NCBI GenBank assembly: GCA_032161105.1
Contig: JAVHTD010000031.1
DNA: 27,075 nucleotides
Reading direction: 5' to 3' (one strand)
From: Candidatus Thermosaccharophagus tengchongensis
GTDB lineage: Bacteria; Armatimonadota; Fervidibacteria; Fervidibacterales; Thermosaccharophagaceae
Below are positions 1-27,075 of this stretch, one piece after another. The first letter of the stretch is position 1; every line of letters starts with the position of its first letter. The position numbers and the translations under genes are program-made. The notes beneath the pieces are model-generated. The model saw nothing but the letters and a program-made list of their open reading frames with translations. It did no database searches and had not been told where the DNA came from.

Positions 1-2
1 GG

Positions 3-149
3 CGCTATGTGGTTGGCATGAATTGGTCAACGTATCAGTCCAAGTTGTGGGATGGTTCAGGCACCTTTAATATCCATGGTCGGTATATCCCTGGGATAGT
101 GAAACCCTACTATCACGACAAGTATCGGCAGGGCAGCGAACCCTTTTAA
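3..149 (+). CDS. 3' end of a hypothetical protein (truncated by the window edge)
   Basis: Open frame from position 3 (RYVVGMNWSTYQ...RQGSEPF*). Its TAA stop at 147-149 overlaps the TAAGGAGG Shine-Dalgarno of the next gene, suggesting an operon. Confidence 0.55.
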   Translation, partial: RYVVGMNWSTYQSKLWDGSGTFNIHGRYIPGIVKPYYHDKYRQGSEPF

Positions 150-163
150 GGAGGCGATAGACC

Positions 164-1417
164 ATGAAGACACTCGGCAAGCGCACTTTACTCATCGTGG
201 CGATAGTCATCGCCACACTGTTAGTCAGTTACTGTGCCTTCTACGTCGGGGCATTGGGAGGGCAAAAGGAGATGGCACAACATGAGATGGCACAACATCG
301 AACCCCAGACGAAGTATGGGCGGGGGAGTTGAAAAGAATACAGAACTCAGGGCGCCAACCCTCCCCTGACGAGGAAGAGGTCATCAAGATGTGTCTGTGG
401 ATGAGTTATTTGACCGACAAGGAAGTGACTTCATGGCTCAAGCAACTGGACAATCGGTGGTATCCTCCCCTTTCCCGATACGAACCGACATGGCCTCGGT
501 GTTGGGGAGGGATTAGCCGATTCTTGGACTTGAATCCACCACCGCGAAGGTGGGGGGTTGGTGAAAAACTTCGCTCCTACGTTTTTGTGGATGGCAAGAA
601 GGGGGAACTGGTCGACGAGCCAACACCCGTTCCATGGTCAGGAGGGTGGGGGATAGACTGGCGAAACGATGCGACTCATAAAACTTTCGAAATTGATGCT
701 AAATGGTTGCGTTATCCTCACGCCCTGGGAAAACTTGATGAATGGCCTGCTGGTGATGAAGCCTCTTACCGCCAAGTGCACGGCGTCGATGTCGCTGTCA
801 TCATGCGTTACGCCATTAAACATGGCTCCTTTTCCGGTCCTGTCATCGGGGATGACAGTTTCTTCATTGTCGGCAGTTGGTTCAAAACACCAAAAGGTGA
901 GAAATATTATGATTTTCGAGATGAATGGTTAGCCTTCAGATGGTTAGCCTTCAGGAAGTATAACTTTCGGGTGACGATAAACATGATGCCTACGAGTGGC
1001 AAACTCGAACCTGCCACCGATGAGGAGCGGGCGATGATAGAAAGGGTTGCAAGATTTGTGGAGGCTGAAATCATCGCATATTCCTTGCTTGGTTTGGAGA
1101 AGTTCACAATTTTACAGGCAAAGTTGGGTAATGAGGACTTCTACCTGCCAGCAGGACGCACAGGGGTTGGCAGTTACATAGTCCCCGTCGGATATGTCAT
1201 AGGACTTGTGACAGGGAAGAGACCTGTCTATGATATGAACCTTAAGCAGATGAGAGTGGAAGTGAAAGGGCGGGAAGAGATAGTGAGAGGGGAGTTAATA
1301 GAGGCAGCCAACAAGTATTTCCCGATTCCTGAGTGTGAGAGGTTAGTTGCGAATTGGGAAGCAATCCAATCGCTATTAGGGTTGAAGAAGGTTCGAGACA
1401 TTCGCTTTGAACGGTGA
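164..1417 (+). CDS. Hypothetical protein with N-terminal signal/membrane anchor
   Basis: 417-aa ORF with strong SD AAGGAGG about 9 nt upstream. Basic N-terminus followed by a hydrophobic stretch (TLLIVAIVIATLLVSYCAFYVGAL). No family recognised. Confidence 0.8.
   Translation: MKTLGKRTLLIVAIVIATLLVSYCAFYVGALGGQKEMAQHEMAQHRTPDEVWAGELKRIQNSGRQPSPDEEEVIKMCLWMSYLTDKEVTSWLKQLDNRWYPPLSRYEPTWPRCWGGISRFLDLNPPPRRWGVGEKLRSYVFVDGKKGELVDEPTPVPWSGGWGIDWRNDATHKTFEIDAKWLRYPHALGKLDEWPAGDEASYRQVHGVDVAVIMRYAIKHGSFSGPVIGDDSFFIVGSWFKTPKGEKYYDFRDEWLAFRWLAFRKYNFRVTINMMPTSGKLEPATDEERAMIERVARFVEAEIIAYSLLGLEKFTILQAKLGNEDFYLPAGRTGVGSYIVPVGYVIGLVTGKRPVYDMNLKQMRVEVKGREEIVRGELIEAANKYFPIPECERLVANWEAIQSLLGLKKVRDIRFER
269..298 (+). 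repeat. Perfect 15-bp tandem duplication GAGATGGCACAACAT x2 (EMAQH-EMAQH)
   Basis: Read directly: 269-283 and 284-298 are identical. Confidence 0.95.
925..954 (+). repeat. Perfect 15-bp tandem duplication ATGGTTAGCCTTCAG x2 (WLAFR-WLAFR)
   Basis: Read directly: 925-939 and 940-954 are identical. Confidence 0.95.
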
Positions 1418-1546
1418 AGATAAGGGAGAGGATAGTTGAGAATTCATGGGCAACCATGCAAACTTGCACAAAAGGCCATAAAGTCAAACCTCATTTGGAG
1501 GTGAATGAAAGGGAATCTTTGGCGGTGATTAGCCTTCCTTTCTCTG

Positions 1547-2078
1547 TCAACTGCTTTTTCCTTTCACATCACCCATCCCAATCCTCCTCATCTTCTCCAT
1601 GTTCACTAATCATGCCAGCAATTCTACCGTCTCTTCATATCCCTTCCCCACCCACGACATCTCCCACCAAAAATCTCGTTCCTCTTCATCGCCAGTATCT
1701 TGTGCTCCACCTTTACCCTTTCCCCTCTGTTTTCTCTGTTCCTTACCCTCTCTGGCAAAGGAAGGTGTTATTTCAAAAAAATCTTCATCATTTCAAAATT
1801 GCGATAAGCATTGCTCTCGTGAAGTTCAAAAAGGAAACCTAAAAGGGCAAAGGTAAGATAGTGGCGAAGAAAGAAAAGGGTTATAAAGACCTTTCTTTCA
1901 AAGACAATTTGAACTTTCCCCCGCACCTATTTCTCTTTCCCTCCTTGACAACCTTTTCCTTTCAAATTCAGGATGGGCTTCTTTGAGGACAGTCGTGAGT
2001 TCCTCAAAGGGTTGAGGTGAAATCCCAGTAAGGCGACGGAAGATGGTGGGAGAGTTTTGCTCTTTCCAAGTTAAACAT
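1547..2078 (-). pseudogene. Degraded IS5-family (ISL2-group-like, HTH_Tnp_4/DDE_Tnp_4) transposase with frameshifts, stops and an internal deletion
   Basis: Manual minus-strand translation across frameshifts from ATG 2078 (SD AGGGGTG): MFNLERAK / PTIFRRLTGISPQPFEEL..HPEFERKRLSRREREIGAG / KFKLSLKER / VFITLFFLRHYLTFALLGFLFELHESNAYRNF..K*HLPLPERV, joined to RNRENRGERVKVEHKILAMKRNEIFGGR / YEETVELLA*LVNMEK. These match the N-terminal, HTH and C-terminal RxxVEH motifs of this family. No convincing terminal inverted repeats found. Confidence 0.8.
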
Positions 2079-2125
2079 GGTCGCTCTCACCCCTTTACAT
2101 GGTCTTTGGCTTGGTTATAGTAGCA

Positions 2126-2154
2126 GTGTCAGAATAAAAAGGCTATGGCATAAT
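2126..2154 (+). promoter_or_regulatory. Candidate sigma70-type promoter for dcd
   Basis: GTGTCA (2126-2131), 17-nt spacer, CATAAT (2149-2154) preceded by TGn (extended -10). Confidence 0.35.
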
Positions 2155-2194
2155 AAGTTTAATGATGACCGTCTCCAAAGGGGGTGCATGTGTA

Positions 2195-2752
2195 GTGGGC
2201 GTCAAACCGGATTGGTGGATACGCAAGATGGCACTTGAGCATGGCATGATTGAGCCATTTGAGGAAAGGCAAGTCACGAAGGGCGTCATATCCTATGGGC
2301 TCTCATCATACGGGTATGACATGCGTGTCTCTGATGAGTTTCTCATATTCACCAATGCCTTCTCAACGGTCGTTGACCCGAAGAATTTTGATGAGCGCTC
2401 ATTCGTCAGGCACAAGGGAGAATATTGCATCATACCGCCAAACTCGTTCGTGCTTGCGCGCTCCGTTGAATACTTTCGCATACCGAGGAATGTGATAACC
2501 ATCACCCTCGGAAAGAGCACATATGCTCGCTGTGGCATCATCGTCAATGTGACACCGTTTGAGCCTGAGTGGGAGGGCTACGCAACCCTTGAAATTTCAA
2601 ACACGACACCGCTACCAGCTAAGGTTTATGCCGGTGAGGGAATAGCGCAGGTCATATTCATTGAGGCTGATGGCGTTTGCGAGGTCTCATATGCCGACAA
2701 GAAGGGTAAGTATCAAAAGCAACAGACGATAGTCCTTCCAAGGGTTGATTGA
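2195..2752 (+). CDS. dcd: dCTP deaminase
   Basis: Motifs [54 protein letters not shown] start at 2195 chosen from SD AGGGGGTG (ORF track starts at 2162). Confidence 0.95.
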
Positions 2753-2823
2753 ATAGAACGCATACGGCTGGCTTGACTGGCAAGCGATAGGCTGCTGGGG
2801 GATGGTGATGGATTGCCCACTCC

Positions 2824-4371
2824 ATGATGGTGGTGAAGGAATTGAGCAGGGAGGACTACATTCTCATCATGCGCTCAATAGTGAAGGACTTCCCCGGCGT
2901 CAGGGCAGTTGACCATGTTGACTTGTTTGTGCGCCGAGGCGAAGTGCATGGTTTAATCGGTGAGAACGGCGCTGGCAAGTCAACGCTGATGAAGATACTC
3001 GGCGGCGTATACAGCGATTATGATGGCGAGATAATTGTTGATGGCGTTAGGGTCAGGATTCGCTCGCCAAGAGATTCAATAGCTGCGGGGATAGCTGTAA
3101 TTCATCAAGAGCTGAATCTCGTCCCGCAGCTCAGCGTTGCCGAAAACATCTTCCTCGGTCGCGAGCCAGTCAGGGGTCTCTTTGTTGACTTTGCCAAGAT
3201 GAATCGCATGGCTTATGAGTTGCTCTCACCGTTTGACCCGACGATTGACCCGAGGACGCCAGTCGGTGAGCTATCCGTTGGCAAGCAGCAACTTGTTGAG
3301 ATAGTCAGAGCGCTGTCACTAAACGCCCGCATACTTGTGATGGATGAGCCGACATCGGCGTTGACGGAAGCCGAGGTTGAAAAGCTGTTTGATGTCATCA
3401 GACGGTTAAAAGCCTCCGGGACAACCATCATTTACATCACGCACAAGCTCAAGGAAGTGCTCACCATAACCGACCGAGTCACAGTCATGCGTGACGGTAG
3501 AGTTGTCGGGACGATTAACACATCGCAAGCTGATCATCGCATGCTTGCGCACATGATGGTTGGGCGCGAGATTGAGGAGGTTAAGAGGGAAGCCGTTAAA
3601 TGCGGTGGAACTGTCCTTTGCGTCCGCAACTTGAGCCTCTTCAGCCGTGAGAATCCATCAAAGCGCCTCCTCAACAACATAAGCTTTAATTTGCGCTCGG
3701 GCGAAGTCGTCGGAATATTCGGCTTGATGGGAGCCGGCAGGACCGAACTCATGTTGACGCTTTTTGGCTCGCCGTCGGGCATCGTGGATGGCGAGATTGA
3801 GCTTGAAGGAAAGCCGGTCAAGTTCAGGTCACCGATTGATGCGATAAGACACGGAATTGGGCTTGTCACCGAGGACAGAAAAACAAGCGGGCTTATCCTG
3901 ATGATGGCAGCCGGATACAATTCCACGCTGCCGCTGCTGCCATCCCTATCGCTTGCAAACTTCATCAGACGCCGAAGGGAAAGGGAATTGATTGAGTGGC
4001 TATGGAGCAGGTTGCAGATTGTTCCGCCAGATCCATTCATGCCGGCGCAGAACTTGAGCGGTGGCAACCAGCAGAAGGTCGTGCTGAGCAAGTGGCTCGC
4101 TATGCGTCCCAAGGTGCTTTTGCTTGATGAGCCGACAAGGGGTGTGGATGTCGGTGCGAGGGCTGAGATTCACAGGCTCATCAGGGAGATGGCTAAGGAG
4201 GGCGCTGCAATTCTTTTTGCCTCATCTGAGTTGCCTGAGGTGCTCTCACTTGCTGACCGAATTCTTGTGATGCACGCCGGGCAAATAGTGCATGAGTTAA
4301 GAGCCGATGGCGCAACTGAGGAAGAGGTCATGTTTTACGCAAGCGGTGCGCATGCATTGGAGGGGCAGTGA
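2824..4371 (+). CDS. Sugar ABC transporter ATP-binding protein (RbsA/MglA/XylG, CUT2 type, two fused NBDs)
   Basis: Walker A GENGAGKST, IHQELNLVP, MDEPTSAL, YITHKL, GLMGAGRTEL, LSGGNQQKV, LDEPTRGVDVGA, SSELPE. Confidence 0.93.
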   Translation: MMVVKELSREDYILIMRSIVKDFPGVRAVDHVDLFVRRGEVHGLIGENGAGKSTLMKILGGVYSDYDGEIIVDGVRVRIRSPRDSIAAGIAVIHQELNLVPQLSVAENIFLGREPVRGLFVDFAKMNRMAYELLSPFDPTIDPRTPVGELSVGKQQLVEIVRALSLNARILVMDEPTSALTEAEVEKLFDVIRRLKASGTTIIYITHKLKEVLTITDRVTVMRDGRVVGTINTSQADHRMLAHMMVGREIEEVKREAVKCGGTVLCVRNLSLFSRENPSKRLLNNISFNLRSGEVVGIFGLMGAGRTELMLTLFGSPSGIVDGEIELEGKPVKFRSPIDAIRHGIGLVTEDRKTSGLILMMAAGYNSTLPLLPSLSLANFIRRRRERELIEWLWSRLQIVPPDPFMPAQNLSGGNQQKVVLSKWLAMRPKVLLLDEPTRGVDVGARAEIHRLIREMAKEGAAILFASSELPEVLSLADRILVMHAGQIVHELRADGATEEEVMFYASGAHALEGQ

Positions 4372-4507
4372 CAATCCACTTGCGCCACTTTGAGGGGCTG
4401 CAACTCTGCCAGTTGGCAGGCACCCTGCTCCATCCGCAGTGGCAGGATGGATGATTGGCTAAGGGACTTTCCCAACATCTTCAGTGTGGTGCCTTGAGGT
4501 GTGTGCA

Positions 4508-5539
4508 ATGTTGCCCGAAAGAATTAACGATGTTGAGCAGCTTGAGGATTTGCTCAGTGAGCCGACAGAGGGCGTGATTGAAACTCTGTCACGCATGGAT
4601 GGCGATTTGATGGTCTTGGGTGTTGGCGGCAAGATGGGTCCGAGCTTGGCTCGCATGGCTCTCAGGGCATTCAAAGCCGCTGGGGTGAATAACAGGGTCA
4701 TCGGCGTATCAAGGTTTACATCGCCGGAGGTGGCGGGGAAGCTCTCCCAATGTGGTGTTGAAGTGATAGCGTGCGATTTGCTTGATGAGAAACAAGTTGC
4801 GTCTTTGCCGGATGTGCCGAACATCGTCTTCATGGTCGGGATGAAGTTTGGGACAGTTGGGCAGGAATGGATGACTTGGGCTGTCAACACAGCTCTACCG
4901 GCGATGGTTTGCAGCAGGTTCCGAAGGAGCCGTTTCGTCGTTTTCTCAACCGGCAATGTTTATGCCCTGACCAAAGTCGTCCATGGCGGCTCAGTTGAGA
5001 CTGACGCACCGTCGCCGATTGGCGAGTATGCAATGAGCTGTCTTGGGCGTGAGCGAGTCTTTGAATACTTCAGCCGTGAGCATGGCACCGAAGTCGCTAT
5101 AGTGCGCCTCAATTACGCAGTTGAGCTGCGCTATGGTGTGCTCGTTGACCTTGCAAGGAAGGTTTTGAATGGCGAGCCGATTGACCTCACAATGGGCGCT
5201 GTCAATGTCATTTGGCAGGGTGATGCAGTTGCTATGGCGCTGCAATGCTTCTCGCATGTTAGTGCTCCGCCGTTTGTCATCAACATCACAGGTCCGGAGA
5301 CATTGAGCGTCAGGAGAGTGTGTGAGGAGTTTGGGCGGTTGATGAACCGAAGCGTCACATTCGTCGGGACCGAAGCTGAGGATGCGCTGCTGAGTAATGC
5401 TCAAATGGCGCACATGCTGTTTGGCTACCCAAGGGTGAGCGTCAAAAGGATGATATGGTGGATTGCCGACTGGCTCATTCGTGGCGGCGAAGTTTGGGAT
5501 AAGCCAACCCACTTTGAGGAGCGTGAAGGGAGATTTTAA
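4508..5539 (+). CDS. NAD-dependent epimerase/dehydratase family (atypical SDR)
   Basis: Rossmann motif LGVGGKMG, FSTGNVY, EYAMSCLGRER, RLNYA. ATG 4508 follows SD GAGGTG. Confidence 0.85.
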   Translation: MLPERINDVEQLEDLLSEPTEGVIETLSRMDGDLMVLGVGGKMGPSLARMALRAFKAAGVNNRVIGVSRFTSPEVAGKLSQCGVEVIACDLLDEKQVASLPDVPNIVFMVGMKFGTVGQEWMTWAVNTALPAMVCSRFRRSRFVVFSTGNVYALTKVVHGGSVETDAPSPIGEYAMSCLGRERVFEYFSREHGTEVAIVRLNYAVELRYGVLVDLARKVLNGEPIDLTMGAVNVIWQGDAVAMALQCFSHVSAPPFVINITGPETLSVRRVCEEFGRLMNRSVTFVGTEAEDALLSNAQMAHMLFGYPRVSVKRMIWWIADWLIRGGEVWDKPTHFEEREGRF

Positions 5540-5629
5540 TCCGCGTGTGACGAATATGATGCTGCTGCATCGTCGCTGCTATTGCTGCACACGGTGACTT
5601 GTAAGCCACGCGCTTTGGGGTGAGCGGCG

Positions 5630-6697
5630 ATGCAAATTGACACTCAGCTCTGGATGGCGTTGCGTGACGGGATAGCCATAGTTGCGTGTCCATTGGCGCT
5701 CACTAAGGAGCGTAAGTGGGATGAACGCCGCCAAAGGGCATTGTGCCGATATTACAGCGATGCCGGTGCTGGCGGAATTGCGGTTGGAGTGCACACAACG
5801 CAGTTTGCAATACGGGAGCCGAAAGTCGGTTTGTATCGCCCGTTGCTTGAGTTGATGGCTGAGGAGATGAACAGGCTTGACGGGAAGCGCCGCATGCCGC
5901 TTTTCAGGGTTGCCGGTATCTGTGGCGATACAAAGCAAGCCATCATGGAGGCAGCTTTGGCGAGCGAGCTCGGATATCATGCCGGCTTGCTCAGTTTGGG
6001 AGCGCTGAGGGACGCCGATGAAAACATGCTCATTGAGCATTGCCGCGCAGTCTCGGAAGCCATCCCGCTGTTTGGCTTTTACCTGCAGCCGGCAGTCGGC
6101 GGAAGAGTCCTTCCATACTCGTTTTGGAGGAGGTTGGCTGAGGAGGTTGAAAGGCTTGTGGCGATCAAGATTGCGCCATTTAACCGTTACCAAACCATTG
6201 ATGTGGTGCGGGCGATTGCTGACTCAGGCAGGGAAGATGTGGCGTTATACACCGGGAACGATGACAACATCATCCCCGATTTGCTCACCCCATTGCGGTT
6301 CAAGGTCAACGGGCGTGATGTTGAATTGCGCATAGTTGGCGGATTGCTTGGGCAGTGGGCTGTGTGGACGAAGAGGGCTGTTGAAATTTTTGAGTGGTGC
6401 AAAAATGTGGCGAGGGGTGATGAGCCAATACCGAAGGAGTTAATGCGCTTGCATGTGCATTTGACCGATGCCAACGGGGCGATATTTGACGCAGCGAATA
6501 ACTTCGCAGGGTGCATTCCGGGGATTCAGGAAGTTCTGAGAAGGCAGGGCTTGCTCGAGAGCAACCTCTGTGTTGACCCAAATGAGACTTTGAGCCCGGG
6601 ACAGCTTGAGGAGATTGAAAGAGTTTGGAATGCCTACCCGCACCTTCGTGACGATGAGTTTGTGGCTGCCCATATTGATGAGTGGATGAGGGATTGA
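5630..6697 (+). CDS. Dihydrodipicolinate synthase (DHDPS/NAL class I aldolase) family protein, not canonical DapA
   Basis: AGAGGIAVGVHTTQF (variant of the GTTGE loop), FYLQP, putative Schiff-base Lys in AIKIAPF, LYTGNDD. Confidence 0.85.
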   Translation: MQIDTQLWMALRDGIAIVACPLALTKERKWDERRQRALCRYYSDAGAGGIAVGVHTTQFAIREPKVGLYRPLLELMAEEMNRLDGKRRMPLFRVAGICGDTKQAIMEAALASELGYHAGLLSLGALRDADENMLIEHCRAVSEAIPLFGFYLQPAVGGRVLPYSFWRRLAEEVERLVAIKIAPFNRYQTIDVVRAIADSGREDVALYTGNDDNIIPDLLTPLRFKVNGRDVELRIVGGLLGQWAVWTKRAVEIFEWCKNVARGDEPIPKELMRLHVHLTDANGAIFDAANNFAGCIPGIQEVLRRQGLLESNLCVDPNETLSPGQLEEIERVWNAYPHLRDDEFVAAHIDEWMRD

Positions 6698-6795
6698 AAA
6701 GGCGCCGCTTCATGCATCGGCATTCGCAATCAGAGGCGGTGAATGTAACCGAGCAAATTCATCACTTTGCAGCGCCGGGATCAGCTGCTTAACCG

Positions 6796-8544
6796 TTATC
6801 GTTCCTCTCTCCCTTCCAGAACTGGGATGGGCTTTATTACAATGTCAACGCCCTCTGTGACCTGTGCCGGCTTAACAAAGATGCCGCCAACCCTGACTGG
6901 AGCGTAGAGCCAAGCGCTAACTTCAATCTGCACTTTGCCAGATGGCACATTTACAGCTTTGTATCTTCCTTCCGCATCGGTAGTGAGCGTGAGGTATTGA
7001 ATGTCTCTCCTCTCGCCGTTTTCTCGGATGATTCTGAACGAGAGACGCGCATTCGGCAACGGTAAAGGTTCCATCCCCTCTTTGAGTTGAATGAACACTA
7101 TCCCTGTGATCGTTCCCACTGGCGTTAACATAATGACTGTCTCTCCGCCCGGATCAAGCACCACATTCTCGTTAGCTTCCCTATAGCCTTCGCTAAATAT
7201 GCGGATAAAGTATCTCCCACCCTCTGCTGGCACAATTGCGATGCCGTTCTCGTCCGTCTTGATCGTCATCGGTTCGGGCGGGCGCTCTACGCCACCACCC
7301 CTTTCGGTTGGGAACATTTGTATCGTGATGTTGCGCCCGGAAATCGGCACCCTTGTAAATGCATCAATCAACTTCAACTTTGCCGTTGGTATTGGGCGCG
7401 GGGTGAACTTGATTTTGCCCACTTCAAAATGGATGGGCTTACCCTGCTCCAACGCGACCCCACCTGCGATAGCCTTCCCAATCTCCTTGCGCAATTCAGC
7501 TATGCTGGGTAGGGTTACTTCAACTCTTTCTGTGGCAACGGCTGGCTTAGCGCCGAATGTTACCAACCGAAACAGCAGCACGCCTTTCAATGGCTTGAGT
7601 TCGTCAGGCGCTGGCTCCACACGAATCAATGGCATTAGCGTTGCAAAAGGTATGGTGATTTCAAACTGTCCCTGTTCATCAGTGTTTGCAGCCCCAAAAA
7701 GCGGTATGGAGCGCATTAAACCTTCTTGAACCATAAATTGAGCACCCTGAATTTGAACCAGCGCTTTTGCTATCGGATTGCCATTCTCGTCCAGCGCAAT
7801 GCCTCTAAAGGCAAGCCTGCCTTCAAATGGGAATCTTTCGGGAAGGGGTGGTCCTACGGGCACTTGTTGTATCCCGCCAACATACCTTGCCGCTTCAAGG
7901 CTTAGCTTTAAAACTTTGCCTGCCTCAACTGTGAGCGCAAATGAGTTTGGCAGCTGAGCTCTTGGCACACGCATAAGATACTTTGCCATTTGGCTCGTCA
8001 CCCACGCAGCTTCATACTCGCCCGGCTCAAGCCCGCTCCAGATAAGCATCCCGAATTCGTCAATTGCCTTCTGCTCAAATTTCCCCTCGCCCTTCTGACG
8101 AAGCAATAAGACGATGTTGTTGACAGCCCTTGCCGGATTGTCAGTGACCACCGCAACTATTGCTCCTTTATCTCCACTCGCTACCGGTAGCAAAGTCAAC
8201 CATGCTCCGACCCGTTGGTTCGGTGTAACCAGCCGCGTTGATTGCGTGATTATGAGTTCGTTATCAACCACAGCCCTGATTGCATACTCACCCTCGGGTA
8301 TACCTTCAAACCTGCAACGCCCGTTTTCATCGGCTTTCTTCTGGGACGGTAAACCTAAGCGCTCACGGAGGTTGCCATCGGGGGATGACAGGATTATCGT
8401 TGCATCTTTTGCCGGCGTTTGCTTATCCGGCATAAAGACTTGAACCGAAATCTCGCCGCACTTGGCAGGCTGAGTGAACGCAAACGCACCTACAACGCAA
8501 GCCACAGTTGCGATGGCACCCCAAATTAGCTTGTGCCTTTCCAC
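6796..8544 (-). CDS. Exported protein with several carboxypeptidase-regulatory-like (transthyretin-like) beta-sandwich domains
   Basis: N-terminal signal (LIWGAIATVACVVGAFAF). Repeated motifs ADENGRCRFEGIPEGEY, LDENGNPIAKA, TDEQGQFEI, TDENG, TDAEGRYKAVNVPSG. GTG start 8544 follows SD GAGGAGGTG. Confidence 0.8.
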   Translation of the reverse strand: MERHKLIWGAIATVACVVGAFAFTQPAKCGEISVQVFMPDKQTPAKDATIILSSPDGNLRERLGLPSQKKADENGRCRFEGIPEGEYAIRAVVDNELIITQSTRLVTPNQRVGAWLTLLPVASGDKGAIVAVVTDNPARAVNNIVLLLRQKGEGKFEQKAIDEFGMLIWSGLEPGEYEAAWVTSQMAKYLMRVPRAQLPNSFALTVEAGKVLKLSLEAARYVGGIQQVPVGPPLPERFPFEGRLAFRGIALDENGNPIAKALVQIQGAQFMVQEGLMRSIPLFGAANTDEQGQFEITIPFATLMPLIRVEPAPDELKPLKGVLLFRLVTFGAKPAVATERVEVTLPSIAELRKEIGKAIAGGVALEQGKPIHFEVGKIKFTPRPIPTAKLKLIDAFTRVPISGRNITIQMFPTERGGGVERPPEPMTIKTDENGIAIVPAEGGRYFIRIFSEGYREANENVVLDPGGETVIMLTPVGTITGIVFIQLKEGMEPLPLPNARLSFRIIRENGERRDIQYLTLTTDAEGRYKAVNVPSGKVQIEVSAWLYAPVRVGGIFVKPAQVTEGVDIVIKPIPVLEGREER

Positions 8545-8854
8545 TTGATTTGCACCTCCTCGCTCAAACTGCCTTAAGCTGCGCATTGACTTTTATGACT
8601 CACTGTGCATCGCCATCAGTAATCATAGACAATTGTGCGTCCATCAGTATAGACGGCACACAGCATCATCCTGTTCATATGCAGCGCGCAGTTGATAGCT
8701 AAGCGCTGCGCGCGTTCATCGTGCAAAGATTGATGTGGTGTGTGCACTTAATCGGTGCGAAGGGTGTTGAGGATGATCCGTTGTCCTTTAGTGGCGCATT
8801 TGCACGCACTGTAACTTTGCACCGCTACAAACTTGCGCAGCGGGGTGATGCGCC

Positions 8855-9703
8855 GTGCTTGTTCCAAAAGTGATGCAAGCTGGTGAAGGGCTCATCAATG
8901 ACATCAATGGGGCGAGTGTGAGAGATGGCGAAGTGGGCATTTGGTGGCTCGGGCAGAACTCGTTTGCCATAAAGTGCACCGGTGCTGTGGTCTATACAGA
9001 CCCATACCTTTCAAGCAATCCCCATCGCCTCATTCCACCGCCGGTCAATCCAGATGAAGTTACGAATGCCGATATCGTCACATGCTCACATGACCATTCA
9101 GATCACATTGACCCTTTGACGATACCGCGACTTGCCGAGGCTTCACCAAATGCCAGATTCGTCATACCGAGAGCTACGGTGAGACGCTTGCTTGAGCTCG
9201 GCGTGCCGGAGGAAAGGCTCATACCAATGAACGATGGCAGTGAGGTTGAGCTATGCGGCATTCGTGTGTGGGCGATAAAAGCGAGGCATGAGCGCTTTGA
9301 TGAGCATCCGCAACATGGCTTCCCATACTTAAGCTATGTGTTTGACATGTCCGGGGTGCGCATCTATCACGCCGGCGATGGCATACCTTACGAGGGCTTG
9401 ATAAGCGCGTTGAGAAGCTACAAGCCCGACATAATGCTGATGCCGATAAACGGAAGGGACGGTGAACGCTATAGGCGCAATTGCATCGGCAATTTCACAT
9501 TTCAGGAGGCTGGAGACATAGCCGCTGATGCAGGCGCAAGAGTCGTCATACCCATGCACTGGGGCATGTTTGCCGACAATAACGAGGATGTCTTAAAGTT
9601 CGTTGACTATGTGACGGCCCGCTATGGCAACTTGAGCGTCAAAGTCCTTGCCATAGGCGAACGCTTCATATACTCAGCTTCCGACTCACCATTGGGCTTA
9701 TAG
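8855..9703 (+). CDS. MBL-fold metallo-hydrolase, UlaG-like (L-ascorbate-6-phosphate lactonase-related)
   Basis: WWLGQNSF, TDPYLS, HxHxDH motif SHDHSDH, YHAGD, PINGRD, IPMHWGMF. Confidence 0.87.
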   Translation: MLVPKVMQAGEGLINDINGASVRDGEVGIWWLGQNSFAIKCTGAVVYTDPYLSSNPHRLIPPPVNPDEVTNADIVTCSHDHSDHIDPLTIPRLAEASPNARFVIPRATVRRLLELGVPEERLIPMNDGSEVELCGIRVWAIKARHERFDEHPQHGFPYLSYVFDMSGVRIYHAGDGIPYEGLISALRSYKPDIMLMPINGRDGERYRRNCIGNFTFQEAGDIAADAGARVVIPMHWGMFADNNEDVLKFVDYVTARYGNLSVKVLAIGERFIYSASDSPLGL

Positions 9704-9792
9704 GTTCAGCCTTTTGTAGGAGCAGACGGCGATCCGCCCGCGAGCATTCCTCCATGCATCCCGAGCTCGAAAGCAGCATTGAGTCTCAACGG

Positions 9793-11340
9793 CTAACCAC
9801 AGCGGCATTTATGCGCGGGAGCGCACACCACCTTCCTATCAAGCAGTTCGGCAGCTGCCAGCAATGTGAGCTTCGCTATGCCGTGCAATTGCGCATAGCA
9901 TTCCAAAAGCTCGTTATGCTCGCCTCGGACGAGCACCTGGTGGTGAAATCCCCTCAACTTGCGCACATCAATCACATCGTCCAATTTCACAGCGACCGAA
10001 GTTCGGCAGCCACCCCATGGCGGTGTGTTTAGATTCTCCACAACGGTTCCGGTGCCGAACATCAAATTGCCCGGACCGAGGAAGCGAAGCACCGTCGCCT
10101 TGCGCCTTGTCTTCCAGAGGACTTGCATTGCTACACCTGTATCGGACTCGGCGTGGCTTCGCAGGATAAATTCCGCTGGCTCATCGCCAAAGCCGGTCAG
10201 GAGCAGCGGGCATGTGCAGTGAGCTGTAATCAGCGTTTGCTTTACGGTATCGGGCACCGGATTGCCCATAAAGCCCGGTCTGTCAAGCAGGTATTGGCTC
10301 AACATGAGCGTCAATGTTGCATCTCTATCTGCCTCGCATCCGGCAGGGAAGCCCTCATCACGAAGGTGTGTAAATGCCAAACACGGTGGTGGGACTTGCC
10401 TGTTAGCGACGAGCGGCAAGCAGTCCGTTGCCACTGCGTCGGCATCGTATGCCGTCATAATGCTGCGGTGAGCGAAGTAAGTCCGAGCCGCGTGAATGAT
10501 GTCTTCCTCCTTCGGCTCAACTATCTTTCGTGCATTGCGTTTGTATCTTGAGGCGAGCTCACGCACCGCCTTATCGTCCGGTGAGACCTTATTGAACTCC
10601 TCAACATATCGCTTAACCGGAACTAAAACGACTTCCGTGCCGAGTGGATCAACCTTTGTTGTCTCCTCTTTGTCACCGCGTATGATTGCCAAGCGGCTGC
10701 TGCTCATGAGCTTCCCGGCTTTGATCGCCTTAAATGCTTGCCCTATGCCGTTAAGGTCAACTGATGAAACATACCAAACCTTTGGCTGCGTCGCATAAGC
10801 GTGCATTGGTCCAATGAATGAAGTCCCGACAGGTGAATAGATGATCGTTTTGATGCCCGTTCCGACAAACAGCTTGACCAAGTCCCAAAGATAGATGTGA
10901 TGCAAGACGATGAGAAGAGCATCTGGTGGGTTGGCTTTGAGTCTCTCAATCAGTGCCTTTGCTTCGTCGGCATTAGCGACAAACTTCGGTTCAACGGACA
11001 GGCTAACCCCAACTTTGCTGGCGAGCTTTCTAAACTCAATCGCAAGTTCGCTCTCACGCTGTTCAACTGGGTATGCCGCTCCCGGCCAGCCCATCCACCA
11101 AGGTGTTGGAAGGCGAACAAACACAGTGGTGATTGTTGGGATGGGCTTCAATGATTGTCGCTTTAGCCCGTCAGGTAACACCTCCGCGGAGAGTGCCTCC
11201 AAGGTGGAATGCAGTGATGATGCAGCTGTGCACAATCCGATGGCACACATGCTTCCGATGAATTGCCTTCTGCTTAAGCGCCCATCGGATTGGAATAGCA
11301 GCTCACACTCCTTTTGCCTGCTATCCTCACTGACACCCAT
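9793..11340 (-). CDS. Tat-signal L-fucose/L-arabinose isomerase-like protein
   Basis: Twin-arginine motif SRRQFI plus hydrophobic region. C-terminal motifs DCL, PCL, GCEAD (metal-binding E/D), AHCTCP, GGCRT, GFHHQVLVRG typical of the FucI/AraA-like superfamily. ATG 11340 follows SD AAGGGGGTG. Confidence 0.7.
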   Translation of the reverse strand: MGVSEDSRQKECELLFQSDGRLSRRQFIGSMCAIGLCTAASSLHSTLEALSAEVLPDGLKRQSLKPIPTITTVFVRLPTPWWMGWPGAAYPVEQRESELAIEFRKLASKVGVSLSVEPKFVANADEAKALIERLKANPPDALLIVLHHIYLWDLVKLFVGTGIKTIIYSPVGTSFIGPMHAYATQPKVWYVSSVDLNGIGQAFKAIKAGKLMSSSRLAIIRGDKEETTKVDPLGTEVVLVPVKRYVEEFNKVSPDDKAVRELASRYKRNARKIVEPKEEDIIHAARTYFAHRSIMTAYDADAVATDCLPLVANRQVPPPCLAFTHLRDEGFPAGCEADRDATLTLMLSQYLLDRPGFMGNPVPDTVKQTLITAHCTCPLLLTGFGDEPAEFILRSHAESDTGVAMQVLWKTRRKATVLRFLGPGNLMFGTGTVVENLNTPPWGGCRTSVAVKLDDVIDVRKLRGFHHQVLVRGEHNELLECYAQLHGIAKLTLLAAAELLDRKVVCAPAHKCRCG

Positions 11341-11461
11341 TGTCCGCACCCCCTTGTGCTCAGGTTATGCTGCCGTGAAGCAATTTTTGCACGCGTGCGT
11401 GAGCTGGTCAAACTATAATGGCACATGAAACGATGTGAGTCAGTTGGAGGTGATGCCTCCG

Positions 11462-13711
11462 GTGAAGTATCTTTCGCAAGTTGCCCTGTTCCTTCTGGCG
11501 ACTTCAATGGCACTCGGACTTGACATAGTGCGCGATGGCAAGCCTGTAGCTCAAGTGGTCGTTTCCTCATTGCCAACTGGTGTGAAACCCCAACGCGTGT
11601 TTGAGCCAAGCGATGTAATGGCAGCGCAGGTTTTGGTGAGCTGGATCAAGAAGATGACCGACGCAGAATTGCCCATCACTGCCACGCCTGCAGATGAGCG
11701 CCAGACCATCTACATTGGCGAGGCTGCAATTGGCGCTGGGCTTAAGTTGAACGATATACATAGCCAGACCAACGAAGGGTTGCGAGTGATTGTAGTTGGT
11801 CAAAAGGCTCTGATTGCCGGTCAGTCAAGCATAGCCACAGTGAGGGCAGTATGTCGCTTCCTCGAAGCCATCGGTTGCCGCTATCTCATGGAAGGTCCGT
11901 TGGGTGAAGTTTATCCGCGCCTTAAGACGCTGAAGGTGAATGACTTCACATTGACGGAGAAGCCCGGATTCCTATCACGAAGGATTTGGGGTTCGCAATG
12001 GTCAGGCGATTCACTTTGGAAGATTTGGAATGGCGCAGGCGGGTTGAATTTGGAGACGGGGCATTCCTGGGGCAGCTACATACCTCAAAGCCTGTTCCAT
12101 GAGCATCCGGAATACTTCCGAATGAATGCCGAGGGTCAAAGGGTCATGAGCGAATGGCTTTGCACATCCAATGCCGAATTGAGAGCGCTCTTCGCTCAAA
12201 GGGTCATAGAGGCTATATGCAAGGGGCGGACACACCCGTCAATCTCACCCCCCGATGGGACAGCTTATTGCCAGTGCCAAAGTTGTAAGGCTCAGGACAA
12301 CCCGAACTCCATTGAACCCTCCTCTGGGGCTGTAAGCATGACCGATAGGTTCATTAATTTCTTCAACGACATCGCAAAAAGGGTTGCCAAGGAGTGCCCA
12401 CAATCCATCCTCAACTTCTACTGCTATGCCGATTACACCCAACCGCCGAGCCGCCAAATTGCGCTCGCCACAAACCTTTGCCCATGGCTGGCTCCAATTC
12501 GCTATTGCCGTTTCCATTCCATCGGGAGCAGCAGCTGTCCACCAAATCAGCAGTTGGCTGAAGTGATTGAGGGATGGTCAAAGGTGGCAAAGCAAATGGG
12601 CTACCGGACTTATAACTACAACCTCGCTGAGTGCACTGTGCCATTTTCAAAGCTCTCCGTTTGGAGCCATGACATACCTTACCTTTATCGCAAAGGTTTC
12701 ATCGGTATCAACATTGAGACGCTCCCGGCATGGCACATCTATGGACCGCACATCTACCTCAGCATCCGCCTATCATATCAACCAGATGCTGATGCCAAAG
12801 CGTTGATGGATGACTACTTCACCAAGTTCTATGGCGATGCAGCGGGTCAAGCCATGAAGGAATACTGGCTAACGATTGACAACGCCTTCGCCAAGATGAG
12901 GTGTCATTCGGGCAGCTTCTTTGCTCTGCACTTGGCGTATACACCAGAAGTCATTACCCGCTGCCAAGCCCTGCTGGAGAGGGCAAAGGAGTTGGCTCAC
13001 GATGAGCCTGTCTACTTGGCGCGAATAGCGATGGCTGAGGAGGGCTTCCAAAACGCCGTTCAGTATCTTCAACTGCGTGATGCCATCAACCGCGGCGACT
13101 TCGCCAGCGCAAAAGCAGTGTATGAGAAGTTGCTTTCACGCTCTGAAGCTCATGTCAAGTCCGGTTATGGCAGCCAATACACTGCCATATACCTTAAGCG
13201 CTTCTTAGGGACAGTGGTGGAGAAGGGCGCCGCAGCCACTTCACCACCACGCTGCCTGTTGCAAGTGCTTCCAGATATGTGGCGCTTCACATGGGACGAG
13301 AGGAATGAGGGATTGCAGCTTGGTTACCACTTGCCACAAACGGACGACTCAAAATGGTTGACGGTGGCTACCTACAGTCAGACGCTTGATGCTCAAGGCT
13401 TGCCCGACAAGAAGACCATACTTTGGTATCGCACAAGCTTTCGCTTGCCACAGGATTATCGTCGCTTATACCAGCGCCTATTTCTTTTCTTCGCCGAGGT
13501 GGATGGGACGGCTACAGTGTATCTCAATGGTCGTCAAGTCGGTGAGCATAAGGAGAGGCGAACGCCATTTGAAGTTGAGATTACCGACGCTGCTCGTGCT
13601 GGCGAAAACCTTCTGGCAGTGCGTGTGGACCATTCAAGGATTACTGAGCTCTTCCTTGGCGGCATCGTCAGACCGGTATTGCTCATCGCCGTAAAGCATG
13701 AGGCTGAGTGA
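11462..13711 (+). CDS. Secreted DUF4838-like protein with N-terminal GH20/GH67-N-like domain and C-terminal GH2-type sugar-binding (jelly-roll) domain
   Basis: Signal peptide, then IYIG..EG..LIAG..AVCRFLE..GCRY, HPEYF, LCTSN, SISPPDG..CQC..C, YADYTQPP. C-terminus has WYRTSF..FAEVDGTATVYLNG..VGEH..PFEVEITD..GENLLAVRV..GGIVRPV. Start uncertain (11435/11453/11462; SD GGAGGTG at 11446-11452). Confidence 0.8.
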   Translation: MKYLSQVALFLLATSMALGLDIVRDGKPVAQVVVSSLPTGVKPQRVFEPSDVMAAQVLVSWIKKMTDAELPITATPADERQTIYIGEAAIGAGLKLNDIHSQTNEGLRVIVVGQKALIAGQSSIATVRAVCRFLEAIGCRYLMEGPLGEVYPRLKTLKVNDFTLTEKPGFLSRRIWGSQWSGDSLWKIWNGAGGLNLETGHSWGSYIPQSLFHEHPEYFRMNAEGQRVMSEWLCTSNAELRALFAQRVIEAICKGRTHPSISPPDGTAYCQCQSCKAQDNPNSIEPSSGAVSMTDRFINFFNDIAKRVAKECPQSILNFYCYADYTQPPSRQIALATNLCPWLAPIRYCRFHSIGSSSCPPNQQLAEVIEGWSKVAKQMGYRTYNYNLAECTVPFSKLSVWSHDIPYLYRKGFIGINIETLPAWHIYGPHIYLSIRLSYQPDADAKALMDDYFTKFYGDAAGQAMKEYWLTIDNAFAKMRCHSGSFFALHLAYTPEVITRCQALLERAKELAHDEPVYLARIAMAEEGFQNAVQYLQLRDAINRGDFASAKAVYEKLLSRSEAHVKSGYGSQYTAIYLKRFLGTVVEKGAAATSPPRCLLQVLPDMWRFTWDERNEGLQLGYHLPQTDDSKWLTVATYSQTLDAQGLPDKKTILWYRTSFRLPQDYRRLYQRLFLFFAEVDGTATVYLNGRQVGEHKERRTPFEVEITDAARAGENLLAVRVDHSRITELFLGGIVRPVLLIAVKHEAE

Positions 13712-13965
13712 GGGGAAGAAAGTCATACCCACCTTTGCAATTCTGGGATGGCACAGCACACCCACCGTGATTAATGGTTTGAAATTGCCAGCTGCTTTGA
13801 GTCATGAAGTTAAGCTCGGTTGTCATTTGGGATGGACTTTGTAGCTGCTGCGCGGTATATTCATTGTGGTGATTGCAGCGCTACAGCAGGCGCATTGAGG
13901 GCTTGTTTGGCGGACATGCATTGACGCATCACAGCATCGCAGTTGCCGACGAGGTGGGCATGAAG

Positions 13966-14313
13966 ATGGGGCAGGAGTGCATCTTCTGTGCTATTGCGAG
14001 CGGTAAAGTCCAAAGCCGTATAGCCTATGAGGACGAGGATGTTGTTGCGTTCCACGATATCAACCCACAGGCACCAGTTCACATCCTCGTCATACCGAGG
14101 AAGCACATAGCCAGCTTAAACGAGGTTAGCAATGAGGATTTACAGCTCCTTGGCAAGTTGCTCCTTGTGGCGCGTGACATAGCCAAAAGCGAGGGCATCA
14201 GCGAGGGTGGCTACCGAATTGTCCTGAACACGAACAGGGGAGCTGGGCAATCGGTCTTCCACATCCATTTGCATCTGCTTGGCGGACGCTTATTCAGCTG
14301 GCCACCGGGCTAA
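13966..14313 (+). CDS. hinT: Histidine triad (HIT) nucleotide-binding protein, HinT/PKCI type
   Basis: CIFCAI, AFHDINPQAPVHILVIP, GQSVFHIHLHLLGGR, C-terminal WPPG. ATG 13966 lies 9 nt after SD GAGGTG. Confidence 0.92.
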   Translation: MGQECIFCAIASGKVQSRIAYEDEDVVAFHDINPQAPVHILVIPRKHIASLNEVSNEDLQLLGKLLLVARDIAKSEGISEGGYRIVLNTNRGAGQSVFHIHLHLLGGRLFSWPPG

Positions 14314-14378
14314 TTGAGCGCTCTAAAGCTCGTTTTGGTGGTGGGCAATTTCGGGTCAAGTTGATGGGGGTGATGGTT

Positions 14379-15290
14379 ATGTGGGAAGGTCGTTTTACGC
14401 CTCTGCTTCTGTGCGCGCTGTGCTGCACCTTGCAGCTTTCTCAGGGTGCCGATGCAGTTGATGGTGCAGCGCTAAAGATTGCCATCGCTTATGTTGATGA
14501 CAAGACTGGCTATCCGGACAAGGCGCTCTCAGATGCTGCTCAATTTATGCTCGCGCAAGCCCTGCGTGATGTGAAGGGATTTGAAGTCATATCAGTTGAC
14601 CTCGTGAAAGAAGCTATGGCAGCCTTAAAGTTTCGCACGCCACTTGGCGATGCCGAGATGTGTCAGCTTGCCTCTGAGTTGAAAGTTGATTGGGTGATAC
14701 GAGCCACGCTTGAACGAGTGACCATAGACAGGCGCGCAAACATGGTTTCCATACCGATGACTGCAGAGGCTGTTGGGAAGGATTTGGGCATCGTCGTTAG
14801 CCGTGCGAGTGCGGTTGGCAGCTGCTTAGCGAAGGGCGATCTGACGAATTCGCTTGTGCTGTATTCAACGCTTGTTAGCGCGATCAATGACGCATGTGCA
14901 CGCGTTGCCGGGCAGCTTGAATACTCAGCAAAAGTTAAGGGGTTGCTTTTGCTCCCTCCGATGGGCAACCACATCCGCGCAAACATTGGCATTCATCAGG
15001 GGTTAAAGGTCGGTGCTCAATTGCTTGTGGTGTGGCGCAACCAACCTGTGGCATGGGCAAAAGTTGTTGATGTGAATGATGACGATTGTCAGGCTCTGCT
15101 GACACAGGTCGCCGTTGGCAAACGCCTTGAGCCGAACATGAGGGTGCTTGTCGTCAGCAATCCAGCTGCTCATGAAGCCCCAACTTACAGGGAGCAAGTT
15201 GAGCGCGAGCTCAAGAGGGCAACGAGGGAGCTGTTCATAGCGGTAGCTGTAACATTTGGTGCCCTTCTCGCCGCGGATGTGATCAAGTGA
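14379..15290 (+). CDS. Hypothetical exported protein, CsgG/FlgT-like alpha/beta domain plus FlgT-C-like beta domain and C-terminal hydrophobic tail
   Basis: Signal peptide (LLLCALCCTLQLSQGA). NIGIHQGLKVGAQLLV..AKVVDV resembles the FlgT C-terminal motif. C-terminal LFIAVAVTFGALLAA. Start uncertain (14361-14379). Confidence 0.65.
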   Translation: MWEGRFTPLLLCALCCTLQLSQGADAVDGAALKIAIAYVDDKTGYPDKALSDAAQFMLAQALRDVKGFEVISVDLVKEAMAALKFRTPLGDAEMCQLASELKVDWVIRATLERVTIDRRANMVSIPMTAEAVGKDLGIVVSRASAVGSCLAKGDLTNSLVLYSTLVSAINDACARVAGQLEYSAKVKGLLLLPPMGNHIRANIGIHQGLKVGAQLLVVWRNQPVAWAKVVDVNDDDCQALLTQVAVGKRLEPNMRVLVVSNPAAHEAPTYREQVERELKRATRELFIAVAVTFGALLAADVIK

Positions 15291-15406
15291 GATGAGTGAT
15301 GTTGCAGCGGGAAACAGCCGCCAACTCATCTGGCACACTGGTGCGCCTGTGTGCAATGCAATCCGCTCAGGCGGTTGAGCTTTTTATCAAAGCGCGTTTT
15401 GTGAGG

Positions 15407-16576
15407 TCATGCCCACACTCCCGGTATGCTCTCGCCGCAGAATTTGCACTTGCCTTTGTTAAGGTTGTTTTCCGCTATGCCGATATAGCCGACACGCTTT
15501 ACGAGCAACCGATTGCACCGTGGGCAGTATGTGTTCTCGCCATCGTGTCCCGGGACATTCCCGATGTATGCGAAGCGCACACCCGCCTCCATCGCTATAT
15601 CACGGCATAGCTCAAGCGTCTTTATCGGGGTTGGAGGCAAGTTGCGCAACCGATATGACGGATAGAACCGAAGGAAGTGTATCGGCACATCTTGTCCCAA
15701 GTTCTTAACGACCCACTGGCACATGCGCTTTATCTCGCTCTGGCTGTCATTCATTGTCGGGACGACGAGCACAACCAACTCCATGAATGTGCCGGATTGA
15801 TGAACAAGCTCTATAGCCCTTAGAACTGGTTTCAAGCTCCCGCCAACGACCGTCCGATAGAAATCCTCGCTGAACCCTTTCAGATCAATTCGTATGCAAT
15901 CAAACAGTTTGCAAAGCTCCCTCAATGGCGCATCATCAATGTATCCGGCAGTGACCATCAGGTTTTTCAGCTTGTGCTCCTTTGCGAGCTTTGCGGTGTC
16001 AAATGCGTATTCAAAGAAGATGACCGGCTCGGTGAATGTGTATGCGATTGCACCGCATTCAAGCTCCTTCGCCAGCTCCACAACTTTGCTTGGTGGCAGG
16101 TCGTAGTTTTTCGTCTGCTCAGGACCAACCTGGCTTATCTGCCAGTTCTGGCAATACAGGCAGCGCAGGTTGCATCCGGCAGTAGCGATGCCGAGGCAGC
16201 GCATTCCGGGCACAACATGGAATATCGGCGTCTGCTCAACTGGGTGGTATGAGACGGCGCACGCCAGTCCGTAAACCTTTGTGTAAAGCTTCCGCTCATA
16301 GCAGACACGCACCCTGCACGCACCAGTTTGACCGTCATCAATCATGCAGAACTTTGGGCACAGCGTGCATTGCACTTGCCTACCAACCGGTCGCCAATAC
16401 CTCGCCGAGTGATGCTGTATGCCCTTTGCCCTCGGCAAGTCAGTTATGTCCTTGACAGTTATCTCCTTGCCTCTGTAAATTGGAGCACCGGCTTCGGCAT
16501 CAATGGCGCATGCGCCACACAGTGTGCACCCGATTAATGAGCTTATGAATTGGCGCCTCGTCATATCGTGGCGCAT
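15407..16576 (-). CDS. amrS: AmmeMemoRadiSam-system-type radical SAM enzyme (PflA-like) with Tat signal
   Basis: VQCTLCPKFC..GACRVR, radical SAM motif GCNLRCLYCQNWQISQ, IAYTFTEP, IDLKGF, AYIGNVPG..NTYCPRC..CKFCG. N-terminal TRRQFI. Start 16576 or 16564. Confidence 0.88.
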   Translation of the reverse strand: MRHDMTRRQFISSLIGCTLCGACAIDAEAGAPIYRGKEITVKDITDLPRAKGIQHHSARYWRPVGRQVQCTLCPKFCMIDDGQTGACRVRVCYERKLYTKVYGLACAVSYHPVEQTPIFHVVPGMRCLGIATAGCNLRCLYCQNWQISQVGPEQTKNYDLPPSKVVELAKELECGAIAYTFTEPVIFFEYAFDTAKLAKEHKLKNLMVTAGYIDDAPLRELCKLFDCIRIDLKGFSEDFYRTVVGGSLKPVLRAIELVHQSGTFMELVVLVVPTMNDSQSEIKRMCQWVVKNLGQDVPIHFLRFYPSYRLRNLPPTPIKTLELCRDIAMEAGVRFAYIGNVPGHDGENTYCPRCNRLLVKRVGYIGIAENNLNKGKCKFCGESIPGVWA

Positions 16577-16630
16577 ATGGCTTTCACGCCCCACAGTGAG
16601 GTTCAACATGCGCTTTTGAGATGTGGCTTA

Positions 16631-18280
16631 TCATCTTGTCGGTGAAGCGCTTGCGAGTCCAATTGCGGATGATTTGACATACCGCATCTCATCAAGCCAC
16701 AATGTGAGCTTATCGCCAGCCTGCGCTCTGCCAAACACAAATTGCACTTCAATTGTGGCGATTTGCGCAAGCTCAAGGACGCGGTTGACGACATGGTCGT
16801 TGTTCACATTCAGCTCTTCAAACGGCACAAATACTTTCGTCCATTTTCTGGCTTCACTTATTGAGCCGGCTCTGCCCTCCCAAACTTCGCCGTTGCGCTC
16901 TCTTATGATGAGCCTCATCGTTGCCGGCATGTTTGCTTTCACCCAAAAGATGACGCCGTCAAATTTGGTTGCGTCAACGAACTCAACCCATTGCGTGATT
17001 GTGTGTATCCTGCCGTGCACCACATCTTCTTCTGGCACAGTCCATTCAACTCGCAGCGACTTTGATGTGTTGCAAGCCCCGTCGGTATCATCAATGCTGA
17101 CCGTGAACTTCTTTGCGCCGGCATTAAACTCACCTATGATTGGCGGGTAGAAGATCTCGGTTAGACGCCTGTCCTCATAATCGGCGATAAGTTCAGATGG
17201 TGAATTTTCAAGCGCTCCCTTATCAAGCCGCCAAAGACCGTCATTCGTTGCCACCCAAAGATAGTTCCCATGTGGGAGCATGTCCAAGACCATGCGTTCT
17301 CCAAGTTGCGTTGATGCCTCACGACACTCAAGCCAGCGCAGCCTCTTCGTGTCAAACCTCGTTAGGTCTCTCTTGGTTGCCACCCAAAGGATTTCACCAT
17401 CGGCAGCTATTCGCATCGGTGGGTTGGGAACGCTTTGATGGAAGTCACTTCCAAAGCGCAGGTCAAATGGATGCTTTAGTTCATCTCGCTTTGCCACATT
17501 GAACCTTTGAATGCCACCTATGCTTGCCACCCAAAGGTCATTCCCAACCCAAGCCATTGAGAGAATGCGTGAATGGATTAAGCCATGCCCGCAATGGTAT
17601 ACTCCAATCACCTTCCCATCCTCCGATGTGTGTGTCAGGTTAAATGCGGCATGCCACACAGTTCCATCCGGAGCGACGAGCAATGAGTCACAGTAGATGG
17701 CTTTCCCAGAGCTTGCTGCTGGGTTGACAGCGCCGCTTCCAGCCTCCGGCGTCCATCCACCATACCTTCGGAAGTTGGCTATTTGCCTCGTCGCTTTGTC
17801 TATGCGAGCAATGCCCGTATCCATGCCGAGCCAAACATAGCGCTGGCTCACCCCGATTGCGAGCACTGCACCATCCATCAAACCGTTTGCAGCCGTGTAG
17901 TTTGTGAATGTGCGCCCGTCAAAGCAACTGACACCGTTGTTCAACCCAATCCAAAGCAAATTGCCATCAGCGCACAGCGATTGAATGTCGTCATCAAGCA
18001 AACCATCTGACTTTGTGAACTTGAGTGGAGCACTTGATGGGTTGTTCAGCGACAGCCTGATCAAGCCCTCATTCGTGCCAAGCCAGACGAAGTTCCCCTG
18101 TATGGCGAGCTTGTTGATGATTGTGCCGCGCAAATAACTATCCCATAACTTCGGTTTGATGCCCTGCTCAGCAGCGCCCATTGCAGTCCATGCAGCGATT
18201 AGCATAAATGCAGTTAAACCAATGATGCTCGTGCATGCTTGAAGCGTGCACCAAGCTAAACATCGCTGCACCTTAAACAT
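16631..18280 (-). CDS. Secreted beta-propeller protein (two-component-regulator-propeller-like repeats) with C-terminal CBM11/CIA30-like carbohydrate-binding domain
   Basis: Signal peptide. Repeats DGLLDDDIQSL..GNLLWIG, NGLMDGAVLAI..VWLG, HGLIHSRILSM..DLWVAS, ILWVAT, YLWVATNDGL. C-terminal DATKFDGVIFWVKA, WTKVFVPFEEL, LWLDEM. SD GAGGTGAGG. Confidence 0.78.
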   Translation of the reverse strand: MFKVQRCLAWCTLQACTSIIGLTAFMLIAAWTAMGAAEQGIKPKLWDSYLRGTIINKLAIQGNFVWLGTNEGLIRLSLNNPSSAPLKFTKSDGLLDDDIQSLCADGNLLWIGLNNGVSCFDGRTFTNYTAANGLMDGAVLAIGVSQRYVWLGMDTGIARIDKATRQIANFRRYGGWTPEAGSGAVNPAASSGKAIYCDSLLVAPDGTVWHAAFNLTHTSEDGKVIGVYHCGHGLIHSRILSMAWVGNDLWVASIGGIQRFNVAKRDELKHPFDLRFGSDFHQSVPNPPMRIAADGEILWVATKRDLTRFDTKRLRWLECREASTQLGERMVLDMLPHGNYLWVATNDGLWRLDKGALENSPSELIADYEDRRLTEIFYPPIIGEFNAGAKKFTVSIDDTDGACNTSKSLRVEWTVPEEDVVHGRIHTITQWVEFVDATKFDGVIFWVKANMPATMRLIIRERNGEVWEGRAGSISEARKWTKVFVPFEELNVNNDHVVNRVLELAQIATIEVQFVFGRAQAGDKLTLWLDEMRYVKSSAIGLASASPTR

Positions 18281-18557
18281 CGTTCCTCACCTCGTCGTGT
18301 GAGTGGGGTAGAACATGGGTTTGCTCTGCACCTTTTGATGCCGGGCATTTGCTGCAGGTTGCATCCTTTAGTCCTTCTGCGCGTTATGAGGATGTCTTTC
18401 GCTCGTTGCAGCCTCAGTAAATGGGCAGCTGAAGATGAGGAGCACAAACTGATGCGGAGATATTGACATACACCATCTATCCAACTTGCGCTACATGTGC
18501 TACACTGGATAGCGATGGTGGATGGCGATATTAACATAAGGGAGAGGTGATGAAGTC

Positions 18558-19187
18558 ATGCGTTTCGGTAAAAGGTTAGTTTTAAACGGGCATAACTCCA
18601 ATGGCTTCACGCTGATAGAGCTGTTGGTGGTGATAGCCATAATCGCCATCTTGGCAGCGATTCTGTTTCCGGTGTTTGCGAGGGCGAGAGAGAAGGCAAG
18701 ATCCTCAAGCTGCCAGAGCAACCTGAAGCAGCTGGCTACAGGAATAGCAATGTATGTGAGCGACTATGATCAATTCTTACCGTATCGCCCATGGGGTGCT
18801 ACAGTGAATTACTGCATAGTTGAGCAACTTTACCCCTATGTGAAAAATGAGCAGCTTTTCGTGTGCCCAAGCCTGCCAACTGGACATGGCAGTTATCCGT
18901 CAAACCATCCTCGTGCTTCGTGCCTCTCGCAGCAACTCGCATATGGGATAAATGAATACCTCTTTGGAGACGGTGTTCGACATGAGACATCAATAATTTA
19001 CTCTGGAAAAGCTTACACCGTTGCGGATATCAATCACTACTTCTTCCGGGCAGAAGATGCAGGGCATAGGGGACGCTTGCCAGCTCGCCATACGGATGGC
19101 TTGAATGCGGCTTTTTATGATGGGCATGTGAAATGGTTCAAGTTAGAATCAGCGTTTAATGAGCTAAGGCGGGGCTTAACGCCGTAG
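18558..19187 (+). CDS. Prepilin-type N-terminal cleavage/methylation protein, DUF1559-like, with H-X9-DG motif
   Basis: [70 protein letters not shown]. Confidence 0.92.
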
Positions 19188-19359
19188 AGCCGGACCTAAA
19201 AAGCCGGAGGTGATAAATGATATGCGGCAGCGTGACATATCTTTAAATGGGCGCAACTTAATTGGCTTCACACTGATAGAGCTGCTGGTGGTGATAGCGA
19301 TAATCGCCATCTTGGCAGCGATTCTGTTCCCGGTGTTTGCGAAGGCGAGGGAGAAGGCA
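18603..19359 (+). repeat. Direct repeat of the 96-bp prepilin N-terminal coding segment (18603-18698 and 19264-19359)
   Basis: Manual alignment gives 6 mismatches in 96 nt. Similarity extends upstream into the leader (LNGHNSNG vs LNGRNLIG) and SD region. Confidence 0.85.
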
Positions 19360-19872
19360 AAGGCATCCACATGTCTGTCCAATTTGAAGCAGCTTGGACA
19401 GGCTTGGTTGATGTATACGCAGGACTACGATGGCTACTATCCCCGCGCGTGGAATGGTGGCGCTGGCTACGGCTTTGACTTTGAGCTTTATCCCTATGTC
19501 AAAAGCATGGGGGTGTATGATTGCCCAAGCGCTGATAACCCGCCACGCACATGGCCATCAGGTTGGTCATTCCCGGGTGACTATACAGTTAATGCAGCAG
19601 TTGGATACGGCAGCGGGACATTTACACCTAACGAAAGCACTGTTCGCTATCCAGCAACTACGATCATGCTTTGCGAGATCAGGAACACTCGTCCCCCACA
19701 GGGTCCCGAACATGAGGTTTGGGTCAACAGCAAAGCCGATGTCCTCAGGAGAGTCGCGTATGACCGTCATCTGGATGGCTCAAACTACGCTTTCTGCGAC
19801 GGTCATGCAAAGTGGTATCGTGTTGAGCAAACATGGACGATGTGGCGTTTGGATAACCAAGAGCTGCCATAA
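19222..19872 (+). CDS. Prepilin-type N-terminal cleavage/methylation protein, DUF1559-like, with H-X9-DG motif
   Basis: [73 protein letters not shown] 19222 follows SD GGAGGTG. Confidence 0.92.
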
Positions 19873-19944
19873 GAGTTGATAACAGCATCTGTGTAATGGT
19901 GGGCAATCCATTGGCGTGCAGATGAGCAGTTCATTTGATGAAAA

Positions 19945-20607
19945 TCACTGAAAGATATCTTTTGCCGGCTGGCTGAACTTCTTCACATGACCATCAAGGA
20001 AGAGCACATTCGCTGACATGAATGCGCTTTCGTGTGGGACAGTTCCACCGGCATCCTTGTGCGGTCTGCAATACCAGTCTGACATCAGCCAATATGTCGG
20101 CAACCAGTGCAGTGACATCACTCGTGGCTTATCTCCCCAGAACTGACGCAGGAAGCCCCAGTCAATCCAACGGGCACGAGATGGAGCTGCTTGTGACGGG
20201 AGGTTGTAGAAGCTGAAGTAGTAATAGCTGATGTTGCCCTTTGCGACGTTGGTGGGATGGTATTCTATGTCAATCACTCCATCCCCATCTGCATCGCTCC
20301 ATATTGTGCGCCCAACTCCCGGCGCGCTCGGGCAGTAAAACAGCTCAATGTTCTTCACATAGGGTTGCAACACCGCCATAAGCTCAGGGTGAGGATTGCC
20401 CGCATGGGGTTCTGCTGGGAGCCATTCATCGTAATCTTGAGCATACATCAGGAGCGCCCTTCCGAGCTGCGCTAAATTGCTTCGGCAAGTTGTTGCCCTT
20501 GCACTCTCCCTTGCTCGTGCAAAAACCGGAAACAGCATTGCCGCCAAGATGGCAATGATGGCTATCACCACAAGCAGCTCAATCAGGGTGAAACCCCTCT
20601 GGCGCAT
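19945..20607 (-). CDS. Prepilin-type N-terminal cleavage/methylation protein, DUF1559-like, variant H-X12-DG motif
   Basis: [89 protein letters not shown]. Confidence 0.92.
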
Positions 20608-20816
20608 TATGCCCACCTCCTTTGATTCATGTTGTCATCAGGAAGTATACCACACAACAACTTGCGTTGTCACCAAAAGGGTAGCATACAGTTGGATGTC
20701 ACGCTATCATTGCCTCAGCATGGCGAAGGCGGGCTCAGTTTTGGAATGGTTGAAACTGCTCCCGCCTTCCCGGCGAGTGACGAAGCTGCGCAACTCCTGA
20801 TACAGTGCCAGGATTG

Positions 20817-22670
20817 CTACTCTGGCGACATCGTGAGCGCCACATCAGTGATGTGGCGATGTAAGTCAGTCGGGTCGGTCAGTATGAGATATGCGTTAAC
20901 CGGTTCATCACCGCGCATCACTTTAACCTGCAGTTCGTTCCAACCGGCTCTCAAGATTGCATGTGCGTAATGGCTCTGAGGACCTTGCTGAGCAGGTCGC
21001 ACATGATAGTTTGGCTGATGAGCGCTTAGCAGCACAGTGCTGTTGAGCGAGAGTTCGAACTTCGCGTTGCATGGGAAACCGACGACGGCTTGCTTCCTGT
21101 TTGGGGAGTGAAGCCATATCCGCGCCTCAATCGCTCCCGGCTTGCCGCCAAACCATTCTTCAAGCGGCAACTGGCTGTCCCTAACCCATTCAACGCGCCA
21201 CTCACCGTTCGGATACCTGATATGCCACTTCCGTTCACCGATGAGCGTCACTGGAATAGCCACTTCGTTCGGGCGTTCACGGATGTTCAATAAGAGCCAA
21301 AGCGTTTGCGTTTGGCGCAGCGCCAATGGCGCGGTAACGCTGACATCAACTCCAGCAATCCCATTCGGCTCAAGAACAACATCTTGCCTTTGAGGTTCAA
21401 CCAGGTAGCCTGCGTCTGCGTGCCATTGAAGTTGCACTCGCATCGGAACCGGTTGCCCGTTTTGAAGCCACACAGTTAACGGCTTTGGCACTTGTGGATT
21501 GATGGTTGGTGTGCCATGGTAATCCACGCTCACCTTCAACGCCGATAGCTCAAAGCTGCATTGCCATGGATATCTGTTTCGCTCCCACAACTCATAGACT
21601 CCATCATCCGGCATGAGCCAATCCTGCGGCAAAGATTGCAACTCTGTTGGCTCGTCCGAAATCCGTATTGGCGCCCCATAGAATGGAAGCAGCATACTTG
21701 CAGCCTCAACGACTCGGTCTGCAAGCACCCTCACATCTGGTGGCGGGGTGAAGTTCCTCAAACCACCCCAACTCATCGTTGTGGCGATAGTTTCACCGAG
21801 CGGCTCAACCCATCGCTTCGGCAAGTCGCCGAGCAATATGCCCATGATTGCACCCGATGTTGCACCGGTGCAATCTGTGTCCTGACCACAGTTAACGGCT
21901 GTGCATATCGTCTTCCCGAAGTCGCCATCGCCCGCGAGCAATCCGAGCACGGTGAATGCGATATTCTGCGGCGCATGGGTTGGTTCACGATTCCAATACT
22001 TCTCTGCGATACGCTCTCGCACCTTCTTCCAGTCCTTCAATTCAGCCCACCAAGAGCGCGTATCAGTGACGGCACGATGTATCTGACAATCGTTCGGTAT
22101 GTAAGTGAGAGCAATATCAAGCAGCTCATCAAGCCTCTCATAACTGCCGATGGCGAATGCAGCGCTCTCAAGCGCTGCAAAGAACATCTCACCCCATACC
22201 CCCTCTCCGCCTGCATGGTCAACTATTGCGTCCTCAAATGCGAATCGCACCGCTATTCTCGGTGATGCCGGTGCAAGGCAAGCCCATATCTCCGAGCGTA
22301 TCGGTGAGCCCATGCAATCCTTGAAGAAGTCGTTATCGTATGCTCCCGAGAGGGGCGGCTGTAAGCCCCAACGCAAGTTGCGCTTTGCAATCCCATATTC
22401 GCACCAGTTATAACCGATGTGTGTCAGCCACGCCTGTGAGAGTGTGAGGGAGTTAATTTTCCATCCGGCTCTCCTGACAGCGTCAAACCAAACGAGTTGC
22501 ATTTCAAGGTCGTCATTCGGTATCCCGCCCTCTTGCAGCTTTGGATACCAATCAAAGTTGTGTGGACCGGGTTGACCCTCAACTGGTGCGCCAAGAGTGC
22601 CACCAGCATTCTTCCCCATAGCGCACGCATATATGCGACGCCATAATTCATCCCTGTTTATGACCGCCAT
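20817..22670 (-). CDS. ADP-ribosylglycohydrolase-family protein with C-terminal Ig-like/beta-sandwich extension
   Basis: GKNAGGTLGAPVEG, PNDDLE (TDD-like metal motif), MGSPIRSEIWA, DAIVDH, CGQDTDCTGATSGAIMG. About 290 additional beta-rich C-terminal residues. Confidence 0.87.
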   Translation of the reverse strand: MAVINRDELWRRIYACAMGKNAGGTLGAPVEGQPGPHNFDWYPKLQEGGIPNDDLEMQLVWFDAVRRAGWKINSLTLSQAWLTHIGYNWCEYGIAKRNLRWGLQPPLSGAYDNDFFKDCMGSPIRSEIWACLAPASPRIAVRFAFEDAIVDHAGGEGVWGEMFFAALESAAFAIGSYERLDELLDIALTYIPNDCQIHRAVTDTRSWWAELKDWKKVRERIAEKYWNREPTHAPQNIAFTVLGLLAGDGDFGKTICTAVNCGQDTDCTGATSGAIMGILLGDLPKRWVEPLGETIATTMSWGGLRNFTPPPDVRVLADRVVEAASMLLPFYGAPIRISDEPTELQSLPQDWLMPDDGVYELWERNRYPWQCSFELSALKVSVDYHGTPTINPQVPKPLTVWLQNGQPVPMRVQLQWHADAGYLVEPQRQDVVLEPNGIAGVDVSVTAPLALRQTQTLWLLLNIRERPNEVAIPVTLIGERKWHIRYPNGEWRVEWVRDSQLPLEEWFGGKPGAIEARIWLHSPNRKQAVVGFPCNAKFELSLNSTVLLSAHQPNYHVRPAQQGPQSHYAHAILRAGWNELQVKVMRGDEPVNAYLILTDPTDLHRHITDVALTMSPE

Positions 22671-22966
22671 CTATGACCACCCCCAAAAGTTTGCCCGCCA
22701 TCCTCTTCGTGGCGGGGTTGAGTTCTTTCAACTGCAAACCATTTTAGCATGGCTCCGGTTGCGTGAGCTTGATAGCATGAGTGGTGCAAAAATGCAGTGG
22801 AGCATTCACGGGATACTGGTGGCAAGCTTGTGCGTCACTTGGTGGTGCACCTTTTCACGCGCTGAAGTTGCGTCTTTGTTTTCGCTTGCTCAGTGGAGTC
22901 TCGTCATCTGATGAATGTCCAGTCAACTACGGCATGCCCAATGGGTGAGTTAAGCACCATGCTGGC

Positions 22967-22995
22967 TTTACAAATTGATCAATGTGAGTTAAACT
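22967..22995 (+). promoter_or_regulatory. Candidate sigma70-type promoter of the rpmG-secE-nusG cluster
   Basis: TTTACA (22967-22972), 17 nt, TAAACT (22990-22995). Confidence 0.5.
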
Positions 22996-23111
22996 GAATG
23001 ACAGCCTGCGGCTTAAAGCGCTGTTGAAAGATTTCACAGCATCGTAGTTGAGCAATGGGCGGCAAAGCATAGTTAAGGCAATGTTGAAAGATTAAAGCAC
23101 AGGTGACAGCA

Positions 23112-23273
23112 ATGGGTGAAAGGCGAGTCATAACGCTTGCATGCACTGAATGTAAAGCGCAAAATTATGTGACGACGAGAAAGCCACCTCAGGGTGGCAA
23201 ACGCGAGAGGCTTGAACTTAAAAAGTTCTGCCGCCATTGCCGCAAGCACACGCTTCATCGTGAGACGAAATGA
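23112..23273 (+). CDS. rpmG: 50S ribosomal protein L33, zinc-binding (C+) form; missed by the ORF track (53 aa)
   Basis: Manual translation [53 protein letters not shown], two CxxC motifs, SD AGGTG, canonical position before tRNA-Trp/secE. Confidence 0.96.
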
Positions 23274-23292
23274 ATGCGGTTAATTCTTTGGC

Positions 23293-23369
23293 AGGCCCGT
23301 AGCTCAGCCAGGGAGAGCGCGGGACTCCAAATCCCGTGGTCGGGGGTTCAAATCCTCCCGGGCCTGCCA
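23293..23369 (+). tRNA. tRNA-Trp (anticodon CCA)
   Basis: Acceptor stem AGGCCCG/CGGGCCT, discriminator G, encoded CCA. D stem GCTC/GAGC. Anticodon arm CGGGA-CTCCAAA-TCCCG. T arm GGGGG-TTCAAAT-CCTCC. Confidence 0.97.
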
Positions 23370-23517
23370 AAGTAGTGTGTTATGATAGTGCACTGCGCAA
23401 AGGGTGAATAGCGTAACGGGTGAACAAGATACTATCTGTTGCCCGCTTGAGTGTGGCTTCAGATGCAAACTTAACCCCAAAGATGAGTAAAGCTCGTTTT
23501 GGGTTTGCTGGGGTGAC

Positions 23518-23739
23518 ATGAAATTGGCTGCGAAGTTTTTTAACGCACTTCAGCGCCCGATAAACTTCATCAAGGAATCGTGGGAGGAGCTGAAGCGTGT
23601 CTCATGGCCTTCGTGGCATGAGACATGGACATTCACGAAGGTTGTGATCGCTATCATCGTAGCAGTGGGCGTATACATGGGTCTGCTTGATGCCTTCTTC
23701 GGATGGCTCATGCGTTCACTTGGGATTTACAGGTTTTAG
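23518..23739 (+). CDS. secE: Preprotein translocase subunit SecE
   Basis: FIKESWEELKRVSWPS motif followed by one TM helix with LLD; position between tRNA-Trp and nusG. Confidence 0.95.
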   Translation: MKLAAKFFNALQRPINFIKESWEELKRVSWPSWHETWTFTKVVIAIIVAVGVYMGLLDAFFGWLMRSLGIYRF

Positions 23740-23777
23740 AACCGCGAGCACCATAAGAGGGGAGTGCCCTCAAAGCC

Positions 23778-24305
23778 ATGCAGAAGAAGTGGTATGTTAT
23801 CCATGTGCTGACGAGTCATGAGGAAAGAGTGAAGCGCGCTATTGAGAAGCTTGTTGAGGCGAGGGAACTTTACGAAAAGATAGGGCGCGTCATCATACCA
23901 GTGGAGCGCGAGAAGCGCTCATATGGTGGCGCGCGTCAAGTTGAGCGCAAGCTTTTTCCGGGTTACATACTCGTTGAGATGGTCGCTGATGATGACACGC
24001 TTTATTTCATTCGGCGCATACCCGGTGTGACTGGCTTTGCCGGCTCGCAAACTAAGCCAACCCCACTGCGCGACCAAGAGGTTGAAACGATACTGAAGAT
24101 CGCCGGCGAGGAAGTGCCCAGGCGAAAAAGCATTTGGCATAAGGGTGAGAAGGTTAGAGTGCACTCTGGTCCATTTGAGGGCGCTGAAGGGATCATTGAG
24201 GAAGTCAACCAGCAGAAGCAAACCCTAACCGTAATGCTTTCGCTGTTTGGTCGTGACACACCAGTTGAGCTTGATTTCTCGCAGGTTGAAAAGGTTGAGG
24301 AGTAA
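23778..24305 (+). CDS. nusG: Transcription termination/antitermination factor NusG
   Basis: KWYVIHV, KLFPGYILVEM, PGVTGFAG, KOW motif GEKVRVHSGPFEG, LFGRDTPVELDFSQVEK. Confidence 0.97.
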   Translation: MQKKWYVIHVLTSHEERVKRAIEKLVEARELYEKIGRVIIPVEREKRSYGGARQVERKLFPGYILVEMVADDDTLYFIRRIPGVTGFAGSQTKPTPLRDQEVETILKIAGEEVPRRKSIWHKGEKVRVHSGPFEGAEGIIEEVNQQKQTLTVMLSLFGRDTPVELDFSQVEKVEE

Positions 24306-24315
24306 GGCGGTGCAT

Positions 24316-24344
24316 TTTACATTGGAGAGCAGTTACGGCATAAT
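24316..24344 (+). promoter_or_regulatory. Candidate sigma70-type promoter of rplK-rplA(-rplJL)
   Basis: TTTACA (24316-24321), 17 nt, CATAAT (24339-24344); same -35 hexamer as the rpmG promoter candidate. Confidence 0.55.
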
Positions 24345-24427
24345 GATGATTTTGACTGCGCCAAGATGGACGGGCGCCCTTAATCAACGATTCTGCAGCA
24401 CGGCTGATTGAGAGGGGAAGGATAGCT

Positions 24428-24853
24428 GTGGCAAAGAAAGTCGTTGCGGTCGTTAAGCTGCAGCTGCCAGCAGGGAAAGCAATGCCGGGACCGCCTGTAG
24501 GTCCAACACTTGCGCCGCATGGGATAGATGTCATGGGTTTCGTTAAGGCGTTTAATGAACAGACTGCATCTCAAGTTGGGACAATCATCCCAGTTGAGGT
24601 CACGATCTATTCGGACAGGTCATTCACATTTGTGTGCAAGCGTCCACCTGTATCGTTTCTCCTGAAGCAAGCAGCCGGGATTGAAAAGGGCTCTGGTGCT
24701 CCAAGGCGGGAAATCGTCGGGAAGATAACGAGGGAGCAAGTTCGCCAGATCGCTGAATACAAGCTTCCCGACTTGAACACGAATGACATAGAAGCTGCCA
24801 TGCGCATCGTTGAAGGAACGGCAAAGAGTATGGGCATTGAGATAGTGGACTGA
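24428..24853 (+). CDS. rplK: 50S ribosomal protein L11
   Basis: [49 protein letters not shown] start. Confidence 0.98.
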
Positions 24854-24976
24854 CCCTCCATTGGATGTCCCTTCATTGACATCCTGCAAAGGTGATTCTG
24901 CGTGGGTGAACGCTTTGCGAAAAATTTTGCGCCATCAGGAGCAGGGAGAAAAATCGCAATTCCTGATGGAGGGAGT
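24854..24976 (+). promoter_or_regulatory. Structured rplK-rplA intergenic RNA, candidate translational coupling/autoregulatory element
   Basis: Hairpins GGATGTC/GACATCC (24863-24884) and CCATCAGGA/TCCTGATGG (24932-24969). CCCTCCAT (24854-24861) is complementary to ATGGAGGG (24966-24973), which covers the rplA SD. Confidence 0.45.
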
Positions 24977-24984
24977 ATGTTGAG

Positions 24985-25683
24985 ATGGCGAAAAGAGGGA
25001 AGCGATACAGAGCGCTGATTGAAAGGTATGAGCGTAATCAGCTGTATGACCCTATGCAGGCGATTGAGCTCGTTAAGAAGTTGGCTACAGCTAAGTTTGA
25101 TGAGACGATTGATGTCGCATTCACTCTGAACATTGACCCGAGGAAAAGCGATCAAAGGGTAAGGGGCTCAATTACCCTTCCGCATGGGACTGGGCGTTCG
25201 CCAGTTATTGCAGTCATTGCGAAAGGTGAACAAGCCCGTGAAGCTGAGCAAGCTGGCGCTGATTATGTTGGTGCCGAGGATTTGGTTAAGCGGATTGAGG
25301 ATGGATGGAAGGACTTTGATTACCTTGTAGCCACTCCGGATATGATGCGCATAGTTTCGCGGCTCGGAAGGAAACTCGGTCCAAAGATGCCAAGCACACG
25401 CACAGGCACTGTCACTCAGGATGTTAGGAGTGTGGTTGAGGAGCTTAAGCGCGGGCGAATTGACTTTAGAAGTGATCAAGGCGGCGTAGTGCATTCAGTG
25501 ATAGGTAAGGTTTCATTTGAGACGGAGAAGTTGGTTGAGAACTTTAAGGCGCTGCTTGACTCGTTGCTTAAGGCTCGTCCGGCTGGTGTCCGTGGACAGT
25601 TCATAAAGAGCATATCGTTGTCGCCTACAATGGGTCCGAGTGTTAAAGTTGATGTCCAAAAGGCGCTTGCGCTGCTCAGGTGA
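24985..25683 (+). CDS. rplA: 50S ribosomal protein L1
   Basis: AKFDETID, DQRVRG..LPHGTG, AGADYVGAEDL, ATPDMM, IGKVSF, SPTMGPSVK. Confidence 0.98.
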   Translation: MAKRGKRYRALIERYERNQLYDPMQAIELVKKLATAKFDETIDVAFTLNIDPRKSDQRVRGSITLPHGTGRSPVIAVIAKGEQAREAEQAGADYVGAEDLVKRIEDGWKDFDYLVATPDMMRIVSRLGRKLGPKMPSTRTGTVTQDVRSVVEELKRGRIDFRSDQGGVVHSVIGKVSFETEKLVENFKALLDSLLKARPAGVRGQFIKSISLSPTMGPSVKVDVQKALALLR

Positions 25684-25750
25684 TGAGGTTGAGATGTGAC
25701 GCCGAAGTGAGCAAGTTTTGAATGGGCGGTTAGCATTGGGGTGTTGTGCG

Positions 25751-26713
25751 ATGCCGAAGCCGCAAAAAGTTCGCATGGTCTCGGAACTTGTTGAGGAGTT
25801 GAGGAAGGCTTCCGGATGGGTGCTTGTCAATTACACCGGTATGTCTGCGGAGGATATGGGTTCACTGCGGATGGCGATGCGAGAAAAGAAGCTCAAGGTA
25901 AAGGTCATAAAGAACACGCTTTTCCTCAGGGCACTTAAGGAGGTCAATCTTAATGGCAAGCTTGCCGAATTTGTTGTCGGACCGTTGGCGCTAATCATCG
26001 GGTATGACGATGCAGTTGAAGTTGCAAGGGCAGTTGTCAAAGCTGAGGAGCAATATGAGCCGCTAACAATCAAAGGCGGTTGGATTGAGGGTTTGGTGTG
26101 CACTCCAGAGTTAGTGGCGGAGCTCTCAAAGTTGCCATCAAAGGCTGAGATGTTCGGCATGGTGGCGGGGGCGATAATTAGCCCTTTGCACGGTATAGGA
26201 ATGATGGTGCAATCGTTGCTATATGCAGTCACGGATGCTATTCGCCAAATAAGCGAAGGCATAGGGCAAATCCAGCAAAGCATAGCACAAGATGGAGGGG
26301 TGAGCACGATGGAAGTGTCGGAAAAGGTAAGGACGCTGTTTGAGGAGATAAAGGGGCTTACGCTCATTGAGGCAAAGCAACTTTATGAGCTCCTCAAGGA
26401 GGAATTTGGCATTGCCGCTGCGCCGGTAGTGGCTGCTGCAGCGCCGGCTGCAACAGTTGCAGCGCCGGCTGCGGAAGCTCAGGCTGCTGTGGCTGAGAAG
26501 ACAGAATTTGATGTCATATTGCAAGCCGTTGGCGAGCAGAAAATACAGGTCATCAAAGTCTTGCGTGAGATAATTCCAGGACTTGGCTTAAAGGAGGCAA
26601 AGGACCTTGTTGAGTCTGCCCCAAAGCCGATAAAGGAGGGCGTGTCAAAAGAGGAAGCACAGCAGATTAAGGAGAAGCTCGAAGCAGTTGGTGCAAAAGT
26701 GGAAATTAAGTGA
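25751..26713 (+). CDS. rplJ: 50S ribosomal protein L10 fused in frame to L7/L12 (320 aa; L10 part plus linker about 25751-26308)
   Basis: ATG 25751 after SD GGGGTG. L10 motifs NYTGMS..LR, KVIKNTL, GPLA, IKGG, LSKLPSK. No stop codon before the L12 coding sequence. Confidence 0.9.
26309..26713 (+). CDS. rplL: 50S ribosomal protein L7/L12 (134 aa), from an internal in-frame start
   Basis: SD GGAGGGGTG (26294-26302) 6 nt before ATG 26309. [20 protein letters not shown], Ala/Pro hinge, [41 protein letters not shown]. Confidence 0.92.
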
Positions 26714-27052
26714 TTGTTTATGCATATGTGGCAAAGGAGTAACTTTGAGAGGTATAATGAAAAGCATGGGCGGTTAAATGGCACATTGAAGTTTAAGACA
26801 ATGTGCCTAATGGGGGTCATGATGCCTCAGATGGTAGTGTCCTCATTTGAAGCCTTCAAAGTGAGCTGTGTTACCTTCAACTTCTCGCCTTTTTACAGCG
26901 TCTGGCGGGGGTGAAACCTCATTGTGTCACTTTCGCCGTATCTGCGGGCATGAAAATGCCATCCATTCCCGTGAGCGGCAGGTGCTGTGTTGGAGTTTTT
27001 CCGGCTCTTCTTGGCAAACATCCCATAAAACTTGCTGATGGAGGGGAAGCCT

Positions 27053-27075
27053 ATGCCTCTGGATGGCTTTCAGAA
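27053..27075 (+). CDS. Probable start of the next gene (MPLDGFQ...), truncated by the window; rpoB is expected here by synteny but cannot be verified
   Basis: SD GGAGGGG (27040-27046) 6 nt before ATG 27053. Confidence 0.3.

Follow-up and report, generated by a model that had tools for sequence, protein, structure and literature searches.

A class-wide fusion of the ribosomal stalk genes rplJ and rplL in Fervidibacteria with a conserved internal rplL start signal

In the window analysed here, the whole 27,075-nucleotide stretch of contig JAVHTD010000031.1 from Candidatus Thermosaccharophagus tengchongensis, the genes for the ribosomal stalk proteins uL10 (rplJ) and bL12 (rplL) form one uninterrupted reading frame. 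Comparison of sequences across the lineage indicates that this L10-L12 fusion is genuine, ancient, under selection and fixed in the hyperthermophilic class Fervidibacteria. We estimate at about three in four the probability that the frame yields two nested products, a predicted 34.5-kDa L10-L12 chain and a predicted 14.3-kDa free L12, the latter arising in excess by independent initiation at an internal ATG (26309), and that both assemble on a three-site helix α8 of uL10. The cell probably makes one tethered L12 arm plus free L12 arms.

Results

A single reading frame spans rplJ and rplL

The open reading frame listing contains a single entry across the locus, 25718..26713 on the + strand, encoding 331 aa when counted from a TTG. 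The ATG at 25751 was chosen as the rplJ start, as it fits the conserved MPKP N-terminus of relatives; counted from this codon, the fused frame comprises 320 codons followed by a TGA at 26711-26713 (+). Three Pfam domains score above their cut-offs along the translation, namely Ribosomal_L10 (PF00466; residues 1-97, 79.6 bits against a cut-off of 22.8), Ribosomal_L12_N (PF16320; residues 195-236, 35.5 bits against 25) and Ribosomal_L12 (PF00542; residues 253-320, 103.9 bits against 25.9). The first-pass annotation had described an L10 frame running without a stop into a complete L7/L12, with a 320-aa fused frame and a 134-aa nested L12 frame; the listing and the domain matches confirm the first statement, and the translation returns both lengths. 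Because no stop precedes the TGA at 26711, ribosomes starting at 25751 would make the L10-L12 chain (34,468 Da). The features of the locus are as follows.

23778-24305, + strand: nusG, upstream (Pfam)
24428-24853, + strand: rplK, upstream (Pfam)
24985-25683, + strand: rplA, upstream (Pfam); GGAGGG precedes its ATG
25738..25743, + strand: weak SD-like GGGGTG, 7 nt 5' of the rplJ ATG at 25751
25751..26713, + strand: fused rplJ-rplL frame, 320 codons plus TGA; predicted uL10-bL12 chain of 34,468 Da
25751..26125, + strand: uL10 globular N-terminal domain, residues 1-125 (PF00466; AlphaFold2 pLDDT 90-97; aligns to L10 chains 7o5b_p and 1zav_A)
26141..26263, + strand: uL10 helix α8, residues 131-171, one 41-residue helix in the AlphaFold2 model, of Thermotoga-type length
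26264..26308, + strand: linker, residues 172-186, predicted disordered (AlphaFold2 pLDDT <50 over residues 171-190)
26294..26302, + strand: internal Shine-Dalgarno sequence GGAGGGGTG, encoding Gly-Gly-Val
26309..26311, + strand: internal ATG, the retained rplL start (Met187), ATG in 24/24 genomes
26309..26713, + strand: nested bL12 frame, 134 codons plus TGA; predicted free product of 14,300 Da
26309..26413, + strand: bL12 N-terminal dimerisation and L10-binding domain, residues 187-221 (PF16320; AlphaFold2 helices 191-201 and 205-219)
26414..26506, + strand: bL12 hinge, Ala/Pro-rich and flexible, residues 222-252 (AlphaFold2 pLDDT <50)
26507..26710, + strand: bL12 C-terminal factor-binding domain, residues 253-320 (PF00542, 103.9 bits)

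The locus shares its gene order, rplK-rplA-rplJ-rplL, with the canonical stalk operon, and the contig terminates 362 nt 3' of the fused gene. The organism's genome (2.74 Mb, 97% complete) contains no rplL outside this locus: a search with the fused protein returns a single match, and PF00542 matches once in the whole genome, at the fused gene. An Rfam search of 23500-27075 at E-values up to 1 detected no L10 leader upstream of rplJ and no other family near the gene. A scan of 25500-27075 for sigma-70-like promoters found no site; the absence of an internal promoter-like site is neutral toward translation-level control.

The fusion is present in every genome of the class

The linker contains five CAA/CAG codons, in frame at 26246, 26267, 26273, 26276 and 26288 exactly where the first-pass annotation had placed them. 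As each lies one base short of a stop, they left room for an artefact, whether an error of assembly or consensus or a stop codon lost very recently in a single strain, and metagenome run X2, in which a unitig breaks at 26246-26275 and leaves a low-depth loose end, points the same way. Three observations speak against an artefact. First, the full-length fusion is stop-free in 24/24 genomes of the order, which makes up the entire class Fervidibacteria (Armatimonadota), at identities from 85% down to 42%; one genome (G013) carries an additional 45-residue fragment at a contig end. Second, contigs from runs X3 and X6, which belong to different studies, span 25700-26800 with zero differences in 26240-26310, their differences being confined to 25765, 25768 and 26641. 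Finally, 17 metagenome runs from hot springs, spread over 11 studies, contain the stretch. The stop-free frame in all 24 genomes and the identical X3 and X6 linkers refute the first-pass concern that a stop had been lost recently or that the consensus was wrong, and we assign an artefact a practically negligible probability. RNA contigs from run X18 cover the L10 and the L12 parts of a relative of ~95% identity and do not bridge the junction; they are uninformative on a single transcript or on internal ends.

Two comparisons with relatives had been proposed at the outset, for single ORFs with both domains and for a conserved linker. The first holds throughout the class, in which no genome has a stop between the domains. 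The second holds in part: a GG motif is kept, and the remainder of the linker varies among relatives.

Published data carry the same signature. The KO tables published by Nou et al. 2024 (PMC11535203) credit 26/26 Fervidibacteria genomes and 13/13 species with either K02864 (L10) or K02935 (L7/L12), never with both or neither, and credit all other Armatimonadota genomes listed there with both. In the RNA-seq table for strain PD1 from the same source, the L7/L12 entry bears L12 Pfam domains alone, and the rows listed include no L10. As far as these tables extend, they show that the fusion is contained in them unnoticed.

Signals for initiation inside the fused frame

The strong Shine-Dalgarno sequence that the first-pass annotation placed 6 nt before the L12 ATG is present in the DNA: GGAGGGGTG at 26294-26302 is followed by AGCACG (6 nt) and then by the in-frame ATG at 26309-26311, from which the translation continues beyond the linker as MEVSEK. 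All 24 class genomes share this arrangement, with GGAGG 7-10 nt 5' of an in-frame ATG at the first L12 residue. Constraint on the signal is visible at the level of synonymous codons. In family f2 (20 genomes), 82 columns of the fused gene hold an invariant residue that has a degenerate codon, and the mean normalised codon entropy of these columns is 0.76; a single codon is used in just 1/82, and this is the GGA, the first Gly codon, that opens GGAGG. GGA accounts for 121/571 (21%) of the Gly codons in the fused genes.

The 3' end of the 16S rRNA is GGATCACCTCCTT, a canonical anti-SD tail complementary to the internal SD. Further genes of the window, rplA among them, likewise carry GGAGG ahead of their start codons. 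For the gene in the window, the predicted SD:16S duplex is -12.8 kcal/mol at the internal site against -8.6 at the rplJ start, and the means over 24 genomes are -12.3 and -10.6 kcal/mol, respectively. Internal pairing exceeds that at rplJ in 16 genomes, matches it in 7 and falls short of it in 1, counts to be read without a P-value, the 24 genomes being related and non-independent; within each gene the internal site ranks among the top 1-5% of positions. Relief of mRNA structure at the internal start is broad and weak (mean z +0.61 at 37 °C, with 6/24 genes not above average), and the same sliding-window scan of the 24 genes at 75 °C gives no relief and is uninformative.

The proposal of a retained internal start thus gains comparative support from the GGAGG and ATG found in 24/24 genomes, the GGA constraint, the anti-SD tail and an internal SD at least equal to that of rplJ in 23/24. 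Conservation of the SD and ATG together with the synonymous constraint on GGA supports the view that the internal rplL start is maintained by selection; the conserved Gly-Gly and Met could also be retained for reasons at the protein level.

The same nucleotides invite a different account, in which recoding ends L10 early and L10 and L12 are made separately despite the open frame, for example if the ribosome slips by +1 at GGG-G (26297-26300) and meets the TGA at 26301-26303. Two of the 24 genomes, the window's own and its closest relative, do have a +1-frame TGA immediately 3' of GGA-GGG-G, closely preceded by an SD-like sequence. The remaining 22 have their first out-of-frame stops at scattered positions; moreover, an X-XXY-YYZ slippery heptamer occurs in 0/24 genomes between -75 and +30 nt, and the frame offers no in-frame stop or obvious hungry codon for stalling. 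We consider recoding very improbable.

Predicted structure of the fused protein and its stalk platform

An AlphaFold2 model of the monomer, computed from a 47-sequence alignment, has a mean pLDDT of 76.7 and separates the chain into the parts listed above. The uL10 portion matches solved L10 chains with an E-value of 2e-21, and the nested bL12 aligns end to end with the solved bL12 chains 4v6f_DI and 1dd3_A. Helix α8 of L10 is the platform for dimers of bL12 N-terminal domains, which bind L10 as dimers; a longer α8 reportedly binds three L12 dimers and a shorter one two. The α8 of the fused protein aligns without gaps to Thermotoga maritima L10 (1zav_A) over residues 134-171, reaching residue 171 of 180. 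Thermus thermophilus L10 (173 aa) aligns to residue 148, and Bacillus subtilis L10 (166 aa) ends about 8-10 residues before. The helix shows zero indels among 20 relatives and is of equal length in fused and unfused ones. From this length comparison and earlier structural work, we infer that α8 here would present three dimer sites. Three sites call for six L12 N-domains per L10, so a 1:1 fusion alone is insufficient.

This stoichiometry bears on two accounts in which the fused chain is the only product. In one, a protease cuts a fused precursor in the disordered linker to release L10 and L12 at 1:1, the SD and ATG being relics. The linker is a plausible target, both predicted disordered (pLDDT <50, residues 171-190) and variable, hence accessible to proteases, and eukaryotes reportedly provide a precedent in cleaved ribosomal fusion precursors such as ubiquitin-ribosomal-protein fusions. 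The 1:1 yield is nevertheless too little for a conserved α8 of three-dimer length, relics would not be expected to persist intact in 24/24 genomes at 42-50% protein identity or to impose the constraint on GGA, and no conserved cleavage motif is seen in a linker that varies apart from GG. We regard cleavage as improbable.

In the other account, the intact fused chain is the sole L12, so that each ribosome carries one head or chains pair between ribosomes. Translation from the rplJ start necessarily reads into L12, and elsewhere 14/120 fused proteins have no Met at the L12 start column. Yet a lone tethered domain would be left partnerless, as L12 N-domains bind L10 as dimers; α8 is kept at full length; no second rplL exists in the genome; and the conserved SD and ATG would go unexplained. 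This account, too, appears unlikely.

We therefore return to the reading in which tethered and free L12 coexist. Ribosomes initiating at the internal GGAGG (26294) and ATG (26309) would supply an excess of free bL12 (14.3 kDa). Carried on a disordered linker of about 15-19 residues, the tethered N-domain of bL12 would pair with one free bL12 and dock on α8, an arrangement in cis that we base on the same length comparison and earlier structural work, and free bL12 dimers would fill the other α8 sites. The resulting stalk would comprise uL10-bL12 and five free copies of bL12; of its six factor-binding heads, one would be unable to dissociate. The L12:L10 ratio would equal 1 plus the rate of internal initiation.

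Origin by loss of one stop codon

In an unfused Armatimonadota family (f15, 3 genomes) the junction reads ...SAQSA-TAA-GGA-GGG-AGT-AAx-Axx-ATG, with the stop abutting the SD and all elements in the rplL frame. Records L057 and L090 have the same junction as f15; L090 is possibly the same record as L030, its contig being equally long and its coordinates overlapping. The corresponding junction in Fervidibacteria is (C/G)AA-GGA-GGG-TCT-CAA-ATG in family f2 and GAT-GGA-GGG-GTG-AGC-ACG-ATG in family f1, to which the window belongs. A change of TAA to CAA or GAA requires one base.

Because the TAA-GGA-GGG of these relatives is already in frame with the rplL ATG, one lost stop codon suffices for fusion. 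The ancestor, as reconstructed from relatives, would have had an rplJ TAA directly adjoining the rplL SD (TAA-GGA-GGG) and sharing the frame of the rplL ATG; once this one stop was lost, the genes would have merged with the rplL initiation region untouched. To judge from the unfused relatives, the linker is the former C-terminal tail of L10 joined to the former intergenic spacer.

Fusions in other lineages

The L10-L12 fusion is not unique to this genome. Among the best 120 matches to the fused protein in a set of 5.8 billion proteins, all three domains are present in 116, and 106 align a Met with the L12 start; four of the 14 others carry one no more than four residues away. An internal ATG is thus not universal among fusions. 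Among the best 150 representatives (50% identity), 22 are full-length matches in a single stretch, of 297-332 aa. The named sources of fused proteins include Nitrospirales, Aerophobetes, Dehalococcoidia/Chloroflexota, Bipolaricaulia and other Armatimonadota, and homologues also bear source names such as 'Candidatus Fervidibacterota' and 'Fervidibacter sp.'.

A full-text literature search turned up no description of a naturally occurring L10-L12 fusion, and in PMC13001810 the words 'fusion' and 'fused' occur 0 times. The first-pass statement that no natural case was known to be described stands as regards the papers searched and falls as regards databases, in which the same architecture occurs in other phyla under automatic labels; the Aerophobetes UniRef record, for example, is named 'Multifunctional fusion protein'.

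A query directed at Nitrospirales retrieved 80 loci, 77 of them scorable. Ten are fused (10/77), all from Nitrospirales or Nitrospiraceae, and in each of the ten the in-frame ATG is preceded by a purine-rich SD of GGAG type, which takes the form AAAGGAG in 6/10. Both genes share one frame with stops between them in 60/77, in a sample biased towards such an arrangement, and rplJ and rplL lie in different frames in 7/77. In the Thermodesulfovibrionia, relatives of the Nitrospirales, the junction is GGAGG-AAT-TAA-ATG.

Within an Armatimonadota sample of 401 genomes, 389 of which were matched, stop-free full-length fusions are confined, among the matches listed, to the 24 Fervidibacteria and the genomes G024, G039 and G300. 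Four further candidates with long open frames (G027, G030, G138 and G382) proved unfused, with stops between the genes in the DNA.

In a tree of L10 plus L12 (39 rows), the Fervidibacteria form one clade with support 100/98, and the other fused lines stand apart from it among unfused sequences; the tree represents a single short gene, is rooted at its midpoint and has several open forks. Judged by their placement in this tree, the fusions in Nitrospirales, Aerophobetes, Chloroflexota and Bipolaricaulia are of independent origin. A state that many bacteria, with stop, SD and ATG in frame, can reach by a single stop-codon mutation would account for such repeated origin.

Discussion

The canonical bacterial stalk, uL10(bL12)4 or uL10(bL12)6, is encoded by separate rplJ and rplL genes, as in Escherichia coli, B. 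subtilis and T. maritima (1ZAV), and is built from the same domains as the fused protein. Like a canonical rplL, the L12 part of the fusion has its own SD and ATG, which in 23/24 genomes at least match those of rplJ in strength. Unlike the canonical arrangement, there is no stop between the genes, each L10 chain would carry one covalent L12, and the rplL initiation region lies inside coding sequence. The fusions in Nitrospirales, Aerophobetes, Chloroflexota and Bipolaricaulia have the same architecture and size (297-332 aa) and mostly a Met at the L12 start. Their linkers differ from those of Fervidibacteria (KGEGE-M against GGS-x-M), and in Fervidibacteria, a cultured hyperthermophile included, the fusion is fixed class-wide.

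Two known systems offer partial parallels. The archaeal and eukaryotic homologue of uL10, P0, has its own C-terminal factor-binding tail like that of P1/P2. The likeness lies in a base protein with one covalent factor-recruiting element besides non-covalent dimers, an arrangement that for the fusion is predicted from the genes. P0 differs in that its tail is a short peptide instead of an entire stalk protein and is not known to be homologous to the bL12 C-domain, and that no nested internal start is known for it. Nested in-frame initiation, for its part, gives two isoforms per ORF for the IF2 forms of E. coli infB and for clpB and cheA. There, as proposed here, an SD and start inside the frame lead to a shorter protein that is the C-terminal part of the long one. 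The fused stalk gene would differ in that the short form is a complete, once-independent protein, needed in several-fold excess and binding the long form.

Slightly more likely than not is a broader interpretation: that Fervidibacteria, and independently several other lineages, have mature ribosomes with an L12 permanently tethered to the stalk base, a bacterial convergence on the archaeal/eukaryotic P0 design. The relative frequency of internal and upstream initiation in a single ORF would then fix the stoichiometry, and the state, one stop mutation away, would be recurrent for that reason.

The fused class departs from the textbook stalk L10(L12)n, which is non-covalent and separately encoded and reaches 4:1 or 6:1 by differential translation of two cistrons. 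There is also a practical consequence. Annotation pipelines call either L10 or L12 at such loci and report the other as missing, which can distort marker-gene and completeness counts.

Fervidibacteria are described as hyperthermophiles of terrestrial springs, with a growth range of 65-87.5 °C for Fervidibacter sacchari (PMC11535203), and tethering may be asked about as an aid to stalk cohesion at these temperatures. RNA-seq and proteomics exist for the cultured member F. sacchari PD1, making the fusion testable. A class without a free-standing rplJ stop constitutes a natural experiment on whether a covalent L12 is tolerated and whether stalk stoichiometry may be drawn from a nested start.

Annotation of the fused genes

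In annotation pipelines, the fused Fervidibacteria gene is either split or loses one of its halves. In the KO tables of a study of Fervidibacteria (PMC11535203, supplement files 4 and 5), every Fervidibacteria genome listed is credited with either L10 or L7/L12, never with both. The RNA-seq table that this paper gives for strain PD1 is based on RefSeq and, among the rows listed, names only an L7/L12 protein. In the Nitrospirales, the 90%-identity cluster of library protein P0167 is represented by a 312-aa fused protein in some sources and by a 133-aa L7/L12 in others, the shorter calls beginning at the internal start. The same locus is called differently by different gene callers.

The linker and the upstream spacer

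Within the window, a +1 slip on GGG-G, just 3' of the Shine-Dalgarno-like GGAGG, would lead directly onto a TGA (26297-26303). This arrangement occurs only in the window and in its closest relative (2 of the 24 Fervidibacteria genomes compared), and because it is not conserved it probably arose by chance.

In the hot-spring metagenome run X2, one contig of low depth (3.25 vs 72-123 for the main contigs) has only a 30-nt piece of the linker, window 26246-26275, in common with the window, after which it continues into unrelated sequence; this contig may represent a rare variant, a repeat of the 30-mer or a chimera.

The rplA-rplJ spacer spans just 67 nt (window 25684-25750), and an Rfam search of positions 23500-27075 with E values up to 1 returned no match to the L10-leader model in this spacer.

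Related architectures in other proteins and lineages

Among the listed matches from the representative library, seven proteins of 593-1066 aa (P0141, P0144, P0145, P0148, P0151, P0160 and P0180) each show 5-8 separate stretches of similarity to the L12 C-terminal domain and look like tandem arrays of this domain on a single polypeptide.

At four rplJ-rplL loci of Thermodesulfovibrionia and related Nitrospirota (L046, L047, L051 and L053), rplJ ends in GGA-GGx-AAT-TAA, the ATG of rplL follows this TAA directly and both genes share one frame. The Shine-Dalgarno sequence lies within the coding region of rplJ, and the two proteins are kept apart by one stop codon alone. These junctions are one mutation short of fusion.
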